A DNA stretch of 46,052 nt from a virus: positions 1 to 46,052 of IMG/VR virus record IMGVR_UViG_3300045988_022330; one strand, given 5' to 3'. Below are positions 1-46,052 of the stretch, one piece after another. The notes below the pieces were generated by a model. It was not told the origin of the DNA and made no database searches. It saw only the letters and a program-made list of their open reading frames with translations. The translations under genes and the position numbers were made by a program. How positions within the stretch are numbered: the first letter of the stretch is position 1; the number at the start of each line of letters is the position of its first letter.

Positions 1-119
1 TGTATCGGTTAAATATTGCTCCTGTTTGGGATTTAATCCCAATCGTATAAAGTCCTGCATTTCTTTAATAATAATACTTTCCATACCATACCTTTTAATC
101 ATGTATTCCAAACTCGCAA
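1..119. repeat. Terminal direct repeat, copy 1 (identical to 45934..46052): circular-assembly overlap or terminal redundancy
   Basis: Bases 1-119 (tgtatcggttaaatattgctcc...ccaaactcgcaa) read identically at 45934-46052. Implies a unit genome of 45933 bp. Confidence 0.9.
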
Positions 120-376
120 TCGCCCCACTGGTCGAAATCCGCCCCGTCATAACTAAACGGGTAACGGTCGGCAATCGGTTCCCGGTAATCCGTCCAACAT
201 TCCCGGCGGATATTATTACGGGCAACCCGTTCGGGGTTATATCCGGGCTTTTTCTTTTCTCTAAATTGGGCGGCGCAACTTTTAGAGCAACAACGCCCCC
301 AACCCCGGCGCAAATTCCGGGTATCGGCGTTGTATTCTTTGCCGCAATTATCGCATATCCTTTTTATTATCCCCAT
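95..376 (-). CDS. Small zinc-ribbon protein (93 aa), function unknown
   Basis: The track ORF 95..448 overlaps the upstream gene. The internal ATG at 376 (MGIIKRICDNCGKEY...) follows the upstream stop at 378-380 directly. CxxC plus CCSKSC cysteine cluster. Confidence 0.6.
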   Translation of the reverse strand: MGIIKRICDNCGKEYNADTRNLRRGWGRCCSKSCAAQFREKKKPGYNPERVARNNIRRECWTDYREPIADRYPFSYDGADFDQWGDCEFGIHD

Positions 377-377
377 A

Positions 378-1055
378 TCAACCCTTTGTAAATCCCTTAA
401 AAGCCAAATGATAAACATCATATTTCTTTCCGGTAACATAGAACTCAATCATACGGTTATCGTTTCCAACATCGTTTATATCTATCGTGGGGTATGGTTC
501 GCCGGGCAATTGGTTAAAATCGTCCTCAATGGTGCGTAATCCCTCCGGGTAATCCGAACGGTCGGCGGCAAAATACCGGGTTAAACTTTCTTTTATCCGG
601 GTTAATGTTTCGTCCCCAAATACCGCCTTAATTTTTTCCTGTTTCCTTAGTGCAAATCTCATTTCTAATATCTTTTTTGAAACGTCCACGACCTTTGCGC
701 ACGTTTCCCGGTTAAACATTCCGATATGTGTATATTCCGGCGGCAATCCTAATTGTTTCGACAACCATTCGTAAGCCTCGGTACGCTTCATTAATCCCCG
801 CTTATATATTTCATCAAAATATCGGTGTGCCTCAATCTTACATCGCCTTAATTCGACGTTTGCCAATCGCCCTTTTGCTTGGTTGGTTCCTCTATGAACA
901 CCAACATACGCACCGCATTTGGGGCAATAGTAAATCATCCCGTAATCCTCGCCGTAAACCTCAACACTACTTTTGTATTCGCTCGGTATGTGGCAATACG
1001 GGCAAATCTTACCTTTCAAAATATCCTTTTGTTCCTCTGTTAATTGTATATCCAT
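378..1055 (-). CDS. Zinc-ribbon protein resembling the DUF3268 family (225 aa)
   Basis: N-terminus has CPYC...CPKCGAYVGVH...LANVELRRCKIEAHRYFD, as I recall for the DUF3268 zinc-finger family. Tightly packed with its neighbours. Confidence 0.55.
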   Translation of the reverse strand: MDIQLTEEQKDILKGKICPYCHIPSEYKSSVEVYGEDYGMIYYCPKCGAYVGVHRGTNQAKGRLANVELRRCKIEAHRYFDEIYKRGLMKRTEAYEWLSKQLGLPPEYTHIGMFNRETCAKVVDVSKKILEMRFALRKQEKIKAVFGDETLTRIKESLTRYFAADRSDYPEGLRTIEDDFNQLPGEPYPTIDINDVGNDNRMIEFYVTGKKYDVYHLAFKGFTKG

Positions 1056-1056
1056 A

Positions 1057-1263
1057 TCATACGGTAATTACTCGGCAATACTTATAATATCTATCGTTGA
1101 CACTCTCAACCCGGCATATTAACCCAATGTCGTTACCATCTAATAACAGGCTCAATACGTCGCCGGGATTGTGGCGGGTATATAACAGGAATAACCCGCC
1201 GTTTGCTTTCTGAATGATAGCGTACATTGCTTGGTTAATTCGATAACGTTTTACTTTTTCCAT
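1057..1263 (-). CDS. Hypothetical protein (68 aa)
   Basis: ORF preceded by a GC stem-loop and the conserved TTTAGAGCGATG start context. Stop is 1 nt from the next start. Confidence 0.55.
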   Translation of the reverse strand: MEKVKRYRINQAMYAIIQKANGGLFLLYTRHNPGDVLSLLLDGNDIGLICRVESVNDRYYKYCRVITV

Positions 1264-1279
1264 CGCTCTAAATGATTGT

Positions 1280-1301
1280 GCCGGGGGATTGCGCCCCCGG
1301 C
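1280..1301 (-). repeat. GC-rich intergenic stem-loop (family member)
   Basis: gccggggg-attgcg-cccccggc, a perfect 8-bp stem between the stop at 1308 and the start at 1263. Confidence 0.7.
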
Positions 1302-1307
1302 TTGTTG

Positions 1308-1679
1308 TTACTGCAAATATGCAATTGCGGTTAATCTCTCTTTTTCCTCTTTAGCACTCTGAACGTTTCGGGCAATCCATTGTTCGGCAGGATCTTTTGC
1401 AATCCATTGTTTTCTATACTCCGGAACCCAATTTGCCGCCATTTCTTCATATGCCTTTTCGGGATTTGATAAAATTTTGTTTACCCAACTTAATTGTTTA
1501 CCGTGGTCGCCTTTCCCGATTAAATCTAACCGCCCGAAATAATACGAACCATCAGCAACACACGCCACATAATCACGGGCGGACGTTCGTTTTGAAACGA
1601 TTGCTTTGCTTTCGGTGTCGATAACTTGGTACTCAAATTTCTTTCCTTTTTCTTTCTTGACTAAAATATACTTTGCCAT
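1308..1679 (-). CDS. Hypothetical protein (123 aa)
   Basis: Uninterrupted ORF with an ATG start, flanked by family stem-loops. Confidence 0.6.
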   Translation of the reverse strand: MAKYILVKKEKGKKFEYQVIDTESKAIVSKRTSARDYVACVADGSYYFGRLDLIGKGDHGKQLSWVNKILSNPEKAYEEMAANWVPEYRKQWIAKDPAEQWIARNVQSAKEEKERLTAIAYLQ

Positions 1680-1694
1680 AATCTTTGTTATTAT

Positions 1695-1712
1695 GCCGGG
1701 GTTTCCCCCGGC
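1695..1712 (-). repeat. GC-rich intergenic stem-loop (family member)
   Basis: gccgggg-tttc-ccccggc, between the stop at 1723 and the start at 1679. Confidence 0.65.
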
Positions 1713-1722
1713 TGATTAAACA

Positions 1723-2004
1723 TTACTTTTTAATTTCGTATAAACTCAATGAATTTTCGCACAATACCCACGTCGGGAAATTCTGTTTGTTCAGATAACA
1801 AAGGTTCTCTAATGCCGCCCGGCTTGTATAAAACCACAACCCAAACTTTTTGCCGATAAAATATATATCATTAACACCCGTTTCCCGGTATTTCTCCGAT
1901 AACATTTGTTGACTATAAACTATCGAAGAAAAATTAACTTTACCGTCCAATTTGGTTGCAATCTCGGCAATATCTGCCGCCTGTGTTCTTTTCTTTGTTT
2001 CCAT
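1723..2004 (-). CDS. Hypothetical protein (93 aa)
   Basis: ORF with an ATG start, flanked by stem-loops. Confidence 0.55.
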   Translation of the reverse strand: METKKRTQAADIAEIATKLDGKVNFSSIVYSQQMLSEKYRETGVNDIYFIGKKFGLWFYTSRAALENLCYLNKQNFPTWVLCENSLSLYEIKK

Positions 2005-2025
2005 AACTTGAAAATTATATTATTC

Positions 2026-2041
2026 CGGGGAAAACGCCCCG
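2026..2041 (-). repeat. GC-rich intergenic stem-loop (cgggg/ccccg subtype)
   Basis: cgggg-aaaacg-ccccg, the same sequence as at 2320..2335. Confidence 0.6.
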
Positions 2042-2047
2042 TCGTTC

Positions 2048-2299
2048 TTATTGATAGTAAAATGTAATCTTAATACCACGGCGTAACTTACAAACTTCTT
2101 TGTCGCCGTAACAATTAAACGCACGCTTTAACAGACGGTTGACTAACTTAATGTCGCCTACAATCTTAATTAAGCCCGACACGCCAACCAAAGTATTAAC
2201 CTTTTTCCCGTTTACCATTCCGGCAACCTTGATTTTGAAATTATGGTTAATCTCTCTTGTTGTGTAATCTAATCCGTTATAAATGCTTTGCGTATTCAT
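2048..2299 (-). CDS. Hypothetical protein (83 aa)
   Basis: The track ORF starts at 2350, which abuts the -7 promoter box. The internal ATG at 2299 (MNTQSIYNGL...) lies downstream of the leader hairpin and is the more plausible start. Confidence 0.55.
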   Translation of the reverse strand: MNTQSIYNGLDYTTREINHNFKIKVAGMVNGKKVNTLVGVSGLIKIVGDIKLVNRLLKRAFNCYGDKEVCKLRRGIKITFYYQ

Positions 2300-2319
2300 T
2301 GTTTCGCTCTCTAATGTTT

Positions 2320-2335
2320 CGGGGAAAACGCCCCG
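2320..2335 (-). repeat. Promoter-proximal leader stem-loop
   Basis: cgggg-aaaacg-ccccg about 20 nt downstream of the -7 box. Part of the ~88-bp cassette shared with 38863..38948. Confidence 0.6.
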
Positions 2336-2354
2336 TCGTTTTATTATCATGCTG

Positions 2355-2386
2355 CAAATATAGGTAATGTTATTTATATAACCAAA
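2355..2386 (-). promoter_or_regulatory. Bacteroidota-type promoter (-33 TTTG, 20 nt, -7 TATATTTG)
   Basis: Minus strand reads ccTTTGgttatataaataacattaccTATATTTGcagc. It sits after the late-operon terminator and before the small-gene cluster. Confidence 0.7.
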
Positions 2387-2550
2387 GGTTTTATCTTTTA
2401 TTTTTCGATTTACCTATAAAAACTTTCATTTTTGGTTCCAAAAGAGTTATTTTCTCCGAATTTTTGATTTAAGCGACTTTTGAAAGCCGGACGGGTAAAT
2501 TATCCACTTTGAAATAAAACTCCCGGAAACGGGCTAAAAATACGTCATTA

Positions 2551-2584
2551 CAAAAAGGGGCTGCAAACAATCGTTGCAACCCCT
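2551..2584 (-). terminator. Rho-independent terminator ending the late/lysis operon
   Basis: Minus strand reads GGGGTTGCAA-cgattgt-TTGCAGCCCC followed by TTTTTG, directly after the stop at 2591. Confidence 0.8.
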
Positions 2585-2590
2585 CTTTTG

Positions 2591-3205
2591 TTAATCCTCT
2601 ATTGTTATAAACTCAAATCCCAATATCTTTGTCGCCGGGTTCTTACTTACTATATCAATTTCCCGATTCTTTATCTTTTTGGTTTTCCAAAGAAAGCCTA
2701 AAAACCTTTTATACTTTACCGTTTCGGCTATTAGTAAGCTATCACGGTTTATAAATTGCCCGGTAAACAATCCGTTGGGCGTTGTGCATCCGTGTAACTC
2801 AAACCATTTTTCCACAATATCGACACATCGCACAACGGTTGTAATCGTATCGCCCGGCAAATATACAATACTATCTCGGACGGTTGCCCGTAATTCGTTT
2901 ATCGTTTCCATTTGCGCCGTCGTAACCCTTTGCAAATCCCGGTTTTTTGCTTGCAACGATTTTATCAACGCCGCATCTTCCGCCCGGTACTTTTTGAACT
3001 CCGATAATTTCAACTCCAACCCGCCAACCTTTGCGGCGTTTAAACTATCTTTTGTTTGATACGTCTTTACGTCTTGTAACAACGTTTCGGTATTGCTCCG
3101 GTATTTATCCCGCTCGGCTGTTAAACTATTAATTCGCCTTTGCTGAACCCAAAAGGCGGCGGCAACCGCCAAAAGGATTGCCGCCACAATCAAATACTTT
3201 TTCAT
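2591..3205 (-). CDS. N-terminally membrane-anchored coiled-coil protein, spanin-like (204 aa)
   Basis: N-terminal hydrophobic helix (KKYLIVAAILLAVAAAFWV), then heptad-like helical sequence. Last gene of the lysis cluster, with an ATGA overlap to the upstream gene. Confidence 0.45.
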   Translation of the reverse strand: MKKYLIVAAILLAVAAAFWVQQRRINSLTAERDKYRSNTETLLQDVKTYQTKDSLNAAKVGGLELKLSEFKKYRAEDAALIKSLQAKNRDLQRVTTAQMETINELRATVRDSIVYLPGDTITTVVRCVDIVEKWFELHGCTTPNGLFTGQFINRDSLLIAETVKYKRFLGFLWKTKKIKNREIDIVSKNPATKILGFEFITIED

Positions 3206-3588
3206 GCGTTTGCGGTATAAACGATTAACGAACTATCCGGCGTTTTGCTCAAAGTCAACGTGTAATGCCCGCCGACAAACTCAACCGTGCTATTTACTTC
3301 GTCCTCGTTTATCTCCAATTGAGAAAACGAAATAACCACGCCGGAAATATACACTTTAGGAATGTTGTGTAACGGGTCGGCGTTGACGGCATCAATGAAA
3401 GCATCTATTTCCGCTTGTGGATTGGTAACGTTTTTCGTGTCCTCCTCGTTTTCCTCAACCGTAACCGTGAAAACGTCCTCGCAATCTGCAATGATAGCGT
3501 TCAACAACGGGGAAATACTTATTCCCGCTTGGTTCCCTTGGTTTGCAACCAATTGTTCCAAATACTCCTTTTTTTCTTTCTTTGTCAT
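3202..3588 (-). CDS. Acidic hypothetical protein (128 aa)
   Basis: ORF between the amidase and the spanin-like gene. Asp/Glu rich. Confidence 0.55.
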   Translation of the reverse strand: MTKKEKKEYLEQLVANQGNQAGISISPLLNAIIADCEDVFTVTVEENEEDTKNVTNPQAEIDAFIDAVNADPLHNIPKVYISGVVISFSQLEINEDEVNSTVEFVGGHYTLTLSKTPDSSLIVYTANA

Positions 3589-3599
3589 AAACGTATTGA

Positions 3600-4115
3600 T
3601 TAAATGTTACTATATTCAATTGCCGCATCAAAACACGGACAACTTTTCATATACTCCCACGGCTCAATAACGCCGTTGCCGTTCAAATCCGGGCTATAAT
3701 CCCGGTGTCCCTTAATGGTTGCATCCGGGAACATACAGACTAACCGGGACAACAACCATATCAAAGCCTCTTTTTGTTCCGGGGTTCGGGTGTCGGCGGC
3801 TTTTCCGTTGGCATCCAAACCGCCAACGTAACAAACACCAATAGACCGGGAATTTTGCCCGGACACGTGCGCCCCAATTTCCGATAAGTAACGCCCGGTT
3901 TCAATTGTGCCATCCGGCAATACAACGAAATGATAGCCGCAAATACGCCCGCTTTGGGCTTGCTTCTTAAATCCCCGTTGCTTGTGCCATTCGTCGATAA
4001 CATCAACGTTGACTTTTGCGCCCGGCTTGGTTGCACTGCAATGTACAATCAAATCCGTAATCGTTCGGTTTGTCTTTTGATTTTGCAAATAGGTTAAAAT
4101 CTCTTTTTGGTTCAT
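3600..4115 (-). CDS. N-acetylmuramoyl-L-alanine amidase (Amidase_2 / T7-lysozyme/PGRP type endolysin)
   Basis: IVHCSAT...GYHFVV..DG.I..GR......GAHV.G.N..SIGVCYVGG...T.EQ...L..L........I.GHRD....K.CPCFD is the classic Zn-amidase signature. ATGA overlap with the upstream holin-like gene. Confidence 0.9.
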   Translation of the reverse strand: MNQKEILTYLQNQKTNRTITDLIVHCSATKPGAKVNVDVIDEWHKQRGFKKQAQSGRICGYHFVVLPDGTIETGRYLSEIGAHVSGQNSRSIGVCYVGGLDANGKAADTRTPEQKEALIWLLSRLVCMFPDATIKGHRDYSPDLNGNGVIEPWEYMKSCPCFDAAIEYSNI

Positions 4116-4627
4116 TGCTCAACCTCCTTTCCTTTCTCGTTAATAATATCGTCATGTTCTCGTTGGTACCTTTCAATTATCGGTTGCCAATATGCGGGCA
4201 ACACCCGTGTAAATTCCAACCGGATAACATGGTAAATAATACGCAACGCAACCTTTGTGGGATATGCTTTAATAAGGTTGCGGAATGCGTTTTGCAAATA
4301 TACATACACGAAAATGTATGTAAGCGATTTAATTACTATTTTGGCGGCTTCATTGTCACCACATTGTAGCATTACCGAATATATAACGTGTATAATGGTA
4401 ACGTACAAAAGTAATTCCGCCAACGCATTCTTAAACTTACTGAATCGAAAGTTTTTGCAATGCCTCACGCTTATACCGTCTGCCCGCATACCCGCCCAAA
4501 TGTTGAAAGCGAACATTATAACCAATGCGTACATAAAACCCGCCGTTGGCGTTAAATAAGCCAAAACCGGGCTTAACGACGTGGCAAATATCATTCGCCA
4601 TTGTTCCCACGTAAAAAGTTTATCCAT
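4112..4627 (-). CDS. Multi-pass membrane protein, putative holin (171 aa)
   Basis: Several hydrophobic helices and a charged C-terminus. Immediately upstream of the amidase and translationally coupled to it. Confidence 0.55.
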   Translation of the reverse strand: MDKLFTWEQWRMIFATSLSPVLAYLTPTAGFMYALVIMFAFNIWAGMRADGISVRHCKNFRFSKFKNALAELLLYVTIIHVIYSVMLQCGDNEAAKIVIKSLTYIFVYVYLQNAFRNLIKAYPTKVALRIIYHVIRLEFTRVLPAYWQPIIERYQREHDDIINEKGKEVEQ

Positions 4628-4642
4628 ATTCTAAATGATTAT

Positions 4643-4664
4643 GCCGGGGGATTGCTCCCCCGGC
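4643..4664 (-). repeat. GC-rich intergenic stem-loop (family member)
   Basis: gccggggg-attgct-cccccggc followed by ataatcatttagaatATG. Nearly identical to the copy at 1280..1301. Confidence 0.7.
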
Positions 4665-4670
4665 TTGTTA

Positions 4671-5663
4671 TCAAAATAATTTATTAAATGCGCTTAATAA
4701 AGTTTTTAATGCCGGAATATATGTAACTTCATCCGAAACGTCTATTGTTCCATCATGGAAAGCCAAAAAGCGGGTTTCTAATCCTGCCGTCAATGATGTA
4801 CGGTTAACTGAATTGGTAATATTATTCCATGAAGCATTCAAACCGAATAAACATTTTTTTGCTAAATCAACGTTTGATAAAGTATTATAATCATCTCTAT
4901 CCGCCGTTTCATTTGAAAAAACAATATTATCCAAATTGTTATTACGTGTACGATATTGCATAATATTTTGTCCTGTTGTTTTATAACTTTCTCCAAAATA
5001 TTTAGACGTTCCCGAAAAGAAAGAATTACCCAGAGCACTACCACTAACTATCCTACTAAATAATTCTTGCGCAAATAAACCATCAGCCGTAAAACCCAAA
5101 TAGTTATTTGTTTCAAATCCGCTTGCTTGTGTAATTCTAAATAACGAACCACTATTGACACATTGACCGTACCAATTAATCCCATAATTACCATTATTTG
5201 CGTTTGTATTCTTATCCGTTTTTGTAAATAAATCATAAACGGATAAATTTAATACCAAACATAAATCCGTCCTATACGGTTTTGCCGATAATACATTGTT
5301 GTTTCCATCAACTGAAAAATATCTATAATATTCTTCGTTAAAATTTAAGCCTACACCAGTTGCGCCAATAACCAACGGTTTGTTTTTTGAAAATCTATCT
5401 ACCATAGGAATTGCAGCCGCCTTAAACGTTTCCGAATTTCCTATAAATGGCAACACGTATAATAATTTGTCTAACCAACCGTATTTTTTACCCGTTTCAA
5501 AAAAAGCGGTTACGGCTGTTAATTTATTCTCTGTAAATGTATAATTACATTCACTCATTGCATTTAGATATAATCCTAAATCTCTGTTTTCTACTATACC
5601 GTAGTCCGTTAATATCGGAAAATCTCCGGTAACAATTCCTTTTAAAGTTGTTAATGTTGTCAT
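4671..5663 (-). CDS. Hypothetical tail-fibre-associated protein (330 aa)
   Basis: Long ORF directly downstream of the fibre gene. Asn/Ser/Thr rich. The DNA is visibly AT-rich compared with the rest of the genome. Confidence 0.6.
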   Translation of the reverse strand: MTTLTTLKGIVTGDFPILTDYGIVENRDLGLYLNAMSECNYTFTENKLTAVTAFFETGKKYGWLDKLLYVLPFIGNSETFKAAAIPMVDRFSKNKPLVIGATGVGLNFNEEYYRYFSVDGNNNVLSAKPYRTDLCLVLNLSVYDLFTKTDKNTNANNGNYGINWYGQCVNSGSLFRITQASGFETNNYLGFTADGLFAQELFSRIVSGSALGNSFFSGTSKYFGESYKTTGQNIMQYRTRNNNLDNIVFSNETADRDDYNTLSNVDLAKKCLFGLNASWNNITNSVNRTSLTAGLETRFLAFHDGTIDVSDEVTYIPALKTLLSAFNKLF

Positions 5664-5675
5664 TTCTATAAATAT

Positions 5676-8633
5676 TTAGTCATTAAAATAGTCTTGTGAA
5701 TCATCTATACCCACAATATAATGCGGATAATTTGGTTTATAGGTAATTAAATTTTTATCAACCCCCCATGAACCACCCTTTAAGAAAATGCCAACATTAA
5801 CCAAATTACCCATTTTTTCAAATGCTTCTGTACTCGTAACGTTAAACATTCCTTTCTCCTTTGCGTATTGCAATATTTCATATAACATATATAAGCGTGT
5901 ATTGGGGCACGGCGTCCAATCACTCCAATTGTTAATACCTTTTTCCGTTGGTGGTTCTAAATAGTTATCCGGGTATTCGGTCGGATTGCGTGCCGGGTAA
6001 ACCCATTCATCGGGATATGTACCACCCTCGGACACTAACGAACCCGGCAATTTATTTAACCAACATGGACGATAAGCGTGCAATGCAAAAATTACCCAAC
6101 CTTTTTTACTTACTGCCTCATCAACTACTTTTTTCCATGATGCAAGCAATTCGGGTTTATAACTATTATCCGGGTCTTGCTCTCCTTTATAATTCGGTTG
6201 TTGTTCCATTGGCAAACGTACAACCGTAGTTGTTAATGGTGGTATATTTACTTGTGAAATATCTAAATTCCCAAACCCCCACGGGATATATTTATTTATC
6301 AATTTAACATTTGCATGGCTTGTTGTACCGCCCGGCGTTACCCAACATTTTGTTTTAAATCCTAATTGCGTGGCTATTTCTAACCATTTCCCCCATTGAT
6401 ACCAAATTGGGAACGTTGGATTATACATTATAATGCTATCCGTTTCGTAATTTTTGATATATGGTTTAATATATTCGGTGGGTACTTCAACCCATTCTTT
6501 ATTAGCATTAACCATATAGTTTTTGTTTTCAGAGGAAACGTAAACGCTTGTTGTGTTATTACTTGTTTCACCTGCATAGGTTGAATTTTCAAGAATTGTT
6601 ATTGCTAAATCACTATCTAAACTTTCAACTAAATAATTAACATATTCATAACGTGCCGTCATTGAATGCGCCATAATTTCCCAACCTCTTTCATCTTGTA
6701 ATTTCTTTGCAACTTCTCCATTTGCATTTAATTGCGGAACATTATTTGTTAAACCCGTGCGTTGACCCTCGGCGGCTAAATTCCCTCTTAATCCCAAACT
6801 TTGCAATAATGGATATAATGTTGTCAGATACCCCCCGCCATTCATCCACGAATTCGGCGACGACGTGGGTATATTCATGTCAATTGTATCATCATCATGC
6901 ACACAAAATATTGGTTCTCTATTAACTAAAGGATTACCCGGCATTACAAATTTACCTTTTTCAACTAATACGGCATTCTCAACTTGTGGTTGATAATATT
7001 TATTTTTATCAATTGCCGCCGCATTAGCCTTTGTTGTTAATTCAATCCCCCGTAAACGGATATTCAACGATTTTGAATTAAAATTAGGTATTTCAACACC
7101 GTTTTCAGTTATCAACATTATAATATTACCGTTTTCATCTTTTATTGCTTTTAATATTCCCGCAATATCTCTTATTTCCGAAACTTCATTTGAAAAACCG
7201 CCTTTATAAAATTCAACCGACCCGTCATTTTTTATATAACCTATAATTTTTTTTTCTTCATCTTTAATAATATGCAAGTAGGGCGGTATATCGTCAACCT
7301 CTTTATATACATCATCTAATCTATCTGATAATGTTTTTATTCTATTATTTGTTTCGGCTACATCCGTTGTTAAATCAAATATATCCCACGGCAACACATA
7401 TCCCAACGTTGGCGACCCAGTACAACGAATATAAACCGTATTGGCGGGAATATCTGCGGCGGGAATATTTACGGTTACAATTGCGTTTCCTGCCCATTCC
7501 GGGGTAAATGCAGAAATATATTTGTAATCCTTATCATAAAATGCACATAAAGCAACTAAAGGGGCGTTTTCGTTTATTTGTCCTCTAATTTGCAAATCAT
7601 CTTTCCCGGTTATGCGCAAAAAAGGTGTACAACGCCATCCCGTTGAAATTGTATTTACATTTCCATCTGTATTGCTAATATATCCAATTTCTCTAAACAA
7701 AGAACGTACCCCGTTTAATGGTACGCCAATTTCCGTGGCTACAAAATCATTGTCCGGGTCTGTGCGACGGAATACCGTTAAACGGTTTGTTACTTCAAAA
7801 TTTCCAAATCCTACATAAACGCCCGGTTCAGTCGCCAAATAGAATACATTCGCTTTGCCGGATACCGGAACCGTTGACGGAATAGCCCAACCACGATATA
7901 CGTAACTCCCATTTAGATACGTATTTATTTGAGAAATCACCGCATTAATATCTGCCTTTGTACTTAAATTAACCAATACGTTATATAAATCAAATGGTAT
8001 AACGTAATTATCGGTTACGGTTCTTAATCCCGAACAACGGATATAAACTGTATTTTCCGGGATTTGATTAGCGGGAATCGTATCGGTTCGGGTTCCATCT
8101 GCTGCCCCTCCGGGTTGCCATACTGATATAAATTTATAATCACTATCATAGAAAGCACAAAACGCCATCAAATTAGTAACGCCCTCATAGGCTTTAATTT
8201 GCAAATCTTTTGTTCTGTCAATTGGCAAAAATGGCGTATTCGTAAAATTTGACGACGGCGTATTGATATTGCCGTTGTCTTTACGAACATATCCAACCCC
8301 TAAAAACAAATTCGGCACACCATTTAAAGCGATACCGATATTTTGCGACTTCCAAACGCCCGTTTCGTTCGTAAATACAACCATTTCATTAACAATTGTT
8401 GTTCCGTCGAAATTGTTATAAACGCCACGGGTTCCGGCAATGTAAAAAACGTTTTGGTCGGGCGAACCCGGCACGGTGTCCGGCGTTGCAACCCCGGCAA
8501 ACGTTGAATCATTACCCACATTGCTAACAATCGTTGTTAGCGTGTTTTGCAGCAAATCGCCCGTTATCTCATTGTTCCCGTTCTGTTTGATAACGGCGGC
8601 AATTGCGGCTTTTAATTGTTCATAATTTCCCAT
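5676..8633 (-). CDS. Tail fibre / receptor-binding protein (985 aa): tandem duplicated N-terminal domain, possible carbohydrate-esterase-like C-terminal domain
   Basis: Large ORF in the tail-tip cassette. Residues ~45-215 and ~247-420 are clear paralogous repeats (NVFY.A...GVY..F / LNGV..LF...GY......GN.NT / LQI.. / CAFYD.DYK.IS / IPA..IP.NTVYIRC.G). The C-terminal part has a CVHDDD and AHS motif loosely like NodB/CE4 deacetylases. Confidence 0.7.
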   Translation of the reverse strand: MGNYEQLKAAIAAVIKQNGNNEITGDLLQNTLTTIVSNVGNDSTFAGVATPDTVPGSPDQNVFYIAGTRGVYNNFDGTTIVNEMVVFTNETGVWKSQNIGIALNGVPNLFLGVGYVRKDNGNINTPSSNFTNTPFLPIDRTKDLQIKAYEGVTNLMAFCAFYDSDYKFISVWQPGGAADGTRTDTIPANQIPENTVYIRCSGLRTVTDNYVIPFDLYNVLVNLSTKADINAVISQINTYLNGSYVYRGWAIPSTVPVSGKANVFYLATEPGVYVGFGNFEVTNRLTVFRRTDPDNDFVATEIGVPLNGVRSLFREIGYISNTDGNVNTISTGWRCTPFLRITGKDDLQIRGQINENAPLVALCAFYDKDYKYISAFTPEWAGNAIVTVNIPAADIPANTVYIRCTGSPTLGYVLPWDIFDLTTDVAETNNRIKTLSDRLDDVYKEVDDIPPYLHIIKDEEKKIIGYIKNDGSVEFYKGGFSNEVSEIRDIAGILKAIKDENGNIIMLITENGVEIPNFNSKSLNIRLRGIELTTKANAAAIDKNKYYQPQVENAVLVEKGKFVMPGNPLVNREPIFCVHDDDTIDMNIPTSSPNSWMNGGGYLTTLYPLLQSLGLRGNLAAEGQRTGLTNNVPQLNANGEVAKKLQDERGWEIMAHSMTARYEYVNYLVESLDSDLAITILENSTYAGETSNNTTSVYVSSENKNYMVNANKEWVEVPTEYIKPYIKNYETDSIIMYNPTFPIWYQWGKWLEIATQLGFKTKCWVTPGGTTSHANVKLINKYIPWGFGNLDISQVNIPPLTTTVVRLPMEQQPNYKGEQDPDNSYKPELLASWKKVVDEAVSKKGWVIFALHAYRPCWLNKLPGSLVSEGGTYPDEWVYPARNPTEYPDNYLEPPTEKGINNWSDWTPCPNTRLYMLYEILQYAKEKGMFNVTSTEAFEKMGNLVNVGIFLKGGSWGVDKNLITYKPNYPHYIVGIDDSQDYFND

Positions 8634-8644
8634 ACTTAAATAAA

Positions 8645-9514
8645 TTACTGATTGTTGAAATCATTATTGAAATCGTTATTGAAATCTCCATTTGTTCCCG
8701 ACGGGATAACCCCCCGTCCGATTTTCTTAACAACCGTTGCGCATTCAAATTCACATTCAACGGATGCTAAATTGCCTTGTGTTTGCCATTTTGGGGTAAT
8801 TAAAAACGTATCGCAATCGTATTTCCTACCTTGACTATATACCGTAACAAAATCACTCATGCGGATTAACCGCATTACATCGCAAAGGTATTCGGGGGCT
8901 AAAAAGATAAACCGAAACGTTTTTTCCGATATTTGTTTTTCCGGGAAAAAATACCCGTCCCGTTCTTCGCCCTCTTCCTCAAATTTATATTCCGGTTTCC
9001 CCAATTCGGCACAAACATAAACCCGGTTTTTAAATTGCGCAACGTCGTACACTATTTGCCCGCCGTCGACCTCCATGTTTTCGGCGTCGCTCCATTCAAT
9101 GCACAAATAACCGTCCATTCCATTAACCCACGTAAATACGTCCGAATAATAAGTTTTAACGCCGTCATTTATCGCAATCATATATCGCCCCTCGGTTGCT
9201 ACATCTAAAGCCATTAATAAATTACCGGGGTATAATATAACATCATAACCGTATGATTGATAACGAACAATTTGCAATCCGGTTTCTTTCATCGGTTGGG
9301 TTATGTCTGCAATCCTTTTTGTCATTTTGTAATTGTACAATCGAACCCATGCAATTTGGTTGCTCCGGGTCGGTCGTATAATTTGAAAAGGCAATATCTT
9401 ATTCAACGGCGTAAACAACGGGTAAACGTCGCCATACGCATACGATTTTTTATAATCTTGGTATTGTACGCCCTCGTAAAACGGCAATACGGACAAATTA
9501 TTATTCGGTGTCAT
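8645..9514 (-). CDS. Tail/baseplate-associated protein (289 aa)
   Basis: ORF between two large tail genes, overlapping the upstream gene by 14 nt. C-terminus is a GDFNNDFNNDFNNQ repeat. Confidence 0.6.
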   Translation of the reverse strand: MTPNNNLSVLPFYEGVQYQDYKKSYAYGDVYPLFTPLNKILPFQIIRPTRSNQIAWVRLYNYKMTKRIADITQPMKETGLQIVRYQSYGYDVILYPGNLLMALDVATEGRYMIAINDGVKTYYSDVFTWVNGMDGYLCIEWSDAENMEVDGGQIVYDVAQFKNRVYVCAELGKPEYKFEEEGEERDGYFFPEKQISEKTFRFIFLAPEYLCDVMRLIRMSDFVTVYSQGRKYDCDTFLITPKWQTQGNLASVECEFECATVVKKIGRGVIPSGTNGDFNNDFNNDFNNQ

Positions 9515-12008
9515 ACTTCAAAGTTGTTTTAATTAAACGACTATGCAAATTTACGCTTAATTTATCAACTTGACCGTTACCGATATAGGTTTTTATTAGT
9601 TGCATCGGGTTTGGGTCGTCGATTGCCGGAAAACTAAACGTTTGTTTCTTCTTTCTCTCAATACCGTATGCGTAAACCTCGGAACCGTTGATTGATACAC
9701 GACGGGCGGGTAAATCATACATCCAATACGGGGATTGCAAATTGATAAATGCCAAATATCCATTTTGCAAAAAGTATTCGACCCCGTTAATGGTTTGCCG
9801 TGTAAATGGCAATATCCATTGCGTCCCGGTTTGAGGCGGAACGGCGGCAAACAAGGCGAACCCGTCCGAACTCATGTTGCCGGGGTTTAATAACATCATA
9901 TCAATGTCGGACGTGAAATTTGATATATTAATTTCCTCAATCTTTCCGGGCGTTACATACTTACTAATTACCTGTATCGGCAAACCCTCAAACGGCGTTG
10001 TTACGTCGTCCATCCATTCAAATTGGTATCGTTCCGCCAAATCAACCTTATCAAACGAATATTCGGACGTGTTGAACGCCCACGGTTTCCCATTACGTAA
10101 ATTTATTTCCTGTGTTAAATCATGGCTTACCATAACGCCGCCGGAATAAGAACCACCATTGCGGAAATATTGGATATGTTCGATTTTAAATTTGCCGTCC
10201 TCAATGAACCAATAACATTTGAAACAATCCCGTAACATATTAGTAAATTGTTGTAATGTCGTCGGGGCTTTTTGTGCGGGTTGCTGATATTCCCCGTTTA
10301 TGATATTGGTTTTCTGTGATACAAGTAACCGGAAATTTAACCCGGATATTGGATTATTTCCGCCGTATAAAAATTGGCTATATTCCGCCGTTGCTGCGTG
10401 TGTTATATCCGGGGCAATCTGCTTCAGCAAAACAGATATACAGGATGCAACCGGGAACGCATCCCGTAACGTGTACGCCTTTCGTGCTTTTTCCTCTAAT
10501 ATCCAATCCATCAAATAAAAGCCAAACCATAACGACGCATAACGCCATGTTGACCGGGCAATTGGATAAAACGTTTGTCCGTATATGGAATAAGGGGGCG
10601 CAAAATACTTTCCGTTGTCCGCTAATCCCCACTCTGTAGGGGTGTCTGAAAAATTGTTTGAAATAAACGCCACGTCGATTGCGTAACCAATCGCACGCCT
10701 ATAATTACGGTTATTATCAACTATATCGTCGGCGGGCAATGGATCTGTATTTAGGTCGTCGATTTTCTCCACATCGCACAAATACCGGGCATATATATTA
10801 TAACTTTTCATATCTGCGTGCATTGTCCCGGTTGCCCCGGAACCCTCAACGGCGGTTAAATCAAACTCCAACGTATCAAACGGTTCTTGTGTTACCTTTT
10901 GATAACGAAACATTGCCACGTTGTCCGATTGTCGGCGTATTTCAACTAAAGCAATACCAAACGGCAAACCGCCGCTTATTCGTTGTTGTGAAATATAGAT
11001 ATAATAATTAACGTTCAATTCCGGGTATAATTTCCCCTCGAATGTGTCCGCACTTGCACCCGTCGCCATTCGTCCCGTATATAACCCGGATATTACCGCC
11101 GGGGAACCGTTGGACGTAATTTGTATTTCTTTCAATATATTACACAAAGCAAAATGATAGGTTTGTACTAATGCGCTTTGGTCGGTCGTGGCGTTTGCGT
11201 CTTGTTCCCAATTCGTACCGCCCAAAAAACAAGAAACAATACTATCTCCCGGAACATATATTTGTATCAACGGACGTTTATTTATGGTTATACGTTGAAT
11301 TGACGGGGCTAATGTTATTAAATTATATTCCTTTTCCAATCCCGCCAAAACTTCGTTATAATCGTCTATTACATCGGGTTGTACGGTAACTTTTTTGTCA
11401 TAATCTATAAACGTACAATCAGTTTTCATAAACTTACCCGAAAAATAAGGAACCCACGTTTTACCGCCGTCGTTACTTTTATCAATTCCGTAAAAAAACT
11501 CATAATCAAATGGACGTGTATTAATAAAATCGTAATCGTCCCGGATAAAAGATATTTTGCCGGATAATTTAGGACGATAAAACCGTTGGTTGGTTTCTAA
11601 TTCATACTCTTTCGCCAAATCATCCTTATATACCGGGGTTGCTTTACGCCCAAAAACTAAATTTTGGGCGGTTTCCGTTCCTAAACGTATATAGGCGGTT
11701 CCGTCATTGTATCGTGTTTTATAAACAACAAAGCGCAAATAATATGCGTTGCTTGGAATATTGACGGAACCCGTTGTTACATTAATAAAACTACTTATAA
11801 AGTTTTTATTGCTATCATAAAATACACCTCGTTCAATACTTGTACTAATGTATAAAACACGTGGGTAAACATTACTAACAGAAACATAGGTACTATAATA
11901 GCGATTTTGCACCGCCTCCCCGGACGTAATCAAAGCCCCCGTATTAGCGTTTATAATTCCGGTTTTTAAAAACACATCGGCAAATGAATGTCTATAAATT
12001 GGGTTCAT
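9501..12008 (-). CDS. Large tail-tip / baseplate hub-like structural protein (835 aa)
   Basis: First gene after the tape measure (stop-to-start gap of 1 nt), the canonical position for distal-tail/tail-tip proteins. Confidence 0.6.
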   Translation of the reverse strand: MNPIYRHSFADVFLKTGIINANTGALITSGEAVQNRYYSTYVSVSNVYPRVLYISTSIERGVFYDSNKNFISSFINVTTGSVNIPSNAYYLRFVVYKTRYNDGTAYIRLGTETAQNLVFGRKATPVYKDDLAKEYELETNQRFYRPKLSGKISFIRDDYDFINTRPFDYEFFYGIDKSNDGGKTWVPYFSGKFMKTDCTFIDYDKKVTVQPDVIDDYNEVLAGLEKEYNLITLAPSIQRITINKRPLIQIYVPGDSIVSCFLGGTNWEQDANATTDQSALVQTYHFALCNILKEIQITSNGSPAVISGLYTGRMATGASADTFEGKLYPELNVNYYIYISQQRISGGLPFGIALVEIRRQSDNVAMFRYQKVTQEPFDTLEFDLTAVEGSGATGTMHADMKSYNIYARYLCDVEKIDDLNTDPLPADDIVDNNRNYRRAIGYAIDVAFISNNFSDTPTEWGLADNGKYFAPPYSIYGQTFYPIARSTWRYASLWFGFYLMDWILEEKARKAYTLRDAFPVASCISVLLKQIAPDITHAATAEYSQFLYGGNNPISGLNFRLLVSQKTNIINGEYQQPAQKAPTTLQQFTNMLRDCFKCYWFIEDGKFKIEHIQYFRNGGSYSGGVMVSHDLTQEINLRNGKPWAFNTSEYSFDKVDLAERYQFEWMDDVTTPFEGLPIQVISKYVTPGKIEEINISNFTSDIDMMLLNPGNMSSDGFALFAAVPPQTGTQWILPFTRQTINGVEYFLQNGYLAFINLQSPYWMYDLPARRVSINGSEVYAYGIERKKKQTFSFPAIDDPNPMQLIKTYIGNGQVDKLSVNLHSRLIKTTLKYDTE

Positions 12009-12009
12009 A

Positions 12010-15000
12010 TCATTTTTTAATTTTACGTGTCAAATTCTTGTAAATCTCAATAACATTGCCGTTGCCATCGACGTAACGACGACGGCGGTTTTGTTCCTTA
12101 ATCTCCCTTACATCGTCTTTCAAATCCCGCAAATCCGGTACGTTATTTTGCTGAACCGTTACATTAACGCCGTCGGTATTGTAGGCATTAAGGTACTTTT
12201 GGGGGAATGTTCCCCGGTTCAAACTATTTATTACGTCCGGGATTAAACGACGGAAACGGCGGGAATTACGCTTATTGATAACGGCGAAAAATTCCCCGCC
12301 CTCGGCACGCCTCCGGGTTCCGTCCGGCTTGGTTCCTAAATCCACATCGTCCCCGGATTGGTGGGAACCGCCCGCCAATAATTCAACGGTTCCGTCGCCG
12401 TAACTTTCCGAACCCCCGGCGTTGGCTGATTTGGATAATTGGGCGGCTTTGATTTTAGAGGCGGCAAAGGAACCCCACATTATAGCAATAGCCGGGATTG
12501 CAAACGGGAACCCCAATTGCGACCAAATCAAAGCGGACGCCGTTACAAGGTTTCCAATTTGTTGTATCGTTTGTATTGCCGCCTGTGCTTTCTGTGCCTT
12601 TTGTTGCTCCTTTAGGGCTTTTTCTTGGTTCTTTTTCGCAACGTCCAATTCCTTTTGAGCCATTGCAACGTTATTGGCGTAACCTTTCGCCCGTGCCTCT
12701 AATTCCGCATCTAATCGGCGTTGGCTTGCGTCAACCTCTTTGTCGGCAGCTGAAACGGCGGTGTCGGCGGCTTGTACCTTTGCATCCAAAAAACTATTTA
12801 ATTGCTCAATGGCAAAGGAAACGGACGTACTTATTGCCTCCTTTTGGTCGTCGTCCAAATTCAACCCAAACAAACCGTAAATATCGTTGCCCCTTTCGTC
12901 CCCTTTGCTCTTTTCAATCTCTTGGTCGATTTTGGCAATAGTATTTTCGATTGTCTTAACCTCTTGTTCCGTCATTTTGACCCCGGCGGTTTTGTTCAAC
13001 TCCAAAATCTTTTGCAACCGTTTTTTCTCTTGGTCTAACCGGAACCGGGTTTTGCGTTCCTCACTGTTACGCAACAAATCAAATTCGGACGCATCCAACG
13101 CCTGTTGTTGGTCGAACAAAAGCAACGCCCGTTCTTGGTTTAATGCGGTCGTTTGTTTCAATACCTCGGCGTCGTATTTGGCGTTTATATCCGCCTCATT
13201 TTGGCGGACGTCCTCGGCTAACTGCCTGTTTTGTGCCAATTCAATTGCCCGTTGTTGTTGTAACAATTGGATACGCAAATTTATTTCTTCCTGCGAACCC
13301 TCACGGGCGGCGTCTAATTGTAATTGCGTCCGATCGGCTGCGGCTTGCATTTGGTCTATTGTAATTTGGTCGTTCAATTCGCCCAAACTCTTTGCGTATT
13401 GTTGTTGCAAAAGTAATTGTTGGTTAAGCAATTCGGCAACCTGCGTTTCAGTTAATCCCCGCTCGGTTTCTAACCGGGTGTTAATGTCTTGAATTTGCCG
13501 TTCATACTCAACCCGCAATTGTTCCCGTTGCTTTTCCGCACCCTCTGCCATTAACGCAATTTGGGCGTCCTGCGTTGTCCGTTGTGCGGATAATTCCGCC
13601 GCCCGTTGTTGGTTGGCAATATCTACCATGTCAACCGCCAATTGTTCCCGTAATAAAACAATTTGGTCGTTTAACGCTTTACGTGCCTTAACCGTTAAAT
13701 TGGTTTCCGTCCTCAACTGCAATTGTATATCAACAATCGCACGGGCGTTGGCGGCTTGGCGTTGCGCCCGTTGTTGGTCGAACGTGTTTTTAATTAAGGC
13801 AATCCGGGCGTCTTCGGCTTTCCGTAATATGTCGGTTTCGGCTTTGGCGGCGTCCCGGTTTTCTTGTAATCGTTGGGCGGCTAATATCTTTCTTTCGGCG
13901 TCCAAATCCGCCCCCTCGGTTTTCAGATTAACGGCAATGTCAACCGCCCGCCCGGTATTATCTATTTGACCCTGCACGGCGTCAATCGCTTCATCAACCT
14001 TGACTTTATCAATTTTGCCGTCTAAATCAACATCAATATAAACTTTCTTATCTCCACGGGCTTTGGCGTTATTGAGTTGTACCAACATATCGTTTAGTTG
14101 TTTCAACTTTGCCCGGTTCGCTTCCAAATCGTCTAATTCTTGACCGTAAAAACCAACACTTTTATTGTGCGCCTTTGTGCGCTCGGCTAATATTTCATCT
14201 TCAATCTTTCGGGTTTCAGACAATGAAGCGTTGCGGGCTTTAGCAACGTTTAATTCCCGGTTCAAATGGGCGACACGTTCGTTGCTAACCCGGTTCATTT
14301 CGGTTGCCTCGGTTTCCAAATAATCCAACCAAACCTTTTGCGCCTCGTTAAGTTTTTGTTGGTTCTTTGCAGATTTATCAGTATTAGAGGCAAACAGAAC
14401 TAAAGCCCCCACAACCGTAACCAATGCCAATGCCAAAAGTACATACGGATTTGCGGCGGCAATAAGATTGAAAGCCTTTTGCGCCACGGTCGCCGCTAAC
14501 GTCGCCTTTGTTCCCTGTATGGTAACAAGGCGGTTATAAACTTGCGCTTTGCTCAACGCCGCCATTTGTAGCCGGGAAATACCCAACATGATTGCGGATT
14601 GTTTTTGTACGGCGTTTTGTATGGCTTGAACCCCGGTTGTAATGGCTATTGCCGCCTGCAACTTCTTTTGTGCTTCCTGTACTTCCTCACTTTCAGACCC
14701 GAACAACTCCATTGCCCCGGTAAATGCAGCGAACCCACCAGACGCACCCGCCGCAAAACTCAATACCGCATCCAAATTGGACGTATCGGACGCCATGCGG
14801 GTAATCTCGGCGGTTGCATCCTTGACCGCATCCCGTAATATTGCGGTTTCTTTGCTCAATTGCTGATATTCGGCGGTTCCTTGTTTGCCCTCCAATCGTA
14901 ACAATGCTAATTGTTTCGTTTGGTTCTCTATTTGGGTCGTCAAACCTTTGGCGGCATCGGAATAGTTACCTACGTTTAACGACGTTTTCCCGGTCGCTTC

Positions 15001-15504
15001 CTGCAACCGTTTCATTTCCTCGTAAATCGCTTTTGTTTCGGCAACCAATTTGCGCCCCTCCTCGGTCGCCTCCCTTTCCTCAACCGTCATATTATTGAGG
15101 TATATTTTATTGATTGAGTATTGAGCGGACAAACGATTATATGAACCCTCGGCCGATTGGTTCAACCGGGTTGTCAACTTGTTTAATTCGTTCGCCTCTT
15201 TTTGCGCTTGCTTCAATTCCGCCAACCGTTTTGCGTTCTCGCTTTCCGCAAACGCCAAATCCTTTGCCGCCCGTGTCAATTTGTCGGTATCGGCGGACGC
15301 CCCCCGGATTGTTTTACGTCCGTTTTCGGTCGCCCCGCTTACGCCCTCCAATGCAGCCTTAACCGTTATCGCTTCACTCTTTATATTTTTTAGAGTGTTC
15401 ATATAGGCGTCGGAAAGTTGGTCTAACTGATTAATCAACTTTGTAATCGAATCGTCCGGGCTTACAAGGTCGCTATATTTTATAGGGTTGTTATTATCTG
15501 CCAT
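12010..15504 (-). CDS. Tail length tape measure protein (1164 aa)
   Basis: Longest ORF. Extensive Ala/Gln/Glu/Lys/Leu-rich helical sequence with central hydrophobic segments (AAANPYVLLALALVTVVGALVLFA; FPFAIPAIAIMWGSFAA). At ~0.15 nm per residue this suggests a long (~170 nm) non-contractile tail. Confidence 0.85.
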   Translation of the reverse strand: MADNNNPIKYSDLVSPDDSITKLINQLDQLSDAYMNTLKNIKSEAITVKAALEGVSGATENGRKTIRGASADTDKLTRAAKDLAFAESENAKRLAELKQAQKEANELNKLTTRLNQSAEGSYNRLSAQYSINKIYLNNMTVEEREATEEGRKLVAETKAIYEEMKRLQEATGKTSLNVGNYSDAAKGLTTQIENQTKQLALLRLEGKQGTAEYQQLSKETAILRDAVKDATAEITRMASDTSNLDAVLSFAAGASGGFAAFTGAMELFGSESEEVQEAQKKLQAAIAITTGVQAIQNAVQKQSAIMLGISRLQMAALSKAQVYNRLVTIQGTKATLAATVAQKAFNLIAAANPYVLLALALVTVVGALVLFASNTDKSAKNQQKLNEAQKVWLDYLETEATEMNRVSNERVAHLNRELNVAKARNASLSETRKIEDEILAERTKAHNKSVGFYGQELDDLEANRAKLKQLNDMLVQLNNAKARGDKKVYIDVDLDGKIDKVKVDEAIDAVQGQIDNTGRAVDIAVNLKTEGADLDAERKILAAQRLQENRDAAKAETDILRKAEDARIALIKNTFDQQRAQRQAANARAIVDIQLQLRTETNLTVKARKALNDQIVLLREQLAVDMVDIANQQRAAELSAQRTTQDAQIALMAEGAEKQREQLRVEYERQIQDINTRLETERGLTETQVAELLNQQLLLQQQYAKSLGELNDQITIDQMQAAADRTQLQLDAAREGSQEEINLRIQLLQQQRAIELAQNRQLAEDVRQNEADINAKYDAEVLKQTTALNQERALLLFDQQQALDASEFDLLRNSEERKTRFRLDQEKKRLQKILELNKTAGVKMTEQEVKTIENTIAKIDQEIEKSKGDERGNDIYGLFGLNLDDDQKEAISTSVSFAIEQLNSFLDAKVQAADTAVSAADKEVDASQRRLDAELEARAKGYANNVAMAQKELDVAKKNQEKALKEQQKAQKAQAAIQTIQQIGNLVTASALIWSQLGFPFAIPAIAIMWGSFAASKIKAAQLSKSANAGGSESYGDGTVELLAGGSHQSGDDVDLGTKPDGTRRRAEGGEFFAVINKRNSRRFRRLIPDVINSLNRGTFPQKYLNAYNTDGVNVTVQQNNVPDLRDLKDDVREIKEQNRRRRYVDGNGNVIEIYKNLTRKIKK

Positions 15505-15600
15505 ATTTAACGTTATTTGCGGGCAATTTGCCCCGTATTAAATTATCTTTTCTTTTCCATGTAGTTAATCAACCAAAGAAAAACAACGCCGCAAATCGTC

Positions 15601-16374
15601 TTATTTGACGCCGTTTTTATTTTTAGTCGGTTTTAACAACTCCTTTATCCGTTCAAATGCGTTGTAATACTCCAATACGGTGTATTTCTTTGGTTCCGGT
15701 ACGTGCAAATGTTGCGATATGGTTAAACACATATTTTCAAATTGTTTATCGTACTGAATTTCCATATTATCGGAACCGCTAAAAACAACCGGGCGATTAT
15801 ACAACAACAACATCGTCGTTATTTTATCAATTTCTGCCCGTTTGTCCTCTGTATCGCCGTTTATAATCGCATCCAACATTAACATTGTTCGGTTACGTAA
15901 TTCGTCGTAATACTCTTTAATCGTCGCATCGTCGAACATACGGGGGAAATACATTTGCAATTCATCATCTATTTTTTTTTTGACCGCTTCCATTTGGGCG
16001 GTCAACTCTTTAATCGGCACGTCGCCGAACATATCGACAACCTTTTGCAATCCGTCGTCGGATAAATCATTGTACGGGGTTCCGTCGATTGATTTAACCA
16101 ATACGGCAAACGCCAAACACTTTGGACTTAACCCGGATTGAATGAAATACACGTTTTGCCGCATATTATCCAATTCGATTGCCGCTAATTCCGGGATTTT
16201 GCTCCGGGCGTATCTCATTGCCTTTTCAATATGCGTGTCGAAATCCTGCAAATCCGAACCAATCCCGGCGTCAACCAACAACATTTTATTGTACTTATGA
16301 AAACGCAACATCGGCAATTCGTCGATTGCGTCGTATATCTCAACCGTGTATTCCCCTATCTTAACCGTTTTCAT
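15601..16374 (-). CDS. Putative tail assembly chaperone (257 aa)
   Basis: The ATG at 16374 forms an ATGA overlap with the upstream stop; the track start at 16476 would overlap that gene by >100 nt. The call rests only on its position immediately upstream of the tape measure. Confidence 0.45.
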   Translation of the reverse strand: MKTVKIGEYTVEIYDAIDELPMLRFHKYNKMLLVDAGIGSDLQDFDTHIEKAMRYARSKIPELAAIELDNMRQNVYFIQSGLSPKCLAFAVLVKSIDGTPYNDLSDDGLQKVVDMFGDVPIKELTAQMEAVKKKIDDELQMYFPRMFDDATIKEYYDELRNRTMLMLDAIINGDTEDKRAEIDKITTMLLLYNRPVVFSGSDNMEIQYDKQFENMCLTISQHLHVPEPKKYTVLEYYNAFERIKELLKPTKNKNGVK

Positions 16375-16628
16375 AGCAAATAACGTGTTATCATGGTTGA
16401 ACAAAAGGGAACCAACAACAATGCCGGGTTCCCGGTTATAAACGCCAAAAGGATTGCTAAAGCAACCCCCGCCCAAAAGGACAAACAGAAATCACAATTA
16501 AACATCTTTGCGAAAAACTCGTTGCCGTGGATTTGCACCCATTCGATAACGCCCCATTTGCGTAACAAGGTTAACCCGAATGCGGCAACCAAAGCAATCA
16601 CGACCGTATAAAATAAAAATGCTTTCAT
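16371..16628 (-). CDS. Small membrane protein, ~3 TM helices (85 aa)
   Basis: Hydrophobic stretches FLFYTVVIALVAAFGLTLL, LSFWAGVALAILLAFI and ALLLVPFCSTMI. Confidence 0.6.
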   Translation of the reverse strand: MKAFLFYTVVIALVAAFGLTLLRKWGVIEWVQIHGNEFFAKMFNCDFCLSFWAGVALAILLAFITGNPALLLVPFCSTMITRYLL

Positions 16629-16638
16629 ATACTTGTTG

Positions 16639-17208
16639 TTAATCAGTTAAACACGTTTCATCAATTCCCAATTCCCCGGCAAACCGGAACCCGGCGAACG
16701 GGTGCATTAAAAATTGGTTATCTATTTCGTCCAAAGTGAATCCGGCAAATATGTTTTCCGCCTTTGCGTACACTCTGTTTATTTTCATGGAACCGGAACG
16801 TAACCAAATACCGCCGTTCAATACCCGCATAATTTGTTGTTTGACCGCCTCCGTATTTCGGTTGTTTGGGTCGTTGGTTATCGTCCGCATATCGAACCAA
16901 AAGATAACCGAAAACGGCGTTGTATATTTGTTTTGTTCGCCGGGGAACCAATCAATTTGTTGCGGGTCGTCCAATACGAAAAACGAAAAATTCCCTATAT
17001 TACTATCCGGGGCAATCAACATATATTCGTTGCCACCGACGTAAATATTGGGCGTGTAATATCGTTTTCCCTGTATGGACTTAACCAACCGTTCCGAACG
17101 TCCAAAGGAATAATTAAGCCACGGCAACCCGTCCGCTAATCCCTTTTGAATATTGGCAATAACCCGGTCGAATAACTCCGGGTTCTTTATAATAGGTAAT
17201 CTATCCAT
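16639..17208 (-). CDS. Virion structural protein (189 aa; connector or tail component)
   Basis: Sits in the head-tail/tail block and overlaps its upstream neighbour by 8 nt. Confidence 0.5.
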   Translation of the reverse strand: MDRLPIIKNPELFDRVIANIQKGLADGLPWLNYSFGRSERLVKSIQGKRYYTPNIYVGGNEYMLIAPDSNIGNFSFFVLDDPQQIDWFPGEQNKYTTPFSVIFWFDMRTITNDPNNRNTEAVKQQIMRVLNGGIWLRSGSMKINRVYAKAENIFAGFTLDEIDNQFLMHPFAGFRFAGELGIDETCLTD

Positions 17209-17677
17209 TTCCGTATATTGTTTTTTTTGCTTTGGTTAGCAAATCCGGGTAAACGTATTGCCAAATCAGTTTAGCAATGTTTTCGTTCGTCAACCCTAAT
17301 ATTTGCCGCCCGTACTTTTTAATCAAATCTTCCGTTTTGAAATCCGACGCCTTAATTTCAAATTGTTTGTCGCCGACTTCCAAATAAAAACTACTCTCAA
17401 AATCGCCCTCATCCCGTAACGTTACCCGGTTCGTCGGTTGTCCCTTTTCCTCCTTAATGGCTATTGTTAGCGGGGTATAAGGTCGATAATCCATAATATC
17501 AACGCCCAATCGGTTAATACCTTGTTCAAATAATTGTTCCTCGGCGTTGGCATCAATGATAAACGCCGTTATCATTCCGTCGTCGATTATGTCCCGTATA
17601 ATCAACCCGGACGTCAACCCGTCGTTAAACGTATTAACCCGGTTGCGTAAATCAATTATTGATTGTAACCCCGCCAT
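17201..17677 (-). CDS. Virion structural protein (158 aa)
   Basis: ORF in the structural block with tight packing. Confidence 0.5.
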   Translation of the reverse strand: MAGLQSIIDLRNRVNTFNDGLTSGLIIRDIIDDGMITAFIIDANAEEQLFEQGINRLGVDIMDYRPYTPLTIAIKEEKGQPTNRVTLRDEGDFESSFYLEVGDKQFEIKASDFKTEDLIKKYGRQILGLTNENIAKLIWQYVYPDLLTKAKKTIYGNG

Positions 17678-17684
17678 AATGCAA

Positions 17685-19007
17685 TTACGTTGTCCGGTAC
17701 TTAACGCCCCGGTTGTTGCAACTCAAACAAATACGGTCAATCCCCTGCGTATCTAATCGCAAAGCCTCAAACGCTTTTTTAAGGTCATAACCCAAACCGC
17801 CGGGGCGTCCCTCAACGTTCCCGTCCAACTCATACAAAATTTCCATTTTAGAGGCGTTGGATTGGTTCCGGTTTACCCTTACGTTGGGGTTCATTGCCAA
17901 CGTGCGCAAAGCGATTGCCGCAACTTGGCGTTGTATTACCGTTTGGAATATCGCCCTTTGTTCAACGATAAAATCGGTTAGGTCGCAACCCACCGTTATT
18001 TCACAATTTAACCCGTAATTCAGCGTATTAGTGTACATCGTATAGGCTATATCCCACAACTCCGGATATTCGGCGAATGTTTCCGGGGCGTTGTACATAA
18101 ACGGGGAAATCTGCAAATACTTTGTCAATTGCCGCCATGCCTCAATATTGCCGTACCCGGTACACGTTCCGCACGGTTCCCGGCTCCAATCTTTCGACAC
18201 GTTAATTGCTTGCATCCCGGCGGGCAAATCGTCTTGATTGTAGCAAAGGAACCACGCACCCCCGGCGTTGTTTGCGTCGCTTATATACGGCAAAAAACAA
18301 TCTTCCAATGTAAACCATTGAAAGCCGCCATTTGTCAACGTAAAATTTAAATCAAACGTTTTTATTGGGTCAATCTGCGAACTATGGAAAAGGTACAATT
18401 TCACAATTCCGGTTCCGCCCGTCATTTGCAAGCCAACCCGGTGTATTTGGGCAGTTACTCCCATTGCCCGAACGGGGATTATTTCAAAACCAACCAATTT
18501 ATGTGCGTTCGGTTGGGTTGCTCTGATACGTCCCGCACCGTCAAAGAATGTGCGACGCTCTAATAAGTTTTTTGTCTCTTTATCCAACCCCTTTATTTGG
18601 GTAAACGTTTGTACCGCCGTGGAAATTCCGTTGCGGGTCAAACGCTCCAAATAGTCGGATAGTATGTTGTATTTCTCCCAAAAGGTCGAACCCTCGGCGG
18701 GAACCTCGGCGACGTTATCAACCAAAGCGACCCAATACAAGGGTTTGCCCGCCGCATCGTTGACGTATTGTACCACGGTTCCGGCTTTCCATTCCTTTGT
18801 ATCGTTCCAAACCGGGTATTGAAAACCCCAATTGTCCGGGACGATTGCCGCAATATTATCCAACGTTACAAGCGGGTGCGCCCCTTGAAAATATAACCCG
18901 CTTTCGGTTTCTGTCAACCGTTCGGCGATTGCCTCGGCGGGATTATATGATTGCTCCCAACCAACGACGTTTAATAATGCGTCTTGTATTTCCTTAATCC
19001 TATACAT
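17685..19007 (-). CDS. Virion structural protein (440 aa)
   Basis: The ATG at 19007 (MYRIKEIQDALL...) lies just downstream of the capsid-gene terminator. The track start at 19043 would lie inside the terminator hairpin. Confidence 0.55.
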   Translation of the reverse strand: MYRIKEIQDALLNVVGWEQSYNPAEAIAERLTETESGLYFQGAHPLVTLDNIAAIVPDNWGFQYPVWNDTKEWKAGTVVQYVNDAAGKPLYWVALVDNVAEVPAEGSTFWEKYNILSDYLERLTRNGISTAVQTFTQIKGLDKETKNLLERRTFFDGAGRIRATQPNAHKLVGFEIIPVRAMGVTAQIHRVGLQMTGGTGIVKLYLFHSSQIDPIKTFDLNFTLTNGGFQWFTLEDCFLPYISDANNAGGAWFLCYNQDDLPAGMQAINVSKDWSREPCGTCTGYGNIEAWRQLTKYLQISPFMYNAPETFAEYPELWDIAYTMYTNTLNYGLNCEITVGCDLTDFIVEQRAIFQTVIQRQVAAIALRTLAMNPNVRVNRNQSNASKMEILYELDGNVEGRPGGLGYDLKKAFEALRLDTQGIDRICLSCNNRGVKYRTT

Positions 19008-19020
19008 GCTGCGTAAAATT

Positions 19021-19052
19021 AAAAAGGGGGCGGGGATAACCACCCCGTCCCC
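19021..19052 (-). terminator. Rho-independent terminator/attenuator after the major capsid gene
   Basis: Minus strand reads GGGGACGGGG-tggttat-CCCCGCCCCC followed by TTTTT. One mismatch in a 10-bp stem. Confidence 0.75.
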
Positions 19053-19081
19053 TCGGTTAAATAATCGTTCCGTTTTGCGGT

Positions 19082-20200
19082 TTATGCACCCGCACCACCA
19101 CCCCCGGCGGGAAACTCGGTTGCGTTGGTAACGTAAACGGGCATTCCTAACGGTTCGTTCGGGTTGCGTGCTGCAATCTCGGCTTTGATAATCGGATTTG
19201 CCACGGTGTCCGGGTCGCTGTTATATGCTACCATGTAGGCAACATCAACGCTAAATCCGAAATACTCCTTAACGGCACACGTCAAATCAGCGGTTGCGGC
19301 TCCCATAATCGCCGATTGGTCGCCAACGGCGGTATAATAATGCGAACCAACGGGCAAATCAATGTACGGCAATCGTACAATGTCCCATTCGTGGAAATTC
19401 GCACGGGTACGGCGGTATGCCTCACGGTCAACACGGGTTAAGATACCAACGTTTCCATCAGCAACGGCAAACATTGTTCCCATTTTGCCCGCTTCATCCG
19501 TTACGTTGTTGGTATAATGCAATACTTTGTTGTCGTACTCCATACGCTTGTTAACGTCATTATAAACGCCATGTTGCGCTAACTTACGGATTAAGCTATC
19601 AACCCCCGCATTTGCGATAAGGTGGATATATTCCGGGTAACAATTCGCCCGCATGATTGGGTTAATATCTCCCAAAATCTCGGTTGCCATTTGGGTTGGA
19701 ACTTGTAAAACGTTTCCGGTCTGCGTGTAATTGAGCAATGTTTTGAACACTTGCGTTTTGTTTGCCTCCAATGCGGCAACCGCCCCGGCATCCAAAGTAT
19801 TTGCTAACGCCCGTGTCGTCTTTTCCATTTTACGCATAAAGTCATGGTTGTACGAAATCTCATTGTTTGAGTATGCCGCCGGAACCATCGTAAAACCGAT
19901 TGCATAGGTAGCCCAAACAAGCGTTACCAATGCGGACGTATTTTCGTTATCAGCAATAACACACGAACGCACGTTGCTAACTTGTACGTTTTCGTCGTAA
20001 TTGATAACCGGAACTTGTACCGTGTTACCGATACTTACTAATGCCCTATCTCTCAAATTGGGGCTAATGATTGAGTTGGGGGCGTTGGTTTGTTCAATGA
20101 AGAAATCCAATGCGCCGTACTCACACGGGCGGAACATATTACGGTCTAACTCCGGGTTCTCTATCCGCCAATTCTGTACTCTTGTTGCAATTAAACTCAT
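19082..20200 (-). CDS. Major capsid protein (372 aa)
   Basis: Size and position: immediately after the scaffold-like gene and followed by a strong terminator. No profile search was possible. Confidence 0.7.
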   Translation of the reverse strand: MSLIATRVQNWRIENPELDRNMFRPCEYGALDFFIEQTNAPNSIISPNLRDRALVSIGNTVQVPVINYDENVQVSNVRSCVIADNENTSALVTLVWATYAIGFTMVPAAYSNNEISYNHDFMRKMEKTTRALANTLDAGAVAALEANKTQVFKTLLNYTQTGNVLQVPTQMATEILGDINPIMRANCYPEYIHLIANAGVDSLIRKLAQHGVYNDVNKRMEYDNKVLHYTNNVTDEAGKMGTMFAVADGNVGILTRVDREAYRRTRANFHEWDIVRLPYIDLPVGSHYYTAVGDQSAIMGAATADLTCAVKEYFGFSVDVAYMVAYNSDPDTVANPIIKAEIAARNPNEPLGMPVYVTNATEFPAGGGGAGA

Positions 20201-20257
20201 TGTTTAAAAAATTAAATTGTTTATAAATGCGGGTTTACCCTTTACCCGTGTTGTCTT

Positions 20258-21211
20258 TTACTTTTCCGGCAATGCGGAAATATTATTGTCTTTCCATGCT
20301 TGTTGCATTCCGGCGTCAAATTCAGCCGTTCCAACTTTCAACCCTTGTTGTTCCAACGTCGCCGTAATTGCGTCGTATGCTTCAACCCGTGTTTTTGCGC
20401 CGGATATGTCAACGGTAATATTACCGCCCGCACCGCCGCCGCCCGCCGGGGGATTGGTTCCGCCGCCCGCCGCTTGGCGTCCTTTATCCAATATACCCAT
20501 TGTTTCCAATTCACGGGTCAAAAGGTCGCCGGGGGTGTACGGGTTCAACTGATTGTTCGGGTTACGCATGATTGCGCCGTTTTCGTCCTTAAACGCTAAC
20601 ATTTTCCCGCCTTTGCCATCGTCGATAAATTCCGGGTTCATACCCTTAATTTTGTCGATTGCTTGACCCAACAAAACCTTTGTTGCGCTTTCCGGCAATC
20701 CTGCCTTAAACTTCAATCCGGCGGTTGCTGTCTGCAATGCCGTTTCAACACGAATGCCGAACACCTCGTTTGTGTGGGCTTGTTCGGCTTGGTCGTATTT
20801 CGTTTTGAGGTCGTTGTATTGGGTCGTAACGCTTTGCAAATCTGCCTTTGCTTGCTTCAATGCCTTTGCGGTTTCCGCATCCGTCGCACCCTCGGCAATG
20901 GCTTTTTCCAAACGTGCCTTTTCTTTGGTTAGGCTGTCAATCTGTGATTGCAGACCGTTTGCGCCCTCAACTTTGGTTTTGAACTCGGTTAATACTCGTT
21001 TGGCGTAATCAAACGTTTTTTCGGTTCCGTTCTTGGCGATACCGGAAACGGCTAAAATGTCCGCATCCAAACCGCCGTAAATTTCCCCGGTTTTCTTTGC
21101 TATTACGCTATTTTCGTCATTGACTGATAACGTGGTTATCGCTGTCAATTGTTCGCCGGTTAATCCGGCTAATGCCGCATTTGCTCGTAAAACATCAATC
21201 GTTAATGCCAT
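20258..21211 (-). CDS. Scaffolding protein (317 aa)
   Basis: Helical Ala/Lys/Glu/Gln-rich sequence directly upstream of the capsid gene. Gly-rich linker GGGTNPPAGGGGAGG. Confidence 0.6.
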   Translation of the reverse strand: MALTIDVLRANAALAGLTGEQLTAITTLSVNDENSVIAKKTGEIYGGLDADILAVSGIAKNGTEKTFDYAKRVLTEFKTKVEGANGLQSQIDSLTKEKARLEKAIAEGATDAETAKALKQAKADLQSVTTQYNDLKTKYDQAEQAHTNEVFGIRVETALQTATAGLKFKAGLPESATKVLLGQAIDKIKGMNPEFIDDGKGGKMLAFKDENGAIMRNPNNQLNPYTPGDLLTRELETMGILDKGRQAAGGGTNPPAGGGGAGGNITVDISGAKTRVEAYDAITATLEQQGLKVGTAEFDAGMQQAWKDNNISALPEK

Positions 21212-21245
21212 AATCTTTCCCTTTGATTATTAAATTAATATTCGG

Positions 21246-21743
21246 TTACTTTTTGCCCTCGGCTTTGGCGTCCGCCTCGGCTTTCGCCTTGGCATCGGCT
21301 TTGGGTTCCTTTGCAGTTGTCGCCGGGATAACGCCCGCCGCTTTCAATTCTGCCAAAATCTCGGCTTTCAATGCTGCCTTTTCCTCGGCACGGGCTTTGG
21401 CGTCCGCCTCGGCTTTCGCCTTGGCATCGGCTTTGGCTTTTTCTGCCTTTGCCTTTTCGTCCGCCTCGGCTTTCGCTTTCATGTACTCGTTGGGGTCGTG
21501 CAATACGGTAATCGTGTACCCCTGTTTTTTCAGATTGTCGGCAATGCTATTTTCATAACCCTTTTTACCGAACTTCTGAATACGGGGAATTGATAACCGT
21601 TTGCCCGTTTCGCTGTCGAATTTCTTAATTTCGATAACGCAATGATACAAATGTTTCTCATTGTCCGGAACAATGTAGTTTTCGGGCGTAACGTCGATAA
21701 TCGCAACGTCTTTAGTTTTGCCCTCGCTTACTTTCACTCGCAT
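21246..21743 (-). CDS. Lys/Ala-repeat protein (165 aa), head-associated or DNA-binding
   Basis: Globular N-terminus plus a KAKAEADAKA-type low-complexity tail. Contains a perfect 44-bp in-frame direct repeat (21261..21304 and 21393..21436). Overlaps the portal 3-prime end by 32 nt. Confidence 0.55.
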   Translation of the reverse strand: MRVKVSEGKTKDVAIIDVTPENYIVPDNEKHLYHCVIEIKKFDSETGKRLSIPRIQKFGKKGYENSIADNLKKQGYTITVLHDPNEYMKAKAEADEKAKAEKAKADAKAKAEADAKARAEEKAALKAEILAELKAAGVIPATTAKEPKADAKAKAEADAKAEGKK

Positions 21744-23439
21744 AATCGTTAAATTTATTTGTTATAAAATTTATCTTAGAGTTGAACGGCATATTATACC
21801 CAAACTCTAACACGTTCAAATATTCACGTTCAAATCTGCGTACAAAGTTAGCAAAATTCAACTTTATACGCATATCGTTTTCGCTGATAATCTGTTTGTC
21901 GTACAAATCCAATACCTCGTTACGGGTCAAATGTCGGTACGGTTCCAATTCCGCCAACGTCAACATACGTTGCAATTGAGTTGGATTGTTCCGATATTCC
22001 GTTTCGATAATTTGGTTTTGTAGTGCGTCTAATTCCGCCTCGCTTGCGCCGCTTTCCTTTGCCACCTTGTAACGTTCCCGTAACTCCGTTGCGTTGGATA
22101 AATAAAACTCCGTGCCATAATTGACTTTTGCAGAAACAAACAAACCGCCATACCTCAAACGGCAAACGGTTTCGTCAACGAATTGTTGCGCCGCTTCAAA
22201 TCCTTTTTTTACCCGGTTTAATACCGTGCTTTGGCTTTCAAAGTTGGCGGCAATTTGTTGTTCGTTCAATGCGTCCCGTGTGGTTATTTCCTCGTTGGTT
22301 CCAACAACCGACGTAATAATATCGTTCTTTAGTCGGTTTTCTTCCTCAACGTTATAATCCAAACTCCCACGGTCAACGGTCAACATTTGCACCGGGTTAC
22401 GCAAATCGGGTTGTTTATCCCCGTCCGGTATTGGTATTTCCACGAACGACCCAACGCCGTTAATACGACTATCCCCACATTTGGGGCAACGCATCAATGT
22501 CCCGGCGGCATCCAATCTATAAAACCCCTGTTTGTCTTTCAAAAACCCACCGTCGCAATAATCGCCATTTTCGCCGTTACTGAAATCGCAACTTTGTTCA
22601 TACCCGGAATAAATCGGATATGCACCGTATAAGTCTAAATGTCGCTTACTGATATGGTAAAACAAAAACCAATCCAACGCCTCCAATTGCTTGGTTAGCG
22701 GGGATTGCTTAACGTCGGGTTCTGATAGGCTCAACGGTTCATTCCAAAAGAAACGGGCGGGACAATAACCGACGTCGTGCGGGTTATCAACCAACAATTC
22801 GCCGATATTATGGTTTTTATCCTCTCTGAATACCCTATAACGTTCGTCGTCAATAACTGCGATACGCTCCCCGTCCTGTCTGAAAATGATATAATCCATT
22901 ACCCCCGTCGTTGGGTTGGCTCTGTAATCAATCACGGACGCAATAGGCAACCAATAGAAATACGGTTGCGGGTATTTGTCGCCGGGGTTTTGTTCGCTCG
23001 GCATATCGACAATTAGAACGCTGTTTATTTCTGTTTGGAAAAACTCCCAACCTTTCGTACTCCAAATTTCCGGTTCGTGTAATACGTCTTGGCGGTAATA
23101 TTCCCAATCGTCCCGTTGTTCCGGGTTTTGGAATTGATAATTGAACGCCGGGTTACGACCGTCAAAAATTCGGCTCAACTTATCAAAACAAACGCCCGTT
23201 ACCTCGTTTGTTTTAACGGGGTAACGGAACAATGTTTTGAACATCTTAAACTTGTCATGCGGCAATAGGTTAGAAACAAATGCCATAAAGTCCGTAATCG
23301 GTTGGCAAATGTCAAACGACGTAATACGTGTGCGGGCGTGAAAATTAATGCGGTTTTGATGATAAACGGCTTTGTTTATCGTCTTACGCTTTTTCGGCTC
23401 CGTTATCCGTTTTTTTATTTCGTCTATACTCAATCCCAT
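21712..23439 (-). CDS. Putative portal protein (575 aa from the ATG at 23439)
   Basis: Large ORF lying between the terminase and the scaffold/capsid genes. The track start at 23532 is upstream; the start at MGLSIDEIKK gives less overlap with the upstream small gene. Confidence 0.6.
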   Translation of the reverse strand: MGLSIDEIKKRITEPKKRKTINKAVYHQNRINFHARTRITSFDICQPITDFMAFVSNLLPHDKFKMFKTLFRYPVKTNEVTGVCFDKLSRIFDGRNPAFNYQFQNPEQRDDWEYYRQDVLHEPEIWSTKGWEFFQTEINSVLIVDMPSEQNPGDKYPQPYFYWLPIASVIDYRANPTTGVMDYIIFRQDGERIAVIDDERYRVFREDKNHNIGELLVDNPHDVGYCPARFFWNEPLSLSEPDVKQSPLTKQLEALDWFLFYHISKRHLDLYGAYPIYSGYEQSCDFSNGENGDYCDGGFLKDKQGFYRLDAAGTLMRCPKCGDSRINGVGSFVEIPIPDGDKQPDLRNPVQMLTVDRGSLDYNVEEENRLKNDIITSVVGTNEEITTRDALNEQQIAANFESQSTVLNRVKKGFEAAQQFVDETVCRLRYGGLFVSAKVNYGTEFYLSNATELRERYKVAKESGASEAELDALQNQIIETEYRNNPTQLQRMLTLAELEPYRHLTRNEVLDLYDKQIISENDMRIKLNFANFVRRFEREYLNVLEFGYNMPFNSKINFITNKFNDYASESKRGQN

Positions 23440-23593
23440 TGTCGTTGGTAAATTTAAAATCGCTGTCTTTGGGTAACTGCCAACCGCCGTTGTTTGGCAT
23501 CCGTAACAACCTTTCGGCGTGCTTAATCTCAAATTCTTCGGCTAAACCATGCGGCGGACAAACTAATTTAACCTTTGTAACCTTTGCCGCCAT
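23384..23593 (-). CDS. Small hypothetical protein (69 aa)
   Basis: The ATG at 23593 (MAAKVTKVKL...) is 5 nt after the upstream stop. The 3-prime end overlaps the portal start region, so one of the two starts is uncertain. Confidence 0.4.
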   Translation of the reverse strand: MAAKVTKVKLVCPPHGLAEEFEIKHAERLLRMPNNGGWQLPKDSDFKFTNDNGIEYRRNKKTDNGAEKA

Positions 23594-23597
23594 ATCG

Positions 23598-24248
23598 TCA
23601 ACCTCCAACGGCAACTTTTAAATCCGTCAACGGATTAAAATCCGGGGCAATAATTGTGAGGTCGTCCGAATAGTTCGGCAAAAACGCCCATTGTATTGCG
23701 TTGCTGTCCGGGGCTTCTAATCCGCCGTGCGTTTTGTCCCCAATGAACAAAGAACGAATAGGAATAGGATAATACGTTGTCGGGGTCGTTTCGTCTTGAA
23801 TGGCTTCAATACTTCCGTTTTCATCAAACAGATAGACGCCCAAATTGTCCGCCCAACTTTCGCATTGTAATTCTTTCATCGCCTTAATTACTGATTGGGG
23901 GATTTTACGCATTACGCCCGTGAACGGGTTCGGTTCACGCCCTATAATTTCCTCAATACCTCCCAATGTTTCGTTACCGCCGCCAAAGGTTCGGGCGGCT
24001 CCGGCTTCGTTGGTCGGGGCTTGGATATACGGGGAAACGACAATCTTTGTACTATCAGCCGCCGCCAACAACGGCGTCCATGAAGCAAGCAAAGTAATTG
24101 CCTTTTCGCTCGTAAAACTGTTTTTGCTTCCATCGTCTTTGGTTAGACGCTGAAACGCAACCTTTTGAATTTGCCCGAAACTTTCGGCGCATTTAACGGC
24201 GGGAATATCGGGCAATGAAGCCGCCGCCGGACACTTACAAGTAATCAT
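23598..24248 (-). CDS. Hypothetical structural protein (216 aa), first gene after a promoter-like site
   Basis: ORF between terL and the portal gene with its own TAACTTTG box upstream. Confidence 0.5.
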   Translation of the reverse strand: MITCKCPAAASLPDIPAVKCAESFGQIQKVAFQRLTKDDGSKNSFTSEKAITLLASWTPLLAAADSTKIVVSPYIQAPTNEAGAARTFGGGNETLGGIEEIIGREPNPFTGVMRKIPQSVIKAMKELQCESWADNLGVYLFDENGSIEAIQDETTPTTYYPIPIRSLFIGDKTHGGLEAPDSNAIQWAFLPNYSDDLTIIAPDFNPLTDLKVAVGG

Positions 24249-24329
24249 ACTCTTTAAATTTTAACGTTAAAAATTACATTTGTTACCTCGTTGGGCTGTC
24301 CCTTTGCCCTCTGTATTACTTCTACGTTG

Positions 24330-24359
24330 CAAAGTTATAAACTTTTTCCGTTATAAACT
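24330..24359 (-). promoter_or_regulatory. Promoter-like -7 box (TAACTTTG) with a 10-bp direct repeat
   Basis: Minus strand reads AGTTTATAACggaaaaAGTTTATAACTTTGcaac. The -7 box is at 24330..24337. No clean -33 TTTG at the canonical spacing. Confidence 0.45.
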
Positions 24360-24379
24360 TGCATATCTCAATTAAATTG

Positions 24380-25933
24380 TCAGTTACGACGTTTAACGCC
24401 CCGGTTGGCGTGTGCGTATGGTTGTATATTGCCGTCGGCAATCTCTTTTTCGTAAATCCCGGTTAATCCGTCCTCCGGGTCGTCGTGCGTGTTCGCATCG
24501 AAATTACGCAAAAAGGTTGTAACATGGTCGTAAACGGCTTTATACCGGGTTTCCCATCCGAACGGCATAATTATATGTTGGTTTACCATTGCGGAATTAG
24601 TGATTATCCGGCTTTCCTTGTTACCCCCTTGATAAAACGGGTCGGTAATTGCCCGGACTTTCTTTTTAATAACCTTTTCAAAGCCCGCACCCCCGTTGTT
24701 ACTCTCAACCCATACTTTTTGCGTGCCATTGCGGTTTATCATCGCCGGGACGGTTACGGTTGTTACGTCCGTGTTTTCGTCCGTTATTTCCATGTCTGTA
24801 ATCAAAGCAAATAACAACGGTTCCATCCGCTTTGTTTTCTCGTTGAAAACCATGTTGTCGGATTTATAGACGTCATACGTTGCGCCAAACAAAAGGTCGT
24901 CCCCCTCATCGGCAACGTCAATGTATGCGCCGGAACGTATGTACGTGCCGTAATCGGATTTTTCAACCCACGTTTTGAACGGTTGATATAATCGACCCTC
25001 GGCGGAACCGGGGTTGCCTTGATAGAGGCATTGAAATTGTACCGGGTCTAATGCCTTTTGCGCTTCCAACTTCATACGGTTGTGCCGTCCCTCCCATAAT
25101 GCAGCCCCAACCGGGCGGGGGTCTATCTCGGTCGGTTCCCCGGTTTTCAACGCTTCAAAGTTTATGCGTACCCACGCCCCCGGCGGTATGTTATCTAAAT
25201 CAGCCCAACGGGTTACATCAATGATTATTTCCCCGCTCTTTTCAATACGTCCTATCAAATCGTCATCGTGCCAACGGGTAAATACTATTAATTCCTGCGA
25301 ATCGTTATGTAAGCGGGTACGAACAACGGTTGTGTACCATTTCCACGCCGCCGCCCGTACTATCGGGCTGTTACCCTCGGCATAATCTTTATAAACGTCG
25401 TCTAATATCGACACGTCCACGGTTTTAGAGGTCAACGAACCGCCACGCCCCACAACACGCAACGACCCCTTACGCCCTACCATTTCGATAACATCACTAT
25501 TGCGTAAATACGTGTTTGCCATCGTTACGACGTTGGAACCGTTTAGATACGTGCCGGGGAACAATTCACGATACCGGGGCGTGTCAATGATACGTTGAAC
25601 GTCCCGGTTGAAATCCCGTGCAATTGTGGCGGCGTATGAACCTATCACAATCTTTAAATCCGGGTTCAACCCCTCCATAAATGCGGGTAATTTACGGCTC
25701 GACCCCTCCGATTTACCATGTTGGGGCGGCTGTTGTACAATCATCTTTCGGATTTTCCCATGTGCGAACATATCCAACAGGGTATAATATACGACGTGGA
25801 ACGGCTCCAACACTAAATCCGGCTGCATATATCGGGCAAAGTTAATAAGGCGTTTGCGGGCGGCGGCTTTTACCAATTCGCCGGGGTTCTCGCTTAACGC
25901 CTTATACATTTGCAATAATTGTTCGTTATTCAT
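24380..25933 (-). CDS. terL: Terminase large subunit (517 aa)
   Basis: N-terminal ATPase with a Walker-A-like QQPPQHGKSE, then a C-terminal nuclease-sized domain. Position downstream of the small subunit. Confidence 0.85.
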   Translation of the reverse strand: MNNEQLLQMYKALSENPGELVKAAARKRLINFARYMQPDLVLEPFHVVYYTLLDMFAHGKIRKMIVQQPPQHGKSEGSSRKLPAFMEGLNPDLKIVIGSYAATIARDFNRDVQRIIDTPRYRELFPGTYLNGSNVVTMANTYLRNSDVIEMVGRKGSLRVVGRGGSLTSKTVDVSILDDVYKDYAEGNSPIVRAAAWKWYTTVVRTRLHNDSQELIVFTRWHDDDLIGRIEKSGEIIIDVTRWADLDNIPPGAWVRINFEALKTGEPTEIDPRPVGAALWEGRHNRMKLEAQKALDPVQFQCLYQGNPGSAEGRLYQPFKTWVEKSDYGTYIRSGAYIDVADEGDDLLFGATYDVYKSDNMVFNEKTKRMEPLLFALITDMEITDENTDVTTVTVPAMINRNGTQKVWVESNNGGAGFEKVIKKKVRAITDPFYQGGNKESRIITNSAMVNQHIIMPFGWETRYKAVYDHVTTFLRNFDANTHDDPEDGLTGIYEKEIADGNIQPYAHANRGVKRRN

Positions 25934-26105
25934 TTTCCTTACTTGTTATTTTATGAAACGTTTCAATATCACATTCCGGGCAATAACACCACAATTCCCG
26001 CCCGTTTAAACTTTCATTATCCCCGGTATCTATAACCTCCCATGTTGTACACTCTTTGCCGCAATTCATACATATTGCAACTGGGACAACTTCGTTATCA
26101 TTCAT
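25926..26105 (-). CDS. Small zinc-ribbon protein (59 aa), below the ORF-track cutoff
   Basis: Hand translation gives MNDNEVVPVAICMNCGKECTTWEVIDTGDNESLNGRELWCYCPECDIETFHKITSKENE. ATGA overlap with the upstream gene and an 8-nt overlap with the terL start. Two CxxC pairs. Confidence 0.6.
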   Translation of the reverse strand: MNDNEVVPVAICMNCGKECTTWEVIDTGDNESLNGRELWCYCPECDIETFHKITSKENE

Positions 26106-26320
26106 TTAATACCCCCTTTCTCCCATTTATTACAAGCCCGGCGACCTCGTACAATGCAATGCGGGTAATTGGGGCAACGCAAACAAATCGGTTTCCCGTT
26201 CAAATCTCGGTGCCTATGGTCGTCGGTTATCCATTCAGAAAAACGGCACGTATCGCAAACCTCCTTTTGCCATTGTGGTTGCGATTGGGACGGACGGGCG
26301 GCGGTTACTTTCTTTGCCAT
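26102..26320 (-). CDS. Small cysteine-rich (zinc-finger-like) protein (72 aa)
   Basis: CDTC...CLRC...C pattern. TAATG overlap with the terS stop. Confidence 0.55.
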   Translation of the reverse strand: MAKKVTAARPSQSQPQWQKEVCDTCRFSEWITDDHRHRDLNGKPICLRCPNYPHCIVRGRRACNKWEKGGIK

Positions 26321-26985
26321 TACTGCAACCCTCCTTTCTCATTCATAGCTTTTGCAAATTCGGCGGACTGCAATTTATCAGCAACGGCAAATAATAGGTC
26401 GTCCGGTATTGCCTTAACGTCATACTTTGGCTTATCGTTATCCGTTGAAGCATTAACGCCCGGTATCTCTATCTTAACGGGTGCATCAAATCCCAACATT
26501 TTTGCCCGGCGTTGTTGAATGTTCAAAAGCAAATCTAAAAAACGGGGGTTTCCGGCGGATGTTTCGGTTGCCGTCTCATTGTAGCCGTAATATTCCGGGT
26601 CGCTGTCTTCCGCATCCGTTTTAATTGGTCGCCCCTTATTGGTTTTTTCCTTGGTGCGCAATTTCCCGGTTTTAGATGCTTCCCACGCCTCCCACGCTTG
26701 CACCTCCATTGCATCCAATTTGCGCAATTCCTGTGTAACATAATCGTCGATATTATCCAACCGCTCCCGCTTCCACTCAATAAGGCATTGTTGCAAATCG
26801 TAATAAACCATTTGAAAGGTTATTGTATAACCCATTCCACGCGCGGACAAATCCCGGTTCAATGCGTCCGCAATTTCCCGGTACGAATACCCACGCAAAA
26901 ACAAATCGGAACAAAACCGAATGTCGTAAATTCGTTGTTCCTCGGAACGTTTATTATAGCCTAATGGCTTCTTTCTCTTTTTCAT
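26320..26985 (-). CDS. terS: Terminase small subunit (221 aa)
   Basis: The ATG at 26985 (MKKRKKPLGY...) is 2 nt after the HNH stop. HTH-like N-terminus (GYSYREIADAL), a helical middle, and FLDLLLNIQQRRAKMLGFDAP as is typical of small terminases. Upstream of terL. Confidence 0.7.
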   Translation of the reverse strand: MKKRKKPLGYNKRSEEQRIYDIRFCSDLFLRGYSYREIADALNRDLSARGMGYTITFQMVYYDLQQCLIEWKRERLDNIDDYVTQELRKLDAMEVQAWEAWEASKTGKLRTKEKTNKGRPIKTDAEDSDPEYYGYNETATETSAGNPRFLDLLLNIQQRRAKMLGFDAPVKIEIPGVNASTDNDKPKYDVKAIPDDLLFAVADKLQSAEFAKAMNEKGGLQ

Positions 26986-26987
26986 AG

Positions 26988-27500
26988 TCAAACCTCCTTT
27001 GCTGTCAAATCGTACTCCCATACATAGCCGCCCGCCGTTTTATATACTCCTTTACAACATCGGGTAATCGTTATATTTTTTATTCCCGTTTTTCTTTCCG
27101 CTTCCCTTATGGATTTATACCGGGCAATTTCGTTTCCGGCTTTTGAACGTTGTATTACAGCTTTAGCAATTTTATTATGTTTGCCGTTATATGTATTATT
27201 ATACTGATTATCGCACCACTCCAAATTATTGGCATTATTATTAAACTTGTTTTCGTCCTTATGATTTATTTGTTTCCAATTATTTGGATTTGGAATAAAT
27301 TCCATTGCAACTAATCTATGTACCATTAATGCAGTTAGTTTGCCGGACTTATATAACCTTACTTGCAAATAGCCCTTACCGCTTACTGTTGGCTTTAGCA
27401 ACTTACTTTTTCCAGTTCTTCCATAATTGAGGCTTTTTACATTACCATAATTGGATATTTGGTAATTCTCAAAACCAGATATATCTTTCCAAACTTCCAT
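26988..27500 (-). mobile_element. Free-standing HNH homing endonuclease (NUMOD4-like N-terminus + HNH_3-like core + C-terminal DNA-binding module), 170 aa
   Basis: WKDISGFENYQISNYGNVKS...MVHRLVAMEFIPNP...INHKDENKFNNNANNLEW. The C-terminus (ARYKSIREAERKTGI...I..CC.G..KTAGGY.WEY) looks like an IENR1/NUMOD1-type module. Paralogue of 32718..33227. AT-rich DNA. The true ATG at 27500 lies after a TATCTTTG box. Confidence 0.8.
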
Positions 27501-27512
27501 ATCTTTTTTTTG

Positions 27513-27541
27513 CAAAGATAATAAATGTTTTTCATTTGCAA
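27513..27541 (-). promoter_or_regulatory. Promoter-like site for the HNH/terminase (late) operon
   Basis: -7 box TATCTTTG at 27513..27520. An imperfect -33 (cTTGc) lies 18 nt upstream. Confidence 0.45.
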
Positions 27542-27687
27542 GTTATTTGCGGGGAATTTCCATTTTAAGAGGCTTTTGTTATTAACTCAATACTTTTATT
27601 GTCTTAATGGTTATCTTTCAACCACGTGGCAAATTTACGGGTTTTCCGGGGCATTGCCAAACCTTTGTTATCTCATGTATATAAACG

Positions 27688-27716
27688 GCAAAACCCCGGC
27701 GTTTGTTTCCGGGGTT
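27688..27716 (-). terminator. Rho-independent terminator ending the early/DNA-metabolism operon
   Basis: Minus strand reads AACCCCGG-aaacaaacg-CCGGGGTT followed by TTTGCCGTTT, 7 nt after the stop at 27723. Confidence 0.75.
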
Positions 27717-27722
27717 ATTTGC

Positions 27723-27860
27723 TCAATTGGGGCGTTTTGCTTTTTCTCTCAAATCGACGCTTTGGGCGTTCAATTCGATTATCATTTTTACCCCGGTTTC
27801 AACAATGCCTTTGTTCTCGCATGTCTTACAATAGGGACTTTTGCAATTACAATGTTTCAT
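27723..27860 (-). CDS. Small cysteine-rich protein (45 aa), below the ORF-track cutoff
   Basis: Hand translation gives MKHCNCKSPYCKTCENKGIVETGVKMIIELNAQSVDLREKAKRPN. ATGA overlap with the upstream ORF, and a terminator follows. Confidence 0.5.
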   Translation of the reverse strand: MKHCNCKSPYCKTCENKGIVETGVKMIIELNAQSVDLREKAKRPN

Positions 27861-28027
27861 TCTTCAAATGGTTTTTCGTTCGTTTCCCCCGTTACCCAAA
27901 GCCAAAATTGTTGTATTCCGTCCTCGTAACTCATACCGGGATATTGGGAACCGTCGTTTATGCCGTCGGCGGCTTTATTCAATTGTTCGTTAATCTCAGC
28001 GTCGGTGCGCTTTATCTCGTAACTCAT
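27857..28027 (-). CDS. Small hypothetical protein (56 aa), below the ORF-track cutoff
   Basis: Hand translation gives MSYEIKRTDAEINEQLNKAADGINDGSQYPGMSYEDGIQQFWLWVTGETNEKPFEE. ATGA overlaps at both ends. Confidence 0.55.
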   Translation of the reverse strand: MSYEIKRTDAEINEQLNKAADGINDGSQYPGMSYEDGIQQFWLWVTGETNEKPFEE

Positions 28028-28509
28028 TGTTCGCCTCCTTTCCGGTTCTTTCGTTTATTCTTTCCCCGGCGTTTATCCCATGGGTTCTTTTTCAAATCGA
28101 CCCGTTGTATTTGTATTTTGGAACCGGGGAACATATCAGCAAAGAAAGCCGCCATTGCTTCCACTTCTTTTGGGACGTCGTGCGCCTCCGGTTTCTTGTA
28201 CTCCCTTTTGCGTTCCGGTTGGTTTTCCATTTGGACGGCGGGGCAAACGTCGATAAGCGGGCAACCCTTACAAGTTTTCACGGGCTTTGCTTTTTGGCTT
28301 TCGCAAATGGCTTTATATTTCCGGTCATTATCTGCCTTTCTAAAACCGTGCCAATCGTCCCGTACTTTGGACGCATCGGCAAAAGCCTCCATTGCTGCAA
28401 CTGCAACACTCGCTAAAATGTAATCCGGGGTATCATTGAAATTACCCTCCAATGAATTGCGGTTGATAACTTCCGCAATCTCCTTTACAAACTTTTCTCT
28501 TTTATTCAT
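28024..28509 (-). CDS. Hypothetical protein (161 aa) with a basic C-terminal tail
   Basis: ORF with the GAGCGATG start context. CKGCPLIDVC motif and a KRRGKNKRKNRK tail. Confidence 0.6.
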   Translation of the reverse strand: MNKREKFVKEIAEVINRNSLEGNFNDTPDYILASVAVAAMEAFADASKVRDDWHGFRKADNDRKYKAICESQKAKPVKTCKGCPLIDVCPAVQMENQPERKREYKKPEAHDVPKEVEAMAAFFADMFPGSKIQIQRVDLKKNPWDKRRGKNKRKNRKGGEQ

Positions 28510-29257
28510 CGCTCAATTGTTGTTTATTGATATAATATTGGCACGGCATAACACCGCAATTTTGCTTTTCTTGGAACGCTTCACAATATCCGTTGCCGTC
28601 GGCATCTTCATGCAGGAAATGAACACAATTACCGCATCCGCTTGTTTCATCCGGTTGTATTTGGGATTTTTCGGCGGGTATTTCTTTTGGCTCAAATTCC
28701 CGTTTGAAATCCTTTTCGGGGCGGGCAGTAAATCGTCCGTTTGGCTCCCGGATAATAAACCAATCTTCCGGTACATCAATGAATATTCCGTTACCGTCCG
28801 GGAATGAATAAACCGCCTTTCCGTTCGGGGTTCTTGGGGTCGTAACCGTTCCGCCGCCTGTAAACTTCAATACGTCGTTCACGTTGTCCCGGCGAAATTG
28901 GATTGCATCAACTTCCAACATTATGCGGCAATACCGGGAACCCGCCGTTGCGTCCGGGTCGGCTAACTTGGTTCTTACCTCTTCCGGGTATTCTTCCGGG
29001 TCGTACTTCATATAAACCGATTGTTTGTTATCAGCATAGGAGAACTCAATAAAACGGTCTCCCAAACGTCCCCGGATTGCTTGTTTCAACGCTGCAATCC
29101 TTTGCGCCTCCGGCTTATCCTTTCCCTCGCTACCATTTTGCGACCAACTTAAACGTATCGACGTATCGGACGCTGTAACATTAATTTCTTGTTGTGTAAT
29201 GTCCTCAATCATTGCGCACATATCGCAATCAAAGGGGCTTAATACTTGTTTATTCAT
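28502..29257 (-). CDS. Hypothetical protein (251 aa) with a C-terminal Cys cluster
   Basis: TTTAGAGCGATG start context. C-terminal GCGNCVHF...GYCEAF...CGVMPC. Confidence 0.6.
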   Translation of the reverse strand: MNKQVLSPFDCDMCAMIEDITQQEINVTASDTSIRLSWSQNGSEGKDKPEAQRIAALKQAIRGRLGDRFIEFSYADNKQSVYMKYDPEEYPEEVRTKLADPDATAGSRYCRIMLEVDAIQFRRDNVNDVLKFTGGGTVTTPRTPNGKAVYSFPDGNGIFIDVPEDWFIIREPNGRFTARPEKDFKREFEPKEIPAEKSQIQPDETSGCGNCVHFLHEDADGNGYCEAFQEKQNCGVMPCQYYINKQQLSDE

Positions 29258-29268
29258 CGCTCTAAAAT

Positions 29269-29625
29269 TTATTTGTTATTACTATCCGGGGCGGCGGGTG
29301 CCTTAACTCCGGCTATTGTTCCATTGTAATTAAACTCCAACGCACAATCTTTAAATTCTCCGGCAATCCTCAAAAAACGCCAATAAATCGTTTTTCTGTC
29401 ATTCCTATGGAATTTATCGCATTTCCTACCGATTGCGGGGCAATCCTCCCTTTTGATTTTACAACGAACGCATCGTTGCAGGAAAATTGCGGGGTTGTTG
29501 TTGGCTAATCGAGCATCCGCCGCCGTCCATATTTCCGCTATCAATACCATACCCCGGTAAACGCAACGTTCGCCGGGGCTGTATTCCTTATCCGGGTCAA
29601 ATGGTGCGGGCTGTCTTATTCTCAT
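29269..29625 (-). CDS. Cysteine-rich hypothetical protein (118 aa)
   Basis: ORF with an ATGA overlap to the upstream lipoprotein gene. Confidence 0.55.
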   Translation of the reverse strand: MRIRQPAPFDPDKEYSPGERCVYRGMVLIAEIWTAADARLANNNPAIFLQRCVRCKIKREDCPAIGRKCDKFHRNDRKTIYWRFLRIAGEFKDCALEFNYNGTIAGVKAPAAPDSNNK

Positions 29626-29918
29626 TTGTCGCCCGCCTCACTTACATACTCAAACAATGCGTCCAAATCTTCCTTTGCGCCTCTAACGGTAACTCTTACC
29701 CGGTTGCCTCCGGCTAATGCGGTCTCAATGATTTGGCAATTGTAACGTTCGGCGTTAATCTGTAACATCGCCGCCGTTGCGTTCGTGACAAACTCGTTTC
29801 TTTCTTCCATGCTCTCGGTTTTTTTAATTGATAAATACGCTTCCATCGGTTCGCTATCTTGTTGGCAGGCTCCTAACAAAAGCGTTGCCAAAGATAACAA
29901 TAAAATCTTTGCTTTCAT
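29622..29918 (-). CDS. Lipoprotein (98 aa)
   Basis: The internal ATG at 29918 gives MKAKILLLSLATLLLGAC..., a signal peptide plus lipobox (LLGAC). The longer track ORF (to 30134) conflicts with a better-supported upstream ORF. Confidence 0.65.
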   Translation of the reverse strand: MKAKILLLSLATLLLGACQQDSEPMEAYLSIKKTESMEERNEFVTNATAAMLQINAERYNCQIIETALAGGNRVRVTVRGAKEDLDALFEYVSEAGDK

Positions 29919-29922
29919 AACT

Positions 29923-30168
29923 TTACTTTCTTTTAATCCATATAAACCGTATGCCGATACCGACAAACAATATTTTCGCCTCAACATCAACGTAACGGTC
30001 GTAACCGTTGACCGCATCCACGGACACGCCGGGAATAACAAACCAACTCTTATATTTCCAATATTCCCGGACGTAACCACAAACGCCAACCCGTCCGATA
30101 TGGAACCCAATTTGCGCCGTATGTACGTCGCCATTCTTTCGGATAACTCCTATTCTTTTCTTACTCAT
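29923..30168 (-). CDS. Small hypothetical protein (81 aa)
   Basis: ATGA overlap with the ASCH gene stop. Its own stop is 4 nt before the lipoprotein ATG. Alternating hydrophobic pattern suggests beta-strands. Confidence 0.5.
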   Translation of the reverse strand: MSKKRIGVIRKNGDVHTAQIGFHIGRVGVCGYVREYWKYKSWFVIPGVSVDAVNGYDRYVDVEAKILFVGIGIRFIWIKRK

Positions 30169-30668
30169 TTTTCTTTCTTATTCAATAGTTCGTAACTCTC
30201 TTTATCTATCACTACTACCGTCGGATATTCGGTTATCACTCCTTTTGTGTACACCAAATTGTAAATGCCCAATTGCCCTTTAATTGGGAACTCAACAACC
30301 CGGCGGGGGTTACGCATCAACCACCCGAAGCCCTTTGTAATGTTTTTGCGCTTTTCGGACGGTATGCGGGTATTCTCCCAATCTTCCGGCGTAAAATCTT
30401 TAATCGGCTTCACGTCGTATAATTCAACCAATCCCAATGTAACCCCACTTTCATAACCGGGAATTACAGGATTAGCGGACGAACAAATCATTAAATCGCC
30501 TCGGTATGGTGTATTCTTACTGCGTACCTCAATGCACTTTTCGCCGTAAACAACTCCGTTATCCTTATAAGCCGCCGTAACCAATTGCGTTGCATACGGG
30601 TTTTTAACGGTTAATGCCCGCCAACGGTCATGTTGGGCGGGGTTGAAATCCTTGTTAGTAAACTGCAT
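30165..30668 (-). CDS. ASCH (PUA-like fold) domain protein (167 aa)
   Basis: The ATG at 30668 (MQFTNKDF...) overlaps the radical SAM stop by 14 nt. ALTVKNPYATQLV...GEKCIEVRS..T.YRGDLMICSS...G..LG.VELYDV matches my memory of the ASCH domain pattern. Confidence 0.6.
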   Translation of the reverse strand: MQFTNKDFNPAQHDRWRALTVKNPYATQLVTAAYKDNGVVYGEKCIEVRSKNTPYRGDLMICSSANPVIPGYESGVTLGLVELYDVKPIKDFTPEDWENTRIPSEKRKNITKGFGWLMRNPRRVVEFPIKGQLGIYNLVYTKGVITEYPTVVVIDKESYELLNKKEK

Positions 30669-31515
30669 AATCGTTATTATCTTGGTTAAACAAATCGTAA
30701 TTTGCCGGGACACAATAACTGGGCAATAAATCTCGGTTAATCCCGGACGCTTTAACAAAACTCTCTTTCCAATACAACCGGGGCGTTGTGTGCGGGTGCG
30801 CCTCCCAATATTCGGCAACGTCGTTGTAAAATCCTAATGTTTCCTTTTTCGTATATCTGCAACCGCTTTGCAGCCCTATTTTAAATAAGTCAACAAAAGG
30901 GTATGATAACGCAATTACAGAAAATGCCCGGTCAAACATTCCCGGCGGTATTGGTTCAACGCTCGCAAAGGTTGGGAATCCGTGCTGTTTTGCCCTTGCT
31001 AACGTGCTTATCCGCATCCGGTTGGGGCTTGCATTTGGTTCTAATTCGTCGCATCCCGTCAACGTGGAACCAATCGCAATACGTGTTTTGTCCCATCCCG
31101 CCGACGCTTCGACAAAATCAATGAGTATATTAATACCCTCGGCGCATTTGCTCAATACCTTAACCGGGACGTTGTGGCGTTGACAAACGCCAATCGCTTG
31201 ACGGGTCAACCGTTGCGTTTCCGGTAATAACGGGTCGGTTGTAAAAGAGAAAAACAAACCCGTTTTTTGCAATTCTTCTTTATGCTTCAACAACTCATTC
31301 GTAAATATGTCGATTGCATACGGATATTCTCGCAAAGTCTTTTTCAATTCGGGGCGGTTGCCTCCCAATACCTTTGCCCCAATACCTTTGCGCAAATAAC
31401 AATAGGTGCAACCATTTGAGCAACCTACAAAGAAATTGGCGGCGTTCTCGGCATATTCCGCCGCCTTTCCCTTTGGGCTATAAATAACCCGTCCGTTTAT
31501 TCCTCCCATATCCAT
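30655..31515 (-). CDS. Radical SAM enzyme, SplB / COG1533 (DNA repair photolyase)-like (286 aa)
   Basis: CX3CX2C cluster in the context PKGKAAEYAENAANFFVGCSNGCTYCYLRKG, close to the N-terminus as in spore-photoproduct-lyase-like proteins. Confidence 0.65.
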   Translation of the reverse strand: MDMGGINGRVIYSPKGKAAEYAENAANFFVGCSNGCTYCYLRKGIGAKVLGGNRPELKKTLREYPYAIDIFTNELLKHKEELQKTGLFFSFTTDPLLPETQRLTRQAIGVCQRHNVPVKVLSKCAEGINILIDFVEASAGWDKTRIAIGSTLTGCDELEPNASPNRMRISTLARAKQHGFPTFASVEPIPPGMFDRAFSVIALSYPFVDLFKIGLQSGCRYTKKETLGFYNDVAEYWEAHPHTTPRLYWKESFVKASGINRDLLPSYCVPANYDLFNQDNNDYAVY

Positions 31516-31520
31516 GCAGA

Positions 31521-31928
31521 TTAAAACGGTAAATCATCGTTTTGGCTTGGTGCGGGGGCTTCCGGCACGGGCGGCGGGGCTTGTGTCCCGGTTCCTTTCG
31601 GTGTCAACATTTCCATATCGTAACCGACAACCTCCGTAATATATCTTTTTACGCCCTGCGCATCGTCATAACTTCGGGTTCTCAATTCCCCCTCAATATA
31701 AAGTTTATCGCCCTTTTTAACGTACTGATTGGCAACTTTCGCTAAACCGTTTTGCAATACTACGTTGTGCCATTCGGTACGCTCCGGGATTTGCTTTCCG
31801 TCCTTTGTGGTAAAACCTCGTTTCGTGGTTGCCAACGAAAAGGTCGCAACGCAACCGCCGTTGTCGAACTCCTTAAAATCCGGGGCTTTCCCTGTATGCC
31901 CCAATAAAGTAACTTTGTTTACACTCAT
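31521..31928 (-). CDS. ssb: Single-stranded DNA-binding protein
   Basis: OB-fold signature (VTLLGHTGK.P......G..VATFSLATT...........TEWHNVV......A......KGDKLYIEGELRTRSY.D..G..RY.TEVV), a Pro-rich linker and a C-terminal acidic tip DDLPF. Confidence 0.9.
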   Translation of the reverse strand: MSVNKVTLLGHTGKAPDFKEFDNGGCVATFSLATTKRGFTTKDGKQIPERTEWHNVVLQNGLAKVANQYVKKGDKLYIEGELRTRSYDDAQGVKRYITEVVGYDMEMLTPKGTGTQAPPPVPEAPAPSQNDDLPF

Positions 31929-31930
31929 AA

Positions 31931-32284
31931 TTATTTGAATTTAATACCATCTAACAAATACAATTTCTTATTATCAGACCAACCCGCCGCCATGTTTAAG
32001 GCTTTCCGGTCGTCGTCGTGTACAAACTCGCAATACCACGAATTGCCGCCAACGTTCGCTTTTTCTTTCAGTCGTACCAATTTACCGACAATGTAACGGG
32101 CAAATTTGGCGTACCCGCTAACCTCTGATATATGAATAATGCGACGTTCGGCGTTTATTTTTGGCAATTCTTCGATTTGCGGGCGTTTTTCCTCGGCGGG
32201 GTATCTTTGTACCCTCTGAAAGTCTTTTTTGATTGACGACCGGGAAATTGCCCCAAAATCGGGGGTTCTCTTTTTTGTTCTCAT
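31931..32284 (-). CDS. Hypothetical protein (117 aa)
   Basis: ORF tightly packed between the HNH-like gene and ssb. Confidence 0.55.
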   Translation of the reverse strand: MRTKKRTPDFGAISRSSIKKDFQRVQRYPAEEKRPQIEELPKINAERRIIHISEVSGYAKFARYIVGKLVRLKEKANVGGNSWYCEFVHDDDRKALNMAAGWSDNKKLYLLDGIKFK

Positions 32285-32736
32285 TAACCTAACATTAATT
32301 GTTGATACTCGGCTTTCATTAACTCAATTAACCGCATATTTGCCGGGTAAATTCTCATTCGTTCCCGGTTGCCGTTTTCCCATTCGTTGTGGTGTTCAAA
32401 GCAAAGTATATTTATATTTCTTGCATCATGCGCCGCCTCCGGGAATGCTCCACGGGTTAAAATGTGGGAACAATACACGGCGGAATAATTCCGCAATGGT
32501 TTTAAACATTCCTCGCATCGGTGCGGCTTATTATCCCATACCCAACGAAAAAACCGTTCATTTGCCGCCATGATATTTGCACCACGTCCGAAAACACAAT
32601 GTCCGAACAACTCCCTTTGTATCTCAACCCTCAAACGAATATCCATTGTAAAGTTACGAATATCCAATAATGGTTGATACCCACGGGATACAACATAATT
32701 ATAACTTTCTCGGTCGTCTATGATAATTGTTTCCAT
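32284..32736 (-). CDS. HNH/beta-beta-alpha-Me-type nuclease-like protein (150 aa)
   Basis: HRCEECLKPL...CSHILTRG..PEAAHDARNINILCFEHHNEWE has the Cys pair and the His/Asn/His spacing of HNH nucleases. Confidence 0.5.
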   Translation of the reverse strand: METIIIDDRESYNYVVSRGYQPLLDIRNFTMDIRLRVEIQRELFGHCVFGRGANIMAANERFFRWVWDNKPHRCEECLKPLRNYSAVYCSHILTRGAFPEAAHDARNINILCFEHHNEWENGNRERMRIYPANMRLIELMKAEYQQLMLG

Positions 32737-33227
32737 ACAAAACCATTATAATTGCGGGTTTTCCCCTCTATGTTTTTACAAATACCTTTTCGCAAAAATC
32801 CGCTTTTCTTTGCCTCGGCAAATGATATATACGTTTTTATCAAATTACCGTTCAAATCATATTGCGCCAATCCTTTTGCAGCGTAATGCGGTTTATTACT
32901 CAATATACGCTTTAACTTATCAACCGTTACCGGGTTATTGCTATTTTCTTTTGGTGTAACCCAACGTAAATTGCAAATTCGGTTATCAGTTACATTTCCG
33001 TTTATGTGGTCAACTTGTTGTTTGTTGTCCGGGTTGGGAATGAATGCCGCCGCAACTAATCTATGAACTAAAAAAACGTGCCTTTTGCCGTTCTTGTATA
33101 ATCCAATGGCATTGTATCCATTTATTTTCCACGGCTTCAACATTACATCAGTTTTCACACTAAATACATTTCCCGTATCGTCAATACAATAACCGGGGAA
33201 TCCTCCAATTTCTTTTAAATTTTCCAT
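32718..33227 (-). mobile_element. Free-standing HNH homing endonuclease (NUMOD4-like + HNH_3-like), 169 aa
   Basis: GGFPGYCIDDTGNVFS...LVHRLVAAAFIPNP...VDHINGNVTDNRICNLRWVTPKEN. The C-terminus (ISFAEAKKSGF...I.....NYNGFVWK) looks like a DNA-binding module. ATG at 33227; the track start is a TTG three codons upstream. Confidence 0.8.
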
Positions 33228-33252
33228 ATTTGCCAACTTTATAAGTAAGCCA

Positions 33253-33325
33253 ACATTAAGAGAAACGGGGACGGGCTGTTGGCTTTGCCCTTTTCGGCTG
33301 GTAGCTACTCCAACCTATCCCCGTT
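33253..33325 (-). other. Structured leader (long-range 9-bp stem AAACGGGGA/TCCCCGTTT enclosing smaller hairpins)
   Basis: Minus strand reads aAAACGGGGAtaGGTTGGagtaGCTaccAGCcgaaaagGGCaaaGCCAACagcccgTCCCCGTTTc. It lies between the TATATTTG box and the HNH ATG. Confidence 0.45.
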
Positions 33326-33332
33326 TGTTTTG

Positions 33333-33340
33333 CAAATATA
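33333..33340 (-). promoter_or_regulatory. Promoter-like -7 box TATATTTG
   Basis: Perfect TAnnTTTG in the 155-bp intergenic gap. No -33 TTTG at the canonical spacing. Confidence 0.35.
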
Positions 33341-33391
33341 GCAAATTTATTGGTATTCGTCCCGGTCTGTTAGCAAATACGGTTCCATGCC

Positions 33392-34081
33392 TTACATATC
33401 CCCGGTTTCGTCGTTTTCCTCGTTTTCGTCCGCCGGGTCGTCAACGTTCGGGAACAATCCGTTGTCCTCTACCTTTTCGGCACTCAAACCCGGTGCGGGT
33501 TCGCCATCAGCCCCGAACAACTCCAATTGCGCCTTTTTGCCTTTGAATAAAAAGGCGTAAACCTCGGTTTCAATATCGGCGGCAATTTCTTCTAATTCTT
33601 CCTCAAACCCGAACGTTTCCGTATTGAATTTAAGGCGGGGCGAATTGATTGCGGTTTTCTGATTGTTCGACACGGTAAACAATCCGGTTAAAACAACCCC
33701 TACGTTATCATCTTGACCGGAAAAGGACACGCCCCGAACCTCTATGTTTTTCAACATTTCGTCGGCAAAATCCCGTGATAACTCGCTTTGTTTCTTGGTT
33801 GCTTTGAAATCGGACGTTTCAACCATTGAAAGAAAGGACGTAATATTAAAAATCCGTCCCATTATTGGGCGCAAACGGTCGAAACAATCCCGCAAATCCG
33901 GGTGTATGTCCTTTGCACTTTCGACGTGGTATTTGTTCGTGTAACTCTCATTGCCGATTGTTTCGGTAACTTCATAATGCACGTCTAACCCGCCGTCCTT
34001 TAATGTCTTTACTTTCGACAATGCAAACGCCTTTTCACTTGGTATCAACATAACGTTTGCGGCTTTTTTTTCTTCGTTCAT
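33392..34081 (-). CDS. Hypothetical protein with an acidic C-terminal tail (229 aa)
   Basis: ORF. The C-terminus DDPADENEENDETGDM recalls the protein-interaction tails of DNA-metabolism proteins. Confidence 0.55.
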   Translation of the reverse strand: MNEEKKAANVMLIPSEKAFALSKVKTLKDGGLDVHYEVTETIGNESYTNKYHVESAKDIHPDLRDCFDRLRPIMGRIFNITSFLSMVETSDFKATKKQSELSRDFADEMLKNIEVRGVSFSGQDDNVGVVLTGLFTVSNNQKTAINSPRLKFNTETFGFEEELEEIAADIETEVYAFLFKGKKAQLELFGADGEPAPGLSAEKVEDNGLFPNVDDPADENEENDETGDM

Positions 34082-34127
34082 ATTATAATATTATTTGTCA
34101 CCGGGAACCCGCCCGGCACGGTTTTAA

Positions 34128-34988
34128 TCAAAATTCGTTTTCGTCCAACAATTCCCGTGTCTTACTATTCGACGGAACCGCCGGGCGTTCCGGTTCCGGG
34201 GTTGGTTCCGGGACGGGTTCCCCGGTTCCGATTGGTTCCGTTACCGGGTTGGGGTCGTGGAACTCAATATTGCGCCCGCCTTTGGGCTTTTCCGGCTCAA
34301 ATTGGGCTTTGAGTTGTTCCGCCGGGTATTCCTTTTGCGCTAACTCAATAATCCCCAAATTAACCAATTCCGGGACGCAACGACGCAACGCCCTTATGTC
34401 CTCTAATGCGTCATGCGCCGGGAATGTTTCGCCGGGGAATAACTTACTATATAATTCCTCTAATTTGGGATATTTTCCCGGTCGCCCGTTTGAATACAAT
34501 GCGCCGACAAACTTAATCGTTTTCATCATTGTATCAATGCGTTTGCCCTTATGTAATGCGTCCTCAACGTGTGCGTCGTAATATTCCCGTCCACAATAGC
34601 GCAAAACGTTTGCTTTTAACATTGAACTATCAAAGTAAATGTTGTGCGCACATACAAGCGGGGCGGCGTTGGCATCCGCTAAAAATTCGTCCACAACCTC
34701 GGCAAACGGCACGCCCTCGGCAATTGCCCGTTCGGTTGTTATACCATGAATTGCGGTTGTTTCCGGGGGTATCTCGTAATTATCGGGTTTGATAATATAA
34801 CTTTTTTCCTTATCGCCCAACGACCATGCCAATTGGACGACGTGCGGGAATTGCTCAAAATCCGCATCCCATTTCAAACCCTTTGCCGGAACCCCGGTTG
34901 TTTCGCAATCAAAGAAACAAACATCTTTCAAATCAAATTTTTGCATAACCTTAAATATTAAATCGTTAATTACTATTTTCGCTCTCAT
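34128..34988 (-). CDS. DEDDh 3-prime-5-prime exonuclease (DnaQ/epsilon-like)
   Basis: ExoI FFDCETTG, ExoII CAHNIYFDSSML, ExoIII HDALEDIRAL. The alternative ATG at 34946 (MQKFDLKD...) would remove the 23-nt overlap with the upstream gene. Pro/Glu-rich C-terminal tail. Confidence 0.85.
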   Translation of the reverse strand: MRAKIVINDLIFKVMQKFDLKDVCFFDCETTGVPAKGLKWDADFEQFPHVVQLAWSLGDKEKSYIIKPDNYEIPPETTAIHGITTERAIAEGVPFAEVVDEFLADANAAPLVCAHNIYFDSSMLKANVLRYCGREYYDAHVEDALHKGKRIDTMMKTIKFVGALYSNGRPGKYPKLEELYSKLFPGETFPAHDALEDIRALRRCVPELVNLGIIELAQKEYPAEQLKAQFEPEKPKGGRNIEFHDPNPVTEPIGTGEPVPEPTPEPERPAVPSNSKTRELLDENEF

Positions 34989-35178
34989 TGCGGTATTTAT
35001 CCCGCTTTTTCTCCAACTCTAAAACGTCCCGGTTTTCGTCTATATACTTTTGGACGTCCCGGTTACAAAACGGTTTTCCGTCCAACCAAAGCAAATGCCA
35101 ATACGGTACGTTTTCCATCGGTTGCCCCTTAAATTTACCTTGTGGCATCGGGGTTTTATCTGTTAATTCCATTATCAA
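34966..35178 (-). CDS. DUF3820-like small protein (70 aa)
   Basis: MPQGKFKGQPMENVPYWHLLWL resembles the MPFGKYKG...P..YL.W motif of DUF3820, which is often linked to exonucleases. Confidence 0.5.
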   Translation of the reverse strand: MIMELTDKTPMPQGKFKGQPMENVPYWHLLWLDGKPFCNRDVQKYIDENRDVLELEKKRDKYRNESENSN

Positions 35179-35419
35179 AATTTAATTGTTCGCCCTCTGA
35201 ATATCGGGGCAATTGTTCAACATAATTTGCTTTTGTTCTCCAAACCATCCGGCAACGCAAACAAGTTATTGCGCTGTAATCGCTACGTTGATACCGCCAA
35301 CCATTAAACGCCGAATGATTGCATTTGTATTGCAATATGCGCCATTTGCGTTGGTTGGCGGGTTTCTTTCTTTCGGTACATTTGCAAGCGGGCATATTAT
35401 AGGGTTTTAGGGTCGTCAA
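35156..35419 (-). CDS. Small cysteine-rich protein (87 aa)
   Basis: ORF with CKC...C...CLRC. Confidence 0.5.
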   Translation of the reverse strand: MTTLKPYNMPACKCTERKKPANQRKWRILQYKCNHSAFNGWRYQRSDYSAITCLRCRMVWRTKANYVEQLPRYSEGEQLNFDNGINR

Positions 35420-35771
35420 TAAACGTATTGTATTCCTCGGCGGCTATCTGTTTGAGCGTTTCGATATGTTCGATTAACTCGGCGTTTGATAAATCCGCCA
35501 CGGTGCGCAAATCGTGGGAATATACCCCCGTTTCCTCGTTGACCCGTTCAACGTACATAATCGGGGAAAATTCCCGCAAACGTCGTTCGGTTTGTTCCTC
35601 TGTAAGACGTTCGCCCGCCTCCCAAATTGCGTGCTTAAACGTCGGTACAACATAGTTGAAATAATACCCTTTCAAAGCCTCGGACGAACCGGGGGACGCT
35701 ACAATAAACCGGGCAATAATGCGGGAACCTTTCCAACCCTTGAAAAACTCGTTTAATTCCCCCATGTACAT
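35397..35771 (-). CDS. Hypothetical protein (124 aa from the ATG at 35771; alternative ATG at 35828)
   Basis: The track ORF start at 35828 overlaps the upstream gene by 44 nt. The ATG at 35771 (MYMGELNEFF...) lies 13 nt after that stop. Confidence 0.5.
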   Translation of the reverse strand: MYMGELNEFFKGWKGSRIIARFIVASPGSSEALKGYYFNYVVPTFKHAIWEAGERLTEEQTERRLREFSPIMYVERVNEETGVYSHDLRTVADLSNAELIEHIETLKQIAAEEYNTFIDDPKTL

Positions 35772-35784
35772 TGCCAACCCGCCG

Positions 35785-36933
35785 TTATTGTTTATTGTCC
35801 CCGTCGCTGTTATTTCTCGCTTTTTCATCGGCTATTAATTTTTTCATTGTGTTACTAAATGCCGTCATTCCTAAAGTATGAATAACGCCCCGTTCCATGC
35901 TTGACAATCGGGTTTCCCGCTTATCCATAATCTTTGCGAACGTAACGACAAATTCGCCCGGCTCCAACAATCCGGCGGCGTGCAATTTGTCGATTGGGTG
36001 CGCTTGTAAACGTTCGGTCGGCTTCAACTCTTTACGGGCTTTTTCTCGCTTTTCCCATATATCCCGAATTGCGGCGGCGGCATTGTCGTAAAACAACCGC
36101 ATTTTCAAAACATCGGCAATTGATAAATCAGCCACGGCGGTTGGTTGCTCTTTTTCCGGCTCCGGTTCCGCCGTAACGGGCGCAACCTTACCGTTGTTCA
36201 CTCCATACCCAAATAACGCAAAATCGCCCCTTGTTGGGTCGTCCGGGAATATCTCGGCGAAACGGTCGGTTATCTCAATGGCTGTTTGCAAATCCGGCGT
36301 CCGGCGTTTTACAAGCCCCAACCGCAACGCTTGTTTATGTACGTGTGTATCTAATGGGATAATCAAATTACGGGGGTCGCAAATCGTCCACAATCCAAAG
36401 TCAACCGGGGAACCGTGGCGACACATCCAACGCAAAAACATACATAAGCGTTTGCAACCGCTTTTCGTTTCCATATCCGGCACGCCCTTAACATCGCCGA
36501 AAAGACGTTGCAATTGTTCCAACGGACGCCCGCCCGGTTGCGCTTGCAATGCCTTTTCCATGTTCTCAAACTTACTATATACGTCAAACAAGCGGGCGCA
36601 AAGGTCGTGAAAATCGGCGTATGTAAACGTTCTATAAAAATTCTCTTTACTGCCTTTGTATTGCTTCCATTCCGGGGCGGCTCCCTGCGTATCGGTTCCA
36701 ACAATGTAATGATACGGCGCACCCTTGAAAATTTCCCGGTCGATAAAATCCGCCTTTTGGATTATCTGTTTGCGGGAACCCCACGCAATCCACGCCGTAA
36801 CAAATGCGCTAATCTCAATATTTACCCGGCTATCGTAACGGTGCGGGATTTGCACCGGGTCGGATTGGATAAACTCGGCGGTTTCGTATTGTTCCGCCCA
36901 ACGTTTCAAATTATCGTTCAATGTATATGCCAT
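35785..36933 (-). CDS. TIGR02757/DUF2400-like protein with an HhH DNA-glycosylase-like core and a ~120-aa C-terminal extension (382 aa)
   Basis: The N-terminus (SDPVQIPHRY......EISAFVTAWIAWGSRKQI) matches my recollection of the DUF2400 family. IIPLDTHVHKQALRLGLV......L..A.EIT..F.EIFPDDP...DFALFGYG parallels the VDTHV.R...RLGL block of EndoIII/MutY-type glycosylases. Confidence 0.55.
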   Translation of the reverse strand: MAYTLNDNLKRWAEQYETAEFIQSDPVQIPHRYDSRVNIEISAFVTAWIAWGSRKQIIQKADFIDREIFKGAPYHYIVGTDTQGAAPEWKQYKGSKENFYRTFTYADFHDLCARLFDVYSKFENMEKALQAQPGGRPLEQLQRLFGDVKGVPDMETKSGCKRLCMFLRWMCRHGSPVDFGLWTICDPRNLIIPLDTHVHKQALRLGLVKRRTPDLQTAIEITDRFAEIFPDDPTRGDFALFGYGVNNGKVAPVTAEPEPEKEQPTAVADLSIADVLKMRLFYDNAAAAIRDIWEKREKARKELKPTERLQAHPIDKLHAAGLLEPGEFVVTFAKIMDKRETRLSSMERGVIHTLGMTAFSNTMKKLIADEKARNNSDGDNKQ

Positions 36934-36958
36934 TGTTTTAGATTTTAAGGGGACGGAA

Positions 36959-36979
36959 AGCCCGCCCCCGGTTATTATT
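36959..36979 (-). repeat. GC-rich intergenic stem-loop
   Basis: ggggacgg-gaaagc-ccgccccc (one mismatch), spanning the ATPase stop and preceding the ATG at 36933. Confidence 0.55.
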
Positions 36980-38420
36980 CGTTTTCTGTGTATTCCTCAA
37001 CAACTAAATCGGTTTGTCCTCGCTTCACTTCCTCAATGAACCCTTGAAAACCGTTTTGTTTAGCAATGTCAATGATTGCTTGCAAACGCTTTTCGCCCAA
37101 ACTTTCGCCCCTCGCAATGCGGAATACCTTAACCGTCGGATTGCTTGCAATAATCAGTTTGGCGGCGACCTCCATAATTTGACTATCTGAAACTTTCCCG
37201 GCGACGAACGGCACGCCGTTTAACTCTAAACCGTCGTCCGTGAACGAAAGCCCGGCAATCGGTAATTTGGACGTTGCAATAAGTGTTTCCCTTTCCTTTG
37301 CCAATGCGCCTAATTTGTCCTCAAACGTGCGGGCGGTTTTCTCGGCGGCTTCCTTTTGTTTCTTTTTTTCCATGTAATCCACAACCAACGCATTGATACG
37401 GTTGTGTTCCTCGGCTTTTTTGAGTTGTTCCGCCGTGTCTAATTGTTCCGGGTTATTGGCTTCGTATTCCTCTAACCATTTGTCGGCATTCGCTTTACGT
37501 TTCACAAACTCGGATTTGTCATTTACGATAACTTGCAACGTTTCCTTATAATCGTTTTCAATGGCTTTTTTGTTGGCTTTCGCATCTTCTTTGGCTTTTT
37601 CCAACCGGGCGTTTGCCTCGGCAATTATCCGGGCAACTTCTTTTTCCTCGGCGGCTAATTTGTCGTCGATTGCCTTAATATTACTTTTTCGGGTTTCTTC
37701 CGCCTCTTTAATTCGTCCGGGGATTGCCTCCAATTGTTCAATCCTTTGTTGCCGGGCTTGGCGTACCGTTTTCGCTTTCTCAATCAACCGGGCATTTTCG
37801 TTTTGCTCTTCCATCAACGCCGTAATATCCTTTTTCTCGGCATACGTTTTGACGTCGCCGGGTTTCAATTGCTTTTCAGCGTTTGCGCAAATGGTTGTGT
37901 ACGTCTTAACCTCGGCGTTGGCGTCCTTTCGTTTGTCCTTAACGGTCGTAACCTCGGCGTCAATTTCTGCAATTCGGGTGCGCACCTTTTCCGGCAACAA
38001 AGCCTTTACAACCTCAATTTGTTTGCGGCGTCCCTCGGCGGTTTCACTCCAACGGGAAAACTCCACGGCGTCAAAATCTTGGTAGCCGAAAATCTTTTGC
38101 AACATTGAAACGTTATCCGAACGCATCCCGGTTGTTTGTGATTTTATGGATAACGTCCCACGTGGGTTGGCTTTGGTAAACTTTAATTCGACTTCGTAAT
38201 TTTCGCCGTCGTTACCTACTACCATTTTTGCAAATCCTTTGTCCTCTCCATTTTTCAACACGGCGTCCCGGTTCCCGGTCAACATTGCGCCGATTGCTTT
38301 TAATAGGGTTGATTTGCCTAACTCGTTGTCCCCGGTAATGAAATATACATTACCCTCAAAATCTGCGTTGAACTCTTTGATAACTTGAAAATTCAACAAT
38401 TCCAATTTCTTAATATACAT
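36975..38420 (-). CDS. SMC/Rad50/SbcC-like AAA ATPase with a long coiled coil (481 aa)
   Basis: The N-terminus (IKKLELLNFQ......F..NVYFITGDNELGKSTLLKAI) is the Walker-A head typical of the RecF/RecN/SMC family. About 250 aa of Lys/Glu/Ala coiled coil follows, then a C-terminal head segment ending FQGFIEEV. Confidence 0.7.
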   Translation of the reverse strand: MYIKKLELLNFQVIKEFNADFEGNVYFITGDNELGKSTLLKAIGAMLTGNRDAVLKNGEDKGFAKMVVGNDGENYEVELKFTKANPRGTLSIKSQTTGMRSDNVSMLQKIFGYQDFDAVEFSRWSETAEGRRKQIEVVKALLPEKVRTRIAEIDAEVTTVKDKRKDANAEVKTYTTICANAEKQLKPGDVKTYAEKKDITALMEEQNENARLIEKAKTVRQARQQRIEQLEAIPGRIKEAEETRKSNIKAIDDKLAAEEKEVARIIAEANARLEKAKEDAKANKKAIENDYKETLQVIVNDKSEFVKRKANADKWLEEYEANNPEQLDTAEQLKKAEEHNRINALVVDYMEKKKQKEAAEKTARTFEDKLGALAKERETLIATSKLPIAGLSFTDDGLELNGVPFVAGKVSDSQIMEVAAKLIIASNPTVKVFRIARGESLGEKRLQAIIDIAKQNGFQGFIEEVKRGQTDLVVEEYTENE

Positions 38421-38436
38421 CGCTCTAATTGTTTAT

Positions 38437-38454
38437 GCCGGGGGTTCCCCCGGC
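38437..38454 (-). repeat. GC-rich intergenic stem-loop (family member)
   Basis: gccgggg-gttc-ccccggc followed by ataaacaattagagcgATG. Confidence 0.65.
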
Positions 38455-38462
38455 GGTTATTA

Positions 38463-38645
38463 CTATTTTGTTGTTAATCTCATTCGTTGGTGTATCATGG
38501 TTTGCACCTTATTAAGCGCATCCCGGTTGGCGTCAACCTCTGACCGGGTACAATCAGCAATGAAATTTTCCAAACTCTTATATAAGTCGTTTAATTCCTT
38601 TGCCGTCATTGCGTGCCGAACGGCTCCCAATTCGTCCTTATCCAT
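38463..38645 (-). CDS. Hypothetical protein (60 aa)
   Basis: ORF with an 8-nt overlap to the upstream gene. Confidence 0.45.
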   Translation of the reverse strand: MDKDELGAVRHAMTAKELNDLYKSLENFIADCTRSEVDANRDALNKVQTMIHQRMRLTTK

Positions 38646-38841
38646 TTTTACAAACTCTTTTAAGCGTTTCTAAATCCCGGCGTTTGGGTTCGTCGGCGTT
38701 CTTTGTCGCATCAATCAACGGCATATCGTTTGTTGTTGCCGTCCATTGTTTCCCGGTAACGGGGGAAGTATAAGTTACTTTATAATGTCCGTAACCGCTT
38801 GGAATAAAACTAAAATCGTAAATACTTGTTTTCGCTCTCAT
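38638..38841 (-). CDS. Hypothetical protein (67 aa)
   Basis: First ORF after the promoter/leader cassette at 38863..38948. Confidence 0.5.
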   Translation of the reverse strand: MRAKTSIYDFSFIPSGYGHYKVTYTSPVTGKQWTATTNDMPLIDATKNADEPKRRDLETLKRVCKNG

Positions 38842-38861
38842 ACTATTTTGTTTTTATAGTT

Positions 38862-38879
38862 ACCGGGAAAACGCCCGGT
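38862..38879 (-). repeat. Promoter-proximal leader stem-loop
   Basis: accggg-aaaacg-cccggt. Relative to the 2320..2335 copy, the stem carries a compensatory double change (cgggg/ccccg versus ccggg/cccgg). Confidence 0.65.
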
Positions 38880-38897
38880 CGTGTTATTATCATGCCG

Positions 38898-38928
38898 CAA
38901 ATATACGTATAGTTTTTATATTACCAAA
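38898..38928 (-). promoter_or_regulatory. Bacteroidota-type promoter (-33 TTTG, 19 nt, -7 TATATTTG)
   Basis: Minus strand reads agTTTTGgtaatataaaaactatacgTATATTTGcggc. About 85 percent identical, by eye, to the 2355..2386 promoter region. Confidence 0.7.
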
Positions 38929-38949
38929 ACTTTTATCTTTTATTTTCGG

Positions 38950-39141
38950 CTATTTTTTTATTTTCCGCAATAATCGCCCCAAAACAACGCATTTACCCAC
39001 GTCGCCAAACTCAACTAACATATTACCGTTGCGCCCTCTTATACATTTACCATCGGAACGACGAACCGCCCGGCACGGCATACGTCGCAATTCCGGGCGG
39101 GTCAATCGGTCGCCTAAATAGATATAATCCATTTCGTCCAT
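38950..39141 (-). CDS. Hypothetical basic protein (63 aa)
   Basis: ORF that ends just before the internal promoter. Confidence 0.45.
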   Translation of the reverse strand: MDEMDYIYLGDRLTRPELRRMPCRAVRRSDGKCIRGRNGNMLVEFGDVGKCVVLGRLLRKIKK

Positions 39142-39142
39142 A

Positions 39143-39364
39143 TCAAAACAATTTCATTTGTGTATCGGTCAATACAGCAACGACCGCATCAACTTTGCGT
39201 TCCCAACTTTCCAACGTTGCCAATTTCTCCGGGGTTGGGTTCCGTTGGCAACGTCGTTGGTTGTGCCGCATCTGTTTTACCATTTCCGCCAAATCTTTTG
39301 CCGTTATTTTTTCGGGATTTTCGATTTGCGGGGCTTTTGTTTCGTTTGCCATACAAGTAACCAT
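39143..39364 (-). CDS. Hypothetical protein (73 aa; alternative start MANETK at 39352)
   Basis: ORF, 1 nt from the next start. Confidence 0.5.
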   Translation of the reverse strand: MVTCMANETKAPQIENPEKITAKDLAEMVKQMRHNQRRCQRNPTPEKLATLESWERKVDAVVAVLTDTQMKLF

Positions 39365-39390
39365 TTGAATAATTAAACGCCCCTACGGGC

Positions 39391-39945
39391 TTAAAATAAA
39401 CGGTTGTGCATTTGTTGGGGCAAATTTTCCAAAACCCAACGGGGGTTATTCTGTAAAATGAACCGTCCAAAGTGCATTATTAACGTTGCGTCCGCATTCC
39501 ATAACGCCGGGGTAATCTCCGGGTATAATTTCCCCGCAATATCCCGGAACCGTCGTTTGCGGTCTGCCTTTTCCTCCTTTTTCCCTTTTACCTTTATACG
39601 CAATTTAAGGTCATTTTGCCACTTCATAGCATTAACCAAAACAAATGGTATTTCGGCGACGGTTATAATGGCTTTCAAATGCTCAAAGTTTTGCAACATC
39701 TTTTGAATGCGGTATAATTTACCCATGTTTGCCCCGGTATCGCCAACCGTTACGTCGTCCGGGCGAACACTCAATTTTTCCAAAAAGATAATCGGTGTGC
39801 AAATCTCTTTGTAATAGTTCAGAAAATCCCGTATCTCGTTAATGTCTTTAGGCATCTTAATTGCCGTTGCGTTGTGGTTGGGTCGCCAAACCACGATACC
39901 CCCGGCGGCTCCGGGGTCAATCCCAATAATACAATCTATTTTCAT
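39391..39945 (-). CDS. RuvC-like Holliday junction resolvase (184 aa)
   Basis: The N-terminal IIGIDPGAAGGIVV motif is the first catalytic Asp strand of the RNase H/RuvC fold. Later acidic residues (FLEK, NADATLI) fit the same fold. TAATG overlap with the methyltransferase stop. Confidence 0.6.
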   Translation of the reverse strand: MKIDCIIGIDPGAAGGIVVWRPNHNATAIKMPKDINEIRDFLNYYKEICTPIIFLEKLSVRPDDVTVGDTGANMGKLYRIQKMLQNFEHLKAIITVAEIPFVLVNAMKWQNDLKLRIKVKGKKEEKADRKRRFRDIAGKLYPEITPALWNADATLIMHFGRFILQNNPRWVLENLPQQMHNRLF

Positions 39946-40577
39946 TAGAATAAATATTGTGTAATAGTTTTACTCTTAATTCTTTCAATTGCTTTATTAT
40001 AATAATCTGTATCTAATTCACAACCAATAAATTGCAAATTCAATTTTTCTCTCTTATTGATTATATCTATTGCAATTGCAATACTTCCACTTCCTAAATG
40101 AGTATCTAAAATTTTATAACCTTTTTCGGCATTACGCATTATAAGCCATTCATATAATTCTATTGGTTTCTGTGTTGGATGTATCTTATTTTGTTCTTTC
40201 ATAACACTCAACGACCATATTTTTGCAGGTTTTTGAATTGAAGACCATGCGTATTCACACATTGCCAAAGAAAAATTTTCCGGCTGTTTTTTATCCCATA
40301 TATAAAAACCTTGCGACGGGGGCAAATCAAAATAATTTCCGCCCCATATTATTTGGTTTTTGCTCACTCTAAATAATTCATCAAAATATTGTTTGCTTGG
40401 TATTTCATTATCCCAATCTTTTTTCTTGTGCATTTGTCTAACCGGATTTTTACTAATCCCAATACCATACGGCGGGTCAACAATAGCCAAATCAAAATAT
40501 TTATCCGAATATCTTTTCATTAAATCTAAATTATTCTCATTTGTTATCTCTATGTTATCATTTATTTTCATAATCAA
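39945..40577 (-). CDS. DNA methyltransferase, N6-adenine/N4-cytosine family, beta-class motif order (210 aa)
   Basis: Motif IV DPPYG (LAIVDPPYGIG) precedes the AdoMet motif I (ILDTHLGSGSIAIA). HPTQKP is also present. No cognate nuclease is adjacent. Visibly AT-rich DNA. Confidence 0.85.
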   Translation of the reverse strand: MIMKINDNIEITNENNLDLMKRYSDKYFDLAIVDPPYGIGISKNPVRQMHKKKDWDNEIPSKQYFDELFRVSKNQIIWGGNYFDLPPSQGFYIWDKKQPENFSLAMCEYAWSSIQKPAKIWSLSVMKEQNKIHPTQKPIELYEWLIMRNAEKGYKILDTHLGSGSIAIAIDIINKREKLNLQFIGCELDTDYYNKAIERIKSKTITQYLF

Positions 40578-41535
40578 ATTTTAAATAATTGTAAATGTAA
40601 ACTTCGTCCTTAATCATCCGGTCGAACGTCCGTTTAATCTCTTTACGCCGGGCAACCTCAAAGGCTGTATAATCAATTTCCGGGCTTTGGGTTCCTTGTT
40701 TCCGAACGTGATAAACCGTAAATTCATTAACGAACCCACGGGCGGCACGTGCCAAAAATCGGTTATACGCTTCTTTCCGGTCGTCCTCGGTTTCTTTCAC
40801 TTCATCCGCTAACCCAACGCCCAACAACCAATTATAAACAAACATTTCGTCGGTTAATCCAAACACTAAACGCCCGGTATATTTATAGCGCATAAAACAC
40901 ATTAAACAAGTCATAACCGATTGATTGCGATAATACCGGATTTGTTCCGGGCTTAACTCCTTTTTCGGTTCCGGCAACGCTGTATATGCTTTGCCGATAA
41001 CTTGGTTTTGTTTCCGGCAATATGCGTTCAATACCTTTGCGAAATAATCGGCGTTGAATTGTTGGTAATGTTTCCGTTCGGCGTTGCCGTCCCTATCCTT
41101 TGGCAAATAGTCGTCTAATTCCCCGGTAATCAGCAATTCAAACGCTAATTTAACCTCGGATAATGTTAATTGCGAATAATAGCGTTTGAGCAAATCCAAC
41201 AACCGGGTACAAATATACGTCCAATCGTCCCGGTTTTCCGTGGGAATGATAAACCCCACGTCCATTGCGATAAACCGGAACATTTGCCCGGTTTTGGCAA
41301 TCAACGTTTCGTCGTCAATCTCGGCAATCTGTTTTTTTGTGGACGCCACGAAAATATACTTTTCAACCGGGGTTAATGCTTTGGCAACCTCCGGTAACTC
41401 AACCATCGCCCGGCGAACGTCAATTGCTTTTGCCGTTCCGCTATAAAGCAAAACGGCGGCGGATTGTCGTTTTTCGGGCAACGTTTGTGGCAATCTGTTT
41501 GTCTTTTCGGGTAATGCTTCCATGTTAATAATCAT
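40558..41535 (-). CDS. Hypothetical replication-module protein (325 aa; alternative ATG at 41523)
   Basis: ORF directly downstream of the initiator gene. No nucleotide-binding motif seen. Confidence 0.55.
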   Translation of the reverse strand: MIINMEALPEKTNRLPQTLPEKRQSAAVLLYSGTAKAIDVRRAMVELPEVAKALTPVEKYIFVASTKKQIAEIDDETLIAKTGQMFRFIAMDVGFIIPTENRDDWTYICTRLLDLLKRYYSQLTLSEVKLAFELLITGELDDYLPKDRDGNAERKHYQQFNADYFAKVLNAYCRKQNQVIGKAYTALPEPKKELSPEQIRYYRNQSVMTCLMCFMRYKYTGRLVFGLTDEMFVYNWLLGVGLADEVKETEDDRKEAYNRFLARAARGFVNEFTVYHVRKQGTQSPEIDYTAFEVARRKEIKRTFDRMIKDEVYIYNYLKFDYENK

Positions 41536-42370
41536 CTTTCAAATACTCAATAGCCCCGGCAACGTTCAATCTTTGCGTTGGGGCTTTGTATTCGGGTTTC
41601 AAATGCAACTTTTTCTTTTCGACGTCCCCCCGTATGAAATTGCGGACGGTCGCCAACCAACCGTTTTTAGTTCGCTTCATATTCTTTTGGTCGCTCCAAT
41701 CGCTAACCGAATGAAAGTAATAAACCAAATCGACCTTTTCAAATTCCGGGGTCGCAAACTTACTTTCAAACTCGGAATAATCCACGCCAACGCCGTTTTC
41801 AAATTTAACCATTTTGTAAACGTCGGAATTGCGGAATAACGTTTTTTTCTCCTTTGGTTCCTCAACCTTTGGTTCGTCGGGGAACAAAGACGCAAAAGCA
41901 TTTTGCGGCGTATTACTTGGATTAGTATTTAGTGTATTTGAGTCTTTAGTAAGATTAGTATTTATTAATGTCGGCTTTCCCGTATCGGGTTTTTCCGTTT
42001 CGGGATTTACCGCAACCGGATTTTCCGTTTGTGGCGCATCCATAAACGGGTTTTCCGTTTGTGGTTCAAACTCTTTAATATCGCTAACCTCGTAATCACA
42101 CCCGACGAACGTTCCGCCGTCGCCACGAACTTTGCAACGTTGGCAATATCCGTTCGTTATCAATTCACGTAATCCGGCGGCGGTTGCGTCCCGTCCGTCC
42201 TTTGACCTATTTTTTAAATCGGACAAATTCAATTGCCAATCCGGGGGTAAACTCATAATATACGTTATCAATCCCTTTGCTTTCCAACTCAAATTTACGT
42301 CCTGTAAATATTCGTTGCGGACGGTCGTAAAATTACCCGTCCTTTTGGTTCGTCTGATAGTATCCGCCAT
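41525..42370 (-). CDS. Replication initiator / replisome organiser with an N-terminal winged-helix (HTH_36-like) domain (281 aa)
   Basis: FTTVRNEYLQD.NLSWKAKGLITYIMSLPPDWQLNLSDL...SKDGRDATAAGLRELI..GY is the typical N-terminus of phage/plasmid DnaD/O-like initiators. The low-complexity linker is encoded by the iteron DNA. Confidence 0.7.
   Translation of the reverse strand: MADTIRRTKRTGNFTTVRNEYLQDVNLSWKAKGLITYIMSLPPDWQLNLSDLKNRSKDGRDATAAGLRELITNGYCQRCKVRGDGGTFVGCDYEVSDIKEFEPQTENPFMDAPQTENPVAVNPETEKPDTGKPTLINTNLTKDSNTLNTNPSNTPQNAFASLFPDEPKVEEPKEKKTLFRNSDVYKMVKFENGVGVDYSEFESKFATPEFEKVDLVYYFHSVSDWSDQKNMKRTKNGWLATVRNFIRGDVEKKKLHLKPEYKAPTQRLNVAGAIEYLKDDY
41905..42064. promoter_or_regulatory. Candidate origin of replication: three 17-18-bp iterons with core TTTTCCGTTT at exact 30-bp phasing, plus an adjacent AT-rich tract
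   Basis: Core ttttccgttt at 41991..42000, 42021..42030 and 42051..42060. Full repeats gg(g/a)tttt(t)ccgttt(g/c)(t/g)gg. AT-rich 41905..41970 carries attagtattta twice (41921, 41954). All of this lies inside the initiator ORF. Confidence 0.55.
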
Positions 42371-43086
42371 TATTCGCCGCCCTCCAATTTTTTAACGGGT
42401 TCCCATGCTTTACGTACTTTCAAAACATTGTCGGCACTCTCATTGGGAACCAACGACACGACGGGAAAACGGGAACGGTCGCCCGGTTTTTGCGTCGTGG
42501 CAAATTGTACATTCAAATCAAAGATAATGCCTTTGCAAAATCCCCGTTCCGCTAACATACCGTCGAACGTTTCCCGAATTTGCGGGATTGTGGACGCCGT
42601 TCCCTTTGTGGCAAATTGCCAAACCCCGGCAACCCCACGAACCAAAGGAACAATAAAGTTTAGCGTTAATGTAACCTCCCAACCGTCGCAATCGGGTTGG
42701 CGGCTCTTTTTGTTCGGGTAACGCTTCGTTATTGACTGCATTAAATTTGGGTATTTTTCCGTTGTCAACGTTTCGTATTTCTTTCCGTCCCATACTTGGA
42801 ACGTGTCGCCATCGCCCGCCGCAATCAATCGCCCGTCGTCGTCCCGGTATTCGTAACGTTCGTTACATACTTTTGCCGGGTCGTCGTCCGGGAAAACAAT
42901 TTGTATTGTTTGCGGCTTTTCGCCGTATGCCTGTGTAAATAACCCGGCATACTTTCCCGTTGGTATGAAATAATCAACGCTTTGCGGGTACCCGTTGGCG
43001 TTTTTCATGCCTATTTTTATTTGACCTACACGGGGCAATATCAAACGGGATTGTTGCGCCTCCGGTCGTTTTATTCTTCCTTTCAT
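42370..43086 (-). CDS. Hypothetical protein (238 aa), possibly phiC31 gp3-like / recombination-associated
   Basis: LPRVGQIKIGMKNANGYPQSVDYF...YGEKP..I.IVFP resembles, from memory, the N-terminal pattern of gp3-like recombination-directionality-factor-like proteins. Adjacent to the exonuclease. Confidence 0.3.
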   Translation of the reverse strand: MKGRIKRPEAQQSRLILPRVGQIKIGMKNANGYPQSVDYFIPTGKYAGLFTQAYGEKPQTIQIVFPDDDPAKVCNERYEYRDDDGRLIAAGDGDTFQVWDGKKYETLTTEKYPNLMQSITKRYPNKKSRQPDCDGWEVTLTLNFIVPLVRGVAGVWQFATKGTASTIPQIRETFDGMLAERGFCKGIIFDLNVQFATTQKPGDRSRFPVVSLVPNESADNVLKVRKAWEPVKKLEGGE

Positions 43087-43093
43087 AACTCAA

Positions 43094-44443
43094 TTATATT
43101 TCGGGGTCGTCGTTCAACATCTTTTTCCTACTCTCGTTTTTGGGCTTTTTAGGCTCATTTGCGGGCTTCATTTTCTTTTCCGGTGCATTATCCCGCTTTG
43201 CTGCCGTTTTGTCCTTGGTGGCTTTCTTTTGCGCCTCCTTTGTCGTTTTACCGGAACGTTTAACAATATTCGCTTTCTTAATCTCCGGTTCCGGGGTCGG
43301 TTCCGGTGCGTCCGCCTTAACTTTTTCGGCGGCATCCGTTTTTTCGTCCGGGGTTTGTTCTTTAGGGGCTTTCGTCTTAATCAATTCCGCTAACGATAGA
43401 GATATTACGTTTTGCGACAAATCCGGTGCGTTATCCAACAATACCATACCATTAACCGACGTAAATGTATTATCTTTCTTTTCGTCCTCAATCGCTGCAA
43501 TCTCTAACAGATAAGGGATTTTACGAATATTAGGGCTTTCGGTTTGCTCTTTCAAATTATACGTTGGACGTTTGCGCCAATCTTTCGGGCTAAAATTGAA
43601 TATACGTGTAACCGGGAATTGTTCAAAGTTCACATTCCACATATCCCGATACATCCCTAATTGAATTTCGCTTTCCTCGTAAAACCCTTTACGTCCGCTT
43701 TTGAAATCCACTATTGCGTTAATACGTTCGTCGTCGCCAATCTTCGATAACATCGTACACGGGCAATCAATCATCCCGGCATACTTGTAATGCGGATGCA
43801 CTAAAGCAATTTCAACCGCCAACGGGCGTACATCGTAATCCAATACAAATTGAGCAAACGCCAATACATCTTTTTTCAAATCATCGGCGTAATAAATGAA
43901 ATCATCCGGCAATCGGTAAACCTCAATATATTCTTTTAGTTTCCCTTTCAACCCGTCCAAATCATAAGCCCGGTTAATTAATAATTCCTCAAATGCGGCG
44001 TGCATAAACGTACCATACGCCGCCCGTTCGCCTTTGTATCGTTCCGCTTCCTCAATTCCCTTTGATGCAATCCATTGAATTAAATGCGGGGCTTTAGGCA
44101 TGGTTTGGGATAAGATAGTTGTAACCGACGGGAAAAACTCCGGGTTCCCGTTATCGTCGTATCGGTAATAATAACGGTGTCCTTTGCTATTTAATTGCCA
44201 AACCTTGTACGGGGGTTCTATCAACGTTTTTTCGTCGAAAAACATAGCCGTCATTTCCTCAACCGTCATGCCCGGCAATATTTCAAATATTCCGGTTGGT
44301 TGTTCAACTTCAACCGCTTCAAACGGTGGGATTATTTGTTGTTGTTCCTCTGTTATATTGGGGAATTGGTCGGCGGGTACACCTCCCATACTTTCAACCG
44401 TTTTTTGCACCGGGTTTTCCGGTTCCTTTTTATTCGTTCTCAT
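43094..44443 (-). CDS. PD-(D/E)XK (RecB/Cas4-like) exonuclease with a Lys-rich C-terminal tail (449 aa)
   Basis: Motifs GTFMHAAFE, GMIDCPC, IVDFKSGRK (DxK) and EIQLGMY (QxxxY). C-terminal ~90 aa are rich in K/P/E/A. Confidence 0.7.
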   Translation of the reverse strand: MRTNKKEPENPVQKTVESMGGVPADQFPNITEEQQQIIPPFEAVEVEQPTGIFEILPGMTVEEMTAMFFDEKTLIEPPYKVWQLNSKGHRYYYRYDDNGNPEFFPSVTTILSQTMPKAPHLIQWIASKGIEEAERYKGERAAYGTFMHAAFEELLINRAYDLDGLKGKLKEYIEVYRLPDDFIYYADDLKKDVLAFAQFVLDYDVRPLAVEIALVHPHYKYAGMIDCPCTMLSKIGDDERINAIVDFKSGRKGFYEESEIQLGMYRDMWNVNFEQFPVTRIFNFSPKDWRKRPTYNLKEQTESPNIRKIPYLLEIAAIEDEKKDNTFTSVNGMVLLDNAPDLSQNVISLSLAELIKTKAPKEQTPDEKTDAAEKVKADAPEPTPEPEIKKANIVKRSGKTTKEAQKKATKDKTAAKRDNAPEKKMKPANEPKKPKNESRKKMLNDDPEI

Positions 44444-44654
44444 ACTTCTTACACTTTTTTAATTCAGAAAAACCACATATTACCATCGCAACACTTATTC
44501 CAAAGAATAATAATTGAGCGGGGTTATAAAACGCACCTATCAGACAAATAACGCCTAATATGCCGAATATACCTATTATCGCTTTAGCTTGGAATCTATC
44601 GGAAAACATTGTTTCCGCCATCCGTTCAAACCACTTTAAGCCGTTATTCTTCAT
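44430..44654 (-). CDS. Small membrane protein, 2 TM (74 aa from the ATG at 44654)
   Basis: AIIGIFGILGVICLIGAF and LLFFGISVAMVICGF. The track start at 44705 would overlap the HTH gene by 62 nt. Confidence 0.5.
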   Translation of the reverse strand: MKNNGLKWFERMAETMFSDRFQAKAIIGIFGILGVICLIGAFYNPAQLLFFGISVAMVICGFSELKKCKKYENE

Positions 44655-44889
44655 AGCCAAATAAATAATTAGGGGTGCAATTACACATTTCGCAAATGAT
44701 AACAACCCATTCCGGGCGTATCTGTTTGGTCGTACCGTTACATAAGTTAGTCATATTAACTTGTTGTGCACTTTCGGTGCGTCCCTCCCATAGACGGGCG
44801 GCAACTTCTTTTTTATACACCTTAATTCCGGCGGTTTGCGCCCTTGCAATCGCTTCGTTTACTCTTAACTTTGTTTCTTTAATTTCCAT
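44644..44889 (-). CDS. XRE-family helix-turn-helix transcriptional regulator (81 aa)
   Basis: VAARLWEGRTESAQQVNMTNLCNGTTKQIRPEWVVIICEMCNCTPNYLFG is an HTH_3-like pattern including the terminal .p.yLfG. Confidence 0.75.
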   Translation of the reverse strand: MEIKETKLRVNEAIARAQTAGIKVYKKEVAARLWEGRTESAQQVNMTNLCNGTTKQIRPEWVVIICEMCNCTPNYLFGYEE

Positions 44890-44906
44890 CTTTCAGTATT
44901 TTATAA

Positions 44907-45338
44907 TTAATAACTCGGTTCACTACTCACTTTATAGCCACATATCGGACACGTTTTTTCCTCCCATATAATCCGGTAATTCGGTTCATTATCATAGCCG
45001 CAATATTCGGGTTTATATTCGCCGTCGGTTACTTCCATTTCCCCGCCGCAAAACGGGCAATCGCCATCGCCGAACAAATCCAAATCCGGCACAATGGAAT
45101 ATACCCGTTTGATATACACGCCCAACGCCTCGGAAATAGCCGCATAACAATTGGCGGTTTGTTCCTCGGTTACGTCCTCATTGATTGCGTCGAAAACGGA
45201 ACCGCCCCAAATTTCCGGGTCGTCCTCTATAACTTTGTTTTTCAGTAATTCCGAAATGATAATTTCGGCAACTTGGTTGGCTGTTTTCCCGCTATCGGTT
45301 GCCAATCGGTTTAATAAATCGCTCTCTTTTATCTTCAT
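44907..45338 (-). CDS. Zinc-ribbon protein (143 aa), first gene of the early operon
   Basis: ATG at 45338 (MKIKESDLL...). The track start at 45380 is a TTG inside the -7 promoter box. C-terminal CPFCGG...CPICG. Confidence 0.6.
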   Translation of the reverse strand: MKIKESDLLNRLATDSGKTANQVAEIIISELLKNKVIEDDPEIWGGSVFDAINEDVTEEQTANCYAAISEALGVYIKRVYSIVPDLDLFGDGDCPFCGGEMEVTDGEYKPEYCGYDNEPNYRIIWEEKTCPICGYKVSSEPSY

Positions 45339-45345
45339 ATCTTTG

Positions 45346-45361
45346 CCGGGTAACTCCCCGG
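45346..45361 (-). repeat. Promoter-proximal leader stem-loop
   Basis: ccggg-taactc-cccgg between the -7 box (45378) and the ATG (45338). Confidence 0.55.
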
Positions 45362-45377
45362 TGAGTTTTTGTTTCTG

Positions 45378-45408
45378 CAAAAGTATAAATTATATTTGTA
45401 TTACCAAA
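45378..45408 (-). promoter_or_regulatory. Bacteroidota-type promoter (-33 TTTG, 19 nt, -7 TACTTTTG), early operon
   Basis: Minus strand reads atTTTTGgtaatacaaatataatttaTACTTTTGcag. It shares the TTTGGTAATA -33 context with the other two strong promoters. Confidence 0.65.
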
Positions 45409-45534
45409 AATAAAACCTTTGAATATTTTATTTATTCCCTTGATATGGTTGTAATACAGATTAAAAACACTAATTTTGTTGCACCGCATAACCCTATAAA
45501 CATCGCTCTCGGTTACTGCGTAACACCCCCGGCG

Positions 45535-46044
45535 TTACTTCATTGCGTCGGGGGTTCTTCTTTCCATATATGCCAATCGGTAAATATCTCCATAATATCC
45601 CGTCTTTTTCGTCATTCGTTCAATTTCCGGCAAATCATATTCCCCAAATACAACATACTCATACCCCAATAAATCGGGGTCGTTCAATGCAAATTCAAAT
45701 GTAATGTCAACGTATTTGTCGCCAACCCTATTAAATGCGTGGTCTATTGGGATAAATGCGTTGGTTTTGCCCTCGCAATATCGCACCCGCTCCGGGAACA
45801 ATTGGCAAAGCAAATGCGCATTACGATAACATTGTTGCTTTTGGGGCTTCAAAACGTCCCGGATAATCTTTAATTCGTAATCGCTGAATACGTCCGCCGC
45901 CCGGACAATCTCAACACGTTTTGCCACAGCGATTGTATCGGTTAAATATTGCTCCTGTTTGGGATTTAATCCCAATCGTATAAAGTCCTGCATTTCTTTA
46001 ATAATAATACTTTCCATACCATACCTTTTAATCATGTATTCCAA
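45535..46044 (-). CDS. Hypothetical protein with a transglutaminase/papain-like Cys-His-Asp arrangement (169 aa); spans the circular junction
   Basis: QQCYRNAHLLCQLFPERVRYCEG.......IDHAFNRVGDKYVDIT resembles the transglutaminase-core pattern C..fA.l....lr..gi.aRyv.G.......HaW.ev....W..lD.T (C72, H102, D113). The start at 46044 equals position 111 in the first repeat copy. Confidence 0.4.
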   Translation of the reverse strand: MEYMIKRYGMESIIIKEMQDFIRLGLNPKQEQYLTDTIAVAKRVEIVRAADVFSDYELKIIRDVLKPQKQQCYRNAHLLCQLFPERVRYCEGKTNAFIPIDHAFNRVGDKYVDITFEFALNDPDLLGYEYVVFGEYDLPEIERMTKKTGYYGDIYRLAYMERRTPDAMK

Positions 46045-46052
46045 ACTCGCAA
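45934..46052. repeat. Terminal direct repeat, copy 2 (identical to 1..119)
   Basis: See copy 1. Confidence 0.9.

Follow-up and report, generated by a model that had tools for sequence, protein, structure and literature searches.

Analysis of the window, by which we mean the whole 46,052-nt stretch of IMG/VR record IMGVR_UViG_3300045988_022330, a PDS1-like siphophage of gut Bacteroidales, identifies the radical SAM (rSAM) protein encoded directly after ssb as an uncharacterised enzyme that is related to the DNA-acting spore photoproduct lyase (SPL), whose gene was inserted independently, and that is not a partner of the ASCH (PUA-like) protein, the small ORF and the lipoprotein encoded after it. 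The block to which both genes belong consists of early genes that are packed tightly and function independently of one another, and it is not a dedicated system. An earlier note on this DNA had described the block as a translationally coupled unit following ssb, and the ORFs were indeed located on the minus strand at the places given there, with the overlaps as claimed and with ssb preceding the rSAM ORF (Table 1). The ATG of the ASCH gene lies 14 nt within the 3' end of the rSAM gene, and the lipoprotein gene starts 4 nt past the stop of orf81. Comparison with relatives yields dN/dS values of 0.06–0.25 for all six genes from ssb to orf118 (rSAM about 0.1, ASCH about 0.07, orf118 about 0.1, and orf81, too, at 0.08–0.25); all six are under purifying selection and are genuine coding genes. 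An overlap, or a gap of at most 10 nt, is found at 31 of the 61 gene junctions of the window, and the tight coupling of rSAM and ASCH is not special within it: adjacency and translational coupling in a dense phage genome are no evidence of a functional system. A promoter and terminator scan with a sigma-70 model was uninformative, as expected for Bacteroidales.

Table 1. Genes of the block, and the ssb gene preceding it, in the window.
Feature	Position	Strand	Product (aa)	Remarks
ssb	31521..31928	-	135	directly upstream of the block; Pfam SSB 2e-27, phrog_44 2e-41
rSAM ORF	30655..31515	-	286	SPL/COG1533-like subfamily, phrog_13321
ASCH (PUA-like) ORF	30165..30668	-	167	GKER octapeptide G42-x-K44-x-x-E47-x-R49
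orf81	29923..30168	-	81	conserved small protein; ATGA overlap with the ASCH stop
Lipoprotein ORF	29622..29918	-	98	signal peptide and lipobox LLGAC
orf118	29269..29625	-	118	Cys-rich small protein; ATGA-coupled to the lipoprotein gene

The window is 85% identical at the nucleotide level to Parabacteroides phage PDS1, Bacteroides phage C1_85S2P and others, and PDS1-like relatives already annotate the two genes as "radical SAM enzyme" and "ASC-1 homology domain protein". Phages that carry the rSAM gene infect Bacteroides, Parabacteroides and Alistipes, all strict anaerobes of the Bacteroidales, and the two closest syntenic relatives lacking it infect Elizabethkingia and Croceibacter. The correlation with an anaerobic host is only partial, some Parabacteroides phages, with anaerobic hosts too, having the ASCH gene without rSAM. 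Elizabethkingia phage TCUEAP2 shows the order HNH - orf117 - ssb - [49 aa] - ASCH - orf81 - lipo domain - orf118 - orf251, an otherwise complete array from which rSAM alone is missing, which marks the rSAM gene as an indel. In Croceibacter phage P2559S the ASCH gene adjoins ssb, again with no rSAM, and in the rSAM-less relatives generally the ASCH gene follows ssb directly or almost directly. The conserved array is thus ssb - ASCH - orf81 - (lipo domain) - orf118 - orf251, in which the ASCH gene groups with ssb and not with the rSAM gene, and rSAM is an accessory gene that was inserted between ssb and ASCH in a lineage infecting strictly anaerobic Bacteroidales.

These data bear directly on the proposal of the earlier note that rSAM and ASCH form a functional pair, of which one member would install or repair a non-canonical DNA base and the other would read or process it, possibly as a counter-defence, with the small ORF and the lipoprotein belonging to the same unit. 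The adjacency and 14-nt overlap of the two genes in the window, and their synteny throughout the PDS1 clade, speak for such a pair, as does the prediction that ASCH domains, which are often linked to N6A-methyltransferases, are readers of modified bases (PMC4738411). The junction itself is variable: an overlap of 11–14 nt occurs in 40 of 85 clade loci, and most of the remaining loci have either a gap of 168–296 nt or an intervening Lar-like gene, so that even within the clade the overlap is not a constant feature. In BKO1-3 the gene between rSAM and ASCH is such a Lar-like restriction-alleviation gene, and the region is therefore an accessory or anti-restriction hot-spot, a point in favour of the pair. 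The whole array of TCUEAP2, in contrast, does without rSAM, and of 14 phage records with the ASCH gene, 8 have no rSAM.

Outside the clade the two families are distributed independently. The rSAM gene is absent from all 80 ASCH-anchored viral loci, and 65 of 77 distant rSAM loci have no ASCH gene within 6 kb. A homologous ASCH gene was found at that distance in the other 12, a figure that is not zero, that may be lowered by divergent PUA-like neighbours escaping detection, and that is within the range of generic module genes. Only two of these 12 (L087 and L094) have the genes directly adjacent, which is chance level. The products of phrog_874, phrog_8581 and phrog_625, which occur next to distant rSAM genes, look ASCH-like by eye; none was confirmed as divergent ASCH/PUA-like by Pfam, PHROGs, hhalign against ASCH profiles or PDB profile searches (the best result overall being 1XNE at E 0.98, for phrog_625), and they were left uncounted. 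No rSAM–ASCH domain fusion was seen among the 120 + 120 homologues listed or among 150 representatives, no conserved partner gene of rSAM emerged from the 77 diverse loci, and a PADLOC scan of the block for defence systems gave no match. A specific link of rSAM to methyltransferases was rejected as well, N6/N4 methyltransferase genes being present in 26% of rSAM loci and in 31% of ASCH-anchored control loci. As to a base-modification pathway, genes for thymidylate-synthase-like, kinase, aGPT-Pplase, PLP or deazaguanine proteins were not found among the 53 window proteins (Pfam) or in annotated relatives. The pair is therefore unsupported, since rSAM is an indel, the families are distributed independently, the junction is variable and hypermodification genes are lacking from the window and its annotated relatives; the same holds for a unit of four genes with the small ORF and lipoprotein, and we regard a functional pair as quite improbable. 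A literature search combining rSAM, ASCH and phage returned nothing relevant, in agreement with the remark in the earlier note that no characterised phage system with this gene pairing is known.

The ASCH assignment itself holds. Against Pfam ASCH (PF04266) the window protein scores 18.9 bits (E 0.0026; cut-off 21.2), some close homologues have a precomputed PF04266 match, and phrog_3193 is matched at 9e-23. Phmmer against the PDB retrieves the TRIP4 ASCH domain at E 2e-4, and Foldseek with the AF2 model (pLDDT 81) puts the same domain first (E 1.5e-7), with EOLA1, TTHA0113 and ZmASCH among the further matches, the top matches all being ASCH structures. Across 32 homologues K44, E47 and R49 do not vary, and G42 is conserved. 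The protein has the fold and the GxKxxExR octapeptide in common with TRIP4/ASC-1, EOLA1 and T. thermophilus TTHA0113, from which it differs in sequence (at most 24% identity) and in being a phage protein linked to ssb. The TRIP4 ASCH domain was crystallised with dsDNA (PDB 8YFI, 9KYL), and published work reports GKER ASCH domains of the TRIP4/EOLA1/TTHA0113 type as ac4C amidohydrolases. This work suggests that domains of the GKER type may be amidohydrolases besides readers; the earlier description of ASCH domains as modified-base readers agrees with predictions in the literature. We take the window protein to be a nucleic-acid binder in its own right, linked to ssb, that carries the Lys/Glu dyad of the GKER-type amidohydrolases.

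The remaining genes of the block likewise belong to the conserved array. Neither orf81 nor orf118 has a family match in Pfam, PHROGs or NCBIfam; orf81 is kept across the clade and is 65% identical in TCUEAP2, and orf118 is kept in the clade and in TCUEAP2 (50% identity). The lipoprotein has a signal peptide that ends in a lipobox of the pattern [LVI][ASTVIG][GAS]C (MKAKILLLSLATLLLGAC), as the earlier note had seen, so that lipidation is predicted; signal peptide and lipobox are kept in 68 of 79 relatives, and TCUEAP2 has a homologous lipo domain without the signal peptide. In the annotation of PDS1 and C1_85S2P the protein is named 'lipocalin lipoprotein'. Its sequence features suggest an envelope-targeted accessory protein unrelated to rSAM and ASCH, probably the product of an independent gene of the host-surface or exclusion type.

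Turning to the rSAM protein, its cluster motif NFFVGCSNGCTYCYLRKG comprises C32, C36 and C39 (CX3CX2C), which are invariant in 40 homologues. The window protein matches Pfam Radical_SAM (2.8e-5) and phrog_13321 (2.8e-13), and Radical_SAM is matched by 40 of 40 family members (best E 2.6e-10). The NCBIfam model PA0069 (NF033668, COG1533) covers residues 24–199 of the window protein with 48.4 bits (E 6.4e-13) against a cut-off of 360 bits, scores that mark it as a relative of PA0069 and not a member. The same model matches all 40 family members below its curated cut-off (best E 6e-14), the Rv2578c model matches 29, and matches below the cut-off were obtained with the SPL model TIGR04070 (15), Pfam SPL (PF20903; 18) and DUF5131 (17); rSAM_mob_pairB is also matched across the family. 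Overall the scores are 7–8 times under the curated cut-offs of PA0069, Rv2578c and DUF5131, and Pfam SPL gives 14 bits for the window protein (E 0.022), not reaching the cut-off of 27. The AF2 model (pLDDT 90.3) consists of alternating beta/alpha elements and has SPL as its best PDB match in Foldseek (4FHC/4FHF, E about 1e-6, TM 0.61/0.52), and SPL is the sole PDB family matched by the rSAM family profile; in the viral structure library BFVD nothing beyond unnamed or generic rSAM matches was retrieved. The protein is thus a [4Fe-4S]/SAM enzyme of the SPL superfamily, in its COG1533/PA0069/Rv2578c/DUF5131 branch (COG1533 being named 'DNA repair photolyase'), and Foldseek bore out both folds anticipated in the earlier note, SPL-like for this protein and ASCH for its neighbour. 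With a threshold of E 1e-30, the phrog_13321 family, a separate clade carried by phages and mobile elements and widespread in those of Bacteroidales, counts 292 representative clusters, and some homologues have C-terminal extensions of about 150–260 aa with no recognisable domain.

What this enzyme acts on may be approached through its relatives. A substrate other than DNA (RNA, a protein or a metabolite), with the placement in a DNA-metabolism region being incidental, would fit the large distance to all curated families (48 bits vs 360 for PA0069, for example) and the absence of a characterised function for any of PA0069, Rv2578c and DUF5131. The Foldseek matches of the model are all rSAM enzymes, and those next in structure after SPL are the peptide-modifying SuiB and SkfB; the PDS1 paper merely speculates on quorum sensing. 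Against this stand the SPL clade, which comes out consistently best in both structure and profile comparisons, the two characterised members of the superfamily, which both act on DNA, and the genomic context, which consists of replication, recombination or DNA-methylation modules in all lineages examined, so that we deem a non-DNA substrate unlikely. A DNA substrate is probable by analogy with the two characterised relatives, at 13–19% identity.

The reading that we favour, with a confidence that stays a little short of even, is that of a stand-alone accessory enzyme, its gene inserted into a run of independent early genes, that probably acts on DNA. Pyrimidines in DNA are the target of both SPL and phage M6 gp53, and pathway partners are missing; the rSAM protein, which apparently works without a conserved partner, would therefore most likely carry out on DNA a radical reaction that needs no other enzyme. 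The likeliest candidate would be that a pyrimidine lesion or adduct already present in the DNA of the phage or element is directly reversed or resolved, in a gut environment whose darkness and lack of oxygen leave photolyases unable to work. The chemistry would start from a 5'-deoxyadenosyl radical and employ Y38 and Y40 as in SPL, and as the SPL hydrogen donor Cys140 has no counterpart, the substrate or the finishing step would differ from that of canonical SPL. A far-reaching version, which we think quite improbable, makes phrog_13321 a new kind of radical enzyme, directed at DNA and self-sufficient, that phages and ICEs of the anaerobic gut would use, with no need of auxiliary genes, to erase a lesion or a base modification imposed by host defence, or to install a base change by radical chemistry; in the PDS1 clade the neighbouring GKER-type ASCH amidohydrolase might then process the same nucleic-acid substrate. 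If true, a third rSAM branch acting on DNA, phage- or ICE-borne, widespread in Bacteroidales elements and apparently working alone, would bring the virome of the anoxic gut into the range of radical DNA chemistry, and PDS1 on P. distasonis is a culturable model, so the role of the enzyme is testable.

To our knowledge, only two radical SAM enzymes act on DNA, namely SPL, which repairs 5-thyminyl-5,6-dihydrothymine, and gp53 of Pseudomonas phage M6. The window protein shares with SPL the radical SAM partial TIM barrel, the G-C-x3-C-x-Y-C-Y-L cluster motif and the T-S/T-D and E-P-x-x-S...R motifs, and its Y38 (invariant among homologues) and Y40 (kept in 90% or more) align with the radical-relay tyrosines Y96 and Y98 of the G. 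thermodenitrificans enzyme (CHYCY of 4FHC). Identity is 15–19%, and the alignment is weak outside the cluster motif (hhalign probability 33%, E 4.5e-4; HMMER E 0.06). The rSAM protein is shorter (286 vs 340 aa), lacking the N-terminal approximately 70 residues of SPL, and unlike SPL the phrog_13321 enzymes are encoded by phages and mobile elements whose hosts are anaerobes that do not sporulate. In the hhalign alignment, which is of low confidence, the hydrogen donor of SPL (Cys140 in Gt, C141 in Bs, in the A-C-T-S-D strand) lies opposite the invariant F91 of rSAM (F-T-T-D), and this phenylalanine, which M6 gp53 has as well, argues against the classical SPL repair cycle. Nor is there a Cys in the rSAM region aligned to S76, near which the clostridial alternative donor is located; the near-invariant Cys268 could be a substitute for Cys140. 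In Bacteroidetes, as in other phyla, 'splB' genes of COG1533 are under SOS control (PMC8565304).

M6 gp53 is an SPL-like rSAM enzyme that isomerises N-alpha-glycinylthymidine in DNA, in a pathway that also depends on the synthesis of 5-hmdU and on a kinase, an aGPT-Pplase and a PLP enzyme (PMC8989533). It is, like the window protein, phage-encoded and of the same superfamily (hhalign probability 92%, E 7e-7, 136 columns), and its NCBIfam matches are sub-threshold to the same set of models (PA0069, rSAM_mob_pairB and Rv2578c). These likenesses, with the shared Phe at the Cys140 position, suggest a DNA modifier of the gp53 kind that remodels a base or adduct for hypermodification or anti-restriction, or reverses a modification made by host defence. 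The same idea draws on the company that phrog_13321 genes keep in the phages, prophages and ICEs that carry them, where orphan methyltransferase, Tad2-like and other accessory genes surround them, and on two representatives (P0244 and P0249) in which rSAM is fused to an N-terminal domain with a DG(Q/V)HR motif that looks ParB/DndB-like by eye; methyltransferase co-occurrence is at background, however, searches did not confirm the ParB-like assignment, and a conserved partner gene is missing from the 77 loci. At 480 aa, gp53 is also longer than the window protein, and the genes clustered with its own encode a PLP enzyme, an aGPT-Pplase, the kinase 5-HMUDK and a homologue of thymidylate synthase, none of which is in the window; in the 53 window proteins and annotated relatives, the dUMP hydroxymethylase, 5-HMUDK, aGPT-Pplase and PLP decarboxylase partners of an M6-type pathway were not found, and we hold a gp53-like role to be unlikely.

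The block downstream of ssb comprises genes for a 286-aa radical SAM protein (rSAM), a 167-aa ASCH protein, an 81-aa ORF (orf81) and a 98-aa lipoprotein, for which the coordinates and junctions in the earlier note are each correct, and a 118-aa ORF (orf118) is a further member. All six genes, orf81 included, have dN/dS values of 0.06-0.25 against relatives, and this purifying selection identifies them as real genes. Tight coupling within the block is unremarkable, given that 31 of the 61 junctions of consecutive minus-strand genes in the window show an overlap or a gap of ≤10 nt. The region is ~85% identical in DNA to Parabacteroides phages PDS1 and PD491P1 and Bacteroides phages C1_85S2P and BKO1-3 (four cultured phages) and 78% identical to Alistipes phage AS73P1. 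Existing annotations in relatives read 'radical SAM enzyme', 'ASC-1 homology domain protein' or 'ASCH domain-containing protein', and 'lipocalin lipoprotein'. The PDS1 paper names the rSAM of that phage, gp34, solely as a radical SAM enzyme, with loose quorum-sensing speculation (PMC10773633), and our literature search found no paper treating the rSAM-ASCH pair. Whole PDS1-like phage contigs of ~46 kb are also filed in MAGs labelled Dysgonomonas sp., Bacteroidaceae and 'Propionibacterium sp.' (L084, L085, L086), the contig under the Dysgonomonas sp. label sharing 99% identity with the window over the length of the rSAM protein; these are probably binning carry-over and not evidence of host range.

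Features of the window discussed in the text
Feature	Coordinates	Strand	Remarks
ssb	31521-31928	minus	
rSAM, 286 aa	30655-31515	minus	carries NFFVGCSNGCTYCYLRKG; cysteines C32, C36, C39
ASCH, 167 aa	30165-30668	minus	ATG 14 nt within 3' end of rSAM gene
orf81, 81 aa	29923-30168	minus	ATGA overlap with ASCH gene
Lipoprotein, 98 aa	29622-29918	minus	start 4 nt past orf81 stop; carries MKAKILLLSLATLLLGAC
orf118, 118 aa	29269-29625	minus	ATGA-coupled
Upstream-extended lipoprotein frame	29622-30134	minus	rejected
HNH_3/NUMOD4 homing-endonuclease-like gene	32718-33236	minus	
HNH_3/NUMOD4 homing-endonuclease-like gene	26988-27515	minus	
DUF2400 protein, 382 aa	35785-36933	minus	PF09674, E 6.8e-61
SMC/RecF-like AAA ATPase, 481 aa	36975-38420	minus	
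Orphan N6/N4 DNA methyltransferase	39945-40577	minus	DPPY motif; Pfam N6_N4_Mtase 5.6e-14

The proposal that rSAM and ASCH form a functional unit on modified DNA bases was assessed by comparing loci. Within the clade of PDS1-like Bacteroidales siphophages (80 loci of viral collections and 3 of genome collections, 83 together, plus GenBank phage loci), the order ssb - rSAM - ASCH - orf81 - lipoprotein - orf118 is kept. The rSAM-ASCH junction varies among the 85 clade loci with both genes, being an 11-14-nt overlap in 40, a conserved spacer of ~168 nt in its place in 32 (PDS1, L001 6474-6641, and 31 others) and 255-296 nt in 11. BKO1-3 carries a Lar-like restriction-alleviation gene within the longer gap, and the ~168-nt spacer of the 32 loci holds no convincing ORF and has no similarity to that gene; ASCH and orf81 are split by an HNH gene of ~600 nt in 19/85 loci (e.g. 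L002 3782-4327). Such HNH and Lar-like insertions in relatives mark the stretch that follows ssb as a hot-spot for insertions. In the window, HNH_3/NUMOD4 homing-endonuclease-like genes flank the region. Elizabethkingia phage TCUEAP2, the closest outgroup, has the array HNH - orf117 - ssb - (49-aa ORF) - ASCH - orf81 - lipoprotein domain - orf118 - orf251 at 40-65% identity, with rSAM the sole gene missing; in Croceibacter phage P2559S ssb is followed directly by ASCH, and four other Parabacteroides phages have ASCH without rSAM.

Beyond the clade, we compared 77 loci of Bacteroidales genomes with an rSAM homologue at 37-50% identity, which are prophages and ICEs as judged from neighbour genes. 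A window-type ASCH homologue (hhalign 98.4% to the window ASCH family) lies ≤6 kb from rSAM in 12 of these and is its immediate neighbour in 2, the level predicted by random placement among ~13 genes; no other family is a conserved rSAM neighbour across the 77 loci. In the reverse test, 0/80 viral loci anchored on the window-type ASCH subfamily had rSAM within 6 kb. The presence of ASCH near 16% of distant rSAM genes falls among the frequencies seen for generic module genes (YopX 18%, Tad2-like 14%, N6/N4 methyltransferase 26%), the last being equally common (31%) at control loci around ASCH genes without rSAM, and no rSAM-ASCH fusion occurs among the homologues listed. A functional pair is thus unsupported by the outgroup, the reverse test, the frequency near distant rSAM genes, the varying junction and the search for fusions, and the comparative evidence from clade, outgroup, distant loci, reverse test, background and fusions says that rSAM is an accessory gene gained independently, the stable partner of the ASCH gene being ssb. 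PRTRC-system/ThiF-like genes, typical of Bacteroidales conjugative elements, adjoin some distant rSAM homologues (L125, L135, L147 and others), and neighbours of others are Tad2-like (PF11195, 11 loci), YopX (13-14 loci), PAPS-reductase-like (7) and HD dNMP-phosphatase-like (4) genes; from such neighbours, the rSAM family is in circulation on ICEs in addition to phages.

The ASCH call itself was borne out. The protein scores 18.9 bits against Pfam ASCH, just under the cut-off of 21.2, phmmer against the PDB returns the human TRIP4 ASCH domain (E 2e-4), and structure matches of the AF2 model (pLDDT 81) are all ASCH: TRIP4 (E 1.5e-7, dsDNA complexes included), EOLA1, TTHA0113 and ZmASCH. The GxKxxExR octapeptide is present, with K44, E47 and R49 invariant. 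Comparative work predicts that ASCH reads modified bases, e.g. m6A (PMC4738411), and a 2026 preprint describes GKER-type ASCH proteins, a set including the structural neighbours of the window protein, as N4-acetylcytidine amidohydrolases acting via a Lys/Glu dyad; the window protein could thus be a reader or, equally open, an amidohydrolase.

Both orf81 and orf118 are conserved proteins. The signal peptide and lipobox of the lipoprotein are almost invariant in the PDS1 clade (68/79), whereas TCUEAP2 (L164 4565-4756) encodes a 63-aa homologue of the mature globular domain without signal peptide, which suggests that a cytoplasmic protein may have been retargeted to the envelope in this lineage; any part in exclusion or surface modification is guesswork. 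In the window, 72 further open codons precede the signal-peptide ATG in the lipoprotein frame, overlapping orf81 in another frame, and this extended start was rejected because most relatives lack the extension. The DUF2400 protein, annotated 'N-glycosylase/DNA lyase' in PDS1, adjoins the SMC/RecF-like ATPase as an uncharacterised gene pair in the same DNA-metabolism region as the rSAM block.

The description of rSAM as SplB/COG1533-like holds at superfamily level, but the protein belongs to no curated family. Its E values are 2.8e-5 with Pfam Radical_SAM, 0.022 with Pfam SPL, 6.4e-13 with the NCBIfam PA0069 family (48 bits, where the cut-off is 360) and 2.8e-13 with phrog_13321. When 40 rSAM homologues were scanned, PA0069 matched all 40, Rv2578c 29, rSAM_mob_pairB 25, Pfam SPL 18, DUF5131 17 and the SPL model TIGR04070 15, every match falling below the curated threshold. 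The six best PDB structure matches of the AF2 model (pLDDT 90.3) are spore photoproduct lyase (SPL; E 6e-7 to 2e-6, TM ~0.61/0.52), also the sole PDB family matched by the rSAM family profile (E 0.06). The family is sizeable (292 representative clusters at E ≤1e-30 and 1330 at ≤1e-10 in an exhaustive search), with C268 near-invariant. Two diverged representatives, P0244 (635 aa) and P0249 (684 aa; L248 1176-3230), are fused to an N-terminal domain of ~360-415 aa with a DG(Q/V)HR motif and a by-eye likeness to ParB/DndB-type DNA-binding domains, an identity unsupported by Pfam, PDB and phage-database searches.

rSAM falls in the one branch of radical SAM enzymes in which both characterised members have pyrimidines of DNA as their target. 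No pathway partners accompany it, and its neighbours are ssb and genes for recombination and nucleases, on phages, prophages and ICEs whose Bacteroidales hosts are mostly anaerobic; in Bacteroidetes, COG1533 genes are under SOS regulation (PMC8565304). On these grounds we favor a self-contained DNA-directed reaction, which would most probably reverse a pyrimidine lesion or adduct directly, in the dark and without oxygen; a substrate other than DNA is possible. Hosts of rSAM-positive phages are Bacteroides, Parabacteroides and Alistipes, and those of the closest rSAM-negative syntenic relatives are Elizabethkingia and Croceibacter, which are aerobes. This distribution fits an oxygen-labile rSAM only partly, as the gene is missing from certain Parabacteroides phages too. 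The remaining interest lies in a stand-alone radical SAM enzyme of the SPL superfamily that is uncharacterised and fairly widespread in mobile elements of gut Bacteroidales, and for which a culturable model phage exists for testing.

The SPL-like radical SAM enzyme gp53 of Pseudomonas phage M6 converts N-alpha-glycinylthymidine in DNA into the C-alpha form during 5-NedU hypermodification (PMC8989533). The rSAM family profile aligns with it (probability 92%, E 7e-7), the sub-threshold NCBIfam pattern is the same, and both have Phe at the SPL C140 position. M6 gp53 operates within a cluster of PLP enzyme, aGPT-Pplase, kinase and thymidylate-synthase homologue, whereas neither Pfam searches with 53 proteins of the window nor the relatives' annotation turned up any of these components, or any gene for deazaguanine or glycosylation. 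The modification-related content is confined to the orphan N6/N4 methyltransferase, beside generic replication and recombination genes, so that methylation of the phage DNA is probable. For rSAM, a function in modification or anti-defence is possible. As to SPL, its cluster motif CHYCYL is matched by C-x-Y-C-Y-L in rSAM, and both relay tyrosines are kept as Y38, invariant among homologues, and Y40, present in at least 90%. In contrast, the SPL H-donor Cys140 (A-C-T-S-D) stands opposite the invariant Phe91 (F-T-T-D) of rSAM, in an alignment that is of low confidence beyond the cluster motif, and, this donor being absent, the favored DNA-directed chemistry would depart from that of canonical SPL.

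Follow-up and report, generated by a model that had tools for sequence, protein, structure and literature searches.

The 382-aa protein encoded at this locus combines two parts of separate evolutionary origin, namely an N-terminal DUF2400/TIGR02757 domain and a small helical phage module fused to it. Profile comparisons and structural models place DUF2400 as a distant member of the HhH-GPD superfamily of N-glycosidases, the catalytic aspartate of which is retained as D195. The association with a neighboring SMC-like ATPase gene was a property of the module and not of DUF2400.

Organization of the locus

The window, i.e. the whole stretch of 46,052 nucleotides analysed here (IMG/VR record IMGVR_UViG_3300045988_022330), derived from a gut Bacteroidales phage with ~95% identity to Parabacteroides phage PDS1. 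The two open reading frames on which the initial annotation focused were recovered at the same coordinates and on the same strand (Table 1). The fusion gene lay 41 nt downstream of the ATPase gene and overlapped the following gene, coding for a 143-aa protein, by 44 nt. A hairpin located in the intergenic region 3' of the ATPase gene was considered as a terminator and discarded; it was devoid of a U-tract and the scan made no call.

Table 1. Features of the ATPase/DUF2400 locus (positions refer to the window)
Feature	Position	Strand	Basis or remark
ATPase gene, 481 aa, SMC-like ABC-type	36975..38420	minus	ORF + Pfam
ATPase Walker A, GDNELGKST	38307-38333	minus	
ATPase antiparallel coiled coil, residues ~140-383	37272-38000	minus	modelled at pLDDT 80-91
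ATPase signature-like VSDSQ	37179-37193	minus	
ATPase atypical Walker-B region, VKVFRIARGESLG	37095-37133	minus	
Fusion gene, 382 aa: DUF2400 domain + linker + small phage module	35785..36933 (incl. stop codon)	minus	ORF, family matches, AF2 model
DUF2400/TIGR02757 domain, residues 1-247	36193..36933	minus	Pfam, NCBIfam, Foldseek
Putative HhH Lys161 codon	36451-36453	minus	
Motif IIPLDTHVHKQALRLGLV, residues 191-208	36310-36363	minus	
Putative catalytic Asp195 codon	36349-36351	minus	
Flexible Pro/Glu-rich linker, residues 248-266	36136..36192	minus	low pLDDT, length variation
All-helical C-terminal module, residues 267-382	35788..36135	minus	homology to stand-alone phage protein
Conserved core of C-terminal module, residues ~312-382	35788-36000	minus	
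143-aa gene downstream of fusion gene	35397..35828	minus	phrog_23774 (labelled 'function unknown'); 'NinB' in related phage records
DnaQ-like DEDD 3'-5' exonuclease gene	34128..34988	minus	Pfam RNase_T + phrog_192; synteny

Family membership and fold

The resemblance of the N-terminus to TIGR02757, first noticed by eye, was borne out by both profile collections. The protein matched Pfam DUF2400 (PF09674) with an E value of 6.8e-61 and 206.6 bits (gathering threshold 25) over residues 25-245, corresponding to positions 1-224 of the 225 in the profile, and NCBIfam TIGR02757 with 217.2 bits (cutoff 139.2) over residues 21-246 (profile positions 1-228 of 229), curated thresholds being exceeded over the whole domain. 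DUF2400/TIGR02757 is a large family, comprising some 2,500 clusters when grouped at 50% identity, for which no direct sequence relative of solved structure was found. Its typical architecture was taken as a single domain of about 230-270 aa; with its fused module the 382-aa protein was atypical, as compared to cellular members, which are single-domain proteins of 229-262 aa.

The AlphaFold2 model (mean pLDDT 92.8) displayed a helical DUF2400 domain terminating at FALFGYG (residues 238-244), shortly after an FPDDP block (229-233). It was followed by a disordered linker, where the pLDDT fell under 50 (residues 255-261), and by a separate all-helical domain (~266-378), in keeping with the extra helical domain that had been suspected behind a Pro/Glu linker. 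The Foldseek search that had been recommended as a check placed Qng1, OGG1, AGOG, EndoIII and MjOgg on top of the PDB matches of the DUF2400 domain (probability 0.9-0.99, E 0.02-0.5). Nearly all top matches were HhH-GPD superfamily members, characterized by a two-lobed helical fold with a helix-hairpin-helix.

Sequence comparisons pointed in the same direction. HhH-GPD was the sole secondary Pfam match to recur, being obtained for 23 of the 89 family members considered, always below threshold (best E 8e-4); the score against Pfam HhH-GPD (PF00730) was 12.8 bits for a gathering threshold of 26.2. EndoIII was the main weak PDB sequence match of two DUF2400 profiles (first for one, second for the other), through the same motif each time, EndoIII IPVDTHVHRIANRLG lining up with iPLDtHv.r.A..lgl of DUF2400. 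A comparison of DUF2400 with E. coli Nth by hhalign yielded a local alignment to Nth residues 135-169, including D138, with a probability of 2.3%. Similarity to solved glycosylases was remote by Foldseek, Pfam and hhalign; the likeness to the VDTHV-type segment of EndoIII, which the initial annotation had pointed out, goes beyond chance.

Putative catalytic residues

The catalytic aspartate that was to be looked for could be assigned. D195, within IPLDTHV, was invariant across 89 diverse DUF2400 members and paired with the aspartate of the EndoIII VDTHV motif in profile-to-PDB, hhalign and Pfam HhH-GPD alignments, which were each weak and mutually consistent. It sits in the HhH-GPD catalytic position, at a helix start following a Gly/Pro-rich loop, and represents the superfamily aspartate. 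K161 was conserved in at least 90% of the same members and occupied the N-terminus of a helix that the AF2 model places at residues 161-171, behind a G-V-P hairpin; position and spacing suggest that it is the helix-hairpin-helix lysine. Superfamily-wide, this lysine and the aspartate are the only invariant residues (PMC9881137). All family-invariant residues (E40, W169, R172, D178, G180, W182, D195, D232 and D237) were present in the window protein, and the 81 phage copies kept them as well, save for one R172H. More distant fused homologues had partly degenerate motifs: the lysine was missing from P0137, and DTHV had lost its T and H in P0137, P0177 and P0239, all of which retained the aspartate. 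IMG/VR scans for these three forms gave nothing and their contigs were found by exact-sequence look-up.

Among known enzymes, EndoIII/Nth shares with DUF2400 the two-lobed helical fold (Foldseek TMt about 0.52 to 1orn/1orp) and a motif, IPLDTHV...LGL against IAVDTHI around D138 in Nth, which is followed by a collinear helix, a proline and an LxxxG segment. A lysine opens the second HhH helix in Nth, as is probably the case in DUF2400. In contrast, lysine and aspartate are 18 residues apart in Nth and 34 in DUF2400 because of a conserved insertion (SPVDxGxW), and the HhH hairpin of DUF2400 is longer. DUF2400 also lacks the cysteines of the [4Fe-4S] cluster: the C-terminal 4-Cys loop of EndoIII/MutY was absent from the window protein, in which all cysteines (112, 160, 164, 171 and 185) lie upstream of D195, and the DUF2400 consensus displayed no conserved C-terminal cysteine. 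The 8-oxoguanine glycosylase-lyases OGG1 and AGOG have the HhH-GPD fold in common with DUF2400 (1xg7 with TMt 0.49, 7oue with TMt 0.47, and many OGG1 entries) but no significant sequence similarity to it.

The C-terminal module and its gene block

The module was 53% identical (E 8e-40) to a 118-aa protein encoded in the same slot by Bacteroides phage BKO1-3. In this phage and in many metagenomic relatives, a stand-alone homologue of 110-130 aa was found between the ATPase gene and the next gene, and such stand-alone forms were widespread, with the same synteny. The extra C-terminal domain is hence a separate small phage protein that is normally free-standing in the replication/recombination block. 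Its structural matches in BFVD were small uncharacterised phage proteins (TMt up to 0.91). Neither the module nor a second extension type had an identity in PHROG, Pfam or PADLOC.

The conserved gene unit consisted of the ATPase, the small helical module, the overlapping 143-aa gene and the DnaQ-like exonuclease, in this order, with or without DUF2400. Since the stand-alone module fills the same slot next to the ATPase in relatives, linkage to the ATPase belongs to the module and not to DUF2400. The order ATPase-module, free or fused, was conserved down to 49% ATPase identity. The 143-aa gene always followed the module; it is named 'NinB' in the GenBank records of PDS1 and BKO1-3, and its product did not match Pfam NinB at E values up to 1. 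Fused forms were maintained down to ~36% DUF2400 identity with unchanged synteny. DUF2400 of cells and of other phage groups had no ATPase neighbor. The notion of DUF2400 and the ATPase as a conserved pair was not supported.

The linker differed in length among homologues P0121, P0123, P0126 and P0137, and dS was unequal on either side of it; it is also a boundary of recombination and length variation. Remnants without the catalytic half (P0319, P0306, P0308 and P0340) resulted from in-frame deletions in several lineages, and the module core was retained in every deletion variant. These remnants indicate that the enzyme half is dispensable and accessory. Intact phage DUF2400 copies were under purifying selection (dN/dS 0.13, 81 copies). 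The enzyme half is an optional add-on, kept by selection where intact, and its repeated gain and loss suggests a conditional benefit, for instance when damage is incurred in the gut or in particular hosts.

Distribution of DUF2400

A genome scan with a 16-sequence alignment detected cellular DUF2400 genes in no fewer than 578 species, predominantly gut Bacteroidales, which argues for a housekeeping enzymatic role. Clustering of the neighbors at 74 Bacteroidales loci uncovered no operon partner common to more than about 10 loci, and neither DNA-repair genes nor the ATPase were encountered there. In other phages (LoVEphage group), DUF2400 was stand-alone and had no ATPase neighbor. Altogether, three different groups of phages carried DUF2400 within a block of genes for replication/recombination or DNA modification. 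The DUF2400 gene of BI-TP1 also lies near radical SAM and ASCH genes; these are not homologous to those of the window, and the functional tie to the radical SAM/ASCH pair that the initial annotation had drawn found no comparative support.

Proposed role

The reading favored here, which has about an even chance of being right as a whole, is that of an active DNA N-glycosidase recruited by the module to phage replication/recombination, where it would excise a damaged or modified base. The DUF2400 domain would flip out and remove such a base from DNA, and AP-lyase chemistry might be possible via K161. The fused module would bring the enzyme to whatever target the free module usually binds in the replication/recombination machinery, and base excision would in this way be tied to the synthesis or repair of phage DNA. 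Several observations were counted against this proposal: the remoteness of the similarity, the HhH insertion before K161 and the degenerate motifs of some fused homologues; the use of a free nucleotide by the best structural match; the cellular genes without DNA-repair neighbors; and the lack of covariation between module and ATPase.

That best match was Qng1/DUF2419, a queuosine-5'-monophosphate N-glycosidase (7u07, E 0.02, probability 0.99). DUF2400 could be a Qng1-like N-glycosidase acting on free nucleosides or nucleotides, either to salvage a modified purine or pyrimidine or to clear it from the pool, by which the phage would reshape the nucleotide pool during replication; this is rather unlikely. 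Qng1 keeps the Lys/Asp pair, and its HhH motif is interrupted by an insertion directly preceding the lysine (PMC9881137). DUF2400 likewise had an insertion there, K161 being separated from the G-V-P hairpin by ~8 additional residues, and the spacing of its pair was similar (34 residues against 32 for K199-D231 of Qng1). However, the two were about 13% identical and were not linked by sequence profiles, and Q_salvage, the Qng1 family, gave no recurrent match among the 89 members, HhH-GPD alone doing so. The beta-hairpin insertions that close the Qng1 cleft and its C-terminal tail reaching the active site were not evident in the DUF2400 model, which comprised one short strand only (98-100) and no hairpin before K161. 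While the stand-alone, housekeeping-type cellular copies would suit a function in nucleotide metabolism, no adjacent partner from such a pathway was observed; and unlike Qng1, an enzyme of free nucleotides that is not found in phage replication modules, DUF2400 occurred repeatedly within phage replication/recombination blocks, fused to their proteins.

The ATPase matched Pfam AAA_23, AAA_15, AAA_29 and SMC_N as well as phrog_1499 (labelled 'function unknown' in PHROG), with weak RecF and Rad50 matches at its N-terminus; the search for homologues yielded only copies at least 98% identical. It shares with Rad50/SbcC a Walker A and a long antiparallel coiled coil, which agrees with its first description as an SMC-like ATPase. 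Where Rad50/SbcC has an LSGG signature, the ATPase had the signature-like VSDSQ; in the strictly conserved Walker-B region (VFRIARGESLG, against a canonical hhhhDE) the glutamate was present and the aspartate absent. The model, built from a shallow alignment, had a pLDDT of 64, the coiled coil being confident and the heads not; its best Foldseek match, an Smc head with coiled coil (E 1e-4), is informative at the 'SMC-like' level only, given this low confidence. No CxxC zinc hook was present in the ATPase, which contains a single cysteine (C178), and no Mre11/SbcD calcineurin-type (Metallophos) phosphoesterase was detected among the larger replication-block ORFs scanned, as the initial annotation had anticipated.

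Mre11 carries Rad50-binding helices, and the locus resembles Mre11-Rad50/SbcCD in architecture only: a coiled-coil ATPase gene next to a catalytic domain, a linker and a small helical C-terminal domain. By analogy, ATPase and fusion protein might form one Rad50-Mre11-like machine, in which the module docks on the ATPase and a tethered glycosylase/lyase replaces the nuclease. The conserved gene order, the short gap between the two genes and the absence of an alternative ATPase partner nearby would fit such a machine; it is nonetheless decidedly unlikely. Divergence of the module was uncorrelated with that of the ATPase in 78 genomes (Mantel r 0.10 for the coiled coil and about 0 for the heads), the module is linked equally tightly to the downstream 143-aa gene, with which it overlaps, and in one case (L195) the fused gene had no ATPase directly upstream. 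The heads were not confidently modelled, and phosphoesterase, hook and Walker-B aspartate, all features of Mre11-Rad50/SbcCD, were missing here. A more elaborate version is very doubtful: a DUF2400 glycosylase with a novel substrate (e.g. a Bacteroidales- or phage-specific base) would be recruited by the module to the ATPase, the resulting Rad50/Mre11-like machine performing base excision instead of nucleolysis, for recombination-dependent replication or against host DNA-based defence.

It is highly improbable that phage DUF2400 is a base-flipping DNA binder, an aGPT-Pplase-type modifier or transferase, or an anti-defence factor removing or masking a host DNA mark: the accessory and mosaic nature of the gene, as often seen for counter-defence genes, and the fused homologues that lack K161 or the T/H of DTHV and keep the aspartate would be compatible with it, and the phage-encoded aGPT-Pplases of thymidine hypermodification, predicted, in line with the initial annotation, to have an HhH-glycosylase fold and performing non-glycosylase chemistry on phage DNA (PMC8989533), offer a precedent, but none of the 89 members matched these families in a Pfam scan, no 5-hmU DNA kinase or hydroxymethylase was present among the window proteins scanned (not every small ORF), PADLOC gave no match, DUF2400 is mainly cellular and the window copy retained all family-invariant residues. 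Nothing pointed to the base-exchange or hypermodification role initially evoked.

With its HhH-GPD aspartate, and probably the lysine, DUF2400 lends itself to a concrete hypothesis on the biochemistry of a gene that is core to dominant bacteria of the gut and also occurs in very abundant phages there. Its fusions in phages provide a natural handle, as the partner of the module would reveal the site of enzyme action in phage DNA metabolism. The locus does not constitute a new kind of system. The glycosylase reading of the DUF2400 gene predates this analysis: GenBank labels of the gene pair in PDS1 are 'N-glycosylase/DNA lysase' and 'condensin/DNA repair protein', and the record of phage C1_85S2P likewise names its DUF2400 gene 'N-glycosylase/DNA lysase'. 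As an optional accessory gene for which a glycosylase label already existed in related phages, it makes a sensible target for biochemistry but is hardly surprising. The PDS1 paper contains no discussion of gp23 and gp24, and the searchable literature held essentially no paper on DUF2400, TIGR02757, PF09674 or IPR014127. The usual product name of OGG/AGOG enzymes is 'N-glycosylase/DNA lyase', to which the label of PDS1 gp24 is similar.

Fold and putative active site of the 382-aa protein

The 382-aa protein is an enzyme of known kind in a new architecture, in which an HhH-GPD-type domain with a catalytic Asp is fused to a small phage protein of the replication/recombination block. Both ORFs delineated in the initial annotation were real (see Table), and membership of DUF2400/TIGR02757 was confirmed by Pfam DUF2400 (E 6.8e-61) and NCBIfam TIGR02757 (217 bits versus a cutoff of 139, residues 21-246). 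The motifs quoted at that stage were located at residues 191-208, 229-233 and 238-244. The AlphaFold2 model, computed from an 89-sequence alignment (mean pLDDT 92.8), also displayed the announced extra C-terminal helical domain, separate from the helical N-terminal domain and placed behind a disordered Pro/Glu linker (pLDDT <50 at residues 255-261).

The proposed HhH-glycosylase-like fold with a VDTHV-type Asp segment was upheld by three independent signals, each of them weak and all in agreement. Direct sequence comparison with PDB entries returned nothing. The best PDB matches of the model in Foldseek were Qng1/DUF2419, OGG1, AGOG, MjOgg and endonuclease III, with probabilities of 0.9-0.99 but E-values of only 0.02-0.5, and a TM of ~0.5 after normalisation to EndoIII or AGOG. 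A permissive Pfam scan of 89 diverse DUF2400 proteins gave HhH-GPD as the sole recurring family (23 proteins, best E 8e-4), no other family appearing in more than two members. DUF2400 family profiles mostly matched endonuclease III entries among PDB sequences, always at one site ('iPLDtHv.r.A..lgl' versus 'IPVDTHVHRIANRLGW'), and hhalign against authentic E. coli Nth paired IPLDTHV...FPD with IAVDTHI...VPA (Nth residues 135-169). The Asp of this Nth segment is D138, the established catalytic Asp of the superfamily.

The Asp of the expected catalytic pair was thereby found: D195 aligned with the EndoIII motif and was invariant in the DUF2400 family. The Lys is a candidate, K161, which lies within S-x-C-K-R and was shared by at least 90 % of members. 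In the model it occupied the N-terminus of a predicted helix (161-171) downstream of a G-V-P hairpin, a place that would make it the HhH Lys. According to the Qng1 structure paper, no residues other than this pair, the HhH Lys and Asp, are invariant in Qng1, AGOG, OGG1 and EndoIII alike (PMC9881137). In contrast to EndoIII, DUF2400 displayed a conserved 16-residue insertion (SPVDxGxW) separating the Lys helix from the Asp, a longer hairpin, and no Fe-S cluster cysteines. The family thus forms a remote branch of its own within the HhH-GPD superfamily, outside PF00730.

The C-terminal module as an independent phage protein

What had been described as an "extra C-terminal domain" proved to be a phage protein in its own right. 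A lone 118-aa ORF filled the slot between the ATPase and 'NinB' genes of Bacteroides phage BKO1-3 and displayed 53 % identity to residues 267-382 of the 382-aa protein (E 8e-40). Free homologues of 110-130 aa were common on phage-sized contigs of 42-48 kb, where they invariably followed the ATPase gene (452-481 aa) and preceded the overlapping 143-aa gene, with DnaQ-like exonuclease and SSB genes coming next. This free-module lineage is extremely abundant, a single one of its ATPase clusters containing 1,992 member sequences. No Pfam or PHROG family covered the module, and small uncharacterised phage proteins in BFVD shared its fold (TMt up to 0.91).

Fused forms also occurred in far more divergent phages, with enzyme-domain identities of 36-62 % and linkers of varying length. 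Where flanking sequence was available, they were again bordered by the ATPase and the 143-aa gene (L194 and L197); L195, without an ATPase directly upstream, was the exception. The most divergent fused homologues, P0137, P0177 and P0239 (loci L193, L194 and L195), displayed a degenerate DTHV (SIDKKA, SIDKMI and VEVDRFT) with the Asp retained, and P0137 had lost the Lys as well. Catalytic function may have changed or been lost in certain of these copies.

The fusion gene overlapped the next gene (Table), and in one metagenomic contig a 506-aa variant (P0005) read through into the latter, giving a triple fusion, which may be genuine or may reflect a frameshift introduced by sequencing. The name 'NinB' of the 143-aa protein stems from GenBank annotations of related phages; the protein, which gave no Pfam NinB match with E-values of up to 1 allowed, belonged to PHROG 23774, of unknown function.

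Table. Positions of the features discussed in the window
Feature	Position	Strand	Description
HNH_3/NUMOD homing-type endonuclease gene	32718-33236	minus	
DnaQ-like exonuclease gene	34128-34988	minus	
143-aa gene	35397-35828	minus	'NinB' in related phage records
Gene overlap	35785-35828		44 nt, fusion gene and 143-aa gene
Fusion gene	35785-36933	minus	382 aa; DUF2400 domain (1-247), linker (248-266), module (267-382)
Divergent segment, module	35788-36135		identity: median 83 %, minimum 58 %
Hairpin	36949-36969		GC-rich, 8 bp
ATPase gene	36975-38420	minus	481 aa
ATPase Walker-B region	37095-37133		VKVFRIARGESLG
Divergent segment, ATPase coiled coil	37272-38000		identity: median 84 %, minimum 65 %
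Hairpin	38436-38455		GC-rich, 8 bp
N6/N4 DNA methyltransferase gene	39945-40577	minus	

Linkage to the ATPase

The initial annotation had treated DUF2400 and the ATPase as a pair; as a property of the DUF2400 family, this linkage was not supported. The family comprises ~2,500 clusters at 50 % identity, and its cellular genes, present in the genomes of at least 578 species, mainly of Bacteroidales, stood alone (229-262 aa). Their neighbours were unrelated housekeeping genes, no neighbour family being common to more than ~10 of 74 loci. DUF2400 was likewise free (236-246 aa) and without an ATPase neighbour in the LoVEphage/BI-TP1/PV4-TP1 group and in C3_41T2LP. In a third phage type it was joined to another helical extension (~250 aa) beside YqaJ and SSB genes, again without the ATPase. 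As the gene order with the ATPase was kept by free modules and DUF2400 occurred elsewhere without it, the adjacency in the window was inherited from the module; it is a property of the module and not of DUF2400.

The second C-terminal extension, unrelated to the module, was helical and about 200-370 aa long in L196 5001-6545 (P0146) and in P0179, P0187, P0188, P0208 and P0233, and had no convincing match in Pfam or PHROG. The phages concerned were of ~43 kb, with YqaJ exonuclease, DUF4494, DUF4406 and SSB as neighbours.

Contact between module and ATPase was probed as coupled divergence across 78 genomes in a shallow Mantel test, which gave it no support: r was 0.10 for the module versus the ATPase coiled coil and about 0 versus the heads, compared with 0.39 versus the DUF2400 domain of the same gene.

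The SMC-like ATPase

As initially described, the ATPase is SMC-like and no Mre11/SbcD partner was found nearby, among the larger replication-block ORFs scanned. It matched AAA_23, AAA_15, AAA_29, SMC_N and phrog_1499 (function unknown), and displayed a canonical Walker A, a central coiled coil and a signature-like VSDSQ in the C-terminal head. The expected Walker-B place was occupied by a strictly conserved VFRIARGESLG, with Glu present and Asp absent, and the region was unchanged even in a 49%-identical homologue. The expected H-loop region contained no His, and the CxxC hook was absent from the protein, which possessed one Cys. These features suggest an atypical or regulatory ATPase cycle.

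The ATPase model, derived from a shallow alignment, reached a pLDDT of 64 overall, with a confident coiled coil and unreliable heads. Its Foldseek matches (Smc head with coiled coil, JetC, MukB, LmuA, Rad50) support the general SMC-like class only. PADLOC returned generic matches to AriA, PtuA, LmuB and GajA, mostly within the N-terminal Walker-A region. The short intergenic gaps flanking the gene harbored GC-rich hairpins, the downstream one (-16.8 kcal/mol, z -2.1) without a U-tract. Such hairpins could serve as terminators of the Bacteroidetes type, or else in the processing or stability of RNA.

Deletion variants, selection and mosaicism

The enzyme half is accessory, as indicated by a natural deletion series in several independent variants. 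In metagenomic proteins P0319, P0306, P0308 and P0340, encoded in the same slot, DUF2400 residues 1 to 60-120 ran in frame into the final ~70 residues of the module, K161, D195 and the remaining catalytic half being gone. A frequent 333-aa variant lacked 49 residues from the N-terminal half of the module, and the module core (residues ~312-382) was the only part kept in every variant.

The enzyme half is thus dispensable overall, yet maintained by selection where present. The intact fusion gene is constrained: in comparisons with 80 relatives from IMG/VR, pooled dN/dS was 0.13 for the DUF2400 domain, 0.34 for the linker and 0.16-0.26 for the module, and all 14 checked family-conserved residues were kept in 81 copies, barring one R172H. 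The gene is also mosaic, with a synonymous divergence of 0.15 in the enzyme domain versus 0.38-0.55 in the module. Module and ATPase coiled coil were the two divergent segments (Table) of genomes that resemble Parabacteroides phage PDS1 and whose proteins are elsewhere 98-100 % identical. Their high synonymous divergence points to old alleles shuffled by recombination, and the two varied independently of one another.

Proposed function

DNA is favoured over free nucleotides as substrate because DUF2400 recurred in DNA-metabolism blocks of three phage groups and was fused to two different helical modules residing in such blocks. The main rival explanation, a Qng1-like activity on nucleotides, draws on Qng1 being the best structural match in Foldseek and on the insertion in the HhH hairpin of DUF2400; we consider it rather unlikely. 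Acting on DNA, the DUF2400 domain would excise a base, possibly with lyase activity via K161, and the fused module would bring it to wherever the free module operates.

As for other suggested links, the comparison with aGPT-Pplases held for the fold, these being predicted glycosylase-fold enzymes (PMC8989533), and failed at family level, as none of the 89 DUF2400 members matched an aGPT-Pplase family. PADLOC gave no match for DUF2400. The proposed tie to the radical SAM/ASCH pair was seemingly echoed in phage BI-TP1 and had to be abandoned, since the two genes in question, close to its DUF2400, lacked homology to the window's radical SAM and ASCH genes.

The DUF2400 family is catalogued and uncharacterised: a literature search for DUF2400, TIGR02757, PF09674 and IPR014127 found no paper bar one incidental mention. 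A glycosylase-like label already exists in sister-phage GenBank records, those of PDS1 and C1_85S2P naming the fusion gene 'N-glycosylase/DNA lysase' and the ATPase 'condensin/DNA repair protein'; both genes are undiscussed in the PDS1 paper. New here are the catalytic Asp with its candidate Lys, the recognition of the C-terminal domain as an independent phage protein to which the ATPase linkage belongs, the deletion series marking the enzyme half as accessory, and the mosaic pattern.

The window phage and its relatives

The window, with all genes on the minus strand, seems to represent the entire genome of a PDS1-like phage. Three isolated gut phages, PDS1 and PD491P1 from Parabacteroides and C1_85S2P from Bacteroides, displayed 93-96 % DNA identity to window 33-41 kb; more remote relatives had Alistipes and Bacteroides hosts. 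The methyltransferase and the homing-type endonuclease (Table) were variable cassettes inserted in the replication block; PDS1, AS73P1 and BKO1-3 had no counterparts of them at the syntenic positions. A contig matching the target at 98 % (CAAFAI010000186.1, L004 / L112; 46,054 bp), probably the origin of the window, sits in a Bacteroidaceae MAG. Similar phage contigs were filed under Clostridiales, Propionibacterium, Vibrio and Acetobacter records, unrelated taxa that point to binning or contamination artefacts in public genomes.
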